A stretch of 64,000 nt of DNA from Bacteroidales bacterium (GTDB lineage: Bacteria > Bacteroidota > Bacteroidia > Bacteroidales > VadinHA17). The notes below the pieces were generated by a model. The model ran no database searches and was not told the origin of the DNA. It saw nothing but the letters and a program-made list of their open reading frames with translations. The DNA lies in NCBI GenBank assembly GCA_034005245.1, contig JAVEVC010000001.1, positions 64,852 to 128,851 of the forward strand. Direction: 5' to 3'. Made by a program: the position numbers and the translations under genes. Within the stretch, counting starts at the first letter, position 1; every line of letters begins with the position of its first letter. Shown piece after piece: positions 1-64,000 of the stretch.

Positions 1-524
1 AGTTGTGTAAGTGATTCCCAGAATTCTCCCATATCAGCTATTTTTATCAAACCCTTCCTCAGATATGTAAACCTGGTTTCATGTATTATCAGTCCGGCAT
101 CAGCTTCATCATTAAGAAGGGCATCTTCAATATCTGAAAACAGATACTCGGTCTTGTTGAGTGCTGTTGGCCATGCTATGCTAAAAAGAAGGTTTGCAGT
201 TGTATATATCCCGGGAATTGCTATATGCAACTTTTCGGGATTGACCATATCAATGGGCCGTTTACTGACAAGCAGGGGGCCGCTGCCATATCCCATGGCA
301 CCACCAGAATCAAGTATAAGATAATCTTCTGCAGCATGGGCATATGCATGGCAGCTGATTTTTGATATATCCGGTTCTGCTGCAAAAACCCTCCTGTTAA
401 GTTCTTCAACATCAGCTATAAAAAAATCAAATTCAAGATCTTCAGTATTTATCCGTCCGTTAACCATCGCATCAAAGATGAATGTATCGTTCGGACATGG
501 GGAAAATCCAAGGGTGAGTTTCAT
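1..524 (-). CDS. mqnD: 1,4-dihydroxy-6-naphthoate synthase (futalosine pathway MqnD), N-terminal part only; the gene runs off the left window edge
   Basis: Absent from the ORF track because it is open to the edge. Minus-strand translation from the ATG at 524-522 reads MKLTLGFSPCPNDTFIFDAMVNGRINTEDLEFDFFIADVEELN..., a typical MqnD N-terminus. It starts 5 nt after the mqnB stop. Confidence 0.75.
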   Translation of the reverse strand, partial: MKLTLGFSPCPNDTFIFDAMVNGRINTEDLEFDFFIADVEELNRRVFAAEPDISKISCHAYAHAAEDYLILDSGGAMGYGSGPLLVSKRPIDMVNPEKLHIAIPGIYTTANLLFSIAWPTALNKTEYLFSDIEDALLNDEADAGLIIHETRFTYLRKGLIKIADMGEFWESLTQ

Positions 525-529
525 TCGTA

Positions 530-1213
530 TTAATCAATATAAGATGTCAGAAATTCAAAGAGGCTTTCTGAAAGTTTCTCAAGAGCAAGAGAGATTTTCC
601 ATGTTCCCCTGTTTCTTGGCTCTACCATGTTTGAAACTGATCTGAAAGCTATAAAAGGGATCCTTTCCTTACTGCAGACATAAAAGAAGGATGCCCCTTC
701 CATGGTCTCAATGTCAGGATCGTACTTCGACCTCAATCTGTCAATGGTTGCATCAGTGCCAGTGACGGTGCTTACAGTTATTGCGTTAACAGGCCTAAGA
801 AATCCGGCTGCTTTTTCAACGAACATGTTCTCAGCAATTATTCGTCCATTAACAAATGGGAACTGGTTGTAACTCTCAAAGCCTGCCTCTCCAAGGGTCA
901 GGAATCCTTTAGCGGTTTCAATTCCGGCATCAGAAAAAAGATCAGTTACCGGCATCACAACAACTCCCGGATAAATGTCTCTCCGGTAACTTCCTGCAAT
1001 ACCTGCATTAATTGCAAGATCAGGCCGGGGATTCGATGAGAACCATTTTGTCAACGACCATGCTGTTGCTATCCCGCCTATTCCTGTTACAATAACGGTC
1101 ACATCACATCTTCCGGCTGAAAAACCACTTTCGGTCCTTAATGTTCCATGCATGTTTCTGATAGCCTCTGCTTCAGAATCGTCAGCTACTGAAAGTAATA
1201 TCTTAAGTGGCAT
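530..1213 (-). CDS. mqnB: futalosine hydrolase (nucleoside phosphorylase/MTA-SAH nucleosidase fold)
   Basis: 227-aa ORF with PNP_UDP-like motifs (VIVTGIGGIATA, AINAGIAGSY, TMEGASFF). Lies immediately upstream of mqnD in the same orientation. Confidence 0.7.
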   Translation of the reverse strand: MPLKILLSVADDSEAEAIRNMHGTLRTESGFSAGRCDVTVIVTGIGGIATAWSLTKWFSSNPRPDLAINAGIAGSYRRDIYPGVVVMPVTDLFSDAGIETAKGFLTLGEAGFESYNQFPFVNGRIIAENMFVEKAAGFLRPVNAITVSTVTGTDATIDRLRSKYDPDIETMEGASFFYVCSKERIPFIAFRSVSNMVEPRNRGTWKISLALEKLSESLFEFLTSYID

Positions 1214-1324
1214 TTTTCAATGGTATTGTTTGCCGGAAAGTTGCTGACATAAATATATTGCTTTTAGAAATCCAAAGCTCAACATAAATAGTTAATATTG
1301 CAGATCAGTCAATAACTTGTCCGC

Positions 1325-1735
1325 ATGATACACATTACCCGTAGAGAAAGATTCAGCGCTGCTCACAGGATGTATAGAAAAGACCTTTCAGACAAGGAAA
1401 ACCTCAAAGTCTTCGGGAAATGTTCAAATCCCGGATGGCACGGTCATAATTACATTCTTTATGTCACTGTCAGGGGAGAAATCTCGGATGAGAATGGTTT
1501 CATTATGAACCTCAGCACTCTCAAGCAGATAATCAATAAAAAGATCATAAGCAAAACTGATCACAAGAACCTTAATACAGAAGTCAGTTTTATGAAGGGG
1601 AAAATATGCACAACGGAAAACCTGGCAGTAGCCATCTGGAATGAATTAAGGCCAGCAATAGAAAAAGAGGGTGCCATTCTGCACTGTGTAAGAATTGAAG
1701 AAACAGAAAATAACTCAGTTGAATATTATGGTTAA
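1325..1735 (+). CDS. queD: 6-carboxy-5,6,7,8-tetrahydropterin synthase / 6-pyruvoyl-tetrahydropterin synthase family
   Basis: 136 aa. Contains FSAAHR and the [11 protein letters not shown] zinc/catalytic motif typical of the PTPS/QueD family. Confidence 0.85.
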
Positions 1736-2375
1736 GAAGATTGAAACTATAAACAATGGCAGCCGTTTAAATTCGAACGGATACAACAAGATAGAATCGT
1801 GGGATGCTGAAAGCACAAGTGAGTTATCGTCCATATATTACAGGGTGCTCAAGCTTCTTGGAGAGGATCCCGATCGGGAAGGATTAAAAAACACTCCGGA
1901 ACGGGTTGCCAAGGCAATGCAATTCATGACAATGGGGTATTCCCAAAATCCGTGTGATATAATCAACTCGGCTAAATTCCGGGAGGAATACAGGCAAATG
2001 GTCATTGTAAAAGACATCGACCTGTATTCCATGTGCGAACATCACATGCTTCCTTTTTTCGGCAAGGCTCATGTGGCATATATACCCAACGGTTACATTA
2101 CGGGCCTTAGTAAGATCGCAAGAGTTGTTGAAGCATTCAGCAGGAGGCTGCAGGTTCAGGAGAGGCTTACAACACAGATCAGGAACTGCCTCCAGGATTG
2201 CCTGAATCCTCTTGGTGTTGCAGTAGTAATCGAAGCACAACATATGTGCATGCAGATCAGGGGAGTCCAGAAACAGAACTCTGTTACAACCACATCGGCA
2301 TTTACAGGTATTTTTCTGGATCATCTGCACACCCGCGAAGAATTTGTTCACCTGATAGGTTCTAAACTTCATTGA
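1728..2375 (+). CDS. folE: GTP cyclohydrolase I
   Basis: Motifs [17 protein letters not shown] and HMCMxxRGV are present. The ORF-track start at 1695 is a TTG inside queD. The ATG at 1728 gives the classic ATGGTTAA overlap with the queD stop. Confidence 0.9.
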
Positions 2376-2381
2376 TCATCA

Positions 2382-2409
2382 ACCTGCTCTTGCAGGTCAC
2401 CGTTTGTTC
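2382..2409 (+). terminator. possible intrinsic terminator after folE
   Basis: Hairpin ACCTGC-TCTT-GCAGGT at 2382-2397, followed by CACCGTTTGTTC. The stem is short and the T-tract is interrupted. Confidence 0.3.
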
Positions 2410-2484
2410 AAATGCATCTTACCGCCAGCATATTAATTGCTCTGGGCAGAATTGATTGAACGACGGATAACTAAATAATAAATT

Positions 2485-3366
2485 ATGAAAGCATACGTGT
2501 TTCCGGGCCAGGGAGCCCAGTATCGGGGCATAGGTCTCGATCTTTACGAAAAATCATCCCTTGCAAGGGAAATGTTCGAAACGGCCAATATTTTACTCGG
2601 CTTCCCGATTACCGAAATAATGTTCACTGGCAGTGATGAAGAACTAAGACAGACGAAAGTTACCCAGCCTTCTATTTATCTGCATTCCGTCATTCTTGCT
2701 ACTGTGCTGGGCAAAAGGTTCAAACCGGAAATGACTGCCGGTCATTCACTTGGAGAATTCTCTGCCCTGGTGGCCAGCAGGGCTCTGTCATTCGAGAACG
2801 GACTGCTGCTCGTTTCAAGAAGAGCCTTGGCAATGCAGAAAGCATGCGAAACAAATCCTTCAACAATGGCCGCAATAATAGGTCTCGACGATAATACTGT
2901 TGTGCAGGTTTGTTCTTCAATTAAAGATACTGTGGTACCGGCTAACTACAACAGCCCAGAACAAATTGTCATTTCAGGATCGAATGAAGGAATTGAAAAA
3001 GCAATTATCCTCCTGAAAGAAAAGGGAGCCCGAAGAGCCATAAAACTGCAGGTAGGAGGAGCTTTTCATTCACCACTGATGGAGCCAGCAAGGGCAGAAC
3101 TTGAAAATGCGATAATGGAATCTGACTTCCACAAGCCACTATGCCCTGTTTACCAGAATGTAACCGCGATGCCTTCAACGGATCCTGCTGTAATAAGGCA
3201 GAACCTTATAGCACAATTGACTTCACCGGTAAAATGGACCCAGACCATCAGCAATATGATCCGTGACGGTGCAACATCTTTCACTGAGGTCGGACCAGGG
3301 AATGTCCTGCAGGGATTGATCAAAAAAATAAGCAATGATGCAGTAATTGAAAGCGCTGTTATCTGA
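2485..3366 (+). CDS. fabD: malonyl-CoA:ACP transacylase
   Basis: 293 aa. Contains FPGQGAQ, the GHSLGE active-site serine motif and GAFHS. Confidence 0.9.
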   Translation: MKAYVFPGQGAQYRGIGLDLYEKSSLAREMFETANILLGFPITEIMFTGSDEELRQTKVTQPSIYLHSVILATVLGKRFKPEMTAGHSLGEFSALVASRALSFENGLLLVSRRALAMQKACETNPSTMAAIIGLDDNTVVQVCSSIKDTVVPANYNSPEQIVISGSNEGIEKAIILLKEKGARRAIKLQVGGAFHSPLMEPARAELENAIMESDFHKPLCPVYQNVTAMPSTDPAVIRQNLIAQLTSPVKWTQTISNMIRDGATSFTEVGPGNVLQGLIKKISNDAVIESAVI

Positions 3367-3389
3367 TCGGATTAATAACAGTCGGGCAT

Positions 3390-6362
3390 TCACTTATTCT
3401 TCATAATAACTCCCCTGTGATTTTTGCCGTCAATCATTACCTCAAGGGGAGAATCAAACCTGACGTGCCTCAGAAAGCTGTTTTCATATATAACCTTTTG
3501 TTTATCAAGATAATCAACATCATAATAACCTTCATTGATATAAGGGTTGATGGTGAAATAGCCCACACGGAAAGAGGTAAGATTCTGGAAAAAATGAGTT
3601 CCCTGGCTGGGATCTATTCTATAGTTCTTAAGTCCCGATTCAACAATCACTCTGGCAGCTGAAATCTGAGGCCACCTGACAGGTATGCCCAGCCACGAAT
3701 CAGCAGAACCCCACCGCCCCGGGCCAATCAGGATATAATTTGTACCTTCCCTGACAAAGCGAGCGTTAATTTTTTCAATTTCAACAGCAATTTCTTTATT
3801 GTCGGCCGGATTAAATGAATCAGGTTTTATGTAAACAAGGTCATAAATACCCTTGATGACGCCATTTCCCAGAGCTGAATCGGCATATATGATTGTATCA
3901 TCAGTAATGATGGAATCGAGATTTATATCACAAATTTCGTCACTATGAACGATTGGCCTGATTTGGAGGAAATTGAATACTTTTGGCGTCCCTGGAGGGG
4001 TTTCAAGATTTGCCGCGAATTCTATCTCAATAGGATTATTCATTTCCTTTTGTCCGAGATCAAGCAGATTATCAAGAATGTCAGACAACGGGAATAACTT
4101 GTGTTGAAGAATATTGGAGAAAGTGATCAGGCGTTTGCCCGGGTAGTTTGTTCCATTACGCAGAATGTTGTTGTTATAATCATAGGTTGATGCAACATAC
4201 CTTAAGGCGCCTTCATTATTGATATCGTTAATCCCTATCCTTAGAATATTTACACCATCATCTGTTGACGGTCTGAAGCTGTCAGTCCTGAGATCAAGAG
4301 CACAGAACTCCTTCTGTGTGTCCCTGAGTGCAGTTTCGGGAGAAGAAAGCTGGAGTATTTTCCGGGAATGTCTGGGTGAGAACCTGAGAGAAATGCCTCC
4401 TTCAACTATAAGCTTGCCAAGACCAAAAGCTATATTGGCAATTCCGTCTTCAGCCTTCTCCGATCCTATGGGGTAATAGTTTATAGAACGTGCAACGCCT
4501 GAGAGAGTCGGGTAATATATTTCACCATGCCTGTTTCCACATACCTCCTGAAGAATAATACCCATCTTCTCCTCATCTATTAGATTGGCAGTAGCTGTCA
4601 TGTAAGCCTTACTGGCCTTGTAATATACTGAAGCGTAAACCTCCTTTATTGCGTCTGACAGCATTTTCACCATAGATTTGTTATCAGGATGCCTGGGTAT
4701 CATATAGGTTGAATAGATCCCTGCAAAAGGTTGATAATGCGAGTCTTCAAGCTTACTTGAAGACCTTACTGCTATTGGTTGGTTTCTAGATATCGACAGA
4801 AACGCGTAGAAATCCTGGTATACCCTTCCCGGCAACTCTGAATTTATGAACCTGGCCAGTATCTCATCATCCGACACGTCAGACAATGCAAAGGAATAGA
4901 GGTTATTATGATCCATGAACTCATCAAAGATGTCAGTACCCAACACGACTGTTCTGGGTATTGTGATCAGCACATCAGGGTATTTGTTAAAGAGCTTATG
5001 GGTTTTAATTAACCTGTTTATGAATGCCAGCCCCCTGGCTTTTCCTCCGATGGAACTTTCTCCTATACGACTGAATATCTGATATTCATCATAGCTCGAT
5101 TTATCAAATTTGGCTATGATCCCTCTCCCCTTTCCAAGCCTGAAGCTCGATATCGCCACATAGAGAAACCTCCGCAGCTCATCCATTGTCTCGAAGTCTT
5201 CATTTCGTATGTACTTGAACATCTGGGCTACAGGGAACAGTGCCCTGGCATTAAGCCACTTTGAGAAATGGTTACGCTTGGCATGAAATTCCAACGACTT
5301 ATCCGGAATAATGAGTATCTTCTGCTGAAGGCTGTGCAGATCAGTTGCTATGGCAATAGGTTCATTTGTATCAGGATTTTTAAAAATAAAAGGTCCGAAT
5401 GCCAGATTCTGAATAATAAAATTTCTCAGTTCAAGGGACAAAGACTTTGAATTCTTGTTTAAAAATCCTGCACCCATCGCTTCTGCTATCTCCTTATGTT
5501 TCGAACTGGACGACTGTAACAGGAAAGGGACCTTGTCATCGTCTGCCATCACCACCTTGCACAATTCAATCCCTGCGTTTTCGTCAACCATATTATCTCT
5601 TTTATAACTGATGTCGGAGATAATGCCCAGTACATTGTATTTGTATTTCCTGTAAAGCTCGAGAGCATCATTATAGTTCGTGGCCAGCAGGATTTTGGGC
5701 CGTCCTCTCATCTTAAGCATGCGTTGGTGTTCATTTAGTGCCTCGCGTTGGAAATCAACAGACTGTTGCAGTACAATTCTGTAAAGATTCGGAAGATAGC
5801 TCGAAATAAACCGAATGGAATTCTCAACAAGTATAATTGCCTGAACACCTATATTTTCAATATCAAAATCAGCATTCATTTTATCCTCTATAAGCTTTAT
5901 GATTGCAAGGATAAGCGATGCGTCGCCGAGCCAGCAAAAAACGTAATCAATGGCACTCAGGTCCTCCCTCTCAAGCCTGAGCGATAGTTCCCTGGAAAAA
6001 TATGTCAGAACGACAATAGGTATCTTCTCGTATTTTGATTTTATCTGTTTTGCCAGGGCAAACACATCGGTTCCCCTTAAGCTGAGCATAGAAATGACCA
6101 GGTCGATCTTTCCTTCCTCAAGAATACGAAATGCATCCTCAGCATTATCAGTCTGAACAAATCCGGGAGGATATTTCAGATTGAGGGAAACATATTCATT
6201 AAAGATCTGCTCATCGATCCTTCCATCCTCCTCCAGCATATAATTATCATAATTACTGCATATGAGAAGAACCCTGTGGATTCTTTTCTGCATGAGCAGA
6301 TTGAAAGGAGTGTCGGTAAAATCATATTTCTGAAGATCATATAAGCCTTCAATGATCGCCAT
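3390..6362 (-). CDS. receiver-domain-fused PEP/pyruvate-binding (PPDK_N ATP-grasp) dikinase-like protein, paralogue A
   Basis: 990 aa. Has an N-terminal receiver-like domain with Met at the acceptor position (DLVISM) and a second receiver-like domain (GIISDISY ... FLNKNS). ATP-grasp motifs follow: GGKARGLAF, AVRSSSKLEDS..FAGIYST, IEIEFA, FLQIRPI. The C-terminus carries LIGPGRWGS and SQGTHFFQN. Confidence 0.75.
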   Translation of the reverse strand: MAIIEGLYDLQKYDFTDTPFNLLMQKRIHRVLLICSNYDNYMLEEDGRIDEQIFNEYVSLNLKYPPGFVQTDNAEDAFRILEEGKIDLVISMLSLRGTDVFALAKQIKSKYEKIPIVVLTYFSRELSLRLEREDLSAIDYVFCWLGDASLILAIIKLIEDKMNADFDIENIGVQAIILVENSIRFISSYLPNLYRIVLQQSVDFQREALNEHQRMLKMRGRPKILLATNYNDALELYRKYKYNVLGIISDISYKRDNMVDENAGIELCKVVMADDDKVPFLLQSSSSKHKEIAEAMGAGFLNKNSKSLSLELRNFIIQNLAFGPFIFKNPDTNEPIAIATDLHSLQQKILIIPDKSLEFHAKRNHFSKWLNARALFPVAQMFKYIRNEDFETMDELRRFLYVAISSFRLGKGRGIIAKFDKSSYDEYQIFSRIGESSIGGKARGLAFINRLIKTHKLFNKYPDVLITIPRTVVLGTDIFDEFMDHNNLYSFALSDVSDDEILARFINSELPGRVYQDFYAFLSISRNQPIAVRSSSKLEDSHYQPFAGIYSTYMIPRHPDNKSMVKMLSDAIKEVYASVYYKASKAYMTATANLIDEEKMGIILQEVCGNRHGEIYYPTLSGVARSINYYPIGSEKAEDGIANIAFGLGKLIVEGGISLRFSPRHSRKILQLSSPETALRDTQKEFCALDLRTDSFRPSTDDGVNILRIGINDINNEGALRYVASTYDYNNNILRNGTNYPGKRLITFSNILQHKLFPLSDILDNLLDLGQKEMNNPIEIEFAANLETPPGTPKVFNFLQIRPIVHSDEICDINLDSIITDDTIIYADSALGNGVIKGIYDLVYIKPDSFNPADNKEIAVEIEKINARFVREGTNYILIGPGRWGSADSWLGIPVRWPQISAARVIVESGLKNYRIDPSQGTHFFQNLTSFRVGYFTINPYINEGYYDVDYLDKQKVIYENSFLRHVRFDSPLEVMIDGKNHRGVIMKNK

Positions 6363-6373
6363 TTTTCAAGCTT

Positions 6374-9300
6374 TTAGTTATCCATTGAAATTACAGCCAT
6401 GCCTTTTTTCCCATCCATCCTGATGAGGAGAGGTTTTGAAAACCTTACGTGCGTAAAAAACTGCCCTTTGGTCACTACTGCCTGGTTACTTATTTTCTCC
6501 CATAACAATACATCTTCATGAAGCTCCTGGTTAACCGACAGGTAACCTACATTCATTGTTGTCACGTTATGGAAGAAATGGGACCCCAGCGATGCATCAG
6601 TATGAAAATCAGGATGCGAGACTTCAACAATTACTTTTGCATTAGAGATCTGGGGCCAGACGACAGGAATACCTATGAATTTATCTCTTGAACCCCACCT
6701 GCCGGGTCCTATTAATACATACTTCCGGGCTTCCTTTATCATTTTTTCATTCATCCCGGCTATCTCAAGAGCCATCCTGCCAGTCGACATATTATCAAAG
6801 TCAGCCGGCTTAATATAAATCACGTCGCTGATATTATCAATCAAGCCGTTTCCCATGCTTTTTTTTGTCAGAAGAATAAGGTCATCCTTGTCAATTGTCT
6901 CAGGTTCAATATTATAACCTGCCACGGTTCCTGTCAGAGGTTTTATTTGAAGAAGATAAAATGAGGCATTACCTTTTTCGTCCTTCATCAGATCAACTGC
7001 AAACTCTATCTCAACTGCAGTACCGCAAGCTTCTTTCACAACATTGAGTACTGTTTTCAGGCTTGAGGCAAGCGGAACATAATTGTATTTCAGTATATCG
7101 GCAAAATTAATAATGCGGGGGCCGGGAGAATCGAGGCCAGCTGTAAGGGCATCATTATCGGGATTCAGCACTGATGCGGAGTGATTTATTGTACCGTGCC
7201 TTTCAGCTTCTGCGATGTCAAGCATGACAAGGCCGGCATTTTCGCCTTCCATAAGGTCTGGATTCATTTTTGTCAGATCAACAGCATAAAAGCTAACCTG
7301 AGAGTTTCTTGAAAGGTCTTTCAGTGACATCATATCCACCGCCGGATATGCAGGAGAGAACCTGAAAGCCCGGTCTCCTTCCATAACATACTGCCCAAGA
7401 CCAACAGCTACAACTGCAATACCTTCATCGGGGGTCATATGGGCAACCGGATAGAAATTAAAGGATTGAGCAACACCGCTTATATGCGGATAAAATGTCC
7501 CGTTAAACCTGTTTCCGACAACTTCCTGGATCACCACTGCCATTTTTTCCTGTTCTATCTTAAAGGATATTGCTTCAAAGTGGGTTTTTGCCTCTCTTGA
7601 GTATATCGATGCAAATACAAGCTTTATTGCATTGGTGAGTTGCTTTAGCCTGACTTCATTCTCAGGATGAGTATTAGGAAGAATATACGTGCCGAATAAT
7701 CCTGCAAACGACTGGTTCATAGAGTCTTCATACAAGCTTGAAGATCGGACAGCCAAAGGCTTGGAAATATGCCTTATAAAAATTCTGAGTCGTTTCTCCA
7801 AAGTATAGCTAAGATCTCCGGCAAGAAACAATTCCTTTACTGACTGGTAATCCTTTTCCTCCTTGACCTTTTCCCACAGGTGGTTGCGCTCCATGAACAT
7901 ATCGAACTCGTCGGTACCAATTATTGCAGTTATAGGTGCTTTTATGCTGATCCCGGGAGTCAGGCGGCCCAGTTCAAAACTGTAAATCAATGTATTAATA
8001 AATGCAAGTCCCCGGCCTTTACCTCCCAGCGATCCCGGGGTAAGGCTCACTACATTTGATTCATCTATAACTGCTGACTCCTCGAAATTGATGATCCGCC
8101 CCTTATTCATTTCCTGCCTGCGCTTCCGGATAATATTAATAAGATATTCACGCATCTCCTTCAGATCATAGAAATCGGTGACTTTGAGCGGATTTATCGT
8201 CCTTGCTATCTTAACCTCCCCTCTTGCCATAAGCCAGCGTGAAAAGTGATTTTTGGTAGCATGATAAGCCAGTGAATCTTCGGGCACTGTTTCGAGATAT
8301 GATTCAAATTCCTTCATCGATCTGGCTACCGCAATTTGCCTCCCCTCATTATCCCTGTAAACAAAATGACCAAATCCCAGGTAATAATTTATGAATGATT
8401 TAAGGTCCTGCAAAAGGGTTTCAGAATTCTTGTTTATAAAATCAGACTTAAGCTTGAAGGCATATTTCCGGTTTTCTGAATCAGATGACTGGAGAACGGT
8501 AGGCAGATTTGGCAGCCTGGTCTTTATGTGCTTTATAAGCTCATATCCTGCCTCATCATGAAGAATCCCATTCCTTGGGAAACGCATGTCGGAAATGACA
8601 CACAATAGGTTATTCTGGTATTTGTCGAAAATATTCACTGCGTGCTCCCAGTCTGAAGCAAGAAGCACTTTTGGCCTTGCTCTGAGCTTGAGAACCTTAT
8701 ACAGCTGATCAGTTGAAACATCCTCAATAAGGCTTTTTGTCTGTTCCATGACCAGTTTATAAAGCATTGGCAGATAGCTTGAGTAATAATCCGCAGAATC
8801 CTCAACGAGAAGAATAACTCCTGTAAGGCCCTTTTTTGTGTCATTATCTACATTAACCTTGTCCTCAAGAAGGGAAACCATTGCAAAAAACACCTTGGAT
8901 TCTCCAGTCCATACGAAATAATTGTCAAACGGCACCCCCAAAGCTTTCTGCTTCTCCACAAATGCCATGTCAGACGGATTATTAATAAGGAGATAAGCAG
9001 GCATATATGGATACTTATCCTTTATTTTCCTGCACATTAACACAGGGCTGTTCTTATCAACGCCGACCATTATTATTACAAGGTCATAATGCCTTTCCCC
9101 CAATCGGTTAAATACCTCCTCCTCACCTGATACTCCTGTCACCCTTGGGATTGAGGAGATGCTTAGATGATAATATTCTCCAAGTATATGATCGGCGAAC
9201 CTGCCTTCGCCTTCTATGGAATATGCGTCAAAAAGGTTGGCAACCAGCAGTATTTCCTTTACCTTGAACGGCTGAAGGTCGTGAAACACGTCACGTTCAG

Positions 9301-9820
9301 CATTGTGCCTGTCGAGGAACTTCTGAAGCAGTTCCTTGCTGGTAAAGTTCAGGATATCATCATCCTCTTTTGGACCATGAGCTGCAGTGCGGATAATATC
9401 GCGAGCTTTATAGCTGTTTATATGTCCTGTAATTAAGCCTGCAATATTTCTGACAAGATCCCTTTCTTCCTTAAGAAAGGGGCCCTCATCCTCCTCCCTG
9501 AATTCCGACAGGTAGAAAATATCGATGGATCCTGTCTCGCCTTCAAGGGTAGTGAAATCCTGAGACATTCTCCACTGCGTCTCTCTGAATCCTACTGATA
9601 CAAATTCAATGTTCGCGTAAGTTACCCTGGCTACCGTGTATTCAGGATATTGCCAGGCTGAAGGGAGTAAAAGCACTATCTGCTGGAGGGTTTCCTCTAC
9701 AGGCTTGCCTTCTTTGAGAATATATGTTGTTCTGTTAATACACGCTAATTCCTTCAGGCGTTCCTGCTGGTCATGCAGCAACCGGCTATATTCGGGTGTA
9801 ATATGATCTTTTTCAGCCAT
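6374..9820 (-). CDS. receiver-domain-fused PEP/pyruvate-binding (PPDK_N ATP-grasp) dikinase-like protein, paralogue B, with an extra N-terminal sensor-like domain
   Basis: 1148 aa. Motif order matches paralogue A: DLVIIM, CVISDMRFPRNG, FINKNS, GGKGRGLAF, AVRSSSLYEDS..FAGLFGT, VEIEFA, LLQIKPL, LIGPGRWGS, SLGSHFFHN. It carries about 150 extra N-terminal residues. It ends 11 nt before paralogue A starts. Confidence 0.75.
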   Translation of the reverse strand: MAEKDHITPEYSRLLHDQQERLKELACINRTTYILKEGKPVEETLQQIVLLLPSAWQYPEYTVARVTYANIEFVSVGFRETQWRMSQDFTTLEGETGSIDIFYLSEFREEDEGPFLKEERDLVRNIAGLITGHINSYKARDIIRTAAHGPKEDDDILNFTSKELLQKFLDRHNAERDVFHDLQPFKVKEILLVANLFDAYSIEGEGRFADHILGEYYHLSISSIPRVTGVSGEEEVFNRLGERHYDLVIIMVGVDKNSPVLMCRKIKDKYPYMPAYLLINNPSDMAFVEKQKALGVPFDNYFVWTGESKVFFAMVSLLEDKVNVDNDTKKGLTGVILLVEDSADYYSSYLPMLYKLVMEQTKSLIEDVSTDQLYKVLKLRARPKVLLASDWEHAVNIFDKYQNNLLCVISDMRFPRNGILHDEAGYELIKHIKTRLPNLPTVLQSSDSENRKYAFKLKSDFINKNSETLLQDLKSFINYYLGFGHFVYRDNEGRQIAVARSMKEFESYLETVPEDSLAYHATKNHFSRWLMARGEVKIARTINPLKVTDFYDLKEMREYLINIIRKRRQEMNKGRIINFEESAVIDESNVVSLTPGSLGGKGRGLAFINTLIYSFELGRLTPGISIKAPITAIIGTDEFDMFMERNHLWEKVKEEKDYQSVKELFLAGDLSYTLEKRLRIFIRHISKPLAVRSSSLYEDSMNQSFAGLFGTYILPNTHPENEVRLKQLTNAIKLVFASIYSREAKTHFEAISFKIEQEKMAVVIQEVVGNRFNGTFYPHISGVAQSFNFYPVAHMTPDEGIAVVAVGLGQYVMEGDRAFRFSPAYPAVDMMSLKDLSRNSQVSFYAVDLTKMNPDLMEGENAGLVMLDIAEAERHGTINHSASVLNPDNDALTAGLDSPGPRIINFADILKYNYVPLASSLKTVLNVVKEACGTAVEIEFAVDLMKDEKGNASFYLLQIKPLTGTVAGYNIEPETIDKDDLILLTKKSMGNGLIDNISDVIYIKPADFDNMSTGRMALEIAGMNEKMIKEARKYVLIGPGRWGSRDKFIGIPVVWPQISNAKVIVEVSHPDFHTDASLGSHFFHNVTTMNVGYLSVNQELHEDVLLWEKISNQAVVTKGQFFTHVRFSKPLLIRMDGKKGMAVISMDN

Positions 9821-9898
9821 CAGGACGGAACGGGGAAAAATAAGATTTTAAAAATACAAAAAAACTCCTTTCCGTGTACATCCCCGATCACCGGCGGT

Positions 9899-10936
9899 TC
9901 AGCCAATCTTCCAGGTGGAACCGCTGTGCAGAAGATCATCCATGCATTTGATCCTTGCTTCCTTTTTGACTGCGATTATCTGGTTTTTTACATCCTCCTC
10001 GTAGGTGTGATACGGAACTGATCTTATTACTCCCAGCGCTACCGGATATTCAGGATACTTCATATTTGCAAGCATATAATGTATCCCCGGATTCATTTCA
10101 CAAGGATCATGAACAAGGATGTCTTTTATTGTTATACCGTCCTCCCCCGGTTTTACAACTTTAAGTTTCAATCCATCCAGCATAAGGCCTTTTTCGTTGT
10201 TTGCTCCGAAAAGCATGGGTTCCCCTTTCTTAAGAATCAGGGTTCTGTCGTCGCGCACTTCCCTGTCGGTAATCTTTGAATGTATCCCGTCATTGAATAT
10301 CACACAGTTCTGAAGGATCTCAACCACTGAAGCCCCTTTATGCCTTGCAGCCTGAATAAAGATATCGGTTGAAAGCGCAACATTGGAATCAATAGTACGG
10401 GCAAAGAATTTACCTTTTGCTCCAATAACAAGTTCCCCGACAGAAAAAGGCTCTTCCACTGTACCAAAAGGAGAAGTCTTGGTGACAAGTCCCCTTTCTG
10501 AAGTTGGTGAATACTGTCCTTTGGTCAGGCCATATATTTCATTGTTAAACAATAGAATATTGATGTCAACATTACGCCTGACAACATGTATGAAATGATT
10601 CCCTCCGATTGCCAGAGCATCCCCGTCGCCTGTTATCTGCCAGACTGAGAGATCGGGATTCGCAGTTTTCACGCCTGTGGCAATTGCAGATGCGCGACCA
10701 TGGATACCATGGAAACCGTAAGTATTTACATAATAGGGGAACCTGGAGGAGCACCCTATTCCGGAAACAAAAACAATTTTTTCCTTTGGTACCCCCAGTT
10801 CAGCCAGGGCTTTCTGTACGGCACTCAGCACTGCATGATCGCCGCAACCAGGGCACCACCTCACTTCCTGGTCACTTTTGAAATCTTTAGGATTCAATTG
10901 ATTTGATGTCATATTGATCATTGCTTTATTTCTCAA
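9899..10936 (-). CDS. korB: 2-oxoglutarate/2-oxoacid:ferredoxin oxidoreductase, beta (TPP-binding) subunit
   Basis: 345 aa. Contains the WCPGCGDH motif and the GDGD TPP-binding motif (ITGDGDALAIGGNH). Overlaps the korA stop by 11 nt. Confidence 0.85.
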   Translation of the reverse strand: MRNKAMINMTSNQLNPKDFKSDQEVRWCPGCGDHAVLSAVQKALAELGVPKEKIVFVSGIGCSSRFPYYVNTYGFHGIHGRASAIATGVKTANPDLSVWQITGDGDALAIGGNHFIHVVRRNVDINILLFNNEIYGLTKGQYSPTSERGLVTKTSPFGTVEEPFSVGELVIGAKGKFFARTIDSNVALSTDIFIQAARHKGASVVEILQNCVIFNDGIHSKITDREVRDDRTLILKKGEPMLFGANNEKGLMLDGLKLKVVKPGEDGITIKDILVHDPCEMNPGIHYMLANMKYPEYPVALGVIRSVPYHTYEEDVKNQIIAVKKEARIKCMDDLLHSGSTWKIG

Positions 10937-12764
10937 GAATTTCCAGACATTTATCCTTTATATCCTTTACTGTAAAAGGCAATCCCTGAACTTTATTTAC
11001 CTGTTCATATATGAATTCAGGGTATTTCATTCTCAGGTAACTTGCAAATTGCCCCAGGTTAAGTTCACATACCACTATTTTCCTGAACCTGCTGAAGACC
11101 TCTCTTACATTCCGGGGAAGCGGATTGAGATAATTGAATGTAACGTTGCTTATTTTATATCCTTCAGCCTGAAGCTCCTGCACCGCCATTACCCGGTAGC
11201 CGTATGAGCCACCCCAGCCCACAACGAGCAGGTCGCCGGAATCTTCTCCGCTTACTGTCAGATCGGGCACTTTCTCAGCAACCCTGGCAACCTTCTCAGC
11301 CCTTGCATTAACCATTATTTCATGATTTTCCGGAAGATATGAAACATTCCCTTTTAATGTCTTTTCAAGACCCCCGATACGATGCTCAAGGCCTGGGGTT
11401 CCGGGTATAGCCCAGAACCTGTTAAATTTCTCCGGATCTCTTTTATATGCATAATACGGAAGATCAATCCCGTCGGCGTAGGGAGGTAATATATCAGGAA
11501 GCTCATCCATCGAAGGTATCTTCCATGGTTCAGTTCCATTGGCCAGATAGCCATCTGTAAGAAGAATAACAGGAGTCATGTGCTCAAGCGCTATTCTGGC
11601 AGCTTCAAATGCAAAATTAAAACAGTCGGAAGGTGTACTTGCCGCCATAACAACAACAGGACACTCCCCATTTCTGCCGAATAGGGCCTGAAGAAGGTCA
11701 GTCTGCTCAGTCTTAGTGGGAAGCCCTGTTGATGGACCTCCCCGCTGTACATCGATTATCACAATCGGAAGCTCTGCCATTACAGCTAATCCTATAGCTT
11801 CCGACTTAAGGGCCAGGCCAGGGCCGGATGTGGAAGTTACCGCCAATTTTCCTGCAAAACTTGCTCCCAGTGCAGTGCATATTCCTGCAATTTCATCCTC
11901 AGCCTGAAAGCTTATAACCCCAAGGTCTTTGCGTGAAGCAAGTTCTTCGAGTATTCCTGATGCCGGAGTGATGGGATATGAGCCAATGAAAAGCTGAAGC
12001 CCGGCTTTCTCAGAAGCGGCAATGAGCCCCCATGCTGTGGCTATATTACCGCAGATATTTCTATATTTCCCTTTGGCTATCCTTGCCGGGCTCACCCTTA
12101 TGGGAACCAAAGCTTCAATAGTTTCGGCGTAATAGAATCCTGCACGAAGAGCTATTTTATTAGCCTGGGCTATTTCAGGCCTGCCGGCGAACTTATCATC
12201 AAAGAATTTTTCGGTATGGCTCAATTTCCTGTTGAACATCCAGAATACCATTCCCAGGGCAAACATATTCTTGGTGCGCAGGACAGATTTCTGATCAAGG
12301 CCGAATTCCTTAAGGGCTTCTTTAACCATAGACGAAATTGGAACAGCGATAATGTTATAGTGTTCCAGCTTTTCCTCTACAATAGGATCGGATGTATAAC
12401 CTGCCTTTTCTATGTTTTTTTCCGTGAAGTTATCTTTATCGTAAATAATAGTACCGCCGGTCTTAGTCCACTTTATATTAGCTTTAATGGCAGCCGGGTT
12501 CATTGCAACAAGCACATCTGCGTAATCTCCCGGAGTGTAAATCTGGGAATGTCCCATATGGACCTGGAATCCGGAAACTCCTCCAACAGTACCCTGCGGT
12601 GCGCGTATTTCAGCCGGATAATCCGGAAATGTGGTCAGATCGTTGCCATAGAACGCAGCGGTATCTGAGAATAAGGTTCCGGTGAGCTGCATCCCGTCGC
12701 CGGAATCACCAGAAAATCTTATGACCACATCTTCCTTTTTAATTACTTTCGATTTCTTACCCAT
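10926..12764 (-). CDS. korA: 2-oxoglutarate/2-oxoacid:ferredoxin oxidoreductase, alpha subunit
   Basis: 612 aa. N-terminal gamma-like domain (GDSGDGMQLTG) fused to the POR alpha domain (YPITPAS). Gene order is korA then korB. Confidence 0.85.
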   Translation of the reverse strand: MGKKSKVIKKEDVVIRFSGDSGDGMQLTGTLFSDTAAFYGNDLTTFPDYPAEIRAPQGTVGGVSGFQVHMGHSQIYTPGDYADVLVAMNPAAIKANIKWTKTGGTIIYDKDNFTEKNIEKAGYTSDPIVEEKLEHYNIIAVPISSMVKEALKEFGLDQKSVLRTKNMFALGMVFWMFNRKLSHTEKFFDDKFAGRPEIAQANKIALRAGFYYAETIEALVPIRVSPARIAKGKYRNICGNIATAWGLIAASEKAGLQLFIGSYPITPASGILEELASRKDLGVISFQAEDEIAGICTALGASFAGKLAVTSTSGPGLALKSEAIGLAVMAELPIVIIDVQRGGPSTGLPTKTEQTDLLQALFGRNGECPVVVMAASTPSDCFNFAFEAARIALEHMTPVILLTDGYLANGTEPWKIPSMDELPDILPPYADGIDLPYYAYKRDPEKFNRFWAIPGTPGLEHRIGGLEKTLKGNVSYLPENHEIMVNARAEKVARVAEKVPDLTVSGEDSGDLLVVGWGGSYGYRVMAVQELQAEGYKISNVTFNYLNPLPRNVREVFSRFRKIVVCELNLGQFASYLRMKYPEFIYEQVNKVQGLPFTVKDIKDKCLEILEK

Positions 12765-12840
12765 AATAACTTTTTAAAATGAAAAATCAGCTGCTCAAAA
12801 AGTCAATATCACAATAGACAAAATTAGTTTTTCAAATGCC

Positions 12841-12880
12841 GAAAAATCAATATATTATTGAAATTTCTCAATGATATTGA
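12841..12880 (-). terminator. possible AT-rich intrinsic terminator after murI
   Basis: On the minus strand, the nested hairpin TCAATATCATTGAGAAATTTCAATAATATATTGA is followed by TTTTTCGG. Confidence 0.3.
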
Positions 12881-12922
12881 TCATGTTTTACGAAAGCCGG
12901 GAAAGACAAAGTTTATAGTTCG

Positions 12923-13723
12923 TCAACACCATATGTCAGCTTTCTGTAGGTCTATTTCACCCTCAAAAAACATTCTGGCAATCTTCCCAAAAAAGTGAGT
13001 GTAGTCAGAAACAAAGAATTGGTCGTGAGTTACGCCTGAATCATTCAACAGGTCATTCTTCTCAAGCACATCTTTGAGCACTGCAGAAACGACCCGTCCT
13101 GAATCAATTACTTCGATATTGAAATTGAAGAACTTGCTGATCTGATTCTTAATAATCGGGTAATGGGTGCATCCAAGAACCAGAGCTTCTATTCCTGACA
13201 ATGAATCATTTGAAAGGTAAGTTCTTATAATGGCGTTGCTTATATCATCAAAAATAAATCCCTCCTCGATCATTGGTACCAGCAAGGGGGTTGCAAGGCT
13301 GACAACAGAAGTATCAGGCGATCTTTTTCTCAGTTTCTGGTCATACATGCCTGAACTAATAGTTCTTTTTGTCCCTATCACACCCAGCTTATTAAATTGC
13401 CTGCTGCCAAGATAGTCAACCACCGGATCAATTACATCAATAATCACTGTGCGCCTTCCGAATTCTTCCCTTAAAGAGTCATATGCTGAAGCACTTGCCG
13501 AATTACATGCTACAAGAATGACCTTTGCCTGATGATCAAGAAGAAACTCGGTTATTCTCCGCGAATAAGACATAATTGCATCAGCCGATTTATCGCCATA
13601 AGGAAGATGAGCGGTGTCGCCAAAGTAAATGATACTTTCGCCTGGCAGAAGCTGTTTTATGGCATGAGCAACAGTCAGTCCGCCCACTCCTGAATCAAAT
13701 ATCCCTATAGGTTGTTTTTTCAC
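12923..13723 (-). CDS. murI: glutamate racemase
   Basis: 266 aa. Contains GIFDSGVGGLTV, the ACNSAS and GCTHYP catalytic cysteine motifs. Confidence 0.9.
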   Translation of the reverse strand: MKKQPIGIFDSGVGGLTVAHAIKQLLPGESIIYFGDTAHLPYGDKSADAIMSYSRRITEFLLDHQAKVILVACNSASASAYDSLREEFGRRTVIIDVIDPVVDYLGSRQFNKLGVIGTKRTISSGMYDQKLRKRSPDTSVVSLATPLLVPMIEEGFIFDDISNAIIRTYLSNDSLSGIEALVLGCTHYPIIKNQISKFFNFNIEVIDSGRVVSAVLKDVLEKNDLLNDSGVTHDQFFVSDYTHFFGKIARMFFEGEIDLQKADIWC

Positions 13724-13736
13724 AAAGAGAGCATAT

Positions 13737-13773
13737 TAAAAAAATGACCACCAGCCTGATGGCAGATGGTCAT
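13737..13773 (-). terminator. intrinsic terminator after the uppS-bamA-skp-skp block
   Basis: On the minus strand, ATGACCA...TGGTCAT (7-bp stem with internal pairing) is followed directly by TTTTTTT. Confidence 0.55.
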
Positions 13774-13791
13774 CAGTATAATTAAATAAAG

Positions 13792-14313
13792 TTATTTAAG
13801 CCCCAGTTTTGTTTTAGCCAGAGGCAGTACATTAGTGCTTTTCGATTCATCAAAGTAGATAAGCTGACCAGCAGATATATCGAATATATAAAGAAATCCA
13901 TTCTCTTTTCCGATATCCCTGATTGCCTTGTCAGCTTTTTCAGTTATAGGAGTAAACAAAGTCACCTGCTTTTCCTGCATCTGATTCTGAGCATTTACCT
14001 GAAATGTCTGAAGCCTGTTCTGGAAATCCTGGAGTTCCTGCTCCCTGTTCTGACGAACCAGGTCGCTTAGTGCTTTACTCTCCTTGAGATATGCTTCAGC
14101 TTTATTGTTATATTCGACCTGCAGCAATTCGAGCTGGTTTGCAAGTTCAGTATTAAGCTTTTCAAGTTGTACCCTGGCCGAGTCGAATTCCGGCATGGAT
14201 TGAATGAGTTCGTTTCTGTTTAAATGACCAAACTTAAAACTCTGGGCGTTCAATAGATGACCTGATAATAAGATCAGTGATACCAGAGCGGCTGCTTTTA
14301 AAGTATTTCTCAT
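13792..14313 (-). CDS. OmpH/Skp-family periplasmic chaperone
   Basis: 173 aa. Signal peptide followed by a coiled-coil-rich, Gln/Glu/Lys-rich sequence. Sits in the conserved position downstream of bamA. Confidence 0.75.
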   Translation of the reverse strand: MRNTLKAAALVSLILLSGHLLNAQSFKFGHLNRNELIQSMPEFDSARVQLEKLNTELANQLELLQVEYNNKAEAYLKESKALSDLVRQNREQELQDFQNRLQTFQVNAQNQMQEKQVTLFTPITEKADKAIRDIGKENGFLYIFDISAGQLIYFDESKSTNVLPLAKTKLGLK

Positions 14314-14355
14314 TTCTGATTTTTAAAATTTTGTGTTTTGTGCAAATGTAATTAT

Positions 14356-14871
14356 TTAATTCTTATAACCTAATTTCTCAAGAACCTGGTCGCTGATATC
14401 AAATTTCGGATTTGCAAAGAGTATGTTTCCGCCTGATGCTGTATCAAAGATGGCTGCATAGCTGCCTTCTGCTGCGATTGTTTTAATTGCCTTAAGTATT
14501 TCGTCCTGTATTGGTTTTACAAGCTCTTCCCTTTTTTTAAAGAGTTCTCCCTCCATGCCAAAATACTTGTTCTGAAGATCTTTCATTTCCTTTTCCTTGG
14601 CAATAATAGCCTCTTCCCTTTTCGTTTTCATTTCCTGCGACAGAAGGACAACATCGTTCTGGTATGCCTTGTACATCTTTTCCACAACGGCATATCCGTC
14701 TGCGATCTCTGTCTCCCACTGCTTGGAGAGCTTATCAAGCTGTTCCTGTGCAGCATTGAATGAAGGAATATTTTTCCTGATATATTCCGAGTCAACGAAC
14801 GCATATTTCTGACCGAAACCCGCAAAGGTTGCCAGAGCAAAAATAACTGTGATAAATACTATTCTTTTCAT
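14356..14871 (-). CDS. OmpH/Skp-family periplasmic chaperone
   Basis: 171 aa with a signal peptide and coiled-coil composition. Second skp-like gene directly after bamA. Confidence 0.75.
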   Translation of the reverse strand: MKRIVFITVIFALATFAGFGQKYAFVDSEYIRKNIPSFNAAQEQLDKLSKQWETEIADGYAVVEKMYKAYQNDVVLLSQEMKTKREEAIIAKEKEMKDLQNKYFGMEGELFKKREELVKPIQDEILKAIKTIAAEGSYAAIFDTASGGNILFANPKFDISDQVLEKLGYKN

Positions 14872-14893
14872 GGTGATTTTTAAATTTACTTGA

Positions 14894-17419
14894 TTAAAAC
14901 TGCTGACCTATAACAAAATGAAATTGTGATTTATTTGCATTTGAATATCTTGACGGATCGGGCACCTCATCAAAACCGTAGCCCCAGTCGATACCCAGAA
15001 GACCGAACATGGGAAGATTAGCCCTGAGTCCAAAGCCTGCCGCACGGTTCATCCTGAAAGGATTATAATCGCTGAGCTTATACCATGCCCTTCCGGCTTC
15101 AAGGAACGCAAGCGCATAAACAGTTGCCTGCTGATTAAGCGAGATAGGATACCTGACCTCAAACGTTAACTTTGAATACACGTTTCCGGAAGGGACACCC
15201 CTTACGGGATCACTGGGAGTAAGTGATCCGTTTGTATATCCCCGCAATGATATTACTTCACGGCCGTAGAAGCTGTATCCGGTCATCCCGTCACCTCCCA
15301 GGTAGAAATTCTCAAAGGGAGACGGACCAATGTCCTTGTTGTAGTACCCGAGATAACCAAAAGCAAATTTAGTGTTAAGAACCAGCTTGTCATCCCGCGT
15401 AATCGGGAAATAATAATCGGCCTTGAAGATCCATTTATGGAATTCAATCCAGTTATATTTCACCTCATCTTCAGCGTTCAGAAGGTTTGCACCGCTAATA
15501 AGCGAATATGGAGGTGTAAGCTGAAGCGACAGTGTGAATGATGATCCGCTTCTCGGATAAATAAGGTTAGGACTTGTAGAGAACCTGATAAGCCTTGTTG
15601 TAAGGCTGAAAAGATTCGAGGAGCCGTTCTCGAAAAGGAAACTATAGTAGGTAAAATCCTTTAGTTTATAACTCTGGTAATTCAATTCCCCATAGATGGA
15701 AAAGAAATCGTCGGGCCATTCAAGCCTTTTTCCGAGCCCTATAGTAGCACCGTCAATAATCATTGACTGATATGCTTCATCTGATTTCTTCTTTCCGTTT
15801 GTCATTATCGACCTGTACAAGGAGGTGGAGAATGAATTGGGTTTTTTGCCTCCCAGCCAGGGCTCTGAAAAAGAAATGTTATATGATTGATACAGCCTTC
15901 CGTTAGACTGTGCTCTTATGCTCAACGACTGCCCATCGCCGGAAGGATAAGGTCTCCACTCATTCAGTTTGAAGAAATTACGCATTGCAAAATTATTGAA
16001 TCTCACGCCAATCGTCCCGATAAGCATGCCGGCACCCCAGCCTCCGGAGACTTCAAACTGGTCATTGGCTCTCTCCTCAAGTTTGTAAAGCAGGTCTACG
16101 GTACCATTTGCGGGATCGGGCAGAGGGGTAGGATTGATCTTTTCCGGGTCGAAATGCCCTATAACGCCAAGCTGCCTTATTGACCTTATTATTTTATCCT
16201 TGCTGAAAAGATCGCCAGGCAATGTATAAAGCTCACGACGGGCAACGTGTTCATTGGTACGAGTATTTCCCGATATGATAATATTATTGAGGTAAGCCTG
16301 GTCACCTTCATATATCCTGATTTCAAGATCTACCGAATCTCCCTCCACCTTGGCCTCCACTGGGGTAAGCCTCGAAAACAGATAACCGTAATCCTGGTAA
16401 AGATTGCTCACCGCATCCTGGGCGCCTCCCGTTCCGTTCAGCCTGTCTGATATATTTGACTGATTATATACCGAGCCCTTTTTAATGTTGAGCCTTCTTT
16501 CAAGGTCCTCTTTTTTGTAGACACTGTTGCCCACCCATTCAATGTTTCTCAGGAAATACTGGCTTCCCTCCTCCACTTTCAGCATTAATTTCACGCGGTC
16601 GTCCGACACAGGGAACATAGTGTCTGAAAGAATCTTGAAATCCTTGTAACCGTTATCGTTATAGAACGTGTACAGGCTTTCCTTATCCTCATCATATTTG
16701 TCTCCGATGTACTTTGAGGCCTTGAAGAAGTTTAGATTCTTCTTCTTTGTGTTCTTCATCTTCCGGCGAAGCTGCTTGTCTTCAAAACTGTCATTACCTT
16801 CAAAAGCAATATCGGCTATTTTTACCTTTTCATTTTTGTTTACATCAATAGTGAGTATAATATTGTTTGGCTGATCCGGATCATCTTTCTGTATAAAGTC
16901 AACTTTGGTATTAAGAAATCCCTTTTCAACAAAATGATCTGAGATGATTTTCCGGGTATTATTCAGAAGAAATGTAGTCAGCTGCGATCCTACGGGCATG
17001 TTGATCTTTTCGGTAATATCCTGCGATTCTGTATTTTTAAGCCCATTATACCTGATAGAGGATATTCTTGGCCTTTCCTGGAGGGCAATGTCGAGATAGA
17101 CTGTATCAGAAACAAACCTGTTAACAGTGATCCTGACATCGGAAAACAGACCCTGCTGCCATAGCTTTTTAACTGCTGTTGTTATCTGCTCACCCGGTAC
17201 AGATACTTCCTGTCCTATTCTCAGGCCTGATAAACCAATAAGAGCATTCAAATCCAGGAACCTGACACCTGAAACAGTTATTCCTCCAATAATGTAATCA
17301 TCCATAGTGGAGTAATCGACTATTTCATTCTTTTCCTGAGCATTAATGCAAAGCGTGTTCAGGATAAGGAATATTACCAGCACACTGCTATAAAATCCTC
17401 TGTAGGTCATTAACTTCAT
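14894..17419 (-). CDS. bamA: outer membrane protein assembly factor BamA
   Basis: 841 aa. Signal peptide, POTRA-like repeats, and a C-terminal beta-barrel ending in aromatic ...FHFVIGQQF. Confidence 0.9.
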   Translation of the reverse strand: MKLMTYRGFYSSVLVIFLILNTLCINAQEKNEIVDYSTMDDYIIGGITVSGVRFLDLNALIGLSGLRIGQEVSVPGEQITTAVKKLWQQGLFSDVRITVNRFVSDTVYLDIALQERPRISSIRYNGLKNTESQDITEKINMPVGSQLTTFLLNNTRKIISDHFVEKGFLNTKVDFIQKDDPDQPNNIILTIDVNKNEKVKIADIAFEGNDSFEDKQLRRKMKNTKKKNLNFFKASKYIGDKYDEDKESLYTFYNDNGYKDFKILSDTMFPVSDDRVKLMLKVEEGSQYFLRNIEWVGNSVYKKEDLERRLNIKKGSVYNQSNISDRLNGTGGAQDAVSNLYQDYGYLFSRLTPVEAKVEGDSVDLEIRIYEGDQAYLNNIIISGNTRTNEHVARRELYTLPGDLFSKDKIIRSIRQLGVIGHFDPEKINPTPLPDPANGTVDLLYKLEERANDQFEVSGGWGAGMLIGTIGVRFNNFAMRNFFKLNEWRPYPSGDGQSLSIRAQSNGRLYQSYNISFSEPWLGGKKPNSFSTSLYRSIMTNGKKKSDEAYQSMIIDGATIGLGKRLEWPDDFFSIYGELNYQSYKLKDFTYYSFLFENGSSNLFSLTTRLIRFSTSPNLIYPRSGSSFTLSLQLTPPYSLISGANLLNAEDEVKYNWIEFHKWIFKADYYFPITRDDKLVLNTKFAFGYLGYYNKDIGPSPFENFYLGGDGMTGYSFYGREVISLRGYTNGSLTPSDPVRGVPSGNVYSKLTFEVRYPISLNQQATVYALAFLEAGRAWYKLSDYNPFRMNRAAGFGLRANLPMFGLLGIDWGYGFDEVPDPSRYSNANKSQFHFVIGQQF

Positions 17420-18165
17420 AATTTATCAGAAACCTGTTCCGTGGTCTTTCCAAATCTTCTTTCCCTGTTTTGAAATTCAATCAATGCTCTGTAAAAATCC
17501 TCCTTACCAAAATCGGGCCAAAGTATTTCCGTGAAATAAAGTTCTGTATAAGCCAGCTGCCATAAAAGAAAATTACTTATTCTTAATTCACCGCTGGTTC
17601 GGATCATTAATTCAGGATCAGGAACATGTGAGGTGGTCAGATATTGACAAAAAAGATCCTCATCAATTGAATCCGGACTTATCTTTCCATTCAGTATATC
17701 TGAAGAGATTTTTCTTGCGGCTTCTGTTATTTCCCAGCGGGAGCTGTAACTCATTGCCACAATAAGGTTAAGCCCGGTAGCTCCTGATGTAAGGGCTATT
17801 GTCTCAAGAAGTCTTTCTCTTACATCGCCTGACAACCTGTCGATATTACCAATAACATTGAATCTAATGTTGTTTTTAACCAGGGTATCTGTTTCATTGG
17901 TAAGCGATTGAACCATTATTCCCATAAGAGCGGAAATTTCTTCATCGGGTCTTGCCCAGTTTTCGGTGGAAAAAGCATAAAGGGTAAGATACCCTAATCC
18001 CAATTCTGCTGCACATTCAATGATTTCTCTGACAGCACTTACACCCTGTCGATGACCAAAGATCCTGTCCATACCTCTTTGCCTGGCCCATCTTCCATTG
18101 CCATCCATGATGACCGCCACGTGAGAGGGTAGTTTTTCAGTAATAATCTGATCTTTCAATGACAT
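17416..18165 (-). CDS. uppS: isoprenyl transferase (undecaprenyl-diphosphate synthase)
   Basis: 249 aa. Contains HVAVIMDGNGRWA, FSTENWxRP and RTSGExRxSNFLLWQ motifs. The stop overlaps the bamA start by 4 nt. Confidence 0.9.
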   Translation of the reverse strand: MSLKDQIITEKLPSHVAVIMDGNGRWARQRGMDRIFGHRQGVSAVREIIECAAELGLGYLTLYAFSTENWARPDEEISALMGIMVQSLTNETDTLVKNNIRFNVIGNIDRLSGDVRERLLETIALTSGATGLNLIVAMSYSSRWEITEAARKISSDILNGKISPDSIDEDLFCQYLTTSHVPDPELMIRTSGELRISNFLLWQLAYTELYFTEILWPDFGKEDFYRALIEFQNRERRFGKTTEQVSDKL

Positions 18166-18168
18166 TCT

Positions 18169-18897
18169 TCACCTTTTTTTTCTCTTTTCGTCCACATCAC
18201 TATAGGCAGGGCAGCCTGCCATTCTGTTATAGATCTTCCAGGTGAATGAAATCCCTGTGAATGAATACCAGTCGTTGTTGTGGAACCATGGTTTCCTTGA
18301 AGGATCTGTTAAATCTTCCAGGCCGTCAAAGTTATCATAAAAAGTCTTACGAAAACCATATTCAGCTTCCAAACCCAGATTTTTGTAAATTCTGAGTTTA
18401 AAACCAAGAGAAAAAGGGATAACAGCTACGGGAGGGGCAGGAGGGCTTATCCGATGGTGAGAATTATTATTAGGATCCCATAAATAGGCCTCTACATCAT
18501 TAAATACAACACCTAATCCTGCTGCAAAATATGGTGTATAATCCCATTTTCTGCCCTGCGTGCTATAAGGTAAAAAATTGAATTCGAACTGAACAGCCAG
18601 TTCCGTTACTGATCCGGAGAAGAAATCATTTCGTTCCTGTTGGAAATCATTGTTGAAATCCCGGTCATTTCCCTGAATACCGCCGAGGAAAATATTAGCC
18701 CTCAGGGCCTGACGCGGATGAAAGTTGTAACGGTAGAAAAACCCTGCGGCTGGCCTGGGAGAATAAAGAAGCCGGCTGGTGTTTATATCACCAATATATG
18801 ATGAAACGCCGCCAAAAATACCATAATCAGCATCACGCTGACCTGACAAATGGATTGAGAAGGGCAAAAACAGAATTAGCCAAAGAAATCTTTTCAT
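18169..18897 (-). CDS. outer-membrane beta-barrel protein (DUF6089-like)
   Basis: 242 aa. Signal peptide, alternating aromatic/Gly beta-strand pattern, and a conserved position upstream of uppS in Bacteroidota. Confidence 0.55.
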   Translation of the reverse strand: MKRFLWLILFLPFSIHLSGQRDADYGIFGGVSSYIGDINTSRLLYSPRPAAGFFYRYNFHPRQALRANIFLGGIQGNDRDFNNDFQQERNDFFSGSVTELAVQFEFNFLPYSTQGRKWDYTPYFAAGLGVVFNDVEAYLWDPNNNSHHRISPPAPPVAVIPFSLGFKLRIYKNLGLEAEYGFRKTFYDNFDGLEDLTDPSRKPWFHNNDWYSFTGISFTWKIYNRMAGCPAYSDVDEKRKKR

Positions 18898-18918
18898 TAA
18901 ACCTGTTCCAGCGCATTA

Positions 18919-19662
18919 TCATCTGAACGTTGGCAAACCTTTTGCACTTGACTTTAACTTATAAGTAAAAGTGAAGTTCAAAAAATAATAAACGTCATTT
19001 GCCTTTGAATATTGTTCAGAATGATAACCGTCGATATAATCTGAGAAGGTATATCTTCCGCCAAGTTCGACTCCAAAGTTAATGTTTGGTGAATATATAA
19101 GTGTCGCCCCTGCTCCTGCCGGAATCACTGCAGTAAATCCGTTGGTTGTCTGGTCTCTTCCTTCCAGAAGGTTATTGCCGTTAACACTGTAAGCAGCACC
19201 CCCGACTCCGGTAAAGGCATAGAAGTCGAGCGACCGGAGCAATGTCCAAAGGCTCTTTCCCTTGAGGAACAAATAGCTGCTTTCGTACCTGTTCTTTATA
19301 AAATAGTATTCCCCGATCAGTGCCGGTTCAAACAGATGCGTCAAAGATTCAAACCGACGGCCTTCATTTGAACCTCTTTCGTCAGTGGCATGAAGCATAG
19401 CATATGTTAGGCCCAGGCGCAGGTTTGCCGTCCTTGAGAGACGGTATCGAAAATTCCCGCTTATATTGAACCTGGTCTGATGATAACTTATATCCCTGAA
19501 TCCCAAAAAGTTCTCCCCGATAGTATATCCCCCTATGTCGGGAAAGGAGAAAGAAGGTCCCAGCCCGAATGTTGCTTCCCATCTCTTAAGTTTCCATAAC
19601 TGGGCATCAGAAATCTGAACTGTAGTGCAAATTATCAAAATCAAGAACAGGACCCTTTTCAT
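18919..19662 (-). CDS. outer-membrane beta-barrel (porin-family) protein
   Basis: 247 aa. Signal peptide, alternating hydrophobic strand pattern, and an aromatic C-terminal strand (FTFTYKL). Confidence 0.5.
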   Translation of the reverse strand: MKRVLFLILIICTTVQISDAQLWKLKRWEATFGLGPSFSFPDIGGYTIGENFLGFRDISYHQTRFNISGNFRYRLSRTANLRLGLTYAMLHATDERGSNEGRRFESLTHLFEPALIGEYYFIKNRYESSYLFLKGKSLWTLLRSLDFYAFTGVGGAAYSVNGNNLLEGRDQTTNGFTAVIPAGAGATLIYSPNINFGVELGGRYTFSDYIDGYHSEQYSKANDVYYFLNFTFTYKLKSSAKGLPTFR

Positions 19663-19800
19663 GATGTTAGCATTAAGGTTAACATTACAAATATAATAAT
19701 CTAATATTTAGCGAAAAATCAATATTATCCAAAATTATACAATAATATCAACAAATACCGCTACTTGGCTTGCAATTTATCTACTTGCGCCTAAATGTAT

Positions 19801-20679
19801 TTAGTTCCTTCTGTCGGCGCCCCACATAAGCTTATTCCTGAGAGTGCTGTAAAAATCAGTCCCTTTCAGCATAACTGTTTTCAGCTTCTTTTCCGACCTC
19901 ACAATATGCATCTCCTCAGAAAATGGCAAACGCCTTGAACGGAAGTCACACGTGCCAAGAAATTCCGAACTTCTGCCCTCAATTATCATCCTTAGCATTG
20001 TTGCACCACTTACTATTATAGGCCTGATAGTGAGATTATGTGGAGAAATGGGAGAAATAATTATACTCTCATCTTCCGGAGAAAGAATAGGCCCGCCGAC
20101 GCTAAGATTGTAAGCAGTTGAACCGGTTGCAGTCGAAATAATTACTCCGTCAGCCCAGTAAGTATTCAGATAATTCTCACCTTCATAAACATTTATAGTA
20201 ATCATCCGCGGATCAGCCTTCTGAATGGTTATTTCATTCAATGCTACAGAAGGCTCATTTTTAAAAAAGCCCATAGGTCGTGTGATTTCCAGAAGTGATC
20301 TGTCAATTATCCCGTATTCTTCAGCACAAAGCTGGTCAACCGAATGGCTTATCTCTTCGGCGGGAATATTGGCAAGGAAGCCCATTCTTCCGGTATTTAC
20401 ACCAGCAACCGGTATGCCTAAATCATGCACCCTTAACATTGTGTCGAGAAATGTCCCGTCTCCTCCTACGCTGAGTATAAGGTCAGGCAGATTTTTTATT
20501 TCATGGAGGTCGGTGAAGTATTCAATCATCCCATCTTCCCTGCATGAGTTCCTGTCGAAGGTGCTTTGAAAGACAAGCATCTTGATACCCCTACGGCAAA
20601 ACTCACTGATTAGTCGGGAAACACCATCGGAAGTCTTTATATTGCCTCCCTTGCTGAAAATTGCAACTCTCCGGATCAT
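19801..20679 (-). CDS. nadK: NAD+ kinase
   Basis: 292 aa. Contains the GGDGT motif (VGGDGTFL) and the ATGSTAYNLSxGGP motif. Confidence 0.85.
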   Translation of the reverse strand: MIRRVAIFSKGGNIKTSDGVSRLISEFCRRGIKMLVFQSTFDRNSCREDGMIEYFTDLHEIKNLPDLILSVGGDGTFLDTMLRVHDLGIPVAGVNTGRMGFLANIPAEEISHSVDQLCAEEYGIIDRSLLEITRPMGFFKNEPSVALNEITIQKADPRMITINVYEGENYLNTYWADGVIISTATGSTAYNLSVGGPILSPEDESIIISPISPHNLTIRPIIVSGATMLRMIIEGRSSEFLGTCDFRSRRLPFSEEMHIVRSEKKLKTVMLKGTDFYSTLRNKLMWGADRRN

Positions 20680-20686
20680 TATTTAA

Positions 20687-21352
20687 TCAGATATTCAAGT
20701 ATTTCATCAAGAGGTCAAACCGCTCGGAATAGAAACGGTCCATCGAATCATCAGAAGTCACCCAGGTTTTTACTTCATAATTATACCTCTCAAATGTCCT
20801 GATTACTGACGTAAGGTCATAGGTATTAACCTTTATGGTGACCTCAAGCCTTGTCGATTCGGGAGGTGATGTTATGTACATGCTGAGAATCCGCACATTG
20901 TTGCTTTCAACAATCTGGGCTATCTGCGAAAGTGAATAATCCCTGTCAATAACTTCTATTACAATGATACCACCAGGCTGATCCATTGATGAGATCCCCG
21001 CTATATTTCTTATCAGGTCATTTGTTGTTATTACTCCTTTATAATGATTCTTCTTGTCAAGAACAGGAACCACTGTCAGTTTAAGGCGTGAAGCCAGACC
21101 TATCACCTCAAAGAGGTGCTGATCAACTGTAACAAATGGCTTTATCAACGTAAGGGAATGATTGCCAATAGGCTCTTCAGGCTGATTCATGTCAAAGATA
21201 TTGCTGTCTGAAATAAGCCCAAGAAAGTCAAAATTATTTACGATAGGCAGATGTGATATTCTGAATATCTCCATCCAGTTCAGCGCTGTCTGCCCTGAAT
21301 CTGATGTCCTCAATGGAGGTATAACCTCAGATATCAAATCCTTTGCTACCAT
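20687..21352 (-). CDS. CBS-domain pair protein with C-terminal ACT-like region
   Basis: 221 aa. Two CBS-like repeats (HLPIVNN..., VVPVLDKKNHYKGVIT). In a conserved cluster with nadK and pdxJ. Confidence 0.65.
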   Translation of the reverse strand: MVAKDLISEVIPPLRTSDSGQTALNWMEIFRISHLPIVNNFDFLGLISDSNIFDMNQPEEPIGNHSLTLIKPFVTVDQHLFEVIGLASRLKLTVVPVLDKKNHYKGVITTNDLIRNIAGISSMDQPGGIIVIEVIDRDYSLSQIAQIVESNNVRILSMYITSPPESTRLEVTIKVNTYDLTSVIRTFERYNYEVKTWVTSDDSMDRFYSERFDLLMKYLNI

Positions 21353-21447
21353 TTCTCATTAATTTTTATCTAAATTAACAAAAAAAAAAGCCAGTTGTTA
21401 TAAATTTGCAACAAATAACAATACGGAGAAATAACCCGATTATTATA

Positions 21448-22161
21448 ATGACCAAATTAAGTGTTAATATTAACAAGATTGCGACCATCAGGAATGCTCG
21501 CGGAGGAAATATTCCCAATGTGGTCACTGCTGCAATTAATTGTGAGATCTTCGGAGCTGACGGCATAACTGTTCATCCCCGCCCCGACGAGCGACATATC
21601 AGGTACAGGGATGTACTTGAGATTAAGCCTGTTATCAAAACCGAATTCAATATCGAAGGTTATCCTTCTGAACCCTTTATAAATCTTGTGCTATCTGTCA
21701 AACCCCACCAGGTTACTCTCGTGCCTGATGCACATGATGCAATAACATCAAATGCAGGCTGGGATATACTTAGGTACAAAATGTTCCTCAGGGAAGTAAT
21801 AACAGAATTCAGGAAAGCTGGTATAAGAACCTCTATATTTGTCGACACAAATCCAGTCAACATAGAGAATGCTGTTCTGACAGGTACCGACAGGATAGAA
21901 CTATATACCGAGCCTTATGCCTCGGCATTCTCCAAAGATGCTTACCAGGCTGTCAAACCCTTTGTTGCTGCTGCTGAAATTGCAAAAAAAACAGGTCTGG
22001 GCATTAATGCCGGGCACGATCTCAATCTTGATAACCTGCGATATCTCCACCAGAATATCCCCTGGCTGGATGAAGTATCAATAGGTCATGCCCTGATATC
22101 TGATGCGCTTTACCTTGGGCTGGAAAATGCAATTCAGATGTACAAAAGGCAGCTGGCCTGA
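21448..22161 (+). CDS. pdxJ: pyridoxine 5'-phosphate synthase
   Basis: Contains [26 protein letters not shown] and NAGHDLN motifs. The ORF-track start at 21406 is a TTG, so I trimmed to the ATG at 21448 (MTKLSVNI...). Confidence 0.9.
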
Positions 22162-22172
22162 AATTTCAGCTG

Positions 22173-22979
22173 ATGAAGCTATTTTACAGAAGATCAGGCA
22201 TCGGCCCATACCTGATTATACTACACGGACTATACGGGTCCTCAGATAACTGGATTTCCATTTCCAGAAGATTAAGCGACATCTTTACCGTAATACTGCC
22301 TGACCAGAGAAATCACGGGCTTTCCCCTCATAGTGATATTCATAACTATAATGCACTCTCTGAAGACCTTTTCGAACTGACTGAAGAACTGAAAATTGAA
22401 AGATTTGTGCTTGCCGGGCACAGTATGGGAGGCAAAACAGCCATGAATTTTGCATTAAGATGGCCGGAGAAACTTGATGGCCTGCTTGTTGCAGATATTT
22501 CTCCCCTGGCTGCCGGCAAGAATACGGAAAAAGAATACCGGCAACATACTCACATCCTTAATGCCATTATTGCTGCGGATCTGAGTAATGCTTCAAGACG
22601 TGAGGAGGTTGAATCATTGATCTCGGGAAGCATTCCATCCCGCAGGATAAGGGAACTCATCATGAAGAATCTTCAAAGAAATCCCGACAGATCATTCAGA
22701 TGGAAGCTTAATGCTCAAGCTCTTCTCAGTAACCTTGATTCAATCATGGGAGAAATTGACCCGGAACATCTTTACAGCAAAAGCGTGACGGGATTCCCGG
22801 TTGTTTTCCTGAAAGGCGGACTCTCAGATTACATCTCACATGAAAGCTTTGAAGAAATAAGGAAGATATTCCCGGCAGCAGATTTCCGTGAAATAATGGA
22901 CGCAGGACACTGGATACAAACCGACAGGCCCGATGAGGTAATAAATAACCTGAGATCATTCATCTGGCATAACGGGTAA
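22173..22979 (+). CDS. alpha/beta-fold hydrolase
   Basis: 268 aa. Contains HGLYGS, the nucleophile elbow GHSMGG and a C-terminal GHW motif. Confidence 0.75.
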   Translation: MKLFYRRSGIGPYLIILHGLYGSSDNWISISRRLSDIFTVILPDQRNHGLSPHSDIHNYNALSEDLFELTEELKIERFVLAGHSMGGKTAMNFALRWPEKLDGLLVADISPLAAGKNTEKEYRQHTHILNAIIAADLSNASRREEVESLISGSIPSRRIRELIMKNLQRNPDRSFRWKLNAQALLSNLDSIMGEIDPEHLYSKSVTGFPVVFLKGGLSDYISHESFEEIRKIFPAADFREIMDAGHWIQTDRPDEVINNLRSFIWHNG

Positions 22980-23108
22980 ACAGGAGCCCCGGTAAGTCCA
23001 TAACCATGAGCCGTGTTTTTCAACATATAACAGGATAATTTCTTCATTGACATCCATCAGCAGCATCTATTCTCCTGACATGCTGATATACCTGAAACGA
23101 ATGTTTGT

Positions 23109-23717
23109 CTAATGCAAATGCTTCTCAATTATGGAAATAAGTACCTCAATCCCTACCTGGTTCTCACCGCCTCCGGGAATTATTATGTCGGCATACCTCT
23201 TTGAGGGTTCAATGAACTGCAAATGCGATGGCTTAACAGTATCATGATATCTTTCAAGCACATTCATAACTGAACGCCCCCTCTCTACAATATCCCTTTG
23301 AATAACCCTCCCAAGCCGGTCATCCGGATCAGCATCTACAAATACCTTAATGTCGAGCAGCTTCCTTAGCTCACTGTCAGCCAAAATAAGAATCCCCTCA
23401 ACAAGCACAACTCTTGCCGGTTTTACAGGTATTGTTTCCTGCGATCTTATGCATGTGAGATAAGAATAAACCGGCATTTTAATACTCTTGCCCTGATTAA
23501 GCTCCTTCAGTTGTTCTATCAGCAGCGTGAATTCTACAGAATCTGGATGATCAAAATTGATCTTTTGTCTTTCTTCAAGCGGTATGTGACTGTTATCCCT
23601 GTAATAAGCATCCTGTGGTATAACTGTTACTTCTTCATTGGGAAACCTCTCCATCACCTTCTTTACCACAGTTGTTTTTCCTGAGCCTGTTCCGCCGGCT
23701 ATTCCCACTATAAGCAT
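23109..23717 (-). CDS. udk: uridine kinase
   Basis: P-loop GIAGGTGSGKTT lies right after the internal Met. The 85-aa N-terminal extension in the ORF track (to 23972) has no kinase similarity and overlaps manA on the other strand, so I trimmed to the ATG at 23717. Confidence 0.85.
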   Translation of the reverse strand: MLIVGIAGGTGSGKTTVVKKVMERFPNEEVTVIPQDAYYRDNSHIPLEERQKINFDHPDSVEFTLLIEQLKELNQGKSIKMPVYSYLTCIRSQETIPVKPARVVLVEGILILADSELRKLLDIKVFVDADPDDRLGRVIQRDIVERGRSVMNVLERYHDTVKPSHLQFIEPSKRYADIIIPGGGENQVGIEVLISIIEKHLH

Positions 23718-23772
23718 ATTTTCCTTATTTTTGTAAAGTACTAGTCCCAAAAATAATAAATAGTCCAAATCA

Positions 23773-24768
23773 ATGTCGGAATTATATCCTTTAAAGTTTG
23801 AACCTGTTGTTAAGGAGAAAATATGGGGCGGCCATTCTCTTGCAGAGCAATACGGGAAAAATGAAGATGGTCTGAAAAACATAGGTGAGAGCTGGGAAAT
23901 TTCCGCCGTCTCGGATAATCTTTCGGTTGTTAGTAATGGCTTCCTTGCAGGCAACAATATAGAGGAGATCATTGAGGTTTACATGGGCGACATCACAGGT
24001 GATTCAGTTTACGATAAATTTGGCAAGGAATTTCCCCTTCTTATAAAATTGATTGAATCAAAGGATGTCCTTTCAATACAGGTTCACCCCGGCGACGAAC
24101 TTTCCAGAAAGCGGCACCATGCCTATGGAAAGACTGAGATGTGGTATATTCTCGGAAGCGAAAACGATTCAAAAATATACACCGGTTTTACCGAAGCGGT
24201 AACCCGTGAAAGATACGTAGAAGCATTGAACAATGGCAGCCTTCCTGACCTTCTCAATGTTGAAGAGGCTGTTGCCGGTGATGCATTTTTTACTCCGGCC
24301 GGAAGGATACATGCTATCGGCTCTGGACTGGTGCTGGTGGAGATACAACAAACTTCAGACATAACATACAGGATATATGACTGGGGAAGAACGGGCCTCG
24401 ATGGGAAGCTAAGAGAACTGCATACAGACCTTGCACTCGAAGCAATAGATTTCACAGCAGCCGGTCCAAATAAAATAAGGGTGGAACCTGAAGATAATAA
24501 AACGCTGAATCTGGTGAGAAGTGTTTACTTCAACACGAACATTCTGAAATTTAATGAAATAATTGAAAAAGATTACAACCTGATAGACTCATTTGTTATC
24601 TACATTTGCACTGAAGGCAGATTCCTTATAAACTGGAATAACAGCTCTGAAATGGTGACTAAAGGTGAAACAGTCCTTGTTCCTGCTTCAGTAAGAGAAA
24701 TAACCCTCGAACCTGAAAAGGAAACGACTCTCCTTGAAATATACATTGACCAGAATCAATTAAAATAA
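23773..24768 (+). CDS. manA: class I mannose-6-phosphate isomerase
   Basis: 331 aa. Contains KIWGG, LSIQVHPGD, KTEMWYIL and a cupin-type His motif (IHAIG). Confidence 0.7.
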   Translation: MSELYPLKFEPVVKEKIWGGHSLAEQYGKNEDGLKNIGESWEISAVSDNLSVVSNGFLAGNNIEEIIEVYMGDITGDSVYDKFGKEFPLLIKLIESKDVLSIQVHPGDELSRKRHHAYGKTEMWYILGSENDSKIYTGFTEAVTRERYVEALNNGSLPDLLNVEEAVAGDAFFTPAGRIHAIGSGLVLVEIQQTSDITYRIYDWGRTGLDGKLRELHTDLALEAIDFTAAGPNKIRVEPEDNKTLNLVRSVYFNTNILKFNEIIEKDYNLIDSFVIYICTEGRFLINWNNSSEMVTKGETVLVPASVREITLEPEKETTLLEIYIDQNQLK

Positions 24769-24774
24769 AATATC

Positions 24775-25545
24775 ATGAAACTAATAAGGTACTCTGCAAT
24801 TCTTTTCCTTGCAGTGCTGATACTGCCGGGTTGCGGCGGCAAAGGCGCAGGAAAAAATAAAGCTGCTGCCGGCGAAGATACTATCCAGGTGCCGGATACA
24901 GGTTATACGGGAATAAAGCAGTATTTCAGCGGCAATCTTATGGTAAAAGAAGTCAATTTCCGAAACGGCATACGGCAAGGCGAAACCCGAACATTCTACA
25001 AAGGCGGCCAGCTTTACCAGACATTCTGGTACGAAAACGGGATCAGGGAAGATTCGGCAAGATGGTATTACACCAGCGGGCAACTTTTCAGGTCAACGCC
25101 ATATAACAAGGATACAATAGACGGGATTCAGCAGCAATATTATAAAAACGGCCGCCTGAAAGCCAGGATCGGATACCTCAAAGGTCTTAGGACGCCCTTT
25201 CTCGAGGAATTCACTCCTGACGGAAAAAAAGTATCAGACTACCCTGAAATACAAGCCAATATTGATGATCTTTACAAGTCAGCCGGAAAGGTAAAAGTGA
25301 CCCTGGAACTTAGCAATAAAACATCAAGGGTTATCTTCTACCAGGGGAAGTTCGAAAATGGTGTATTTGACACTTCAAAGTACACAATAATAAAAACCTT
25401 TAATGGTAAAGGAACCCTGGAACTGAAGAAGACAGTTTCAGCCCAATCAGACAATCTGGATATCGTTGCGGAAACAATCACTGATTTCGGCAACAAGTAT
25501 CTCACACATAAAGAAATTAAACTTCCATACGCCGACCTTAGGTAA
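24775..25545 (+). CDS. lipoprotein with MORN-variant (YwqK-like) repeats
   Basis: 256 aa. Lipobox LILPGC, followed by repeated G-x-x-x-G-x-x-x-x-Y/W units (FYKGGQLYQTFWYENGIREDSARWYYTSGQL...). Confidence 0.6.
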   Translation: MKLIRYSAILFLAVLILPGCGGKGAGKNKAAAGEDTIQVPDTGYTGIKQYFSGNLMVKEVNFRNGIRQGETRTFYKGGQLYQTFWYENGIREDSARWYYTSGQLFRSTPYNKDTIDGIQQQYYKNGRLKARIGYLKGLRTPFLEEFTPDGKKVSDYPEIQANIDDLYKSAGKVKVTLELSNKTSRVIFYQGKFENGVFDTSKYTIIKTFNGKGTLELKKTVSAQSDNLDIVAETITDFGNKYLTHKEIKLPYADLR

Positions 25546-25558
25546 GCATCATAAAATC

Positions 25559-26167
25559 ATGATAATCCGTACGGCTTCATTTATAAAAAGCAGTACTTCT
25601 CTTGCACAGTGTCCGTCCGGAGGAATGCCGGAATTTGGATTCACAGGCCGTTCAAACGTAGGTAAGTCATCCCTTATAAACGTGTTAACCGGCAGGAAGA
25701 TGCTTGCAAAAACTTCGGGAAATCCTGGAAAAACAAGGACCATAAACCATTTTCTAATCAATGAAAGCTGGTATCTTGTTGACCTTCCGGGCTACGGTTA
25801 TGCCAAAACTCCTGCAAAGATGCGCAAAGAATGGCTTGCTGCCATGAATGACTATATCATGAAGAGAGAAACCCTTGTATGCATTTTTGTTCTCCTGGAT
25901 TCAAGACTCAAGCCCCAGAAGTCAGATCTCTCCTTCATGGAATTCCTTGGCGTGAACCAGATCCCATTTGTCAGGATCTTTACCAAGAGTGACAAGGTCC
26001 CTGAACATTCAATGAAAAAAGCGCTGAAAGAATATGATGCCATAATGCTCGGAGAATGGGAATATCTTCCGCAGACATTCATAACATCGGCAGTAAGCCA
26101 ACGAGGAAAGAATGAGATCCTTGATTTCATTGAAAATTGTATCAACAATTTATCAACCCGGATCTGA
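25559..26167 (+). CDS. engB: ribosome biogenesis GTP-binding protein YihA/EngB
   Basis: G1 GRSNVGKSSLIN, G3 DLPGYG and G4 TKSDK are present. The ORF-track start at 25466 overlaps the previous gene, so I trimmed to the ATG at 25559. Confidence 0.85.
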   Translation: MIIRTASFIKSSTSLAQCPSGGMPEFGFTGRSNVGKSSLINVLTGRKMLAKTSGNPGKTRTINHFLINESWYLVDLPGYGYAKTPAKMRKEWLAAMNDYIMKRETLVCIFVLLDSRLKPQKSDLSFMEFLGVNQIPFVRIFTKSDKVPEHSMKKALKEYDAIMLGEWEYLPQTFITSAVSQRGKNEILDFIENCINNLSTRI

Positions 26168-26234
26168 AATCATGCTGAATTTATAATTTTGTAGACATTA
26201 TTTCCTATAATCAAACCAGCAAAATCATAAGGTA

Positions 26235-27173
26235 ATGTACGGCAAAGCACCTTTGAAAGTTTTTTCATGCAGATCTTCCCTGGGCCTGGCACAAAAGATT
26301 GCTGACAGGATGGGTATTGAACTGGGAAAAAGTTCAGTAACAATGTTCAGTGACGGAGAATTTCAGCCATGCTTTGACGAATCGGTAAGGGGAGATATGG
26401 TCTTTATCATCCAGTCAACAAATCCGCCTGCAGAGAACCTTCTTGAACTTCTCCTTATGATTGATGCTGCAAAAAGGGCGTCAGCATATAAAGTTATTGC
26501 AGTCATCCCGTATTTTGGCTTTGCCCGGCAGGACCGGAAGGACAGGCCCAGGGTTTCAATCGGGTCAAAACTGGCTGCAGACCTTCTGGGTGCAGCCGGT
26601 GTTGACAGGATAATTACCATGGATCTCCATGCTGACCAGATACAGGGATTCTTCAACGTACCCGTCGATCACCTGTTTGGATCAGCTATCTTTGCGCCGT
26701 ATATTGAGAATCTCAAACTCGAAAACCTTACAATTTCCGCACCCGACATGGGCGGCTCCAAGAGAGCCAATGCTTATTCAAGACATCTGCAATCAGAGAT
26801 GGTCCTCTGTTACAAGCTCAGGAAGAAACCCAATGTAGTTGAGGAAATGTCCATAATAGGTGATGTTGAGGATAGAAACGTGGTTATCATAGACGATATG
26901 GTCGATACCTCAGGAACACTTGTACTTGCTGCGCAGAAAATGAAGGAAAAAAGGGCAAGAAGCATCAGGGCTTTCGCCACTCACCCAATATTGTCGGGAA
27001 ATGCCATTGACAGGATTAATGACTCTCCCATTGAGGAACTGGTTGTAACCGATTCCCTGCCATTGAACCGTTCCTCGGAAAAAATCAAAGTTCTTTCTAT
27101 TGCCGAGATTTTCGCCAACACAATACTGGCCGTCAACAACAACCAGTCAATCAGCACTAATTTTGTTTTCTGA
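26235..27173 (+). CDS. prs: ribose-phosphate pyrophosphokinase
   Basis: 312 aa. Contains PYFGFARQDRK, DLHADQIQGFF and DDMVDTSGT motifs. Confidence 0.9.
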   Translation: MYGKAPLKVFSCRSSLGLAQKIADRMGIELGKSSVTMFSDGEFQPCFDESVRGDMVFIIQSTNPPAENLLELLLMIDAAKRASAYKVIAVIPYFGFARQDRKDRPRVSIGSKLAADLLGAAGVDRIITMDLHADQIQGFFNVPVDHLFGSAIFAPYIENLKLENLTISAPDMGGSKRANAYSRHLQSEMVLCYKLRKKPNVVEEMSIIGDVEDRNVVIIDDMVDTSGTLVLAAQKMKEKRARSIRAFATHPILSGNAIDRINDSPIEELVVTDSLPLNRSSEKIKVLSIAEIFANTILAVNNNQSISTNFVF

Positions 27174-27271
27174 TTCGTTTGTAATATATTTGCAGTCCGA
27201 TTTTTTTTGTCAAACGTGTAATGGGGAGTTTTCAGTCTGATAACTCTTAGTAGCACAATAATTTACAACTA

Positions 27272-27901
27272 ATGAAGACTATTGAAATTAATGGATCACC
27301 GAGAACAGAGCTGGGAAAGAAAAACTCCAAGAAGCTAAGGATGGCAGGAAATGTTCCCTGTGTCATTTACGGGAAGAATGATAATGTTCATTTTTATACT
27401 CATGAGAACAGTTTTCTGGGCCTTGTTTATTCTCCCGATTCCCACCTGGTTAATCTTAACCTGGAAGACAAGAAGTATAATCTCGTCGTTAAGGATGTTC
27501 AGTTCCATCCTGTAACTGATAAGATCATACATGCTGATTTCCTCGAGATCTCTGATGACAAGAAAATAAAAATAAGCCTTCCGGTCAAAGTTTCCGGTGA
27601 TTCAGTTGGAGTAAAAGCAGGGGGCAAACTGAGAATTAAAAGAAGACAACTGAACGTCAAGGGTTTTGTAAACGATATACCGGAGTACATTCCCATAGAT
27701 ATCACTAATGTTAAAATAAACCATTCGGTGAAAGTTAGCGATATTTCCATGCCCAATATTGAAATAACAGATCCTAAGATTACTACTATTGTCACTGTGG
27801 CCAGTTCACGTGTTGTACTGAAAGAAGAAGGAGAGGCAGCTGCTGAAAAACCTGCAGCCGAAGCTGCTCCTGCAGATACGCATTCCGAAGAAAAAAGCTG
27901 A
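27272..27901 (+). CDS. rplY: 50S ribosomal protein L25 / general stress protein Ctc
   Basis: 209 aa. L25/Ctc N-domain (GKKNSKKLRMAGNVPCVIYG) with an acidic/Ala-rich C-terminal tail. Confidence 0.85.
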   Translation: MKTIEINGSPRTELGKKNSKKLRMAGNVPCVIYGKNDNVHFYTHENSFLGLVYSPDSHLVNLNLEDKKYNLVVKDVQFHPVTDKIIHADFLEISDDKKIKISLPVKVSGDSVGVKAGGKLRIKRRQLNVKGFVNDIPEYIPIDITNVKINHSVKVSDISMPNIEITDPKITTIVTVASSRVVLKEEGEAAAEKPAAEAAPADTHSEEKS

Positions 27902-27934
27902 TAGCAATTCAGCATCACACTAGATTCAGGCGCA

Positions 27935-28543
27935 ATGAAACACCTGATAGTTGGCCTGGGAAATATTGGTGAAGAATACAGGGATACCCGGCACAATATC
28001 GGATTTGACGTACTTGACTCCATGGCAGAGAAGTTCAGAGCTTCCTTTGCTGATAAACGCTATGGATCAATCTGTGAAATACATTACAAAAGCTGCGAAT
28101 TCCTGCTTCTCAAACCTTCAACTTATGTAAATCTAAGCGGCAATGCCGTCAGATACTGGCTTAACAAGGCAAAAATCCCTTTGGAAAATATGCTCGTTAT
28201 AGTTGATGACATAGCCCTTCCCACAGGAAGTATAAGGATGAGGACAAAAGGCAGTGATGGCGGTCATAACGGATTGGCACACATTAATCAGGTACTTGGC
28301 ACCGATGAATATGCAAGGATAAGAATAGGAATAGGTAATGGCTTCAGAAAAGGAGCGCAGGTAAACTTTGTTCTGGGAAAATGGAACAGGGAAGAAAAAG
28401 AACTGCTGAAAAACAGGATATCAATGGTGATTCAGATGATTGAATCGTTCGGTACAGCCGGCGTTGAAATTACAATGTCAGCATATAATAAAGCCGGAAA
28501 AACACTTCCGGATCAAAAATCCGGGACAATCAGTCCTGATTAA
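27935..28543 (+). CDS. pth: peptidyl-tRNA hydrolase
   Basis: 202 aa. Contains LIVGLGNIGxEYxxTRHNIGF and GGHNGL motifs. Confidence 0.9.
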   Translation: MKHLIVGLGNIGEEYRDTRHNIGFDVLDSMAEKFRASFADKRYGSICEIHYKSCEFLLLKPSTYVNLSGNAVRYWLNKAKIPLENMLVIVDDIALPTGSIRMRTKGSDGGHNGLAHINQVLGTDEYARIRIGIGNGFRKGAQVNFVLGKWNREEKELLKNRISMVIQMIESFGTAGVEITMSAYNKAGKTLPDQKSGTISPD

Positions 28544-28552
28544 TAATATGCA

Positions 28553-28948
28553 ATGACCGGTAACTCATCCGTAAGAATTGACAAATTCCTCTGGTCTGTA
28601 AGAATTTTCAAGACAAGAAGCATCGCTACGGAAGAATGCAGAAAAGGCAGGATATTAATAGGAAACTTCCCGGTAAAACCCTCCAGAGCTATTTCCAGAG
28701 GAGAGGTATTCTCCGTAAAGAAGCTTCCGGTAATATACACCTACCGTGTTATTGAGCTCCTGGAAACCAGAACAGGCGCCAGCCTTGTCGGAAATTACAT
28801 TGAAGATCTGACACCTTCAGAAGAAAAGCAGAAGCTGCTCCTAAGCAAGGAAGGAATATTCATTTTCCGCAAAAAAGGATCGGGACGTCCTACAAAAAAG
28901 GAGAGGCGCAGTATTGACAGGCTAAAAGATGACAACAGCCTTCTGTGA
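28553..28948 (+). CDS. hslR: S4-domain RNA-binding protein (Hsp15/HslR-like)
   Basis: 131 aa. Contains RIDKFLWSVRIFKTRSxA, an S4-fold signature. Conserved after pth. Confidence 0.7.
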   Translation: MTGNSSVRIDKFLWSVRIFKTRSIATEECRKGRILIGNFPVKPSRAISRGEVFSVKKLPVIYTYRVIELLETRTGASLVGNYIEDLTPSEEKQKLLLSKEGIFIFRKKGSGRPTKKERRSIDRLKDDNSLL

Positions 28949-29088
28949 AGGGTGGTAAAAAGACTTATTTATTAAAAATAAGGTAATTAAAATAAGAATG
29001 ATATTACCTGCTACACGCCTTTTTATTAATTTGCTGAACTATATCGCCAGAAATTTAAGCTGATCGGAGACAGTTTATCAATAGTTTT

Positions 29089-30423
29089 ATGGGTAAGGAA
29101 AACATAGAAAAATACTCAGCATTTTATTCTTTGCTGAAAAAAACAACTGGCTTCTGGCATGACAAGATCTTCTACCGCAAAATAATTGTCGTTGGCAGGG
29201 AGAATGTTAAGCCTGACTGCCACCTCATCCTGGCTCCCAATCATCAGAATGCATTGCTCGATGCTCTTGCAGTACTCTTTACCATGAAAGGACAGCCGGT
29301 TTTTCTTGCCAGAGCTGACATATTCAAAAAGAAACTCATCGCTTCAGTACTGTATTCCCTTAAGATACTGCCCGTTTACAGAATAAGGGATGGTTACAGC
29401 AGTCTGAAAGCCAATGATGATATTTTCAGGAAAACCATTGATGTCATCAGGAATAAGAATGGACTTATTATCCTTCCTGAAGGTGACCATGCAGGTTTCA
29501 GAAGGCTCCGCCAACTTAAGAAAGGTATATGCAGGGTTGCTTTCCAGGCTGACGAGGCTATGGATTTTAAGCTGAATATCAAGATCATACCCGTCGGATT
29601 GGAGTACACTAACTACAGCCGGTTCAGACAGGTTTTAACCGTGGTATATGGAAAAATGATAGAAGTCTCGGATTATCACGACCTTTACCGGACAAACCAC
29701 GACAAAGCCCTTAACGAACTCAGGAACCGCCTCTCGTCCGAGATGAAAAATCTTATGGTGCACATTGAGTCGGTAAAGGACTATGAGGCAATAGATGAGC
29801 TCAGGAATATTGTAAATGGCCGTTACAGCGACGACATTGAAAATCCGAAATTGTTCAGGGACAGAAAACTAATAGCCAGGCTTAACAGCATAAGGGAATC
29901 CAACTCCAGTCTGTATGATAAGATCTGTTCCCTGAGCCTTGATGTAAAGAAAAAAAGCACCAGGCTGAAGACCTCCTACAGGCTCCTTGAGAAGAAAAAG
30001 CATCCACTTGGATTTTTGTTAGCGGGCATCATATCGCTGATTATCAGTTTTCCTCTTTATATTTTTGGGAATATCTTCACTCTGACCTTCCTTAAAATCC
30101 CTGAACTGCAGATCAGAAAAATCAAAGATCATCAGTTTCACGGATCCCTGAAATTCGGATACTCATTCGGACTTGCACTAATATTGCTTCCGGTATACCT
30201 TATTATTGCACTGCTTATCATCAGGCCATGGTGGCTGGCTCTTCTGATTTCGCTAATGATACCCCTGGCAGGCATCTTCGCATGGAACTATATAATACTG
30301 CTTAAAAGAATCATTGGAGGATTCAGGATAAGGAAATATATTAAAAATAAAAACCGGGATTTCATCAGCCTCAGAAAGAGTTATGATGAACTGACCGGCC
30401 TTGTTGCTCATTTGGAACAATGA
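29089..30423 (+). CDS. lysophospholipid/glycerol-phosphate acyltransferase family protein with C-terminal membrane domain
   Basis: 444 aa. Acyltransferase block PNHQNALLDAL and ILPEG motif, plus C-terminal hydrophobic helices. Confidence 0.65.
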   Translation: MGKENIEKYSAFYSLLKKTTGFWHDKIFYRKIIVVGRENVKPDCHLILAPNHQNALLDALAVLFTMKGQPVFLARADIFKKKLIASVLYSLKILPVYRIRDGYSSLKANDDIFRKTIDVIRNKNGLIILPEGDHAGFRRLRQLKKGICRVAFQADEAMDFKLNIKIIPVGLEYTNYSRFRQVLTVVYGKMIEVSDYHDLYRTNHDKALNELRNRLSSEMKNLMVHIESVKDYEAIDELRNIVNGRYSDDIENPKLFRDRKLIARLNSIRESNSSLYDKICSLSLDVKKKSTRLKTSYRLLEKKKHPLGFLLAGIISLIISFPLYIFGNIFTLTFLKIPELQIRKIKDHQFHGSLKFGYSFGLALILLPVYLIIALLIIRPWWLALLISLMIPLAGIFAWNYIILLKRIIGGFRIRKYIKNKNRDFISLRKSYDELTGLVAHLEQ

Positions 30424-31226
30424 CCTGGGGAAGAACATTCAGAGGTAAAACAGCGTGGATTACAGGAGCGTCTTCAGGAATAGGAGAAGCGCTCGTGAAA
30501 GAGCTGGTGAAGAGAGGTGCAGTTGTAATTGCATCTTCCAATGACCCTGAAGGCCTCTCAAAAATGAAAGAATCATGCGGGGAATCGTCCGGAATGATAA
30601 CCTGCGAACCCTTTGATCTTTCTGACACCGCTGACATTGAAAAAACTGCCGGCAGAATCCTCGAAATATCCGGAACTCCAGATTACCTTATAAACATAGG
30701 AGGTATAAGCCAGAGAGCTACAATTGAAGAAACTCCCTTATGGCTTGACAGGAAAATATTCGAAATCAATTATTTCGGAACTATAACTCTCACCAAAGCT
30801 GTTTTGCCATATATGATAAGGAGAAAATCCGGGCACATCCTTGCAACAAGCAGCATTTCAGGACGCTTTGGCTTTCCTTTACGTGCTTCATACTCAGCAT
30901 CAAAACAAGCCCTCCATGGTTTCTTTGAAACTCTCTATCTTGAGAATAAAAAACATAACATACGTACCTCGGTAATTATTCCGGGCAGAGTCAGAACAAA
31001 TATATCCCTTCATGCTCTTGATGGCAGCGGCAGAGAACATGGAAAACTTGACGATGGCCAGGCAGGAGGGATCTCCCCGGAAAAGGCCGCCAGAATAATT
31101 GCCAGGGGAATAATGAAAAACAAAAGGGAGATTCTTGTGGGAGGCACCGAATTGACATTATTGTATATCAGAAGAATATGCCCATGGCTATTCTTCAGGA
31201 TCGCAGATAGAATAAAATCAACATAA
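30420..31226 (+). CDS. short-chain dehydrogenase/reductase (SDR)
   Basis: 268 aa. Contains TGASSGIG cofactor motif and YSASK catalytic motif. ATGA start/stop overlap with the preceding gene. Confidence 0.8.
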   Translation: MTWGRTFRGKTAWITGASSGIGEALVKELVKRGAVVIASSNDPEGLSKMKESCGESSGMITCEPFDLSDTADIEKTAGRILEISGTPDYLINIGGISQRATIEETPLWLDRKIFEINYFGTITLTKAVLPYMIRRKSGHILATSSISGRFGFPLRASYSASKQALHGFFETLYLENKKHNIRTSVIIPGRVRTNISLHALDGSGREHGKLDDGQAGGISPEKAARIIARGIMKNKREILVGGTELTLLYIRRICPWLFFRIADRIKST

Positions 31227-31237
31227 AAATTAATTTC

Positions 31238-32317
31238 ATGAAAGGATATGAAATAGGAGGTATCCAGCAAATAGGGATAGGTGTCAGCAACCTTAAGGAA
31301 GCATGGAATTGGTATATCGATATGTTCGGAATGGATTGCCGGATATTTGAGGATGAAGCAGAAGCTAAATTGATGCTTCCATATACCGGAGGCAAGCCCA
31401 GAAGCAGGCATGCGGTGCTTGCACTAAACCTTCAGAGCGGAGGAGGATTTGAGATATGGCAATATAAAGGCAGGGAACCCGAAGATATCAGGGAACAGAT
31501 AAGACTTGGAGACCTGGGTATCCTTGCCTGCAAAATAAAAGTTAAAAACATAGCTGACGCCTTCTCATTCTATAAAGGGAAATCAGGAGTCATACTGGGA
31601 GAACCAGCCACTGATCCTGCAGGAAATAGAACCTTCTTCCTGAAAGATCCATATGATAATATCTTCCAGATCGTTGAGGGCAACAACTGGTTCCTGGATG
31701 AGAAAAAAGTGTCAGGAGGCGCATACGGTGCTGTAATTGGTGTTTCAGATATCGACAGGGCAAGAAAAGTTTATTCGGATATTCTTGGATATGACAAGGT
31801 TGTTTACGATCAAACATATGCCTTCCCCGATCTGTCAGCAATTCCGGGAGGCGGGAATAAACTTCGCCGTGTGCTTCTCAGATGCTCAAAACCCTTTTCA
31901 GGCCATTTTATAAAGGTATTCGGGCAGAGCGAAATTGAACTGATTTGCTCTTTGGATGAGCCAGGCAAGAAAATCTACCATGAGCGTTTCTGGGGTGATC
32001 CCGGTTTCATTCATCTGTGCTTTGATATTATGGGCATGGAAGAACTGAGGGAATTCGCCGGGAGCGTAGGGCATCCTTTCACAGTCGACAGCAAGACAAG
32101 CCATATGGGCGACAGCTTTGACATGGGAGAAGCGGCGGGTCACTTTGCATACATTGAAGATCCTGACGGGACTCTGATTGAGTTCGTTGAAACTCATAAA
32201 ATGGCTATCCTGAAAAAGCTTAACTGGTACCTTGATCTGAAGAAAAGGCCTGCTTATAAACCACTGCCAACCTGGATGCTTAAGATGCTTAAATATTCCC
32301 GTGTCAGGAATCCTTGA
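31238..32317 (+). CDS. VOC (glyoxalase/dioxygenase) superfamily protein, duplicated module
   Basis: 359 aa. Repeated beta-alpha-beta-beta-beta-like units (IGVSNLKEAWNWY..., IGVSDIDRARKVY...). Confidence 0.55.
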   Translation: MKGYEIGGIQQIGIGVSNLKEAWNWYIDMFGMDCRIFEDEAEAKLMLPYTGGKPRSRHAVLALNLQSGGGFEIWQYKGREPEDIREQIRLGDLGILACKIKVKNIADAFSFYKGKSGVILGEPATDPAGNRTFFLKDPYDNIFQIVEGNNWFLDEKKVSGGAYGAVIGVSDIDRARKVYSDILGYDKVVYDQTYAFPDLSAIPGGGNKLRRVLLRCSKPFSGHFIKVFGQSEIELICSLDEPGKKIYHERFWGDPGFIHLCFDIMGMEELREFAGSVGHPFTVDSKTSHMGDSFDMGEAAGHFAYIEDPDGTLIEFVETHKMAILKKLNWYLDLKKRPAYKPLPTWMLKMLKYSRVRNP

Positions 32318-33509
32318 TTTTCTGAACTTCATCGAAGACCCTTATCAGATTGCCTCCCCATATTTTTGCTATGTCAGCCCTGGAATAACCCCGGTGCAAT
32401 AACTCAATAGTGATATTCTTCATCTGTGATGCATCAATGCAGCCATCAACTCTGCCTCCGCCGTCAAAATCAGTGCCTATACCAACGTGGTCAATACCTG
32501 ATACCTGAACAACATGATCTATGTGGTCAACAACATCACTTACTGTTGCCAGCCTTGTGTACGTTCCTTTTATCGTCCGGAATTCTGCCCGGAATTTTTT
32601 CCTCAGCTCCGGACTCAAAGTATCCGGATTTCCCCATCTGGATCTCAGTTCACTGATTTTTGACTCAAGCTCGGGATTTGGCACCGGAGTTTTCAAATAT
32701 TCACTTACAATGCATATCTGAATAACACCTCCATTTTCCTTAAGGGCCAGAAGCATGTCGTCGGTGAAATTCCTGGGATGTTCGCATAAGGCCCGGCAGG
32801 AAGAATGGGATGCTATTACCGGAGCCTTTGATTCATGTATTACATCATAGAATGCATTATCAGAAATATGTGATACATCTACCATCATTCCAAGGCGATT
32901 CATTTCCTCAACAACCCGGGACCCAAAAGGGGAAAGGCCGTCATGCTCAGGCCCTGAGGAATCAGTCGATGAATCACAAATATCATTGTTCATGGAATGA
33001 CAAAGGGTCATGTATCTTGCTCCAAGGTCATAATAGTGCTTCAACCTGGCCAGATCTGTTCCTATTGCATATCCATTCTCCAGGCCGATAAAAGCCGCTC
33101 TTTTCCCATCATCCTTCAGCCTGTGCGCTTCAGCGGGAGAATAAGCCATTCCGGCAAGATTGCTGTTTTTCTCAACATTTGCCCTTATAGTTCTGAATAT
33201 CTCATCAGCCTGCCTGTTAACGTATGAGAAGGCCGAATCATTTCTTGGTCCCTGGCCGATGAATACAACAAAGAATTCAGCATCCAGCCCGCCCTCCTTC
33301 ATCCGGGGAAAATCAACGCACCCTTCATCATTGCGAACACCAAGGTCGTAATCATTCCTTACCATATTAAGAGGAGTGTCACAATGTGAATCAATTGTGA
33401 GTATTTTCCTGTGTATCTTATCAGCCCTGGTTGCAATGCGGTCTTCACTGATCCTGCAACCACTAAAAAAAACAACCAGGAATAGCACAAAACCCGCAAT
33501 TTTATTCAT
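32304..33509 (-). CDS. membrane dipeptidase (peptidase M19 family) lipoprotein
   Basis: 401 aa. Lipobox FFSGC, and M19 motifs IDSHCDTP, DVSHIS and GIGTDFDG. Confidence 0.8.
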   Translation of the reverse strand: MNKIAGFVLFLVVFFSGCRISEDRIATRADKIHRKILTIDSHCDTPLNMVRNDYDLGVRNDEGCVDFPRMKEGGLDAEFFVVFIGQGPRNDSAFSYVNRQADEIFRTIRANVEKNSNLAGMAYSPAEAHRLKDDGKRAAFIGLENGYAIGTDLARLKHYYDLGARYMTLCHSMNNDICDSSTDSSGPEHDGLSPFGSRVVEEMNRLGMMVDVSHISDNAFYDVIHESKAPVIASHSSCRALCEHPRNFTDDMLLALKENGGVIQICIVSEYLKTPVPNPELESKISELRSRWGNPDTLSPELRKKFRAEFRTIKGTYTRLATVSDVVDHIDHVVQVSGIDHVGIGTDFDGGGRVDGCIDASQMKNITIELLHRGYSRADIAKIWGGNLIRVFDEVQKIKDS

Positions 33510-33590
33510 AGATCATTAAGTCGTAATTAGCCTCCAAGATAATTAAAATGAATCCCCATTCCTCTGATTATCGCATTTTTAACACAATTT

Positions 33591-33625
33591 AACAAAGAAA
33601 AGCCCCTGACGTTGCAGCCAGGGGC
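33591..33625 (-). terminator. strong intrinsic terminator
   Basis: On the minus strand, GCCCCUG-GCUGCAACGU-CAGGGGC is followed by UUUUCUUUGUU. It lies about 215 nt downstream of the dsbD stop. Confidence 0.7.
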
Positions 33626-33841
33626 AGCCATGAAAAGAATGAAAAAATTGCTTTTGGACAGTAAAAGCTTCTTTATAAAGTCAACTGACTCTAAATATCC
33701 TTATTAGCCTGATAATATTCAAATTCATAGATATTAACACGATCATTCAGGCATTATTGCGATCAATAATTCATACATTACAAAAGTAATATAATTATCA
33801 GCTTTAACCAAGAAATATTCTTTTAAGCTATTATTCTCTTT

Positions 33842-35848
33842 TTATCTGGAATAAAAAAGCTCCTTACCTTCATCGAGCCATCTGGCAAAATCTGTAGGAT
33901 CGAGGTTTGTGGTCATTGGTGTATTCAGAGAATTCCCGTCATGGTCTGTGATAACATACAAAGGCAAAGCGTTTGTTTTGAATTTTGTTATTTCCAGGTC
34001 TTCGTTTATTTTACCGATAGTCTTCTTGATTTTCCCATCGATTGATGAGGTTATCCAGTCTTTTTCCGGAAGTTGGGTCCTGTCATCAACATAGAGAGCA
34101 ACAATTACGAAGTCCTCCCTAAGCCTTTGAAGGACTCCGGGCTCAGACCAGACCTTCGCTTCCATCATTTTACAATTGGCACAGGCGTGTCCTTTGAAAT
34201 CAAGAAGTACTGGTTTCTCCAATTCCCTGGCACAGGCCAGACCCTGCCTGTATTCGTAGTAACCTTTGAGCCCCATTGGCATATTGAAGATATCATCATA
34301 CTTTGGAGAAGAACAAAGCTCACTTGTAAAATCAGAAAACATTGATGACTGCTCAACCGGTTTCTCTTCTGCAATTACCTTTGCAAGGTTGAAACCAGAG
34401 GTCTCAGGCGATGGAAGCATTGCAGACAAGCCCCTCAGCGGGGCTCCAAACAGTCCGGGAATAAGGTAAACCACAAAAGAAAAGACGGCTATTACAAGGA
34501 ATAACCTGAAAGTACCTAAATACGGCAGATCACTGTCGTGAGAAAACCTGATTTTACCCAGCAGATACAATCCAAGCAATGTAAATATAACGATCCATAT
34601 TGACAGGAATATGTCTCTTGAAAGTATTTTGAAAGAATACACACTGTCTATTGTCATCAGAAATTTCATACTGAATGCCAGCATGATAAAACCCAATACC
34701 ACTTTTACTGAGTTGAGCCATCCTCCCGACCTGGGCAGCCTGCTCATCATAGACGGGAAAAGAGCAAATATAGTAAAGGGAAGAGCGAATGCAAGGCCAA
34801 AGCCAAGCATTCCGATCGTTGGTCTCAAAGTATCTCCGGTTGCTGCTTCAACGAGCAAAACTCCTATAATGGGACCTGTGCAGGAAAACGATACTATCAC
34901 GGTAGTCAGTCCCATAAAAAATGAGGCAGCGATACCTCCCCTGTCCACTCTTGAATCGGCGCCGGTGACCCACTTGTCAGGCAAGACTATTTCAAATGCT
35001 CCGAAGAACGAAATGGCAAAAACGAGAAACAATGCAAAGAACAGCAGGTTTGGTATCCAGTGGGTACTTAAGGTGTTTGCAAATCCCGCCCCTGCACTAG
35101 TGAGTGAAACAATTAGGCCTAAAGCAGTGTAAATCAAGACTATTGATACACCAAATATTACTGCCTTCAATACTGACTTGCTTCTGTTATCCGATCCCTG
35201 GGAAAAGAAGGCTACTGTCATTGGGATCATTGGAAATACGCATGGGGTAAGTATCCCGGCAAAGCCGGCAAGCATTGAAATAATGAAAAACCTGAGCAAT
35301 CCGCTCTTAGGTGATTGCAGTTTTGTGTTTTGTGCCAATACTGTTTCTTCAGAGGAGGAAGAAGAAGAAGATGCAGAAACAGGAGCACCGACTTGAATCC
35401 TGAACTCAACATCTTTGGGAGGGGAACAGGTTACATTGTTACACGACATGAAGTTTACAATTCCGCTTACTGAGAATGAAGGAGCCGTTGACTTAACCTT
35501 TTGCCTGAACTCAGCCTTATTGCTGAATGATTTTATTCTAAAGCCAAATGCTTCGTCAAATAACTCTTCAGGAGTGGTAACTTCAAAAGCAGTGCCTTCA
35601 AGTGTATAGTCAGGCAGGGTATCAAACGCGAAAGTTGTGGAAATTGGACCGCCCTCCGGTACATCCATAGAATATATGTGCGAACCTTTTTCAATTATGG
35701 CTGTGAAAATCAGTTCATAACTATTCTCAGCCTTCCTTTCATAATCAAAACTCCAAGTAACAGGATCATATATCTGGGTGTAACCATTGGCAGCCGACAT
35801 CATGAAAAAAGCGACTATGGCCAGTTTTCGTATCATGGAAGGATTCAT
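33842..35848 (-). CDS. dsbD: thiol:disulfide interchange protein DsbD-like (N-domain + CcdA-type membrane core + thioredoxin domain)
   Basis: 668 aa. Signal peptide, poly-Ser linker, TPCVFPMIP and FSCTGP membrane Cys motifs, and a C-terminal thioredoxin CANC motif. Confidence 0.8.
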   Translation of the reverse strand: MNPSMIRKLAIVAFFMMSAANGYTQIYDPVTWSFDYERKAENSYELIFTAIIEKGSHIYSMDVPEGGPISTTFAFDTLPDYTLEGTAFEVTTPEELFDEAFGFRIKSFSNKAEFRQKVKSTAPSFSVSGIVNFMSCNNVTCSPPKDVEFRIQVGAPVSASSSSSSSEETVLAQNTKLQSPKSGLLRFFIISMLAGFAGILTPCVFPMIPMTVAFFSQGSDNRSKSVLKAVIFGVSIVLIYTALGLIVSLTSAGAGFANTLSTHWIPNLLFFALFLVFAISFFGAFEIVLPDKWVTGADSRVDRGGIAASFFMGLTTVIVSFSCTGPIIGVLLVEAATGDTLRPTIGMLGFGLAFALPFTIFALFPSMMSRLPRSGGWLNSVKVVLGFIMLAFSMKFLMTIDSVYSFKILSRDIFLSIWIVIFTLLGLYLLGKIRFSHDSDLPYLGTFRLFLVIAVFSFVVYLIPGLFGAPLRGLSAMLPSPETSGFNLAKVIAEEKPVEQSSMFSDFTSELCSSPKYDDIFNMPMGLKGYYEYRQGLACARELEKPVLLDFKGHACANCKMMEAKVWSEPGVLQRLREDFVIVALYVDDRTQLPEKDWITSSIDGKIKKTIGKINEDLEITKFKTNALPLYVITDHDGNSLNTPMTTNLDPTDFARWLDEGKELFYSR

Positions 35849-35931
35849 TTTATGTCAGTTTAGGAATCATAAACAAAATACTGCTGCTGATAACGGGAAA
35901 ATGGATAAAATTGTTCAACTATCCCATGGAT

Positions 35932-37491
35932 TTATGCCAGGTCGATCTCATTCCCCTCCGTATCGAAGAAATGGTATTCGAGCATGTGGTATGAAGTAAC
36001 CGGCTGGACTTTTAACCATATCCGGTATTTCAGGCTCCAGTTCAATGAAATTGGTATCGGCCCCGATCTCAGGAATGACGCTACAAAAGGATGGACATTG
36101 AGGTATATCTTCTTGGTCTTGATCTTATCCACAATAAAAGAAAGAGCTTTTTCAAGATCATCAGTAAACAGGATGGTCGGACGCGTCTGACCGGTTCCCT
36201 GGCAGGATGGACATTTTTCATTGGTCTCAATATGCATCTCAGGTCTCACTCTTTGCCTGGTGATCTGCATAATCCCGAATTTTGACAAAGGCAGTATATT
36301 ATGCTTGGTCCTGTCATTTGCCATTATCTCCTTCATTTTGTCGAATAGTACCTGCTTGTTTTCAGAAGACTGCATATCGATGAAATCGACCACAATAATA
36401 CCTCCCATATCTCTAAGCCTCAATTGCCTGGCTATCTCCCTGGCAGCTTCGATGTTTACCTCAAGGGCATTTGTTTCCTGGTCATTTCCAGACCTGGACC
36501 GGTTTCCGCTGTTGACATCAATAACATGCAGAGCTTCAGTGTGCTCTATGATAAGATAAGCGCCATGCTTAAAAGAAACAGTTTTTCCAAATAGTGCCTT
36601 TATCTGTTTATTTATCCCGAAATGGTCAAATATCGGCAAAGTCCCTTTGTAAGCCTTTACAATACTTTCCTTCTCCGGTGCAATTTCCCTGATATATCTT
36701 CTTATATCATTAGCAATTTCAGTATCGTTGACGTTTATGCTGCTAAATGATACATTAAGCATATCACGGAGAATTGTTGAGGTTCTGTTCATCTCGCCTA
36801 TGAAGAGCTTAGGCGCCTTGATTTCCTTCCTGACTGAAGAAAAGGCATCCTCCCATTTTCTGACCAGCTCCCTCAGCTCGGCATCAAGCGCTGCTACCTT
36901 TTTGCCTTCAGCAACAGTTCGGACAATAACCCCGTAGTTTTTTGGTTTTATACTCTGTATCAGGGTTTTAAGCCTGTTTTTCTCTTCCTGGCTATCGATT
37001 TTTGAAGATATTGAAACCTTGTCTGAGAAAGGTATGAGGACAAGATTTCTGCCGGCAAGGGATATTTCAGATGCGAGTCTTGGCCCCTTTGTGGAAATCG
37101 GTTCTTTGGTTATCTGAACAATAACAGTCTGGCCAGGTGTCAGTACATCCGTTATCTTGCCGTCCTTGTCCAGATCCTGTTCCGGCTTGAATTTATGCAT
37201 GGGTATTATTCTGCCTTGTCGCTGCAAAGCAGTTAAATAGAATTTATGAAGTGAGCGGAACTGAGCACCAAGATCCAGATAATGGAGAAATGCATCCCTT
37301 TCGTATCCCACATTCACAAAAGCGGCATTCAGACCGGGCATGATTTTTTTCACTTTGCCCAGGTATATGTCCCCTACAGAAAACCTGACTTCGCGCTTCT
37401 CCTTATTAAACTCAACCAGTTGCTTATCTTCGAGTAGAGCTATAGATACTTCTGTGCTCCCTGCGTCAATTATTAAATCCTTGCTTACCAC
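35932..37491 (-). CDS. rng: ribonuclease E/G family (RNase G)
   Basis: 519 aa with a GTG start. S1 domain (GDIYLGKVKKIMPGLNAAFVNVG), followed by IDVNSG and GGIIVVDFIDM motifs. Confidence 0.85.
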   Translation of the reverse strand: MVSKDLIIDAGSTEVSIALLEDKQLVEFNKEKREVRFSVGDIYLGKVKKIMPGLNAAFVNVGYERDAFLHYLDLGAQFRSLHKFYLTALQRQGRIIPMHKFKPEQDLDKDGKITDVLTPGQTVIVQITKEPISTKGPRLASEISLAGRNLVLIPFSDKVSISSKIDSQEEKNRLKTLIQSIKPKNYGVIVRTVAEGKKVAALDAELRELVRKWEDAFSSVRKEIKAPKLFIGEMNRTSTILRDMLNVSFSSINVNDTEIANDIRRYIREIAPEKESIVKAYKGTLPIFDHFGINKQIKALFGKTVSFKHGAYLIIEHTEALHVIDVNSGNRSRSGNDQETNALEVNIEAAREIARQLRLRDMGGIIVVDFIDMQSSENKQVLFDKMKEIMANDRTKHNILPLSKFGIMQITRQRVRPEMHIETNEKCPSCQGTGQTRPTILFTDDLEKALSFIVDKIKTKKIYLNVHPFVASFLRSGPIPISLNWSLKYRIWLKVQPVTSYHMLEYHFFDTEGNEIDLA

Positions 37492-37620
37492 CTTACCACT
37501 TCAATCTGATTACAACCTGCCCGATAATATCCCATGTTTTAATACAGCAAACCTAAAGATCAACAGACCTTTAGGTTTACTTTATTCAGATTGGGACCAC
37601 TCAATGATCAAAAAGGAAAA

Positions 37621-37710
37621 CTATTTCTTCTTGTGTCTGTTCTTTCTCAAACGCTTTTTACGTTTGTGAGTAGCCATCTTATGTCTTTTTCTTTTCTTTC
37701 CGCTTGGCAT
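37621..37710 (-). CDS. 29-aa highly basic small protein (AURKAIP1/COX24-like, candidate ribosomal protein bS22)
   Basis: Below the ORF-track size cut-off. Minus-strand ATG at 37710 to TAG at 37621 encodes MPSGKKRKRHKMATHKRKKRLRKNRHKKK. It starts 6 nt after the HU gene stop. Confidence 0.6.
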   Translation of the reverse strand: MPSGKKRKRHKMATHKRKKRLRKNRHKKK

Positions 37711-37716
37711 GGACGA

Positions 37717-38004
37717 TTACTTCTTAACGTGCGATTTAACCTTATTAATAAATGACTTGGCTGGTTTGAATGCCGGAATGTTGTGTGAAGGAATGATAAT
37801 GGTTGTATTCTTTGATATATTCCTAGCAGTTTTTTTAGCTCTTTTCTTAACTATAAAGCTTCCGAACCCCCTGAGGTATACATTATTACCGGAAACCATC
37901 GAATGTTTAACGGTGTCCATAAAGGCTTCAACAGTTTTCTGAACTGTTACCTTCTCAATACCAGTGTTCTTGGCAATTTCATTAACGATGTCTGCTTTAG
38001 TCAT
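37717..38004 (-). CDS. hup: HU-family DNA-binding protein
   Basis: 95 aa. Contains MTKADIVNEIA... and the arm motif RGFGSFxVKxRAxKxxRN. Confidence 0.85.
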   Translation of the reverse strand: MTKADIVNEIAKNTGIEKVTVQKTVEAFMDTVKHSMVSGNNVYLRGFGSFIVKKRAKKTARNISKNTTIIIPSHNIPAFKPAKSFINKVKSHVKK

Positions 38005-38336
38005 TTCTTGCGATGTTTAAAATTCAACAAATTATTTTGAGTATTCATTTTTTTCAACCCTGCAAATATAAAAATATTATTTATTTAAAAAGAAACACTT
38101 ACAGAATAATTTTTTCTCTTGAGTTTTATTATTGCCTAAATTACAATGAAATAGAAAACATCTTTCATCCCCCGCATTGATATAATAAAATCCCTTCTAT
38201 CAAAGTGCAGGCTGAAATATCTCTTAAGACACTGATTACCTGCATATCTACCTATTTATGCTCCGCCAGGTTGTATGCGGCAGTTTTTTTCTTAACTTTA
38301 CATTCATCAAATATTCGTAAGTTAAATTTTAATCAC

Positions 38337-38789
38337 ATGTCTGTCAATAAGGTAATTTTAGTAGGCAATGTCGGAAAAGATCCGGTCATAAGATATTTTG
38401 ACAAGGGTGTCGCAAAAGCTACATTTCCGCTTGCAACAAGTGAGTCTTATACCAATCAGCAGGGGGAGTCGATCACAACAACAGAATGGCACAACATTGT
38501 GCTTTGGAGGGCTATGGCAGAAGTTGCTGAAAAGACAGTGAAAAAAGGATCGCAGTTATATATTGTGGGGAAAATAAGAACAAGATCATATGTGGATAAG
38601 GAGGGTATCAATAAATATATTACAGAGATCCTGGCTGATACTCTAATGGTCCTTGACAGAAAGCAGCAGAGTCCTCCAAGTTCCGGCGATTCCAAAAACA
38701 CAGTCAAAGATCAGGAATCTGAACCGCCTGAGTTCAATGAACCTCCGGCATCTTACCCTTCAAATACCGAAGATGACCTCCCATTTTAA
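38337..38789 (+). CDS. ssb: single-stranded DNA-binding protein
   Basis: Starts MSVNKVILVGNVGKDP, contains TEWHNIVLW, and ends in the acidic tip DDLPF. The ORF-track start (GTG at 38205) adds a non-homologous hydrophobic extension, so I trimmed to the ATG at 38337. Confidence 0.9.
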   Translation: MSVNKVILVGNVGKDPVIRYFDKGVAKATFPLATSESYTNQQGESITTTEWHNIVLWRAMAEVAEKTVKKGSQLYIVGKIRTRSYVDKEGINKYITEILADTLMVLDRKQQSPPSSGDSKNTVKDQESEPPEFNEPPASYPSNTEDDLPF

Positions 38790-38813
38790 GAGGGTGAATT
38801 AAAAACAAACAGA

Positions 38814-40163
38814 TTGGAACCAGGATTTCTATACTGCCTGATGTCACTTCCTGCTGTTCATGCAGCCTTCACCCCTGATTATAAAATTATTACAGGAATT
38901 ATAATCTTGCTTTTGCTTCTTTGCGCATCAGCATTTATCTCGGGATCAGAAGTGGCCTTTTTCTCGCTTAAGCCAGAAGACCTGGAAAAACTCAGGAACA
39001 AAAAAAGCCAGAAGGCTAAAAATGTACTACACCTCTATAACATGCCGGAGAAACTCCTTTCAACAATACTTGTATCAAATAATACCGTAAATATTGCATT
39101 TGTTCTACTGGCAGCATTCCTCAGCGCAAGATTGTTCGACTTCAGTGCAAAACCGGTCCTGGGATTCGTTGTCGAGGCCATTGGCATCACCTTCCTGTTA
39201 TTACTCTTCGGCGAAATAATGCCAAAGGTTTTTGCATCAAAGAACCAGATTAAAATGACGCTCTTCATGGCTTCACCCCTTGCAGCCCTCGAAAAGGTGT
39301 TCAGGCCCATATCATCAATGCTTGTGTTGTCAACATCATTCGTGAAGAAACGAACAGGCATCAAGGGATCAAACATCAGCATGGATGACCTTTCTGAAGC
39401 TCTGGAGCTTGCCTCGGACGATATAAATGAGGACGAGAAAATACTTAAGGGCATTGTGAACTTTGGCAACATAAATGTCAGCGAAATAATGTGCCCAAGA
39501 ATAGATGTTACTTCTCTCGATATAAAGCTGGGTTTCAATAAAGTCAAATCATTAATTATCGAATCAGGATTCTCAAGAATACCTGTTTATTCAGGAACAT
39601 TCGATTCCATAAAAGGAATCTTGTATGCTAAGGATATTCTCCCCTATACAGGAAGCCCTGATAATTTCAAATGGCAGTCCCTGATAAGGCCCCCTCACTT
39701 TGTACCTGAAACAAAAAAGATCAACGAACTGCTTAAGGATTTCCAGATTAAAAAGATACACATGGCTGTTGTGGTTGATGAATATGGCGGAACATCAGGA
39801 ATAATAACCCTTGAAGATATCCTGGAAGAAATAGTCGGCGAAATCACTGATGAAAGTGATGAAGACGAAGCTCTTTACAGAAAGATAGATGACAACAGGT
39901 ATATATTCGAAGGGAAGGTTCTGCTAAACGATTTATTTAAGATAATCGACATACCTGATGACACTTTTGAGGATGTGCGTGGAGAATCAGAAACTCTTGC
40001 CGGCCTTATACTTGAAATGACTGGAGAAATACCTCAGAAGGGACAGAGCATAAGATACGGCCATTTCAACTTTATAATTGAATCAGCCGATAAGAGAAGG
40101 ATAAAGGAAATAAGAGTGGAAATTGAAGATGAGCCTGTTGAGGATAAGAAAAAGGACGAATAA
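38814..40163 (+). CDS. gldE: gliding-motility-associated protein GldE (CNNM/DUF21 membrane domain + CBS pair + CorC_HlyC)
   Basis: 449 aa. N-terminal TM helices, CBS pair, and C-terminal transporter-associated domain. ssb-gldE-gldD synteny is as described for Flavobacterium. The start is uncertain (TTG at 38814 or ATG at 38841). Confidence 0.7.
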   Translation: MEPGFLYCLMSLPAVHAAFTPDYKIITGIIILLLLLCASAFISGSEVAFFSLKPEDLEKLRNKKSQKAKNVLHLYNMPEKLLSTILVSNNTVNIAFVLLAAFLSARLFDFSAKPVLGFVVEAIGITFLLLLFGEIMPKVFASKNQIKMTLFMASPLAALEKVFRPISSMLVLSTSFVKKRTGIKGSNISMDDLSEALELASDDINEDEKILKGIVNFGNINVSEIMCPRIDVTSLDIKLGFNKVKSLIIESGFSRIPVYSGTFDSIKGILYAKDILPYTGSPDNFKWQSLIRPPHFVPETKKINELLKDFQIKKIHMAVVVDEYGGTSGIITLEDILEEIVGEITDESDEDEALYRKIDDNRYIFEGKVLLNDLFKIIDIPDDTFEDVRGESETLAGLILEMTGEIPQKGQSIRYGHFNFIIESADKRRIKEIRVEIEDEPVEDKKKDE

Positions 40164-40167
40164 GCTG

Positions 40168-40746
40168 ATGGCCGTTATGATCCTGATCCTGGCACTGCCC
40201 GGATGCAGGGATGTGCCGGTCCCAAGACCCAGAGGGTACTTTAGGATAGATTTCCCGCCGAAGGAATACATTTCAAGTGAAAGCAATCCTCTCAGCCATA
40301 AAATCCCCTTTCTTACAGAATATCCGCTGTATGGAAATCTAACATCCGGTGAAGGAAGCAACGGGGAACAGGGATGGTTTAACATAGAATTTCCTGCCTT
40401 CAAAGCCAAAATATATCTCACATACAAGGAAATCAAAAACGATCTCCCAAGCCTTATAGAGCAGACATACACAATGAATGTAAAAAATCATATTTCCAAA
40501 GCCGACGCAATAAATGAAGAAATAATATCAAACGGTTCAAGCAATGTATTCGGCATCCTTTATGACCTAAAAGGTAATACCGCATCAGCTGTGCAGTTCT
40601 ATGTAACTGACAGCACGAAGCATTATCTCAGGGGATCATTGTATTTTAATGCTGAACCAAACGCCGACTCACTTGCCACAGTGGTTGAGTTTCTCAGGAA
40701 AGACATAGTACACATGATCGAAACCCTTCAGTGGAAAGCAGATTAA
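40168..40746 (+). CDS. gldD: gliding motility lipoprotein GldD
   Basis: Lipobox LALPGC followed by PRPRGYFRIDFP. The ORF-track start at 40123 overlaps gldE. The ATG at 40168 follows the gldE stop by 4 nt. Confidence 0.65.
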   Translation: MAVMILILALPGCRDVPVPRPRGYFRIDFPPKEYISSESNPLSHKIPFLTEYPLYGNLTSGEGSNGEQGWFNIEFPAFKAKIYLTYKEIKNDLPSLIEQTYTMNVKNHISKADAINEEIISNGSSNVFGILYDLKGNTASAVQFYVTDSTKHYLRGSLYFNAEPNADSLATVVEFLRKDIVHMIETLQWKAD

Positions 40747-40760
40747 CTTATCAGTGCATC

Positions 40761-41444
40761 ATGGGCTGCATTACAAAACATTACCTTAACGAATCAACTG
40801 TTCTCGGCGTCTGGAAGATTGAAGAGGATACAAGGACTCTCTTGAAGCTTGTTGAAATGGACCACAACGACAGGAAGAAATACAGGGAGTTTGCCAGCAC
40901 TTCCAGAAAACTTGAGTTTTTAAGCGTGAGAGCACTGCTTGCAGAACTTCTGGGGAAAGATGCAAAAATCGTCTACAATAAGAACAACAAACCTTTTCTC
41001 AGGGATGGCTCAAGATTCATCAGCATCTCACACTCAAACAAGCTTACGGCTATTTTACTGAGCACCAACGAAAAAGTGGGAATAGACCTCGAATATATGG
41101 GATCAAACATAGGAGCCATTGCCTTTAAATTCCTCAACAGGAAAGAGAAGATAACAAAAGACCGTGATAAAAGCAGGTACCATATGTACTTGCACTGGTG
41201 CGCCAAGGAAGCTCTTTACAAAATATGCGACAAGGAAGGTATAAGAATAAGAAAAGATATTACTATTGAGCCTTTTGAGGTTAAAGACTCGGGCGAGATA
41301 AATGGCAAGGTTAGCACTCGAAAAATTAAGGACTCATTTACATTGTACTATGCCAGATACGACAACTACGCGATAGTGTGGACAAAAAAGAATTATGAAA
41401 AAGATTGCGTTTCCGGGCAAGAAAAGCATTGCTCTTCTTCTTGA
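40761..41444 (+). CDS. 4'-phosphopantetheinyl transferase superfamily protein
   Basis: Sfp/EntD-like motifs are present: KPFL, ISISHS, GIDLE and WCAKEALYK. Trimmed to the ATG at 40761. Confidence 0.7.
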   Translation: MGCITKHYLNESTVLGVWKIEEDTRTLLKLVEMDHNDRKKYREFASTSRKLEFLSVRALLAELLGKDAKIVYNKNNKPFLRDGSRFISISHSNKLTAILLSTNEKVGIDLEYMGSNIGAIAFKFLNRKEKITKDRDKSRYHMYLHWCAKEALYKICDKEGIRIRKDITIEPFEVKDSGEINGKVSTRKIKDSFTLYYARYDNYAIVWTKKNYEKDCVSGQEKHCSSS

Positions 41445-42147
41445 TCCCGACAAAACAAGTGAGGAATCGCTGAGAAGAATCCTGAAAGCAGCTGAGGATA
41501 GCGGAACTGATTTTATTTTTGCCGGAGGCAGCCTTACTTTCAACAGTGTAGACAAACTGATCCATTCTGTGAAAATGATCTGCAGAATACCTGTGGTCCT
41601 TTTCCCCGGTAATCTCCTGCAGCTTAGCCGTGAAGCTGACATAATACTTCTGCTATCGCTGATCTCGGGGAGAAATCCGGAACTTCTGATAGGCAACCAT
41701 GTCATCGCGGCGCCATACCTTATTGATATAAAAGAGAAACTGGTCCCTGCCGGTTATATACTGGTAGGCTGCGGTACAAAAACCTCTGTTGAGTATATCA
41801 GCCAGACAGAAGCAATCCCTTGCGACAAGCCTGAAATTATTGTTGCTACTGCACTTGCCGGAGAAATGCTTGGATTAAAGATTATATACCTTGAAGCAGG
41901 TAGTGGTGCAAGAAATCCGGTCCCTCCGGCAGTCATACAAGCTGTTAAGAAGAATATTTCGGTTCCGCTTGCCGTGGGAGGCGGCATGACAAATGACAGG
42001 GAGGTCGCAGAGTCTTTTTCCTCAGGAGCAAACCTGGTGATCCTGGGCAACGGTTGTGAAAAATATCCGGATCTGCTTAAGGAAGCCTGTAAGGTAAGAG
42101 ATGATTTCCGCAAAAAAGCTCACCTCAACAGCTCTGAAAGGGGATGA
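41395..42147 (+). CDS. geranylgeranylglyceryl-phosphate synthase family protein (PcrB/GGGPS, TIM barrel)
   Basis: 250 aa. Contains LLDPDK, FAGGS, YLEAGSGA and VGGG motifs typical of the GGGPS/HepGPS family. Confidence 0.75.
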   Translation: MKKIAFPGKKSIALLLDPDKTSEESLRRILKAAEDSGTDFIFAGGSLTFNSVDKLIHSVKMICRIPVVLFPGNLLQLSREADIILLLSLISGRNPELLIGNHVIAAPYLIDIKEKLVPAGYILVGCGTKTSVEYISQTEAIPCDKPEIIVATALAGEMLGLKIIYLEAGSGARNPVPPAVIQAVKKNISVPLAVGGGMTNDREVAESFSSGANLVILGNGCEKYPDLLKEACKVRDDFRKKAHLNSSERG

Positions 42148-43775
42148 CCTGTCGATGCGTTAGGATATGGTACTTTGCATAGCTCGGAAAGCGTCACTGC
42201 AATATCGGTCATATTAACATTTCTCATTACTGTAGCCCGGTTCACAGTCCATCCATACCAGATCAGTGAAACATGCGAATCATACTCATAGGGTGAATTA
42301 TGGTTGGTGAGCCCGGTACCTTCATTTTCGACCCACCCCGGATGAAGAGTCACAATAATATCTCCCGACCTCTGTGGACTAAAATTGTTCATTATCTTCC
42401 TCAGATGACCGTTCCCGAAATCATTTGCATAAAAAGCCTGGTAAGGATATGCTGATGCCACGCCTGTAAACTGGATCAGAAAGCGTGCAGCCTTCTTCTG
42501 TACGTCCTCAAGAGGAATACGTGCATCTTCAATCAGTGTACGATTCAGGAATACCTGCTTCTCAGAATAGCCCTTCACCCAGTTTCCTTCGCCGTATACA
42601 GCATTAAGATAGCTTCTGAGAAGCTGCAAAGCCTGATTCTGCCTGAAATAACCTGCAGGAATCCGATAACTTTCCAGTATGCCGGGAACTTCCGAGACAC
42701 CATGCGCAGCTGTAAAATATACCAGAACATTTTTCTTACCCAGATTATCATTGATATATTTTATCAGCTTCTCAATATCCTGGTCGAGGCGTAGAATTGC
42801 ATCTCCTGCTTCCACGGAAGAAGGGCCAAACCTATGACCAATATTATCAGTTGCTGAATAGCATATCGAAAGAAAATCCGTAATGTCGTCCTGCCCCAAT
42901 CTCTCATTTTCAATAAGTTTCAATGCAAAATCCGTTGTAAGGTTATTGCCGAACGGAGTCTCTCTCAGCAAAGAAAAGTCACGGGAAGGGCCTTTTTTCT
43001 GCTGCTGAGATATTTTCCTGAGATCATAGGGGAAATAATTTCTGCCGGCAAACCCTGTTTCTATACTGTTTGTATCAGGCAGGCAATCGTAATAACTTTG
43101 AGGTGAAAGAAGGGGATTCCAGACTGAATTCAGGTATGTTTCTGAATGGTTCATTGAGTTGAAATCATTCACCCAGGAAGGAAGAACATCCATGTAATAG
43201 GTACACGACATAAACGTTCCGGATGAATTGTCAAACCAATAGACACCATCAGCCGAATGCCCTGCAGAGAAAATAGCCGGATGTTCCTTCAAGCCCACAG
43301 CAAAAACCCTGGCGTTTTTATTGGTAGCCATTTTCAGTTCATCCGCAAAAGTTGATGCCTGAAGATTCACCGGCGAATGCAAGCCAGCCTCATAACTGCC
43401 TCCAACCGGATTAACTGAGATATCCTTTGATGAATATACCAGTTCATCTCTTAATGGAACGTACCAGTTGTCAGATGTAATCCCATGATATGAAGGTTCT
43501 GTCCCTGTAGCAATGGTTGAGTGGGAAGGTGCTGATTGAGTAAGCATGAACTCATATGATGCATTCCTGAAATAAGTGCCCTCGCTGATAAGTTTTTTTA
43601 TGCCATTCTCAGAAAACCGGTCCCTGAATTTTTCTATCTGGTCAAATTTCAGCTGTTCAACCACAATGCCAATCACCAGCTTTGGTTTGTCGGGCGGAAG
43701 ATAAGCTTCCTGCCCTGAAAGCCCTAAAAAAGAATTGATAACTAGAAATATCGCAGTCAGTTTCTTCATATGCAT
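42120..43775 (-). CDS. alkaline-phosphatase superfamily protein (nucleotide pyrophosphatase/phosphodiesterase type)
   Basis: 551 aa. Signal peptide, SAPSHSTIATGTEPSYHGI nucleophile region, and DNIGHRFGP metal-site motif. Confidence 0.7.
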   Translation of the reverse strand: MHMKKLTAIFLVINSFLGLSGQEAYLPPDKPKLVIGIVVEQLKFDQIEKFRDRFSENGIKKLISEGTYFRNASYEFMLTQSAPSHSTIATGTEPSYHGITSDNWYVPLRDELVYSSKDISVNPVGGSYEAGLHSPVNLQASTFADELKMATNKNARVFAVGLKEHPAIFSAGHSADGVYWFDNSSGTFMSCTYYMDVLPSWVNDFNSMNHSETYLNSVWNPLLSPQSYYDCLPDTNSIETGFAGRNYFPYDLRKISQQQKKGPSRDFSLLRETPFGNNLTTDFALKLIENERLGQDDITDFLSICYSATDNIGHRFGPSSVEAGDAILRLDQDIEKLIKYINDNLGKKNVLVYFTAAHGVSEVPGILESYRIPAGYFRQNQALQLLRSYLNAVYGEGNWVKGYSEKQVFLNRTLIEDARIPLEDVQKKAARFLIQFTGVASAYPYQAFYANDFGNGHLRKIMNNFSPQRSGDIIVTLHPGWVENEGTGLTNHNSPYEYDSHVSLIWYGWTVNRATVMRNVNMTDIAVTLSELCKVPYPNASTGHPLSELLR

Positions 43776-43902
43776 CTCCCTCTTCTTACTTTTCTGATAC
43801 CGGGGTCAAGGACAATTTGATCCTTAATCATGCCCGAAAACAAGTTCCAAAAGTAATTTTTTTAATGAGAGAAACAAACAGTTGGGAAATCAAGGTTAAG
43901 GA

Positions 43903-45606
43903 TCAATCGTCCCCTGACTTTACAAACCGGCCTGAAAGGGAAAGTCCGGTCGTGGTATTGGTGAAAACAACAATATAAGCTCCGGCGCCAAGAATGCCTG
44001 TCTCAAGAACGAAAGGATCGGTCCCGGATACAACCTTTTCAAACTCAGCCACACTTTTTCCTGAATGGCTTATAACCCGGATGTTTATTTTTCCAGCCAT
44101 TTTTGACGGAAGCAGTACATTAACCGATGATCTGGAAGGATTAGGATAAATAACCGGCACGCTGGTGTCGGTGCTATCTTTCGGATTGATTGCCTTGCGC
44201 ATAGGTACTTCAATACTTGTCCTTCCCAGGTCAGTTACAATAACATCCTGAATTGTTGTATCACGATATCCGTCAGAAGAGAATGTAAGGTTCCACAGTC
44301 CTGGAGAAAGCATACGCGTGAACCTTCCCGAGAGAGTGTCGCAATATATTTGAGAACTGTCTCTGTCATGCCCATTTATATAGAGCATTGCAGGCACAGG
44401 TCTCCCGCTTTCGTGATCAAGGGTTATCCCATGAATTCCGTACAGGGCATTTTCGATAAATCCTATGATAGACCGGCGGTTAAACTCCCAAAGGTCATTA
44501 AGTTCATTAGCCGGGGTGACATAGTCATCGTCAAGCTCAATTGTTAGTTCCCTGCCTTGGAGTTCCCATGTAACAAAATCCTGCCTGCCTCCGTTAATGC
44601 AATACCATTCAAACCCGTTGGTGATGCCATTATTAAGATCATCCATATAACCCGGCCTGGAAAAGAAGTGAACGGTGTCGGCATAATTTCTGCTTATCTG
44701 GTAAAACCAATCATTGTCAGCATGATATCTCTCCCATTTATCCCATGGATAGTTGACCACCTCCGCCCCTGAATGAAAATTTACTGAAAGAATGAAGTCG
44801 TGTTTCCGCAAGAATTTTATCATATCCACAGTTTCTTTCTGAAAGCTGGTCTTAGGAGTTTCAGCATCGGGGAAATCCCTGTTTAGATCAACCCCATTGG
44901 CATTATCCCTGACAGGAGTAGTGATCTCATCTCCGAATCTATAGGTACCATCCGGATTTGCCAGAGGATTGATCCAAACTTCGAGATTTTGAATAATATT
45001 ACTGATCCTTGGGTCAGACCTGCCGTTCTTCAGCAGGTACTCAGCCAGCCTGAGCATAAGAATAAATCCACCTGTTTCGTCACCATGAATTGTTGATGTA
45101 AGAAATAATCGCGGTACACTTCTTTCATCACCTGTATGGTCAGAGATCCGCAATGCATAAATAAGCCTGCCCTTAATACTCATTCCAATAGTGTCGAGTC
45201 TGCAGATTGCCGGATAATCCCTTCCAAATGATCTCATTATGGAATCGTATTGAGGGAGTGTGGGATAACTATCCCATTGCATTGCCTCTTTTACGGTTGA
45301 TGAATTCCGGAGGCTCCCTGATAAGTCAGGGTCGTATATCTTATAATCGTACCCAAGGGACAGGAACCGTTCAATGTTTCCAGGAGTGACGACCAGATAC
45401 AGTTCGCTGTCCTTCACTGACCTGAATGACATGTTTTCCGAGAGTTCACGGGCAGCAGCTTTTCCTGGCCAGACTATTGAGACATTTGCCTGACCTTTTT
45501 GCTTTACCAATTCCTTCAGTCTGTCCCCCTTGTTACTGCTCTGAGCAAAACACGAAAGACAAGGGAGAGCCAGAAAAAAGAATACTATAGCCCGGAGTCT
45601 GATCAT
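43903..45606 (-). CDS. M14 zinc carboxypeptidase with C-terminal T9SS sorting domain
   Basis: 567 aa. Signal peptide, HGDE zinc motif (TSTIHGDETGG), NPDG and FHSG motifs, and a C-terminal YPNPS... beta-sandwich tail. Confidence 0.8.
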   Translation of the reverse strand: MIRLRAIVFFFLALPCLSCFAQSSNKGDRLKELVKQKGQANVSIVWPGKAAARELSENMSFRSVKDSELYLVVTPGNIERFLSLGYDYKIYDPDLSGSLRNSSTVKEAMQWDSYPTLPQYDSIMRSFGRDYPAICRLDTIGMSIKGRLIYALRISDHTGDERSVPRLFLTSTIHGDETGGFILMLRLAEYLLKNGRSDPRISNIIQNLEVWINPLANPDGTYRFGDEITTPVRDNANGVDLNRDFPDAETPKTSFQKETVDMIKFLRKHDFILSVNFHSGAEVVNYPWDKWERYHADNDWFYQISRNYADTVHFFSRPGYMDDLNNGITNGFEWYCINGGRQDFVTWELQGRELTIELDDDYVTPANELNDLWEFNRRSIIGFIENALYGIHGITLDHESGRPVPAMLYINGHDRDSSQIYCDTLSGRFTRMLSPGLWNLTFSSDGYRDTTIQDVIVTDLGRTSIEVPMRKAINPKDSTDTSVPVIYPNPSRSSVNVLLPSKMAGKINIRVISHSGKSVAEFEKVVSGTDPFVLETGILGAGAYIVVFTNTTTGLSLSGRFVKSGDD

Positions 45607-45614
45607 CTCTTAAG

Positions 45615-46712
45615 CTAAACATTGAAACGTATGTGAAGAATATCACCATCCTCAACAATATAGCTCTTCCCTTCGATATAGAATTTGCCGGCTTCCCTGC
45701 AGGCATGCTCCGAACCAAGAGTTATGAAGTCATTGTATTTCATCACCTCTGCCCTGATAAAACCCCTTTCGAGGTCGCTGTGTATTACACCTGAAGCCTG
45801 TGGAGCAGTCATCCCTTTCTTTATAGTCCAGGCTCTAATCTCTTTTGGGCCCACGGTAAAGAATGTCTGAAGGTTGAGCATTTTATAGGCTGCCCTGATC
45901 ATCTTATCGACACCCGGTTCGCTCAGTCCTGCATCCTGAAGAAATGCAACACGATCATCCCTGCTCTCAAGCTCTGCTATTTCAGCTTCCACCAGACCGG
46001 CAATTACCAATATCCCGGCATCCTTCCCCCTGAGGACTTCAGTTACCGCTTCAACATACCTGTTTCCTGATGTAGCTGACTTCTCATCAACATTACATAC
46101 ATAAATGACAGGCTTCATAGTAAGAAGGAAAAGATCATCGACGTGTTTCCTCTCTTCCTCCCTGACTTCAAGGGTTCTTGCATCGTTAAAATTGCCAATA
46201 TGATCCCTGTATCTCGTTAAAACTCCTATTGAGACTTTAGCATCCTTATCCCCCGATTTCGCAAGCTTTTCCAGGCGCTGTAGCTTTTTCCCCACTGACT
46301 CAAGGTCCTTTACCTGAAGCTCAAAGCTTACTGTTTCCATATCTCTCACCGGGTCGACAGAACCATCAATATGAGGTAATGAATCGTCGTCGAAACATCG
46401 CAGGACATGAATAAGTGCATCGGTGTTCCTAATATCACCCAGAAACCTGTTACCAACACCTTCTCCTCTGTTTGAGCCGCGGGCCAGACCTGGTATATCC
46501 ACAATCTCCATCGTAGTGTGAACAATTTTGTCGGTTATCTGATGCTTTTCAAGCTCATAAAGCCTTGGATCAGGTACCTGAATAACAGCAATATTGGATT
46601 TTGTTGCGCTGAAAGCGGAAGCACTTGTTTCCACATTCGTTCCGGAAATACAATTGAAGATTGTGGTTTTACCAACATTCGTAATTCCAATGATTCCACA
46701 TTGAAGAGCCAT
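45615..46712 (-). CDS. ychF: redox-regulated ATPase YchF
   Basis: 365 aa. Contains GIIGITNVGKTT P-loop, DIPGL, and a C-terminal TGS-like GDILHIRFNV. Confidence 0.9.
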   Translation of the reverse strand: MALQCGIIGITNVGKTTIFNCISGTNVETSASAFSATKSNIAVIQVPDPRLYELEKHQITDKIVHTTMEIVDIPGLARGSNRGEGVGNRFLGDIRNTDALIHVLRCFDDDSLPHIDGSVDPVRDMETVSFELQVKDLESVGKKLQRLEKLAKSGDKDAKVSIGVLTRYRDHIGNFNDARTLEVREEERKHVDDLFLLTMKPVIYVCNVDEKSATSGNRYVEAVTEVLRGKDAGILVIAGLVEAEIAELESRDDRVAFLQDAGLSEPGVDKMIRAAYKMLNLQTFFTVGPKEIRAWTIKKGMTAPQASGVIHSDLERGFIRAEVMKYNDFITLGSEHACREAGKFYIEGKSYIVEDGDILHIRFNV

Positions 46713-46738
46713 CAGGTTGAAGTTTTTACTAACTGGTA

Positions 46739-46746
46739 CAAATTTA
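46739..46746 (-). promoter_or_regulatory. Bacteroidota-type -7 promoter box (TAAATTTG) upstream of ychF
   Basis: Minus strand reads TAAATTTG, matching TAnnTTTG, 27 nt upstream of the ychF ATG. Confidence 0.35.
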
Positions 46747-46886
46747 TTATAAATCCCGGTTCGAAAGTGGACAAAGTCAGCGAAATGCTACAGACAACCA
46801 GTTAATATATGTCAATTCCAGATTAAAAATCTGCTTAATGGCTGTTTAAAAATATGACAGGGCATGTTATTTGAAAATGCCGGGAT

Positions 46887-48269
46887 TCAATCCGTGGACA
46901 ACGTCCTGGATTTCAGGTATTCTATCAACTCAGTTTCGGATATCTTCATCTGCTCCGATGTTGCCATAACTTTTAAAGTCACCACTTTATTCTGTATCTC
47001 CTCATCACCTGCCATTACAACAAAGGGTATATTTCTTGCATCTGCATATGCAATCTGCTTTTTGAGCCTTACACCATCAGGATACAATTCACTGCTGATA
47101 CTGATTTTATTCAGGCGATTCCTTAGCCTGATTGCATGTTTTGCTTCTTTTTCCCCGAAATTTACTATCAAAACCTGTGGTGATCCGTGAACCTGTTCTT
47201 CAAAAAGGTTAAGCTGGCTCATAACATCGTATATGCGGTCAGCACCAAAAGATATCCCTACACCTGAAATCCCCTCCATTCCAAAAACGCCCGTGAGATT
47301 ATCATAACGGCCACCTCCGCAGATACTTCCAATGCTAACATCTTTGGACCTGACCTCAATGATCGCTCCGGTATAGTAGTTTAGTCCCCTTGCAAGAGTT
47401 ATATCCACTTCAATGTCACAGCCCGGTGTATCTGCCTTAATATATGAGAAAAGTGTCCGGAGTTCATCCAGTCCCCTTTTGCCAACGACAGATCCCGTCA
47501 GGATTATGTCGAGCTTGCCAAGCTTCTCTTCAACAGATCCTTCAAGTTCAATAAGCGGCTGAAGCTTGCTTATCGCTTCCAATGAGACACCTCGTGCACC
47601 AAGTTCTTCATTCACCGCTTTAATACCTATCTTCTCAAGCTTGTCAATAGCAGTTGTTATGTCTGTGATTTTTTCAGCTTCTCCAATAAATTCAGCTATA
47701 CCTGCAAGCACCTTTCTGTTGTTTACTTTTACGGTAACGGATATTCCCAGCCTGCCGCTTATATCGTCAATAATTCTGATCAGCTCGTATTCATTAAGAA
47801 GCGAGTCGCTTCCGATCACATCAGCATCGCATTGAAAGAATTCCCGGTACCTGCCTCTCTGGGGCCGGTCGGCACGCCATACCGGTTGAATCTGGTATCT
47901 TTTAAAGGGAAAGATTATTTGGTCGCGATGCTGTACAACGTAACGTGCAAAAGGTACCGTAAGATCATATCTTAATCCCTTTCCGCATATCAGTGAAGAT
48001 ATTCTGGAAGGATCCTGTCCTTCAAGATCTTTTTCATCCAGCCCTGAGAGAAAATCGCCCGAATTGAGTATCCTGAAAAGAAGCCTGTCTCCCTCTTCGC
48101 CGTATTTGCCCAGAAGAGTTGAGAGATTTTCCATTGCAGGAGTTTCAATAGGCTGATATCCATACAGTCGGAAAACCTGTCGTATGGTATTGAATATAAA
48201 ATCCCTCCTTATCATCTCATCAGGGGGAAAATCGCGGGTTCCTTTTGGTATTGATGGTTTTTGAGTCAT
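46887..48269 (-). CDS. hisS: histidine--tRNA ligase
   Basis: 460 aa. Class II motifs are present: GTRDF, FRYERPQ-like [14 protein letters not shown], and GGGRYD. Confidence 0.9.
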
Positions 48270-48298
48270 TAGACAGTTAAAAGATGAAAGATAAAGGA

Positions 48299-48306
48299 CA
48301 AAAGTA
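48299..48306 (-). promoter_or_regulatory. Bacteroidota-type -7 promoter box (TACTTTTG) upstream of hisS
   Basis: Minus strand reads TACTTTTG, matching TAnnTTTG, 30 nt upstream of the hisS ATG. Confidence 0.35.
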
Positions 48307-48500
48307 TAAAGATAATGTCATAAAAAGGATAGCAGGAGCAAAAAGTCTGAACAACCGTCCGGCAGATAGATTAAACACCGGATCTGCAAGGCATGCAGCT
48401 AATTGCATGATAAATCCCGGATTATTGCCCAAAGAAAGGGTAAAAGGAAAAACAGGATGCTTCTTACAGGCCGTACTCAAAGGTTTAACCTGCTGCAAGA

Positions 48501-48857
48501 TCACTGAATGAAAGGGATAGTTATTGGATATCTGAATTCCTCACCCTTTGAAGCCTTGACACTTGCAATAATGATGCATATTATCTTCATTATAATAAGA
48601 AAGATCAGGATAGGGATGCCAACAATGATAATACACAGAGGCGCAACAAGGATCATATACAGAAGCATGGAAAGCTGGAAATTAAGTGAATTCCTGCCGT
48701 TTTGATTAACCCATTGCGATTCATCCTTTCGTGACAACCAGCATATAAGCGGACCTATGATTGCCCCGAAAGGAAAAAAGAAACCTGCAAATGCTGAAAG
48801 GTGACACAGCATTGCCCAGTTTCTTTCAGCTTCTGATAATTGCCTGATCCCGTCCAT
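48501..48857 (-). CDS. small integral membrane protein, DUF4870-like
   Basis: 118 aa. Contains ERNWAMLCHLSAFAGFFFPFGAIIGPLICWL, followed by two further hydrophobic helices. Confidence 0.6.
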   Translation of the reverse strand: MDGIRQLSEAERNWAMLCHLSAFAGFFFPFGAIIGPLICWLSRKDESQWVNQNGRNSLNFQLSMLLYMILVAPLCIIIVGIPILIFLIIMKIICIIIASVKASKGEEFRYPITIPFIQ

Positions 48858-48904
48858 ATAATCATTTTTATAAAAGACTCGATATTTTCTTCAATGCTGC
48901 ACGA

Positions 48905-49753
48905 TCAGAACCTCGATAAACGTTTAAGATCTGAGGGCAACAATCCCTTTGGATTGTTTCTATCAATCATATGCTGATTATAGTAATACATATCAGCATC
49001 ATCAGTTCCAATCAGCATTTTAAAGCAATACCCGGATGATGCATCACCTGCGGGGCTTACCATGTGAAGAATCAGCTTCCCGGGTGCTTTTTGCTTTATT
49101 GCATCAACTATTGAGTCTTCTGTGACTATCTCGATCGTTTTCCTGTAAACAGAGCTGATCTTGGCGGCTGAATTTATTGCCGGAGAAAGATCCTCCTGCT
49201 TAACCAGAACCACCTTATCGGCAACAAGAGGAACATTTTTGTTGTAATACTTTAAATACCGCCTGCCTGTTTGCGAGGGCTCCTCAGAAATCATGCGGGC
49301 ATGCTTCTGTATGAACGAGATTATGGCACCAAGCTTGTATCCATACTCCATATCATCTTCATCGGCAGATGAAAGAGGCATAGCGCATATCTCAGGCATT
49401 GCCCCAATATCCTTTACATCTTTTCCCTGAAGAAGATTGAGGAAATTAAAGGAAGTTTTTGATTTATCCCTGTCGAAATTCGTTTCAGTGAGTATAAGAA
49501 AAGACCAGGAAGGATCTTTTCTTTTTTCTTCAAAATCACCAGTACTAATAAATTCCCACGGCGTAATATTCCAGTATTCCTGAACTGCTTTCCTGATATA
49601 AGCATTATACGCAGAATAGGTATTACTCTCGAGTACAACTCCCGTTTTTGATTTCAGGAATAAGTCTATATCACCGGACGAGGGGAAAGGAGCCTGAGGG
49701 AAAATTTCACCAATCAGGCAAAGAAATATGAGTGCTGCAATACTCTTTTTCAT
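48905..49753 (-). CDS. secreted hypothetical protein
   Basis: 282 aa. N-terminal signal peptide (MKKSIAALIFLCLIGEIFPQA). I recognise no family motif. Starts 9 nt after the preceding gene. Confidence 0.55.
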   Translation of the reverse strand: MKKSIAALIFLCLIGEIFPQAPFPSSGDIDLFLKSKTGVVLESNTYSAYNAYIRKAVQEYWNITPWEFISTGDFEEKRKDPSWSFLILTETNFDRDKSKTSFNFLNLLQGKDVKDIGAMPEICAMPLSSADEDDMEYGYKLGAIISFIQKHARMISEEPSQTGRRYLKYYNKNVPLVADKVVLVKQEDLSPAINSAAKISSVYRKTIEIVTEDSIVDAIKQKAPGKLILHMVSPAGDASSGYCFKMLIGTDDADMYYYNQHMIDRNNPKGLLPSDLKRLSRF

Positions 49754-49762
49754 AATATATGT

Positions 49763-50524
49763 TTAGCCAGCAGGTAAGTATAACGGATTCTTTTCATTGA
49801 ACTTTCTTATATAGACAAATATAAGTTCTTTCCTTTTCTTCCTGGGGAGCCTCATGTACTCTTCATACAACTCACTGTCCTTCATAAGAAGCATTTCAGC
49901 ATTGTCAACATCGTACTCAAGGATCTTGCCGTTCTCAAAATCTATGAGATACTGCTTCATCTCATTCCTTGCAATATTATTCCTGTAAGGGGAATAATAT
50001 GAGCCGTATGGTGAATAGTAATTGCTGTAATATGGTGAGTAGTAATACGGATAATAAGATGGTGAATAATACGGTGAATAATAGGGATCATAGTAACCGT
50101 ATGGAGAATAATACCTGCTGTCATATGATGTGATATCTGCAACAAAATGACAGATGTTTCCCACGAAAGTTATCCTGTTGAAATTGCCCTGTATCTGTAT
50201 ATACAATATACCATTCCGTGCAAATCCCCATACAGAATTCTTTTCAATCTCCTGCCTGATGCCAAGGGCATCATAATAATATATTTTTTCTCCTGCGAAA
50301 AGGTTCTTGAAGAATTCCTTATCGTTGTAATCAGTGGATGTGAGGATCTTGGCTTTCGGGATAGGCTTGTTGGTGCGCACCTGATCAAAATTAAGATATA
50401 TGCCATCCGTAAACCTGAAATCCGGTGTATACTTGACCAGACCTTCAGGTTCCTGCCCTCCTGCTATTAGGGAGAAGCCGCCCGACATAATCATCAATAA
50501 AAATATCCCTGAATATCTTTTCAT
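49763..50524 (-). CDS. secreted hypothetical protein with internal tyrosine-rich YYSPY repeat region
   Basis: Signal peptide begins at the internal Met (MKRYSGIFLLMIMSGGFSLIAG). The -7 box at 50572-50579 predicts a transcript start near 50565, consistent with the ATG at 50524 as the start codon. Globular N- and C-terminal parts flank the Tyr/Ser/Pro repeat. Confidence 0.55.
   Translation of the reverse strand: MKRYSGIFLLMIMSGGFSLIAGGQEPEGLVKYTPDFRFTDGIYLNFDQVRTNKPIPKAKILTSTDYNDKEFFKNLFAGEKIYYYDALGIRQEIEKNSVWGFARNGILYIQIQGNFNRITFVGNICHFVADITSYDSRYYSPYGYYDPYYSPYYSPSYYPYYYSPYYSNYYSPYGSYYSPYRNNIARNEMKQYLIDFENGKILEYDVDNAEMLLMKDSELYEEYMRLPRKKRKELIFVYIRKFNEKNPLYLPAG
49985..50128 (-). repeat. imperfect short tandem repeats encoding the (Y-Y-S-P-Y)n low-complexity segment
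   Basis: Encodes SYDSRYYSPYGYYDPYYSPYYSPSYYPYYYSPYYSNYYSPYGSYYSPY, with 23 Tyr in 48 residues. Reiterated GGTGAATAATA / GGAGAATAATA-like units are visible on the plus strand. Confidence 0.7.
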
Positions 50525-50571
50525 GGTGATGTATGTTTTATTCTTCAAGTTCAAAAACTGTACCATAATGA

Positions 50572-50579
50572 CAAATTTA
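50572..50579 (-). promoter_or_regulatory. Bacteroidota-type -7 promoter box (TAAATTTG) for the 50524-48501 operon
   Basis: Minus strand reads TAAATTTG. It is adjacent to the inverted repeat AACCTTT-N7-AAAGGTT at 50579-50599, in the divergent intergenic region shared with the hybrid kinase gene. Confidence 0.35.
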
Positions 50580-50671
50580 ACCTTTTTCCTGTAAAGGTTG
50601 ATAATTCCCCGGAATGTATATTTTTCAGATGATTTTTATAAATTTACATATCTGCAGGAAATCTACTCCAA

Positions 50672-52027
50672 ATGACAAAAGAGCAAAACACAACAATTCC
50701 TTCCGGTTCATATTTCAGACAATCAGATAAACCGCCGGAAATAAGAAGAAAAGAGATAGGGAATTATGCTGTGGCGGCACTTATCTGCATGATAATGTCT
50801 GTGATAATGATATCACTAAATCTCAGGTTGATTGCCGGAATCCTGGTTATAATCTCAGCTGCTGTCCTCCTGCTCATCCTCAGAAAAACATTGCTTCTCA
50901 TCGACACTCTGGAAGAAGCCCTGATTGAGGCATCCGTATCCAATAAAGAAAAAGAAAATATAATAAACGACTTCTCACACAGGATAAGAGAACCCCTGAG
51001 TACCCTGTTAACTATCTCCGAAATGCTTACGGGTTCAGGACTGCAGAAGAAACAGAAAGAACTGATGGAAACCTTCCTTGCATCTACGGGAAACATGATC
51101 ACAACCGTCAATGAGCTTTCCATGGAAAGTGCCGGCAGTTTAAGTTATAATCCCAAAAGCAATATCCGGTTCAACATACTGACTTCGATCCAGAATGCTA
51201 TTGAGCTTTACAGGCTGAAAGATAAATCGAATCTTGATTTCATACTCAACAGGAAAGATTTCAGCGAATATGAATGCGAAGGGGATCCGGTAGTATTGAA
51301 GCAGATCATTCTTGATCTCTTCAATACAATTGAGGATCAGGGCGGAGACAATATCACGAGGGTTGCAATAAACCTGAAAAAGGAAAAAGAGGAAGGCCGT
51401 AAAAGGATCATTAACATCAGGATTCAGACCGACAGGAATATTGTGTTCATTAACGAGGAGCACACGGCTGGGTATCTTTCAGCAAAGCTGATAAGAAACT
51501 GCAATGGCTGGTACAACCAGGAATTTGGTGATAATTCTTCAGTGGTAAACATTTATCTGCCGTTTTCATATCCTGACTCAGGACAGAAGCAGGAATCAGT
51601 GATACAGGCATCAGGGGATGCCTTGAAAAAGGGGAAAGGTGCATCAAGGGACCTGAAGAACATAAACATACTTCTGGCCGAAGATAATCTTATAACCCAG
51701 AAGATAACACTTCTCACGCTGAAGCCTCTTGTGAAAAACATAGATATTGTATCGAACGGCAACGATGCACTTGAAAAGGTGCAGAGCACGGAATATGATC
51801 TTATTCTTATGGACATAAGCATGCCTGTTATGGATGGAATTACTACGGCTAAAAAGATACGGGAGCTTGAGAAAGATAGCGGTTCGCACATCCCGATAAT
51901 TGCCATTACAGCCAATGCCATGGTTGATGACCTTGAGAAATGTCTTGCTGCCGGAATAGATGATTATTTAAGCAAACCTTACTCCTCAGCTGTTCTTCTT
52001 GAAAAGATAAGCAAACTCATAAAGTGA
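50672..52027 (+). CDS. hybrid sensor histidine kinase / response regulator with degenerate ATP-binding domain
   Basis: 451 aa. Two N-terminal TM helices, H-box FSHRIREPLSTL, a shortened HATPase-like region, and a canonical C-terminal receiver (ILLAEDN ... LILMDISMPVMDG ... YLSKP). Confidence 0.7.
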   Translation: MTKEQNTTIPSGSYFRQSDKPPEIRRKEIGNYAVAALICMIMSVIMISLNLRLIAGILVIISAAVLLLILRKTLLLIDTLEEALIEASVSNKEKENIINDFSHRIREPLSTLLTISEMLTGSGLQKKQKELMETFLASTGNMITTVNELSMESAGSLSYNPKSNIRFNILTSIQNAIELYRLKDKSNLDFILNRKDFSEYECEGDPVVLKQIILDLFNTIEDQGGDNITRVAINLKKEKEEGRKRIINIRIQTDRNIVFINEEHTAGYLSAKLIRNCNGWYNQEFGDNSSVVNIYLPFSYPDSGQKQESVIQASGDALKKGKGASRDLKNINILLAEDNLITQKITLLTLKPLVKNIDIVSNGNDALEKVQSTEYDLILMDISMPVMDGITTAKKIRELEKDSGSHIPIIAITANAMVDDLEKCLAAGIDDYLSKPYSSAVLLEKISKLIK

Positions 52028-52039
52028 CTGCTTTCCTGA

Positions 52040-53947
52040 TTATTCGCATGTGACTTCCTCCTTTTCTCCACGGCATAATTTTCTGTTTTCTTTCGACGGA
52101 GAAGGTATGAATTCACCCAATCCCAAAGCCTCCCATTTCCTGTCAACATTCAAGGCCGTTTCCTTTGAAGAGCATACTACATTAGGCCATTTTCGCGGAA
52201 AAGGCCTGCCGCTCCGGCAGAGCTTTATTGTTCCATCAATCAGCATGCATTCTGAATCAATCATCCTGTGGTCCCTCATCGGATCGGAATTGCCTAGTAC
52301 CTGCCAGGCAACCCTGAAATAGTCATGCGGATCAACTTCTTTGTCAACAACAAGAACCAGCCTGAATATATCGGATATCCGATTCTTCTTTATGGTTCCT
52401 GAGATCCTGTCAATTGCAGCCTCACCTCCGGAAAGATCAGCAGAAAGGATAAGCACAGGAATATCTTCTTCCATCAGACGGCAATCGGAATCTATAATAA
52501 CATCTCCGACAAGGCAGTCGGAAGTATTTTCTTCTGCAAACTTAACGGAAAGTTTTATTGTTGTTGTCTCGCTGCGTCCTGCTCTCTCCTCAGGTAATTT
52601 AACAGTGGCATCTATTCCTGCCTTACCCCCGAATGCCTGGCTGTCTGAAGCATGGTCAAGGACGTCGAGAGGACCCCTGCTGAAGATAACATCCGTATCA
52701 AAGCCGGTATTCTCAAAGACAGTCCGGCATAATTCCATGTAATTTCTGATATTGATGTTCCCGCTGACAACCACAAGGTATTTCGTGAACATCATCTGCC
52801 CGGCTCCAAAAAGTGAGTTTATGACTTTCATTCCCTGGCCGGGAAATCTCTTGCTGATCTTAACAATAACAAGGTTATGTGCCACTCCCGGATCGGGCAT
52901 ATGAAAATCCTCTATTTCCGGCTGCAGGGCGATTCTTACCGGAGAAAGAAAGATCTTTTCAGTTGCTTGTGCCAGCCATGAATCCTCCTGTGGGGGAATG
53001 CCTACTATAGTAGCCGGATAAACGGCATTTCGTGAATGGGTAATGCAGGTTACATGGAATCTGGGATACCAGTCGGCCAGGGAATAGAATCCGGTATGAT
53101 CGCCAAATGGCCCTTCCCACACAGGCTGTTCAGATGGATCAATATAACCTTCAATGACTATATCAGCATCATAAGGCACATAGATATCACAGGTAATGCA
53201 TTTCACAAGCTTCACTTTTCTTTCTCTCAGGAAGCCAGCAAGAATATACTCACTGACATTTTCCGGGAGTGGTGCAGTGGCCGAGTATGCATAGACCGGA
53301 TCTCCTCCCAGCGAAACAGCTACAGGCATTTTCCTGTTCGCATTTTTCCACGCCTCGAAATGGACGGCTCCGGTTTTATGCCTCTGCCAGTGCATAGCTG
53401 TGGAATTTCTGTCGAGGATCTGCATCCTGTACATTCCCGCATTAACACTTCCTGTGTCGGGATGGCAGGTATGAACTACAGGCAGTGTTATATAGGGTCC
53501 TCCATCGTGAGGCCAGCATTTAAGAACAGGAAGGATACCAAGGTCAGGTTCGGTATGGATTACCTGCTGGCACACACCCCGTTGTTTTGTTTTCATGGGA
53601 AGATATCCAGCCAGCCTGGCCAGTGAAGGCAAAGCCGACAGGTTTTGCAGGATGCCGCGGGAGTTTAAGCCAGTGAAACTGAAAATGTTGCCAATTCTTC
53701 GGGCGTGTTCCTCCGGGTCTTTATTTCCGAGGGCAAGCTTCAATTTAAGAGGTGATCCATAGGCATTTATGAGTACCGGAAATAATGTACCGGTATTTTC
53801 AAAGAGCAATGCTTTACCCTCTTTTTTGGATATCCTGTCAGTCACTTCAGCTATTTCAAGCACCGGATCGACAAATGTTTTTACCCTGATGAGTTCTCCG
53901 TGTTTATCAAGCTCATGAATAAAGCCGGTCAGTCCTGAGTAAGTCAT
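52040..53947 (-). CDS. UbiD-family decarboxylase (long, menaquinone-biosynthesis type)
   Basis: 635 aa. UbiD core motifs are present (GPYITLP, MHWQxHK, GGDP, FGDHTGFY), plus a roughly 130-aa C-terminal extension. mqnB and mqnD in the same window give futalosine-pathway context. Confidence 0.8.
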   Translation of the reverse strand: MTYSGLTGFIHELDKHGELIRVKTFVDPVLEIAEVTDRISKKEGKALLFENTGTLFPVLINAYGSPLKLKLALGNKDPEEHARRIGNIFSFTGLNSRGILQNLSALPSLARLAGYLPMKTKQRGVCQQVIHTEPDLGILPVLKCWPHDGGPYITLPVVHTCHPDTGSVNAGMYRMQILDRNSTAMHWQRHKTGAVHFEAWKNANRKMPVAVSLGGDPVYAYSATAPLPENVSEYILAGFLRERKVKLVKCITCDIYVPYDADIVIEGYIDPSEQPVWEGPFGDHTGFYSLADWYPRFHVTCITHSRNAVYPATIVGIPPQEDSWLAQATEKIFLSPVRIALQPEIEDFHMPDPGVAHNLVIVKISKRFPGQGMKVINSLFGAGQMMFTKYLVVVSGNINIRNYMELCRTVFENTGFDTDVIFSRGPLDVLDHASDSQAFGGKAGIDATVKLPEERAGRSETTTIKLSVKFAEENTSDCLVGDVIIDSDCRLMEEDIPVLILSADLSGGEAAIDRISGTIKKNRISDIFRLVLVVDKEVDPHDYFRVAWQVLGNSDPMRDHRMIDSECMLIDGTIKLCRSGRPFPRKWPNVVCSSKETALNVDRKWEALGLGEFIPSPSKENRKLCRGEKEEVTCE

Positions 53948-54047
53948 GGATAATAAAGTGATAAGGCTTAAAGATATTTAAATAGCGGGAAAAATATGCG
54001 AAAAATGGTCAGAACAGCTCTCAGGCAGGAGGAAATGATTGAATATA

Positions 54048-54092
54048 TATATAAAACAATAATGGGAACTATTCCTTGGAGTAGTTCCCATT
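54048..54092 (-). terminator. intrinsic terminator of the candidate RNA gene
   Basis: On the minus strand, AAUGGGAACUA-CUCCAAGGAA-UAGUUCCCAUU (11-bp stem) is followed by AUUGUUUUAU. Confidence 0.65.
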
Positions 54093-54545
54093 CACAACAG
54101 GTAACCGAAGTTTCCTGCAGCGTCAGGTTACTGTTATTATGGTCGGCTGCATTTCCTGACCGAGATCCGGTTATGCAACCCCTGACTTTCGGGTAATGCT
54201 TGTTACGGCAAAACCTTTTGGTTGTCCTTTTGTCCGTTTTGAGGCGGACTTCCGGGACGAAGCGTCATTCAGGCCCCTTCTGTAGTTTCCCGAAGGATAC
54301 AGCATCCGGTTTAAGTTGACAGCAGCCGAAGCTGTTTTCTTCTTAAGCCCTGTGACTCAATCTCTGAAAGAACGTTTCCGGTTTCATCGATCTGCCGGAC
54401 ATTCTGAACCGAAGTTCAGTAGTTCGGACTTCGGCTCTCCCGATGTGCAGACCCGGAGGTCTGAATGAACTGGATCTTGCTTCAGTTAAGAAACCTTTTC
54501 CGGTTCCGCATCGTTTGAGCAACCTTTTATCGCTCACCTGATAGA
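54093..54545 (-). ncRNA. unclassified, highly structured RNA candidate of roughly 450 nt
   Basis: G+C-rich island in an AT-rich 824-bp non-coding gap. On the minus strand it forms a chain of hairpins, four capped by cUUCGg tetraloops, plus a long-range helix. It is bounded by a TAnnTTTG box and an intrinsic terminator. The only ORF is an implausible 68-aa Arg/Ser/Gly-rich frame. Confidence 0.55.
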
Positions 54546-54546
54546 T

Positions 54547-54554
54547 CAAATATA
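54547..54554 (-). promoter_or_regulatory. Bacteroidota-type -7 promoter box (TATATTTG) for the candidate RNA
   Basis: Minus strand reads TATATTTG immediately upstream of the structured region. A TTTG lies 12 nt further upstream, which is shorter than the canonical -33/-7 spacing. Confidence 0.4.
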
Positions 54555-54615
54555 ATATAAGAAATACAAAAAAACATCATTATGTATTTCATACTTGTAC
54601 ACGCAATATGAACAT

Positions 54616-54641
54616 GAGTTATTAACAATTGTTAATAACTC
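54616..54641. repeat. perfect 26-bp palindrome GAGTTATTAACAATTGTTAATAACTC
   Basis: Verified base by base as its own reverse complement. It lies between the eno terminator and the candidate RNA promoter. Confidence 0.9.
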
Positions 54642-54710
54642 CGGAGAGCAAAGTCCAATGAGAATTTCAGACGATAGCTCAATGACGGGAAAAGAGTTTC
54701 CAGGGTACTT

Positions 54711-54738
54711 CAAAAAGAAAAATCCGGAATAACCGGAT
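54711..54738 (-). terminator. intrinsic terminator after eno
   Basis: On the minus strand, AUCCGG-UUAUU-CCGGAU is followed by UUUUCUUUUUG, about 34 nt after the eno stop. Confidence 0.55.
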
Positions 54739-54771
54739 CTTTCTTTTTACGTTAAATTTCCAATAACAGAT

Positions 54772-56055
<1,284 letters not shown>

Positions 56056-56086
56056 TTATTTTTTATTAAACAATCGTGTAATATAC

Positions 56087-56122
56087 AAAAAAAAGGGATA
56101 TGTCATTAGTGTGATATCCCTT
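56087..56122 (-). terminator. intrinsic terminator after rplQ
   Basis: On the minus strand, AAGGGAUAU-loop-AUAUCCCUU is followed by a run of U (plus-strand A-run at 56087-56094). Confidence 0.6.
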
Positions 56123-56140
56123 AAGAAGTAAGTTTATTCT

Positions 56141-56686
56141 CTATTCTTTCTCTTCCTTTCCTGCATCCTGATTCCCGGATGCTTCTTTTTTTCTGGCTGC
56201 AGGCTTGGCAGCTTTTGTTCCGGGGCTTTTCTTTTCGGCTTTTGCTCCTGCTTCCCCTCCTGACTTTTTGGAAGTCCTTCTCCTTCTTGTTGTTTTTGCT
56301 TTGGTTGTTTCCTTTCCAAGCATGATTTCATTATAATCAACCAGCTCAAGAATGCACATTTCAGCATTGTCTCCAATCCTGTTCCCGGTTTTCAGTATTC
56401 TGGTGTATCCCCCCGGCCTTTCGCCTATCTTAGGTGATATCTCCCTGAAAAGTTCTGCAACTGCAGTTTTATCGGCAAGATAACTGAAGACAACTCTCCT
56501 GGAGTGTGTAGAGTCTTCCTTTGATTTGGTGATCAGAGGTTCCACGTAACTCTTCAGGGCTTTTGCCTTTGCCACTGTTGTGCTTATTCTTTTATGAAGG
56601 ATCAGTGATGAAGCCATATTGGCAAACATTGCCTTCCTGTGTGAACTTGTCCTACCTAAATGGTTAATAACTCTCTGATGTCGCAT
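56141..56686 (-). CDS. rplQ: 50S ribosomal protein L17 with Lys/Ala/Glu-rich C-terminal extension
   Basis: 181 aa. Starts [20 protein letters not shown] and has an L17 core. The last roughly 55 residues are low-complexity and basic. Confidence 0.9.
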
Positions 56687-56709
56687 TTCTCTTTTTCCTT
56701 AACCAGTAA

Positions 56710-57702
56710 TTAATCTTTGTCCAATTTGTATTTACTCACATCCATGCCAAACGAGAGATTCATTGAATCGAGCAGTTCATCGAGCTCAGTAAGTGATTTC
56801 TTCCCGAAATTCCTGAACTTGAGTAGGTCATTCTTATTGAATCTGACGAGATCACCAAGTGACTCAACCTCAGCTGCCTTAAGACAGTTGAGAGCTCTCA
56901 CTGAAAGGTCAAGATCAACCAGCTTTGTCTTAAGAAGCTGTCTCATATGGAGCACTTCTTCATCAAATTCCTCATTTGCCATTTTTTCATCGGAGTCGAG
57001 GGTGATCTTCTCGTCTGAAAAGAGCATAAAATGATATATCAGAATTTTTGCTGCTTCCTTCAGGGCGTCCTTGGGATGTATTGAGGCATCTGTTTCTATT
57101 TCAATCAAAAGTTTCTCATAGTCTGTTTTTTGCTCAACACGGTAGTTTTCCACCGAGTACTTAACATTTCTTACGGGTGTAAAGATAGAATCAATGGCAA
57201 CAACACCAAATTCAGTGTCCTCAGGCTCATTTTCTTCAGCCGGCACATAACCCCTTCCCTTGCTTATTGTAAGATCCATCTGGATTTTAACATCGCTTTC
57301 CATCCTGAAAATCACAAGGTCTGGGTTAAGCACTTCAAAATTAGTCAGGACATTTTTGAGCATTCCTGCCTTAAATATTTCCTGTCCGCTGATCTTGATA
57401 GTAGCATTTTCATGGTCGGCGTCTTCAATTATTTTTTTAAAGCGCACCTGCTTAAGATTCAGGATTATCTCGGTAACATCTTCAATAACTCCCGTGATGG
57501 TTGAAAACTCATGATCAACTCCTTCAATCTTAACCGTAGTAATAGCAAAGCCTTCAAGTGATGAAAGCAGTATTCTTCTCAGGGCATTGCCGACTGTAAT
57601 GCCATAGCCAGGCTCAAGAGGACGGAATTCAAATTTTCCGTACCTGTCGGTAGCTTCAAGCATTATTACTTTATCAGGCTTCTGGAATGATAAAATGGCC
57701 AT
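56710..57702 (-). CDS. rpoA: DNA-directed RNA polymerase subunit alpha
   Basis: 330 aa. N-terminal dimerisation domain ([17 protein letters not shown]) and alpha-CTD ([12 protein letters not shown]). Confidence 0.95.
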
Positions 57703-57720
57703 ATAATTTATCTTATTTTG

Positions 57721-58329
57721 TTACTTGGAATATAATTCAACTATAAGTTGTTCCTTAATGTCTTCGGGGATATCGGCACGTTCCGGCACATTCATGAACT
57801 TTCCGGCCATTTGCGCATCATCCCACTCAAGCCATGAGAGCTTTGAGTACTTCCTTGTTGTCAGTGAATCGACTATTGTTTCGAGCGATTTTGATTTCTC
57901 ACGGATGCCTACAATATCACCAGGCTTAAGCTGGTATGACGGAACATTGACAATAGTTCCGTTTACAGTAATGTGGCGGTGTGATATTAACTGGCGTGAG
58001 GCTGCCCTTGTGGGAGCCACTCCAAAGCGGTAAACAACGTTATCGAGCCTTGCTTCAAGTAACTGAAGAAGAACCTGTCCCGTGACGCCTTTACTCCGGG
58101 ATGCTCTTTCAAATGTTTTGCGGAATTGTCTTTCAAGTACGCCGTATGTATACTTAGCCTTTTGTTTTTCCTTCAACTGAATCCCGTACTCGGATGTTTT
58201 CTTTCTTTTCTTGTTTATCCCATGCTGGCCTGGCGGGAAATTTTTCCTGTCGAGATATTTATCGGGACCATAAATCGGCTCACCGAACTTTCTTGCTATT
58301 TTTGATTTTGGGCCAATATATCTTGCCAT
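57721..58329 (-). CDS. rpsD: 30S ribosomal protein S4
   Basis: 202 aa. Starts [19 protein letters not shown] and has an S4 domain. Confidence 0.95.
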
Positions 58330-58376
58330 TTCAATTTTGATTATTTACTTACAAAAATCCTTCAGATTTGCGGTTT

Positions 58377-58766
58377 TTAGACTCTTCTCCTTCCAGGGGG
58401 GCGGCAACCGTTGTGAGGCATGGGAGTAACATCAATTATCTCCGTGACCTCGATTCCCACATTGCTTATAGCTCTGATAGCCGATTCCCTTCCTGATCCG
58501 GGGCCCTTAACAAACACTTTTACCTTCCTCAATCCGAGGTCGTAGGCTACTTTCCCGCACTCTTCAGATGCCATCTGGGCAGCATAGGGCGTATTTTTCT
58601 TTGACCCCTTGAATCCCATTTTCCCTGCCGATGCCCATGAAATAACCTGGCCCGAGTTGTTTGTCAGGGAAATAATAATATTGTTGAAGGATGAATGAAC
58701 ATGAGCCTGGCCGTTTGGTTCAACTTTAACGACTCTCTTCTTCGCTGCTCCTGTTTTTTTTGCCAT
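58377..58766 (-). CDS. rpsK: 30S ribosomal protein S11
   Basis: 129 aa. Contains [19 protein letters not shown] and [14 protein letters not shown] motifs. Confidence 0.95.
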
Positions 58767-58773
58767 ATTCTAT

Positions 58774-59151
58774 TTATTTAGTAGCTTTTTTCTTGTTTGC
58801 AACAGTTTTTTTCCTGCCTTTGCGGGTTCTGGCGTTATTCTTCGTGCTCTGTCCTCTTACCGGCAAGCCCGACCTATGACGCACACCGCGATAGCAGCCT
58901 ATATCCATAAGCCTTTTGATATTCAGCTGGGTCTCTGAACGAAGCTCGCCCTCAAGCTTATAATTATCATTGAGGATGCGCCTGATAGAGTTGATCTGTT
59001 CGTCTGTCCATTCCTGGACTTTAACGTTTCTGTCAACTCCAGCTTCATCGAGTACTTTCTGGGCAATGCTTCGGCCCACCCCGTAAATATAGGTCAGACC
59101 GACCTCTCCTCTTTTATTTCTCGGCAAATCAACACCAACTATACGTGCCAT
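58774..59151 (-). CDS. rpsM: 30S ribosomal protein S13
   Basis: 125 aa. Starts [14 protein letters not shown] and contains CYRGxRHRxGLPVRGQ. Confidence 0.95.
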
Positions 59152-59189
59152 AAAAATTTCTTCTTAAATAAGTTGCAAAATTAATCAAA

Positions 59190-59306
59190 TTATCCCTGTC
59201 TCTGTTTGAACTTGGGATTTTTCTTATTTATAACATACAAGCGACCTTTCCTCCTGACAATCTTACAGTTGGGTGTCCGCTTCTTTATAGATGTCCGTAC
59301 TTTCAT
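59190..59306 (-). CDS. rpmJ: 50S ribosomal protein L36
   Basis: Below the ORF-track cut-off. Minus-strand ATG at 59306 encodes [38 protein letters not shown] (38 aa), between infA and rpsM. Confidence 0.9.
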
Positions 59307-59320
59307 TATTTTAATATTAC

Positions 59321-59539
59321 TTATTTATATCTGAATGTTATTCTTCCTTTCGTCAGATCATATGGCGACATTTCAACCTTGACCTTATCGCCGGGCAGAA
59401 TTTTTATATAATGCATCCTCATCTTGCCCGATATATGTGCAGTAATAACGTGACCATTTTCAAGCTCAACTCTGAACATTGCGTTCGAGAGAGCTTCGAT
59501 TATGGTCCCATCCTGCTCTATAGATGATTGTTTCGACAT
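59321..59539 (-). CDS. infA: translation initiation factor IF-1
   Basis: 72 aa. S1-like sequence: [32 protein letters not shown]. Confidence 0.95.
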
Positions 59540-59546
59540 ATAATTA

Positions 59547-60323
59547 CTATTTATTTAAAACTTCTTCTATGAATTTAAATGTTGTTAATACATCAGCTTT
59601 ACCTCTGTCAACGGCAACAGCATACTCAAAATGTGCCGAGACTTGTCCGTCAACGGTCTTGATGGTCCAGCCGTCTTTCATCTGCACTGTTTCCTTTCTT
59701 CCCATATTGATCATAGGCTCGATGCAGATCACAAGCCCTTTTTCCATCTTCTGCCCGGTTCCCTTCCTGCCAAAGTTAGGAACTTCTGGCGATTCATGCA
59801 GTTTTTTGCCAATTCCATGACCTACCAGCTCTCTGACAACCGAAAATCCACCGCTCTCTGCTTTTGACTGTACTGCATTTGAGATATCACCTATTCGTCT
59901 GCCTGCCACTGCTTCACTTACTCCCTCTTCCAGTGATGCTCTTGTAAATTCCAGAAGTCGTTCAACCTTTTCATTAATCTGTCCCACCGGAAAAGTGTAG
60001 GCACTATCACCGTACCATCCATTCAGAATGACCCCGCAATCTACTGATATTATGTCGCCTTCCCTGAGCTCATACCTTGAAGGGATTCCGTGAACGACCT
60101 CGTCATTGACTGATGTGCAAAGCGTTGCGGGAAAGCCTCCATATCCCTTGAATGCCGGTATTGCGCCGTGATCTCTGATAAATGCTTCGGCAATACCATC
60201 GAGATAAAGTGTGGTAACCCCTGGTCGTATAAAAGAAGCAACCTCTGCCAGTGTTTTTGATACCAGCATATTGCTTTCTCTTAACAGACAGATTTCATCA
60301 TCGGTTTTTAAATGTAACATCAA
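59547..60323 (-). CDS. map: type I methionine aminopeptidase
   Basis: 258 aa. Contains HGIP, VDxG, GHGIG and the EPM metal-ligand pattern. Confidence 0.9.
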
Positions 60324-60337
60324 AGAACGTAAACATA

Positions 60338-61666
60338 TTAAATAGCTGTCACAGCGCCTGACCTGCCTTTGATACGGCCCGATTTCATAAGACCGTCGTA
60401 ATGACGCATGAGCAGATGACTCTCTATCTGCTGAAGCGTGTCAAGCACAACTCCCACAAGAATCAAAAGTGATGTCCCTCCATAGAATTGTGCGAACTGC
60501 GGAGAAATTCCCGCTTTGACCGCAATAGCCGGTAGAATAGCTATAATCGCAAGAAAAATAGAACCGGGCAGTGTTATTCTCGACATTATCGTATCAAAAA
60601 ATTCCACTGTTTTACGACCAGGTTTTATACCGGGGATAAATCCGCCGTTCTTTTTCATGTCTTCTGCAATCTGAACCGGGTTGATTGTTATTGCGGTATA
60701 GAAGTATGTGAACAGGATTATAAGTATTCCTGTAACAAGGTTATACCAGAATCCGTACATATTGGAGAATGCAACCACGAATCCTGAACTTGAATTTGAA
60801 TATCCTGCGATTATGATGGGCAGCATCATTATTGCCTGGGCAAAAATTATCGGCATAACTCCAGCGGCATTTACCTTCAGTGGTATATATTGACGAACTC
60901 CCCCATATTGCTTATTACCAACAATCCTCCTTGCATACTGCACCGGTATGCGGCGTGTTCCCTGCACAAGCAGGATTGTACCCAGAATAACCACAAAGAG
61001 GATAATTATCTCGGCGATAAGTGCAATGGGTCCGCCCGCTCCGTTGAGCCTGGTTCCTGCTTCAAAAATGAAATTGGCCGGCATTCTTGCCACAATTCCG
61101 ATCATTATTATAAGAGATATCCCGTTTCCTATGCCTTTATCGGTAATCTTCTCACCGAGCCACATTATGAACATTGTTCCTGCAGTGAGTATAACCACTG
61201 AAGAGAACTTGAAAAAGAATCCGCTAAGCACGAAAGCGCTTGCAGGAAGCTGGGCTGAAAGATTAACAAGGTATGTTGGAGCCTGGAGCAGCAGAACAAT
61301 AACAGTAAGATAACGTGTATACTGATTCATTTTACGTCTACCGCTTTCGCCTTCTTTCTGCAGTTTCTGGAAGTAGGGAAAAACAATGCCCAAAAGCTGT
61401 ACCACAATAGATGCGGAGATATAGGGCATTATACCGAGGGCGAATATTGACGCCTGTGAAAAGGCGCCGCCGGAAAACATATCAAGAAGGCCCATTATCC
61501 CTGTTGAGGTCTGGTTTTTGAGGCCGGCCAGCTGAGAAGGATCTATACCCGGAAGTGTAACATACTTGCCAAACCTGTATAAGAGTATAATTCCCAGTGT
61601 GTATATCAGTCTTGCACGAAGGTCCTCAATCTTGAAAATGTTTTTTATGGTCTGAATCAGTCTCAT
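60338..61666 (-). CDS. secY: preprotein translocase subunit SecY
   Basis: 442 aa with 10 predicted TM segments. Contains GIMPYISASI and GGFIPGIRPG-like motifs. Confidence 0.95.
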   Translation of the reverse strand: MRLIQTIKNIFKIEDLRARLIYTLGIILLYRFGKYVTLPGIDPSQLAGLKNQTSTGIMGLLDMFSGGAFSQASIFALGIMPYISASIVVQLLGIVFPYFQKLQKEGESGRRKMNQYTRYLTVIVLLLQAPTYLVNLSAQLPASAFVLSGFFFKFSSVVILTAGTMFIMWLGEKITDKGIGNGISLIIMIGIVARMPANFIFEAGTRLNGAGGPIALIAEIIILFVVILGTILLVQGTRRIPVQYARRIVGNKQYGGVRQYIPLKVNAAGVMPIIFAQAIMMLPIIIAGYSNSSSGFVVAFSNMYGFWYNLVTGILIILFTYFYTAITINPVQIAEDMKKNGGFIPGIKPGRKTVEFFDTIMSRITLPGSIFLAIIAILPAIAVKAGISPQFAQFYGGTSLLILVGVVLDTLQQIESHLLMRHYDGLMKSGRIKGRSGAVTAI

Positions 61667-61670
61667 GAAA

Positions 61671-62117
61671 TTATAGTTTTACAACGGTGCCATTCAGTGC
61701 TTCAATAGCTGCAACAGCCGATTTACTGAATGCGTGTGCATGTACTTCCAGTTTTTTTGTAAGAGTTCCTTTCCCCAGGATTTTGACAAGAGTGTTCTTG
61801 GACACATATCCTGATCCAAGGAGGGTATTAAAATCAATTTTTTCAAGATTGTTTCTTTCTGCCAGGTCCTGAAGGGTCGCCAGGTTAATGCCCTTGTATT
61901 CCTTTCTGTTTATGTTCTTAAAGCCATATTTCGGAATACGTCTCTGCAAAGGCATCTGACCGCCTTCAAACCCGATCTTCTTTTTGTATCCAGACCGCTG
62001 CTGGGCTCCCTTATGTCCCCTTGTAGATGTTCCTCCCTTTCCGGAACCTTGTCCCCGTCCAAGGCGCCTGCTTTTCTTTACTGAACCTTTTGCGGGTTTT
62101 AAGTTACTTAAGTCCAT
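61671..62117 (-). CDS. rplO: 50S ribosomal protein L15
   Basis: 148 aa. Starts MDLSNLKPAKGS and has a Gly/Arg-rich N-terminus (GRGQGSGKGGTSTRGHKG). Confidence 0.95.
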   Translation of the reverse strand: MDLSNLKPAKGSVKKSRRLGRGQGSGKGGTSTRGHKGAQQRSGYKKKIGFEGGQMPLQRRIPKYGFKNINRKEYKGINLATLQDLAERNNLEKIDFNTLLGSGYVSKNTLVKILGKGTLTKKLEVHAHAFSKSAVAAIEALNGTVVKL

Positions 62118-62143
62118 TCCTATAGTTATAAATCATTTATTCG

Positions 62144-62323
62144 TTAAATATTCTCAACTTTAACCAGGTGGCTGATCTTTTTAACCATTCCGAGTATCTG
62201 CGGGGTGGCTTCATGTTCAACACTTTGGTTAAGTTTGCGGATTCCCAGGGCGTCCAGCGTCAGTTTCTGGCGCTGTGGTTTTCCTATCCTGCTTTTTACC
62301 TGGGTGATACGTATTCTTGCCAT
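62144..62323 (-). CDS. rpmD: 50S ribosomal protein L30
   Basis: Just below the ORF-track cut-off. Minus-strand ATG at 62323 encodes MARIRITQVKSRIGKPQRQKLTLDALGIRKLNQSVEHEATPQILGMVKKISHLVKVENI (59 aa). Confidence 0.9.
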   Translation of the reverse strand: MARIRITQVKSRIGKPQRQKLTLDALGIRKLNQSVEHEATPQILGMVKKISHLVKVENI

Positions 62324-62336
62324 CGATATAAATTTA

Positions 62337-62852
62337 CTAACCGTTAAAAACTTTTTCCATGGAAATACCTCTGTTTTCAGCTACTGAAAAGGCATCGCGC
62401 ATTTCCATGAGGGCTGCAAAGGTTGCCTTAACCAGGTTATGAGGGTTCGACGAGCCTTTTGATTTGGCAAGCACATTTTTGACACCGACACTTTCGAGGA
62501 CAGCACGCATAGCCCCTCCGGCCTTTATTCCCGTACCATCCGATGCCGGTTTGATGAATACCTTGGCTCCTCCGAATTTGGCAACCTGCTCATGAGGTAT
62601 TGTTCCATTAATAACGGGAACCTTGATCAGGTTTTTCTTGGCATCTTCTATGCCTTTCGAAATAGCAGTGGTTACCTCGCTGGCTTTCCCCAGTCCATGC
62701 CCAACAATGCCATCCTCATTACCTACAACAACTATAGCTGAAAAGCTGAATGTACGTCCGCCTTTTGTTACCTTGGTAACTCTCTGGATACTAACGAGCC
62801 TGTCTTTGAGCTCGAGATCGCTTGTCTTTACTTTTCTTATACCGTTTCCCAT
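62337..62852 (-). CDS. rpsE: 30S ribosomal protein S5
   Basis: 171 aa. Contains [18 protein letters not shown] and GTGIKAGG motifs. Confidence 0.95.
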
Positions 62853-62858
62853 AGTTTA

Positions 62859-63218
62859 TCAGAATTTTAAACCGCCTTCGCGTGCTGCATCTGCCAATGA
62901 CTTTATCCTGCCATGATATTTATATCCGCCTCTGTCGAAGACGACCTGATCTATTCCTTTTTCCCTGCATTTAGCAGCAAGGCTCAACCCGACAAGCTTA
63001 GCCTGTTCAGTCTTCTTAATACCTTTTTTCCCGGCGATATCCTTTTCCTTTGAACTGGCGGCAAGAAGGGTAACTCCCTTCTGATCATCAACAACCTGGA
63101 CATAAATCTGCCTGTTGCTTCGGAATACCGCCAGCCTTGGCTTTTCAGCAGTTCCGCCAATCTTCTTCCGGATCCTCATTCTGATCCTTGTTCTTCTTTC
63201 CAACTTAGTTAAAGACAT
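62859..63218 (-). CDS. rplR: 50S ribosomal protein L18
   Basis: 119 aa. Contains [14 protein letters not shown] and FDRGGYxYHGR motifs. Confidence 0.95.
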
Positions 63219-63248
63219 ATTTTAAACTTTTAACTTTTTTCCATTCAT

Positions 63249-63803
63249 CTAAGCGCTGGCAGATTTCCCGGCTTTTCTCCTGAGCTGTTCACCAACGAAC
63301 TTGATACCTTTGCCCTTATATGGCTCGGGTGGACGCAGCGACCGTATCTTTGCCGCAACATGTCCGATAAGCTGCTTGTCAATACTTTTCAGGGTAATAA
63401 TGGGATTACTTCGCCTTTCAGTCTTGGTTTCCACGGAAACCTCCTGGGGCAGTTCCATTACTATATCATGGGAGAAACCCAGGCTAAGCTCGAGCATCTG
63501 TCCCTTTGCCTCGGCACGATAGCCTACGCCAACAAGTTCAAGTTCCTTCCTGTATCCCTGGGAGACACCAGTTACCATGTTATTTATAACAGCCCTGTAA
63601 AGGCCGTGCAATGACTTGTGGTTCTTTGACTCCGTGGGTCGTGAAAGGACAATTGTATCGTCTGAAACCTCAACCTTTATATCTTTGTCAACTGCCTGGG
63701 TCAATTCGCCAAGCGGTCCTTTAACGACAATCATGTTGCCGTCAGTTATATTTACGGTTACACCCTTCGGAAGAGTCACCGGCAATTTTCCTATCCTCGA
63801 CAT
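63249..63803 (-). CDS. rplF: 50S ribosomal protein L6
   Basis: 184 aa. Starts MSRIGKLPVTLPKGV and contains PEPYKGKGIxF. Confidence 0.95.
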   Translation of the reverse strand: MSRIGKLPVTLPKGVTVNITDGNMIVVKGPLGELTQAVDKDIKVEVSDDTIVLSRPTESKNHKSLHGLYRAVINNMVTGVSQGYRKELELVGVGYRAEAKGQMLELSLGFSHDIVMELPQEVSVETKTERRSNPIITLKSIDKQLIGHVAAKIRSLRPPEPYKGKGIKFVGEQLRRKAGKSASA

Positions 63804-63818
63804 TAATCTATCCTCCTA

Positions 63819-64000
63819 TTAGTAAACATAACATAATACTTCACCGCCAATATTCTCTTTCTTTGCCTCCTTATCGGTCATCAGTCCTCTCGATGTTGAA
63901 ATGATAGCTATACCCAGACCGTTAAGCACTTTAGGCATTTCTTCAACACCTGCATATTTCCTAAGGCCGGGCCTGCTTACTCTTTGTATCGATTTGATGG
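63819..64000 (-). CDS. rpsH: 30S ribosomal protein S8, C-terminal part only (5' end beyond the right window edge)
   Basis: Minus-strand frame reads ...[59 protein letters not shown], then a stop at 63819-63821. Confidence 0.9.

Follow-up and report, generated by a model that had tools for sequence, protein, structure and literature searches.

A tandem pair of receiver-fused PPDK_N ATP-grasp proteins with an invariant C-terminal histidine in a Bacteroidales genome

Several phosphorylation-based regulators are tied to 2-oxoglutarate-oxidising enzymes, glutamate dehydrogenase (GDH) and glutamate synthase, among them PknG-GarA/OdhI of Actinobacteria and EI-Ntr (PtsP) of the nitrogen PTS, and in EI-Ntr an N-terminal sensor domain is coupled to a phospho-His enzyme. 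In PleD, which carries two receivers, the first is the phosphorylated one. In PEP synthase and PPDK, a PPDK_N ATP-grasp, in which Lys, Arg, Glu and Gln residues are conserved, is combined with a swivel domain and a PEP-utilizers_C barrel. Rifampin phosphotransferase (RPH; PDB 5HV1), the mechanism of which has been described (PMC4844700), opens with an N-terminal ATP-grasp of this kind, binds rifampin through a central domain of ~430 residues and carries its catalytic His in a C-terminal rather than central domain, a canonical PF00391 swivel; it has neither a TIM barrel nor receivers. VadK (Rv1127c) of Mycobacterium tuberculosis is a reduced PPDK relative of 490 aa, composed of an ATP-grasp and a canonical PPDK His domain without the TIM barrel; it phosphorylates itself on His and controls enzymes of the methylcitrate cycle (PMC13400623).

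The locus described here lies in a 64,000-nucleotide stretch of a contig from an uncultured Bacteroidales bacterium (the window) and consists of two genes, A and B (Table 1). The ORF coordinates agree with an earlier note on this DNA, which had described two adjacent co-oriented genes, 11 nt apart, for proteins of 1148 and 990 aa. Aligned over 973 aa, A and B share 35% identity. Across 80 species-level genomes, orthologues of A are 79-87% and those of B 65-82% identical; A and B are real, strongly conserved genes. The motifs GGK[AG]RGLAF, [IV]EIEFA, LQI[RK]P[IL], LIGPGRWGS and G[TS]HFF[QH]N each occur in both proteins, as had been noted, and so does the AVRSSS motif, although its EDS and FAG elements are separated by four residues rather than the three given previously. 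The codons of the two candidate histidines are CAT, at the positions first assigned to them. The N-terminal domain that distinguishes B from A had no match in Pfam and PDB searches, and it is kept at 41-53% identity in B orthologues from distant loci. The PADLOC anti-phage defence models gave no match. The best explanation of these data and those below is that A and B are paralogues within a family of response-regulator-class enzymes that has yet to be characterised.

Table 1. Genes, domains and candidate catalytic codons of the A/B locus, with positions in the window.
Feature	Position	Strand	Description
Gene A	3390..6362	-	990 aa: pseudo-REC, REC, linker, PPDK_N ATP-grasp, C-terminal His domain
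A C-terminal domain	3393..3929	-	residues 812-990; family-specific alpha/beta domain with LIGPGRWGS loop and SxG[TS]HFFxN motif
A His923 codon	3594..3596	-	candidate phospho-carrier
A ATP-grasp	3948..5072	-	residues ~431-805; PPDK_N type, Pfam E 8.5e-33
A linker domain	5073..5402	-	residues ~321-430; helical, conserved HAxRNHFSxWLxAR motif
A REC2	5403..5846	-	residues ~173-320; complete receiver (E180, D250, S284, K303)
A Asp250 codon	5613..5615	-	predicted phospho-acceptor
A REC1	5883..6281	-	residues ~28-160; pseudo-receiver, Met92 in phospho-acceptor position (from FleR alignment)
Gene B	6374..9820	-	1148 aa: layout of A plus N-terminal domain of ~175 aa
B C-terminal domain	6377..6913	-	residues ~970-1148; His1081 codon 6578-6580
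B ATP-grasp	6929..8050	-	residues ~591-964; PPDK_N type, Pfam E 1.5e-37
B linker domain	8051..8377	-	residues ~482-590; DUF5752-like, Pfam PF19027 E 9.8e-06 (25.5 bits, cut-off 23)
B REC2	8378..8821	-	residues ~334-481; receiver, Asp411 codon 8588-8590
B REC1	8861..9262	-	residues ~187-320; pseudo-receiver
B N-terminal domain	9296..9820	-	residues 1-175; B-specific, putative sensor
korB	9899-10936	-	same strand as B, directly upstream, 78 nt from B
korA	10926-12764	-	two-subunit 2-oxoacid:acceptor oxidoreductase (Pfam)

The N-terminal fusion to receiver-like domains, proposed from the letters alone, is borne out as two REC folds in a PleD-like tandem. The receiver fold in A and B is supported by Pfam (Response_reg, 4e-11 in A and 2e-4 in B), by receiver matches in the PDB and by Foldseek matches to the receivers of PleD and PhoP. 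REC2 carries the full acidic pocket, acceptor Asp, Ser and Lys set; its E180, D250, S284 and K303 are conserved in 136, 131, 133 and 134 of 138 homologues, respectively, and in the predicted model of A they stand at the ends of strands beta1, beta3, beta4 and beta5. REC1 lacks this set, its acceptor column holding Met in 114 of the 138 sequences and Asp in none; its predicted model in A has the (beta-alpha)5 pattern. As in PleD (PDB 1W25; Foldseek E 2e-7), two CheY-like domains, one true and one pseudo-receiver, thus precede an enzymatic output; in A and B, however, the complete receiver is the second one, and an ATP-grasp with a His domain takes the place of GGDEF as output. The receiver Asp is missing in seven of the 138 homologues and the REC domains are wholly missing in some, but the His and the ATP-grasp are retained in all of these; the receiver is therefore taken to be an accessory input rather than the final acceptor. 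No conserved cognate histidine kinase was found near family genes in the locus survey, PF06580 kinases adjoining only 3 of 164 loci. The linker of A corresponds by position to the DUF5752-matching region of B.

A PPDK/PEPS-type ATP-grasp in both proteins is supported by the PPDK_N match and by its nucleotide and Mg residues: K441, R533, S534, E539, D540, E781 and Q800 of A are each present in 138/138 homologues. The profile search that had been suggested as a check recovered PF01326-type PPDK_N and Response_reg, and neither PF00391 nor PF02896 at E<=1 in either protein, so that the earlier statement that the PEP/pyruvate TIM barrel is absent stands; protein A terminates 185 residues past its ATP-grasp. 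The NCBIfam equivalog cut-off for PEPS/PPDK is not reached (best 50.9 bits against 883), and scores on the PEP-synthase models do not exceed 51 bits, where the cut-offs are 598-1063. As these scores lie far under every NCBIfam cut-off and a literature search returned no paper, the view that the architecture matches no characterised enzyme is upheld. The layout had also been placed closer to RPH than to PpsA or PPDK. This is correct for the ATP-grasp, the best structural match of which is RPH (Foldseek, 5hv1 E 3e-13; 5hv6 TM 0.66), but not for the rest of the protein, as the family has no RPH-like substrate-binding domain, only a 19-residue link between ATP-grasp and C-terminal domain (model of A), has no canonical swivel, and carries the receivers that RPH lacks. 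On the NCBIfam model RIF_Ptrans_rph the score is 23 bits, where the cut-off is 999, and Rph_4th is unmatched in Pfam.

A new finding is that the C-terminal domain, fused after PPDK_N, defines a large family. It occurs in 2129 representative proteins, and in 7/7 representatives scanned with Pfam a PPDK_N lies directly upstream of it. In the 138-homologue alignment, which reaches down to 30% identity, the candidate His is invariant together with R883, G885, E908, S919, G921, F924, F925 and N927; the suggested test of invariance therefore came out positive for this His and for the ATP-grasp catalytic residues alike. The 180-residue domain is predicted well (pLDDT 94.5, pTM 0.91), His923 being placed at the N-terminus of helix 922-930, and in the model of A the pLDDT drops in the linker (801-810) and near the His loop. 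The proposal that this module is a diverged phospho-His swivel domain was not sustained: there was no PF00391 match in A or B at E<=10 in Pfam, a PDB profile search of the domain gave zero matches, an hhalign comparison with four canonical swivel domains yielded a probability of 0.3%, and Foldseek with the pLDDT 94.5 model retrieved nothing from the PDB or BFVD. What resemblance there is to the swivel fold would lie in the predicted order of secondary structure and the His at a helix N-terminus; the invariant G[TS]H of the family sits in a domain different from the PF00391 swivel with its GGxTSH. The lack of a detectable relation to the swivel counts against a phospho-carrier role for the domain, which is put forward as a possibility suggested by the invariant His and by analogy.

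The gene neighbourhoods point to a role in controlling the glutamate dehydrogenase step, at least in relatives of A and B. An NADP-GDH gene lies within 6 kb of a family gene in 37 of 80 diverse metagenomic loci, accounts for 25 of 70 immediate co-directional neighbours, and, after clustering at 60% identity, is present in 19 of the 33 clusters; the median identity of these GDH-linked members is 41%. The order B-A-gdhA is seen in loci L131 and L141 and B-A-asnB in L123, and this conserved B-A order suggests that A and B act together. In the window's own clade no GDH link was found (0/82 loci), and in a clade 55-63% identical to A the gene stands alone, also without this link. The window's pair is preceded by korB and korA, with KorB upstream in 75 and KorA in 72 of 80 related genomes of its clade and no terminator-like site in the korB-B interval. 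KorAB scores 635.8 on NCBIfam TIGR03710 (cut-off 482.75), a model that leaves substrate specificity unsettled. As korAB and the pair lie inside a long syntenic block, their adjacency may be inherited order and not functional linkage. The pseudo-receiver assignment of REC1 and the GDH and korAB links go beyond the earlier note.

We tentatively favour the reading, to which we give somewhat less than an even chance, that A and B regulate the 2-oxoglutarate/glutamate node by ATP-dependent His phosphotransfer that is gated by their receivers. The ATP-grasp would bind Mg-ATP, and the beta-phosphate would pass to His923 (A) or His1081 (B) with release of AMP + Pi, as in every characterised PPDK_N enzyme; the phospho-His domain would then hand the phosphoryl group to a target. 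Phosphorylation of Asp250 or Asp411 by a histidine kinase encoded elsewhere would gate the activity, and the extra N-terminal domain of B may provide a second input. The neighbourhoods would place the target, or the controlled process, at the 2-oxoglutarate/glutamate node. In most lineages the candidate would be NADP-glutamate dehydrogenase, and in that of the window it would be KorAB, the 2-oxoacid:ferredoxin oxidoreductase. Neither protein has an evident target-binding domain, which counts against this reading, as do the missing GDH link in the two clades named above, the syntenic block around korAB, the limits of the KorAB assignment and the lack of a conserved kinase nearby. By analogy, VadK would be the closest functional model, as it too is a reduced PPDK relative with an ATP-binding and a His domain and a link to central metabolism (PMC13400623), a likeness drawn at the level of PPDK_N; unlike A and B, it has a canonical His domain and no receivers. 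The bolder proposal, that A and B represent an unrecognised signalling enzyme class in which the ATP-grasp output loads the His of a structurally new carrier domain, which then phosphorylates GDH and 2-oxoglutarate:ferredoxin oxidoreductase or controls them in another way, is doubtful at present.

Other readings have to be considered. If A and B were small-molecule dikinases, they would phosphorylate a metabolite of the 2-oxoglutarate/glutamate/ammonia node, with the C-terminal or linker domain as substrate site and the receivers tuning activity. We regard this as unlikely, even though the characterised PPDK_N enzymes except VadK, as far as the account in PMC4844700 extends, phosphorylate or activate a non-protein substrate (metabolite, drug or glucan), operons are shared with the metabolic genes gdhA, asnB and korAB, and the conserved polar motif of the linker could bind a ligand. 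Two receivers on a purely metabolic enzyme would be unusual, these proteins have no counterpart of the TIM barrel or of the RIF-binding domain, and many family members stand alone, without pathway context. Less probable again is that there is no phospho-carrier, the ATP-grasp sensing or hydrolysing ATP or being a ligase, and the C-terminal domain binding a ligand or partner via the His923 site in an energy- or nitrogen-sensing scaffold. The undetectable swivel homology is in line with this, as is our reading of the Gly-rich loop GPGRWG[ST], E908 and the helix N-terminus as resembling a phosphate/ligand site; however, all ATP-grasp residues needed for catalysis are invariant, and the strict fusion of PPDK_N to the C-terminal domain by a short flexible linker fits a mobile carrier.

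We give still a little less credence to a self-contained phosphorelay, in which the ATP-grasp and His would be a non-canonical histidine kinase, its acceptor the receiver Asp of the same protein or of the paralogue, and the phosphorylated receivers would bind partners such as GDH. Both His and Asp sites reside in one polypeptide, a cognate kinase is not conserved nearby, the compact model (pTM 0.81) permits contact between domains, and the B-A pairing recurs, all of which would suit such a relay. Nevertheless, the His and ATP-grasp remain invariant where the Asp or the REC domains have been lost, and we are aware of no case in which a PPDK-type His hands its phosphoryl group to a receiver Asp. 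An ordinary PEP synthase or PPDK, in keeping with the source names and the PPDK_N match, is ruled out by domain content (no PEP-utilizers_C, no PF00391) and by the low NCBIfam scores, and has practically no probability.

Two well-studied modules, a receiver and a PPDK-type ATP-grasp, are joined in this family to a domain without structural relatives. A phospho-carrier role for the His domain, if real, would mean that the chemistry of dikinases is not tied to the classical swivel as its carrier fold. The recurrent operon link with NADP-GDH leads to a hypothesis on regulation of the 2-oxoglutarate/glutamate branch point in anaerobic Bacteroidota and others. Should the new enzyme class be real, it would act as a phosphorylation-based switch that balances carbon and nitrogen in Bacteroidota and several further phyla. 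Such a switch would be comparable to PknG-GarA or the nitrogen PTS while being unrelated to either; the enzyme classes tied to those systems also adjoin this family, an analogy by gene neighbourhood only, with no homology. The family is large (~2,100 clusters at 50% identity) and very strongly constrained. Its members are often named "phosphoenolpyruvate synthase" in public records, a name that is wrong, as the TIM barrel is absent.

The two adjacent, co-oriented reading frames described in the earlier note were confirmed as genes A and B, lying 11 nt apart on the minus strand. Their products are 35% identical over 973 residues, with about 175 additional residues at the N-terminus of B. All of the motifs quoted in that note were found, at equivalent positions in A and B, the sole slip being the spacing in AVRSSS..EDS...FAG, where the EDS-to-FAG gap is four residues. 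The candidate histidines had been placed correctly, His923 of A at the CAT codon 3594-3596 and His1081 of B at the CAT codon 6578-6580.

Genes A and B and the domains of protein A (~, approximate)
Feature	Location	Strand	Length	Source
Gene A ORF	3390-6362	minus	990 aa	
Gene B ORF	6374-9820	minus	1148 aa	
REC1 of A	residues ~28-160			AlphaFold2 model
REC2 of A	residues ~173-320			AlphaFold2 model
Linker domain of A (beta-hairpin + helical)	residues ~321-430 (window 5073-5402)			AlphaFold2 model
ATP-grasp of A	residues ~431-805			AlphaFold2 model
Tether from ATP-grasp to C-domain in A (reduced confidence)			~19 residues	AlphaFold2 model
C-terminal alpha/beta domain of A	residues ~812-990			AlphaFold2 model

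Pfam identified PPDK_N in both proteins (residues 436-808 of A, E 8.5e-33; residues 597-966 of B, E 1.5e-37), Response_reg in two stretches of A (4e-11) and, as a weak match, in B, and DUF5752 in the linker of B (25.5 bits, cut-off 23). The PEP/pyruvate TIM barrel is absent, as had been claimed, PF02896 having no match in A or B even at E<=1; PF00391 likewise had none at that threshold. The NCBIfam models for PEP synthase, PigC, RedH and RPH (rifampin phosphotransferase) matched about 150 ATP-grasp residues only, at 23-51 bits against cut-offs of 598-1350. As these matches are partial and far below the cut-offs, the names "phosphoenolpyruvate synthase" and "PEP/pyruvate-binding domain-containing protein" misdescribe the function of these proteins. 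An ordinary PpsA/PPDK (PEP synthase) is excluded for A and B by domain content, and no anti-phage defence model was matched in PADLOC. Apart from the DUF5752 match, the C-terminal module, the N-terminal domain of B and the linker had no relatives in Pfam, NCBIfam or PDB sequence searches. The searchable literature yielded nothing relevant on the architecture, on DUF5752/PF19027 (including any function for that family) or on the glutamate dehydrogenase link described below.

A confident full-length model of A was built with AlphaFold2 from a 138-sequence alignment (pLDDT 87.3, pTM 0.81). Its best Foldseek match in the PDB was rifampin phosphotransferase (5hv1, E 3e-13); 5hv6, the ATP-binding domain of that enzyme in isolation, aligned with a TM of 0.66. 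The second-ranked match was the tandem-receiver regulator PleD (E 2e-7). The proposed N-terminal receiver fusion was thus borne out, both by Response_reg in Pfam and by two REC folds in the model. Alignment to FleR places Met92 at the phospho-acceptor position of REC1; this column holds Met in 114 of 138 homologues and Asp in none, and REC1 is a pseudo-receiver. In REC2, E180 (136/138), D250 (131/138), S284 (133/138) and K303 (134/138) are kept. The model places them where strands beta1, beta3, beta4 and beta5 end, the canonical active site of a receiver. The receivers of B follow the same pattern, with Asp411 as predicted acceptor. In the linker domain, which connects REC2 to the ATP-grasp and is located at 8051-8377 in B, the motif HAxRNHFSxWLxAR is highly conserved.

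The ATP-grasp residues K441, R533, S534, E539, D540, E781 and Q800 are present in 138/138 homologues, at identities down to 30%, which fits a nucleotide site competent for catalysis. In the C-terminal domain (C-domain), R883, G885, G892, P894, E908, S919, G921, H923, F924, F925 and N927 are invariant in the same 138 sequences; neither the candidate His nor the ATP-grasp residues are lost in any of them. The receiver Asp is missing in seven of the 138, and some members lack one or both receivers, yet His and ATP-grasp are retained. Therefore, the ATP-grasp and the C-domain form the core, with the receiver as an accessory input.

The earlier note had read the C-domain as a diverged swivel domain, a reading that gained no support. 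Modelled alone from 63 sequences (pLDDT 94.5, pTM 0.91), the domain gave no Foldseek match in the PDB or BFVD at E<=1e-3, only noise at TM<0.37, with no PPDK, PEPS, EI or RPH entry among the top 50 matches. Its profile had zero matches at E<=10 among PDB sequences, as did the domain in Pfam, and hhalign gave a probability of 0.5% against one canonical swivel domain and 0.3% against four (RPH and PEP synthases). When the 1.7 Mb of fetched loci were searched with jackhmmer for further swivel domains, just one was found. Helix 922-930 in the model of A has H923 at its N-terminus. The arrangement of elements along the domain may recall the "swivelling beta/beta/alpha" phospho-His fold: three strands at the N-terminus are followed by a helix, a strand, a short helix, a strand, the His-helix, a further strand and the C-terminal strands. 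Two other possible likenesses to this fold are a [TS]-His placed at the N-terminus of a helix and a flexible tether. "Diverged swivel domain" is therefore still a hypothesis; a conservative label is a domain specific to this family that carries an invariant His. An alternative alignment of GPGRWGS..LGIPV with GGxTSH..LGIP, which puts R883 at the His position, was set aside because this stretch is non-helical in the model.

When 1.84 billion representatives clustered at 50% identity were searched, the C-domain profile matched 2129 proteins at E<=1e-3, 567 of them at E<=1e-30. Full-length members are about 990 (A-like) or 1140 aa (B-like), some being longer and some tandem fusions, and PPDK_N immediately precedes the C-domain in all seven members scanned with Pfam. 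Named members are mostly from Bacteroidota MAGs, with Spirochaetales and Myxococcota also represented. Three proteins of 1523-1654 aa (P0241, P0259 and P0261) each contain two C-terminal-module matches, and P0241, the one run through Pfam, has PPDK_N twice. All three resemble two family members fused in tandem, echoing the B-A gene pair. In Candidatus Sulfidibacterium hydrothermale, a canonical RPH-like gene (PPDK_N + Rph_4th + PEP-utilizers; L081, 728-3088, minus strand) lies 7 kb from an A-like gene, so two kinds of PPDK_N protein coexist in one genome.

Among 80 species-level genomes of uncultured Bacteroidales, orthologues of A are 79-87% and those of B 65-82% identical, and the order bamA-ompH-ompH-murI-korA-korB-B-A, facing fabD, is near-universal; B is absent in five, where A directly follows korB. 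KorA scored 635.8 against a cut-off of 482.75 for an NCBIfam subfamily of 2-oxoacid:acceptor oxidoreductase alpha subunits, a model that does not fix 2-oxoglutarate specificity. As the whole block is syntenic, adjacency to korAB is weak evidence alone. A scan for promoters and terminators gave no usable signal; it applied sigma-70 rules, which do not fit Bacteroidota.

A-like genes 57-62% identical to A are solitary, in variable surroundings. A scan of metagenomes that used the most distant members as seeds gave 80 loci. When the flanking genes were clustered, 37 of these loci proved to share a single dominant partner, which is usually encoded on the same strand, with a median gap of 258 nt. 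This neighbour is NADP-specific glutamate dehydrogenase (GDH), as assigned by Pfam (ELFV_dehydrog) and by NCBIfam (PRK09414, 757.7 bits, cut-off 536). Immediate co-directional neighbours within 500 nt number 70 and comprise 25 GDH, seven paralogues and three proteins with a Glu_synthase domain, nearly all of the remainder having just one or two matching neighbours. Clustering at 60% identity gives 33 clusters, of which 19 show the link; at 50% identity, 10 of 13 do. GDH-linked members have a median identity of 41%, with GDH upstream in some and downstream in others; the linkage is not one inherited arrangement. At four loci a B orthologue that has the N-terminal domain of B, at 41-53% identity, is directly followed by an A orthologue (56-65% identity). 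The next gene encodes GDH in L131 and L141 and asparagine synthase in L123, where GDH lies upstream. The pair is therefore an old, conserved unit tied to genes of nitrogen assimilation. In L164, a gene for an ammonium transporter (3918-5129, minus strand) is found 3 kb upstream of a solitary A-like gene, a single case that may be coincidence.

A PF06580 LytS-type histidine kinase and a LytTR regulator lie between korB and B in L002 (2591-5414) and L005, and in L137 another PF06580 kinase (7055-9961) lies after the B-A pair. Such kinases may represent the cognate class; they adjoin family genes at 3 of 164 loci, too rarely to be called cognate, and no cognate kinase is evident at these loci.

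These results point to response-regulator-class proteins in which the PPDK-type ATP site is active and a tethered domain bears the invariant His, and whose genes recur in operons with those for enzymes producing or consuming 2-oxoglutarate and glutamate. In characterised PPDK_N enzymes, the His is loaded from the ATP beta-phosphate (RPH, PMC4844700), and the barrel-less VadK autophosphorylates and regulates enzymes of central metabolism (PMC13400623). Based on these precedents, the domain layout and the operon links, we tentatively propose, at somewhat less than an even chance, that A and B are receiver-gated His-phosphotransfer regulators of the 2-oxoglutarate/glutamate node. The His of the C-domain would receive a phosphoryl group from ATP, as in RPH, and the receiver would gate the transfer. 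The layout of receiver, ATP-grasp and invariant His is also open to rival readings, namely: a self-contained His-to-Asp relay; a dikinase acting on a small molecule; and a sensor that is not a phosphoryl carrier.

Elsewhere in the window, a 451-aa protein (50672-52027, plus strand) with HisKA and a C-terminal receiver and no HATPase_c match is hybrid kinase-like; it lies about 40 kb from A and B and has no evident link to them. An M14 carboxypeptidase (43903-45606, minus strand) carries Por_Secre_tail, a type IX secretion sorting domain, which supports the window being of Bacteroidota origin. The ORFs for 6-pyruvoyl-tetrahydropterin synthase and GTP cyclohydrolase I (1325-2375, plus strand) overlap by about 40 nt; the latter is listed from a TTG start, so translation probably begins further downstream.

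Follow-up and report, generated by a model that had tools for sequence, protein, structure and literature searches.

What occupies the long non-coding gap between the UbiD-family gene and eno in this Bacteroidales genome? In the window, the stretch of 64,000 nt of DNA that was analysed, the gap measures 824 nt, as the preliminary description had stated, and lies between the start of UbiD at 53947 and the end of the eno stop codon at 54772. A crude gene map confirms it as the largest gap in the window; that it is so "by far" was a slight overstatement, given a runner-up of 793 nt (22980–23772) that is itself probably coding. The flanks are AT-rich as described (26–37% G+C), whereas the supposedly G+C-rich core has a content of 46–51%, equal to the coding average. 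No believable open reading frame (ORF) is present, the longest reaching at most 68 amino acids. The gap is interpreted here as a free-standing gene for a non-coding RNA of about 490 nt; the full explanation developed below, which includes a mode of action, is given an even chance of being right.

The proposed gene is single-copy within the window and is delimited by the following features.

54053–54542, minus strand: the whole RNA gene, from the start of helix P1 to the end of the U-tract, with full-length nhmmer and profile matches in more than 110 loci
54547–54554, minus strand: −7 promoter box TATATTTG, 5 nt upstream of the first P1 nucleotide
54053–54092, minus strand: helix H24, the 3′ hairpin AAUGGGAACUA...UAGUUCCCAUU with the U-tract AUUGUUUU, near-invariant in sequence
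54722–54738, minus strand: terminator hairpin of eno, followed by a T-run, separating eno from the RNA promoter

The length, first put at about 450 nt, was refined to about 490 nt (approximately 54542–54053). The window copy comprises 491 nt, close to the family median of 496 nt in a range of 329–649 nt. The promoter assignment rests on the motif TAnnTTTG, which we take to be the Bacteroidetes −7 consensus; TAnnTTT(G/A) stands at the equivalent place in all 116 homologues, and the UUUG of the box is at least 95% invariant (116 sequences). From this spacing between the box and P1, transcription is predicted to start at about 54542–54540. At the other end, the intrinsic terminator with its U-tract was recovered as a hairpin at 54092–54061 followed by AUUGUUUU, with a stem of 13 predicted pairs rather than the 11 first described. 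H24 has the highest mean column identity (0.97) of the long helices; most of its pairs never vary within the main clade, hence no covariation test is possible there, and the stem is confirmed by compensatory changes in two distant members (L106 and L147). H24 is presumably an intrinsic terminator and probably doubles as a recognition element. The separate terminator claimed for eno was likewise located. Transcription from the RNA's own promoter to its own terminator is thus an inference from conserved consensus signals, no transcript having been observed.

The call of a structured RNA, which a lack of conservation or covariation would have undone, was borne out by abundant full-length homologues with strong compensatory covariation over 24 helices. 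The family comprises 116 distinct full-length sequences, 49–79% identical to the window copy, and their RNAalifold consensus has 24 helices and 143 pairs arranged around a tight six-way junction; a run on 27 sequences gave 112 pairs, 62 of them compensatory. Across the 116 sequences, standard pairs fill 93.0% of cells, a share that drops to 27–43% once the partners are shifted against each other, and compensatory changes occur in 97 pairs; the corresponding pairing values in a control run were 92.4% and 28–44%. Double compensatory changes affect 79 pairs compared with 39.1±3.6 in shuffles, none of 500 shuffles reaching 79, and the covariation score is 0.263 against 0.162. The minimum free energy z-scores of −5.5 (minus strand) and −4.8 (plus strand) are similar, so thermodynamics alone cannot choose the strand. 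The minus-strand reading of the preliminary description is supported instead by the consensus pairs, in which G-U (1,453) far outnumbers A-C (337). Coding of a small protein was ruled out for the RNA region, as the ORFs are not conserved among homologues: for the two longest, the length differs modulo 3 in 64 of 115 homologues and most contain internal stops. The conserved intact ORF through the homologous loci that would have counted against the RNA is not seen.

Does this RNA belong to a known family? A cmscan search with the 4,227 families of Rfam 15 gave no gathering-level match across the whole window, and at E≤10 no match within 53900–54800 overlapped the RNA core; the only matches were miRNA and sRNA noise on the eno terminator. 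The exclusion of RNase P, tmRNA, 6S and SRP RNAs, previously made by eye, is now supported by covariance models that fail to match even at E≤10 and by ARAGORN, which was applied to the window and to 15 homologous loci and detected neither a tRNA nor a tmRNA. RNase P RNA (RF00010 and relatives), whose model covers the blocks CR-I to CR-V and the P4 pseudoknot, was rejected on the absence of a model match and of conserved long-range complementarity between unpaired segments; tmRNA (RF00023), with its tRNA-like domain and tag-peptide frame, on negative results from both ARAGORN and cmscan; and 6S (RF00013) and SRP (RF00169 and large SRP) on the absence of a match at E≤10. A GGAA hairpin resembling SRP domain IV at GCCGGAAGG was discarded, as covariation backs helix H21 instead. 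OLE, GOLLD, ROOL, HEARO, raiA, Bacteroidales-1 and other large or orphan motifs had no model match in the window or in eight divergent homologues. In these eight, searched with cmscan at E≤1, no Rfam family appeared except for one sub-threshold match to CsrB in locus L198 (24.8 bits, E=0.003, against a gathering score of 71). A CsrB/RsmB-type sponge (RF00018), a class that carries numerous GGA motifs in its hairpin loops, was rejected: 14 GGA motifs are present where 11.8±2.3 are expected (z=1.0), mostly inside stems.

The RNA could still be a very divergent member of one of these families (RNase P, tmRNA, 6S, SRP, OLE, ROOL, GOLLD, HEARO, raiA or Bacteroidales-1), and its size and P1 closure, which loosely recall RNase P RNA, together with the weak CsrB match, point that way. 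This explanation receives the least credence of all those weighed here, close to none, in view of the searches above, a CsrB score far below gathering level, GGA motifs that are not enriched, and the confinement of the RNA to one clade and its absence from close relatives, unlike universal RNAs. No description of the RNA or of its invariant 12-mer was found in the open-access literature; the element of Bacteroidota that a 2026 bioRxiv preprint reports is a separate one, located near uS9/uS2. Measured against Rfam 15 and the searchable open-access literature, the RNA looks like a previously uncatalogued family. Short-read unitig assemblies break inside the RNA, as it is so conserved, and this may help to explain why it had not been catalogued earlier.

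The consensus fold divides the RNA into the following parts.

54123–54541, minus strand: P1 with a conserved irregular extension (H1), strands 54541–54528 (5′) and 54136–54123 (3′), enclosing domains A–E
54524–54536, minus strand: 5′ strand of the P1–P2 internal loop, UGAGCGAUAAAAG, at least 95% identical in 116 sequences
54129–54138, minus strand: 3′ strand of the P1–P2 internal loop, AAUAACAGUA, invariant
54434–54520, minus strand: domain A (H3–H7), double changes in 16 pairs
54259–54432, minus strand: domain B (H8–H17), variable and peripheral
54224–54258, minus strand: domain C hairpin (H18–H19), double changes in all 7 pairs of H19
54185–54222, minus strand: domain D (H20–H21), double changes in 6 of 7 pairs of H21
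54145–54180, minus strand: domain E hairpin (H22), apical region variable
54093–54122, minus strand: H23, a hairpin with a UUCG-type loop 3′ of P1, double changes in 9 of 11 pairs

The outer six base pairs of P1 join UCAGGU to (A)CCUGA, and helix 1 is paired in 99.3% of cases, with double changes in three pairs. In the P1–P2 internal loop, UGAGCGAUAAAAG is unchanged even in members that are only 49–60% identical; the pairs predicted between UGAGCGAUAAAAG and AAUAACAGUA never vary, so they lack covariation support. Domain A carries an invariant CUUAA hairpin loop (54490–54486) and a CAGACC/GGUCUG hairpin, and domain D has an internal loop rich in GAA/GAAA and a GUAAMAG apical loop. Size changes among family members fall mainly within domain B, which L029 lacks, which is cut short in the L028/L130 type and which is enlarged in L110, L132, L198, L210 and L147; the domain also contains an invariant GUUCUU (54373–54368). 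Altogether 123 of 505 columns are at least 95% invariant, concentrated in the P1–P2 internal loop, the domain A loop and H24, and most helices other than these invariant elements covary freely. Mutual information with average product correction (MI/APC) gave nothing convincing as a pseudoknot or long-range tertiary pairing, and the search for conserved 4-bp complementarity between unpaired segments returned only an unconvincing match of an A-run with the U-tract.

The genomic contexts of the RNA bear on whether it is a 5′ leader of UbiD or an independent unit. The order eno–RNA–UbiD is common to 26 GTDB Bacteroidales/Rikenellaceae metagenome-assembled genomes (MAGs), and the RNA is present in about 115 of 120 metagenome loci among the matches listed, which include peat-fen MAGs and activated-sludge contigs; all carriers are uncultured. 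In almost all main-clade loci UbiD is the next gene downstream of the RNA, in the same orientation, and the RNA remains with UbiD in three loci where eno has been lost or displaced (L002, L016 and L018). These contexts, and a P1-enclosed architecture ending in a terminator-like hairpin, are what would be seen for a cis-acting leader or giant riboswitch in which the 3′ hairpin attenuates transcription into UbiD; the invariant GUUCUU could even pair with GGGAAC of that hairpin, a complementarity read from the sequence and untested. UbiD, however, has a promoter position of its own.

53969–53976, minus strand: UbiD's own promoter position, the one-mismatch −7 box TATCTTTA, 29 nt upstream of the UbiD ATG

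In 79 of 107 homologous loci, the stretch between the RNA terminator and UbiD contains an exact TAnnTTTG, placed about 25–30 nt ahead of the ATG. Five divergent members (L100, L110, L119, L198 and L210) lie beside unrelated, convergent genes, so neither the class nor the orientation of the downstream gene is constant, and L029 keeps the 3′ hairpin without GUUCUU or any of domain B. In some relatives, moreover, eno and UbiD are neighbours separated by only about 115–210 nt, and the RNA is lacking (L025, L030, L032, L034, L035, L050, L051, L054, L076 and L077). On this evidence control of UbiD as a leader or riboswitch is rejected as very improbable, and the original view of an independent transcription unit holds, resting on the eno terminator, the UbiD −7 box and the divergent members with convergent downstream genes.

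The same distribution raises the possibility that the RNA was left behind or is carried by a mobile element or prophage, for instance as a guide RNA, an omega RNA, a retron ncRNA or part of an intron. The RNA looks inserted between two otherwise adjacent genes, it occupies different loci in different lineages, and one contig (L106) carries two diverged copies in tandem, an arrangement that would be unusual for a single-copy housekeeping ribonucleoprotein (RNP) RNA. Opposing this, no transposase, nuclease, reverse transcriptase or integrase was found near the RNA loci, nothing matched in the phage, plasmid and viral collections, the window holds a single copy, and the eno–RNA–UbiD position has been stable while the UbiD protein diverged to about 51–69% identity. 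A mobile origin is accordingly rated lower still than the leader, as barely plausible. The searches behind this assessment include blastn against phage and plasmid records, without a match, and two pattern scans of viral contigs, whose 14 matches were attributed to chance, none being recognised by the RNA profile. Three metagenome pattern matches (L120, L180 and L195) were also dismissed as chance. No recurring partner gene family adjoins the RNA, either among the ORFs near divergent members or in the inserts of L002, L016 and L018; a downstream ORF common to L100 and L119 appears PHP-domain-like, judged by its N-terminal sequence alone without a Pfam scan.

The claim of an orphan, independently transcribed and highly structured RNA outside known families is thereby upheld in all three parts, transcription being inferred from conserved signals only. 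The members at unrelated loci show that it acts in trans and not on the neighbouring UbiD. Our best guess is that it works in trans as a folded RNA particle or as an RNP scaffold, with a ribozyme or an RNA-only assembly not excluded. In this model a Bacteroidota-type promoter belonging to the gene itself would drive transcription from the first nucleotide of P1, and the transcript would end at its own hairpin and U-tract; with both ends so defined, processing would be unnecessary. The fold is shown by covariation: P1 and P2 are split by an invariant, irregular internal loop of 13×13 nt, with UGAGCGAUAAAAG opposite AAUAACAGUA; P2 opens to the tight six-way junction bearing domains A–E, and two more hairpins follow 3′ of P1. 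The P1–P2 loop, the CUUAA loop of domain A and the sequence-invariant 3′ hairpin may together form a recognition surface, mostly non-Watson–Crick in nature, with domain B as a dispensable peripheral module. That the compact fold presents these invariant elements to a conserved cellular partner is inferred and offered tentatively, a little short of an even chance, as the function is not established. The partner is most likely a protein, and none is indicated. The RNA would then be a stable RNP scaffold or a sequestering RNA, comparable to OLE, 6S or raiA, rather than a base-pairing small RNA or a riboswitch.

Loops as invariant as these would be equally in keeping with a catalytic core, an RNA–RNA contact or a contact with a ligand. 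Catalysis is the role of most large bacterial RNAs whose function is known, and the RNA could by analogy be a large ribozyme with its active site in the P1–P2 internal loop and junction. Its size, multi-way junction, stand-alone gene and invariant unpaired nucleotides beside P1, set against helices that covary, agree with such a role; the failure of MI/APC and the conserved complementarity search to find a pseudoknot or long-range tertiary pairing, the lack of similarity to every ribozyme model in Rfam, and a context that suggests no substrate or processing site make it unlikely. An RNA-only homo-oligomer, held together by loop–loop and A-minor contacts such as the UUAA of the domain A loop, is more doubtful again. 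Complexes of this sort are formed by ROOL, by GOLLD and by OLE (PMC12286853), and the ornate architecture, the absence of an associated partner gene and the palindromic UUAA within the invariant CUUAA loop are compatible with one. UUAA would, however, provide four A-U pairs only and, being invariant, is beyond covariation testing; no conserved complementary loop pair was found, and association with phages, plasmids or tRNA islands is lacking, unlike in ROOL and GOLLD. A trans-acting particle or RNP scaffold remains the preferred reading.

Large structured bacterial RNAs of unknown function are rare. To our knowledge, only about a dozen such classes exist, among them OLE, GOLLD, ROOL, HEARO and raiA. 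Several orphan classes later revealed unusual functions or structures: HEARO is a transposon-encoded guide RNA; OLE proved to be an RNP scaffold (PMC9723947); and both ROOL and GOLLD turned out to assemble as RNA nanocages (PMC12286853). With 491 nt, 24 helices, 79–97 compensatory pairs, 123 invariant columns and no conserved ORF, the RNA described here fulfils what is required of a large ornate orphan ncRNA in size (more than 400 nt), structure and lack of coding, its expression as a discrete, stable transcript being inferred from the conserved promoter and terminator signals only, and it looks like a new class of this rare kind. It is represented by more than 100 diverse sequences with a well-determined secondary structure of 24 helices, and its size variants delimit a minimal core of about 330 nt (L029); many representatives, a known fold and a minimal core together make the family ready for cryo-EM, in-line probing and ribozyme assays. 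A further proposal, that the class has its own biochemical activity, as a ribozyme or self-assembling particle, and is a core gene in a widespread uncultured anaerobic Bacteroidales lineage (peat-fen soils, activated sludge and other environmental samples), is speculative, improbable on present evidence though far from negligible; if true, it would add to a very short list beyond rRNA, RNase P, tmRNA and introns.

Among known large RNAs, type A RNase P RNA is alike in its similar size, P1-type closing helix, multi-domain fold and free-standing gene. It is universal, whereas the Bacteroidales RNA is limited to one clade, matches no RNase P model at E≤10 and has no detectable P4-like long-range pairing. 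The raiA motif RNA is about 200 nt long and occurs in Firmicutes and Actinobacteria; the Bacteroidales RNA, in contrast, is about 490 nt long and has no cmscan similarity to it. raiA is a stand-alone structured RNA of unknown function that tends to adjoin one gene without cis regulation, and the two share a stand-alone status, a conserved architecture and a preferred neighbour gene (PMC12968392). The genes for ROOL and GOLLD lie in phages or prophages close to tRNA islands, and the RNAs have pseudoknots and build nanocages (PMC12286853); the Bacteroidales RNA, like them a large multi-helix orphan that covaries strongly and for which no protein partner is known, differs in having no phage or plasmid match, nearby tRNA, detected pseudoknot or cmscan match. 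OLE belongs to Gram-positive extremophiles and anaerobes, a different phylum, and the Bacteroidales RNA has neither a match to its model nor co-transcribed partner genes of the oapA type. OLE is an ornate RNA of about 600 nt that acts as an RNP scaffold, and both it and the Bacteroidales RNA are large ornate RNAs in which invariant nucleotides are combined with covarying helices (PMC9723947).

The gap of 824 nt between eno and the UbiD-family gene is real and exceeds every other gap in a rough map of the genes in the window, and the preliminary description, which placed an orphan structured RNA gene in it, is confirmed as a whole. Pfam assignments identify rpsD, rpoA, rplQ and eno as the upstream neighbours, and a protein with UbiD_N, UbiD and UbiD_C domains as the downstream one. 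The G+C content of the gap is 46–51% in the core and 26–37% in the flanks. The gap region is unusually foldable (MFE z-scores: minus strand −5.5, plus strand −4.8), yet folding energy alone has no power to pick the strand.

Elements flanking the RNA
52040–53947, minus strand: UbiD-family gene, downstream neighbour
54772–56049, minus strand: eno, upstream neighbour
54738–54722, minus strand: separate eno terminator, read from the sequence
54554–54547, minus strand: −7 box, TATATTTG, read from the sequence

The second-largest gap of the crude non-overlapping ORF map (22980–23772, 793 nt) is probably an artefact of overlapping long ORFs at 23109–23972 (minus strand) and 23773–24768 (plus strand). 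The Pfam domains of the UbiD-family protein stop at residue 447 of 635, and the C-terminal extension of ~190 aa (residues ~448–635) matches nothing in Pfam at E ≤ 1e-5; tblastn alignments of the protein reach query residue ~618–635 in 80 relatives.

With the UbiD protein as query, 80 loci (designated L) were retrieved from GTDB representative genomes, and nhmmer detected full-length homologues of the RNA directly upstream of UbiD in 23 of them (E of 1e-62 to 1e-94), with weaker copies in three more. The 26 carriers are all MAGs of uncultured Bacteroidales, Rikenellaceae or Bacteroidota. Searched with a profile, the window contains exactly one copy, and L025 and L030–L080 contain none. Two invariant 5′ blocks, combined into a search pattern, recovered at least 120 metagenome loci; among the matches listed, the RNA is present in ~115 of 120, and three are chance matches. 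Where the source name of a carrier is readable, it points to peat-fen MAGs (fen_*) or to activated-sludge contigs. Deduplication left 116 distinct full-length sequences among the matches listed, which share 49–79% identity with the window copy. No relative could be found in viral, phage or plasmid collections, and an origin as a mobile-element RNA is considered highly improbable.

Several contigs end within the RNA: L215–L217 stop 447 nt upstream of UbiD (~54394 in the window), and L220, L221 and L223–L225 stop 237–258 nt past the eno stop codon (~54535–54514). These two breakpoints, one of them at the invariant 5′ block, are shared by Logan assemblies made independently from different sequencing runs, probably through de Bruijn graph branching at k-mers common to co-occurring species. 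In that case the RNA would disrupt assembly in the way rRNA does, and MAGs may under-represent it.

The consensus fold comprises closing helices P1 and P2, five domains (A–E) arranged as arms of a six-way junction, and two hairpins (H23 and H24) 3′ of P1. The original interpretation is supported, with the length revised from the ~450 nt first proposed to ~490 nt.

Consensus fold mapped onto the window
54541–54528 with 54136–54123, minus strand: P1
Inside the P1 extension, minus strand: invariant internal loop, UGAGCGAUAAAAG opposite AAUAACAGUA
Inside P1, minus strand: P2, a short helix opening into the tight six-way junction
54520–54434, minus strand: domain A
54432–54259, minus strand: domain B
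54258–54224, minus strand: domain C
54222–54185, minus strand: domain D
54180–54145, minus strand: domain E
54122–54093, minus strand: H23, a freely covarying hairpin
54092–54061, minus strand: H24, the 3′ hairpin (AAUGGGAACUA...UAGUUCCCAUU), nearly invariant and directly followed by a U-tract tail (AUUGUUUU), both read from the sequence

RNAalifold predicted 112 pairs from 27 sequences, 62 with compensatory changes, and 143 pairs in 24 helices from 116 sequences. In the larger set, standard pairs occupy 93.0% of cells, versus 27–43% with the 3′ partners slid by 1–3 columns, and 97 pairs show double changes, each of them present in two or more sequences. A separate count on the 27-sequence alignment, with slid-partner and shuffle controls, gave 92.4% standard-pair cells (28–44% with slid partners), 79 pairs changed on both sides (39.1 ± 3.6 in shuffles; 0 of 500 reached 79) and a covariation score of 0.263 (0.162 in shuffles). 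Since G–U cells far exceed A–C cells in the consensus pairs (1453 versus 337), the RNA is fixed on the window minus strand. The earlier view that the gap holds no believable ORF also stands: none exceeds 68 aa, and coding by the 68-aa and 44-aa ORFs was rejected because neither is conserved among homologues. For 64 of the 115 homologues in the ORF comparison the length differs modulo 3, and internal stops are lacking in only 11 for the 68-aa region and 40 for the 44-aa region.

At least 95% invariance is reached by 123 of 505 columns, clustered in the P1–P2 loop, a CUUAA hairpin loop, GUUCUU and H24. The last is a genuine stem, because the distant members L106 and L147 carry compensatory changes (AAUGGG...CCCAUU to AACGGG...CCCGU or GAAGGG...CCCUUC). 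The invariant GUUCUU (54373–54368, domain B) might form 6 bp (two of them G–U) with GGGAAC in the 3′ hairpin (54091–54084), which may offer an alternative to the terminator stem; both sides are invariant and thus beyond a covariation test, and L029 has no GUUCUU at all. No pseudoknot was found by mutual information or a conserved-complementarity search. Family members span 329–649 nt, and as the differences lie mostly in domain B, which is wholly absent from L029, the core is ~330 nt.

A TAnnTTT[G/A] box, which we take to be the Bacteroidetes −7 consensus, precedes P1 at a fixed distance in 116 of 116 sequences, implying a putative transcript start at P1. The proposed bracketing by this box and the U-tracted hairpin and the separate eno terminator are borne out, as is, by inference from sequence signals, the independent transcription unit. 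That the RNA is instead a UbiD leader is very improbable: an exact TAnnTTTG lies between the RNA hairpin and UbiD, ~25–30 nt ahead of its ATG, in 79 of 107 loci (TATCTTTA in the window), and at five of six divergent members in unrelated loci (L100, L110, L119, L132, L198 and L210) the downstream gene is convergent. The RNA is an independent gene, its expression being inferred.

In ten related loci (L025, L030, L032, L034, L035, L050, L051, L054, L076 and L077) eno and UbiD are adjacent without the RNA (gap of ~115–210 nt); the RNA thus looks like an insertion, specific to one clade, into a gene pair that is older and more widespread in Bacteroidales. That clade is the one with eno at least about 80% identical to that of the window, yet L025 (81%) lacks the RNA. 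Within the main clade the RNA stays beside UbiD where eno is lost (L002) or parted by an insert (L016, L018), which we read as inherited synteny. The L016 insert holds a 137-aa ORF (2633–3046) that looks, by sequence appearance only, like a DUF559 or Vsr-like endonuclease-fold protein; the gap in L018 is similar in size and has no long ORF. L100 (2580–3497) and L119 (749–1654) share a convergent downstream neighbour that, judged from its N-terminal sequence alone, resembles a PHP-domain protein, pointing to a second, independent syntenic context in another lineage. L106 (1–1225) carries two diverged copies in tandem, a L147-type copy cut off by the contig start and followed by a second GC-rich hairpin, and, ~130 nt further on, a complete copy of the L106 type that has a −7 box to itself; paralogues thus coexist in one genome.

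The RNA falls outside RNase P, tmRNA, 6S and SRP RNA, as originally judged: none of the 4227 Rfam 15 families reached gathering level in a cmscan of the 64-kb window, at E ≤ 10 on 53900–54800 the core stayed empty and only noise appeared, over the eno terminator and the 3′ hairpin, and ARAGORN detected neither tRNA nor tmRNA. Among eight divergent homologues the sole match was CsrB in L198 (24.8 bits, where gathering requires 71; 1260–1558, E = 0.003), in its expanded 3′ half. A CsrB relationship was rejected, and the match is probably compositional, as the window copy shows no excess of GGA (14 occurrences versus 11.8 ± 2.3 expected, mostly in stems). Full-text literature searches (the invariant 12-mer, large or ornate Bacteroidales or Bacteroidota RNAs, the main discovery papers), which did not cover subscription-only papers and unpublished motif lists, found no description; the Bacteroidota element described in a 2026 preprint, next to uS9/uS2, is a different one. 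Descent from a known family is barely credible, and given these negative results we rate the RNA, against Rfam 15 and the searchable literature, as a new family without detectable kinship and a high-interest candidate for a new class of large bacterial ncRNA.

The family is conserved, single-strand-specific, elaborately folded and not bound to one neighbouring gene, and most of its invariant positions either are unpaired or non-canonical or lie within H24. Transcription would start from its own promoter and halt at H24, and the RNA would act in trans. Our preferred reading, held at less than even confidence and by analogy, is that the RNA forms a stable particle and that a conserved partner, in all likelihood a protein, recognizes a surface made up of its invariant elements; it would then serve as an RNP scaffold or sequestering RNA. 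No partner gene recurs in the neighbourhoods examined (the divergent loci and the L002, L016 and L018 inserts), so the choice among trans-acting models rests on analogy only. Action as a ribozyme is unlikely. An RNA-only oligomer seems rather improbable; in its favour are the UUAA palindrome within the invariant loop and the precedent for such assemblies in ROOL, GOLLD and OLE (PMC12286853).
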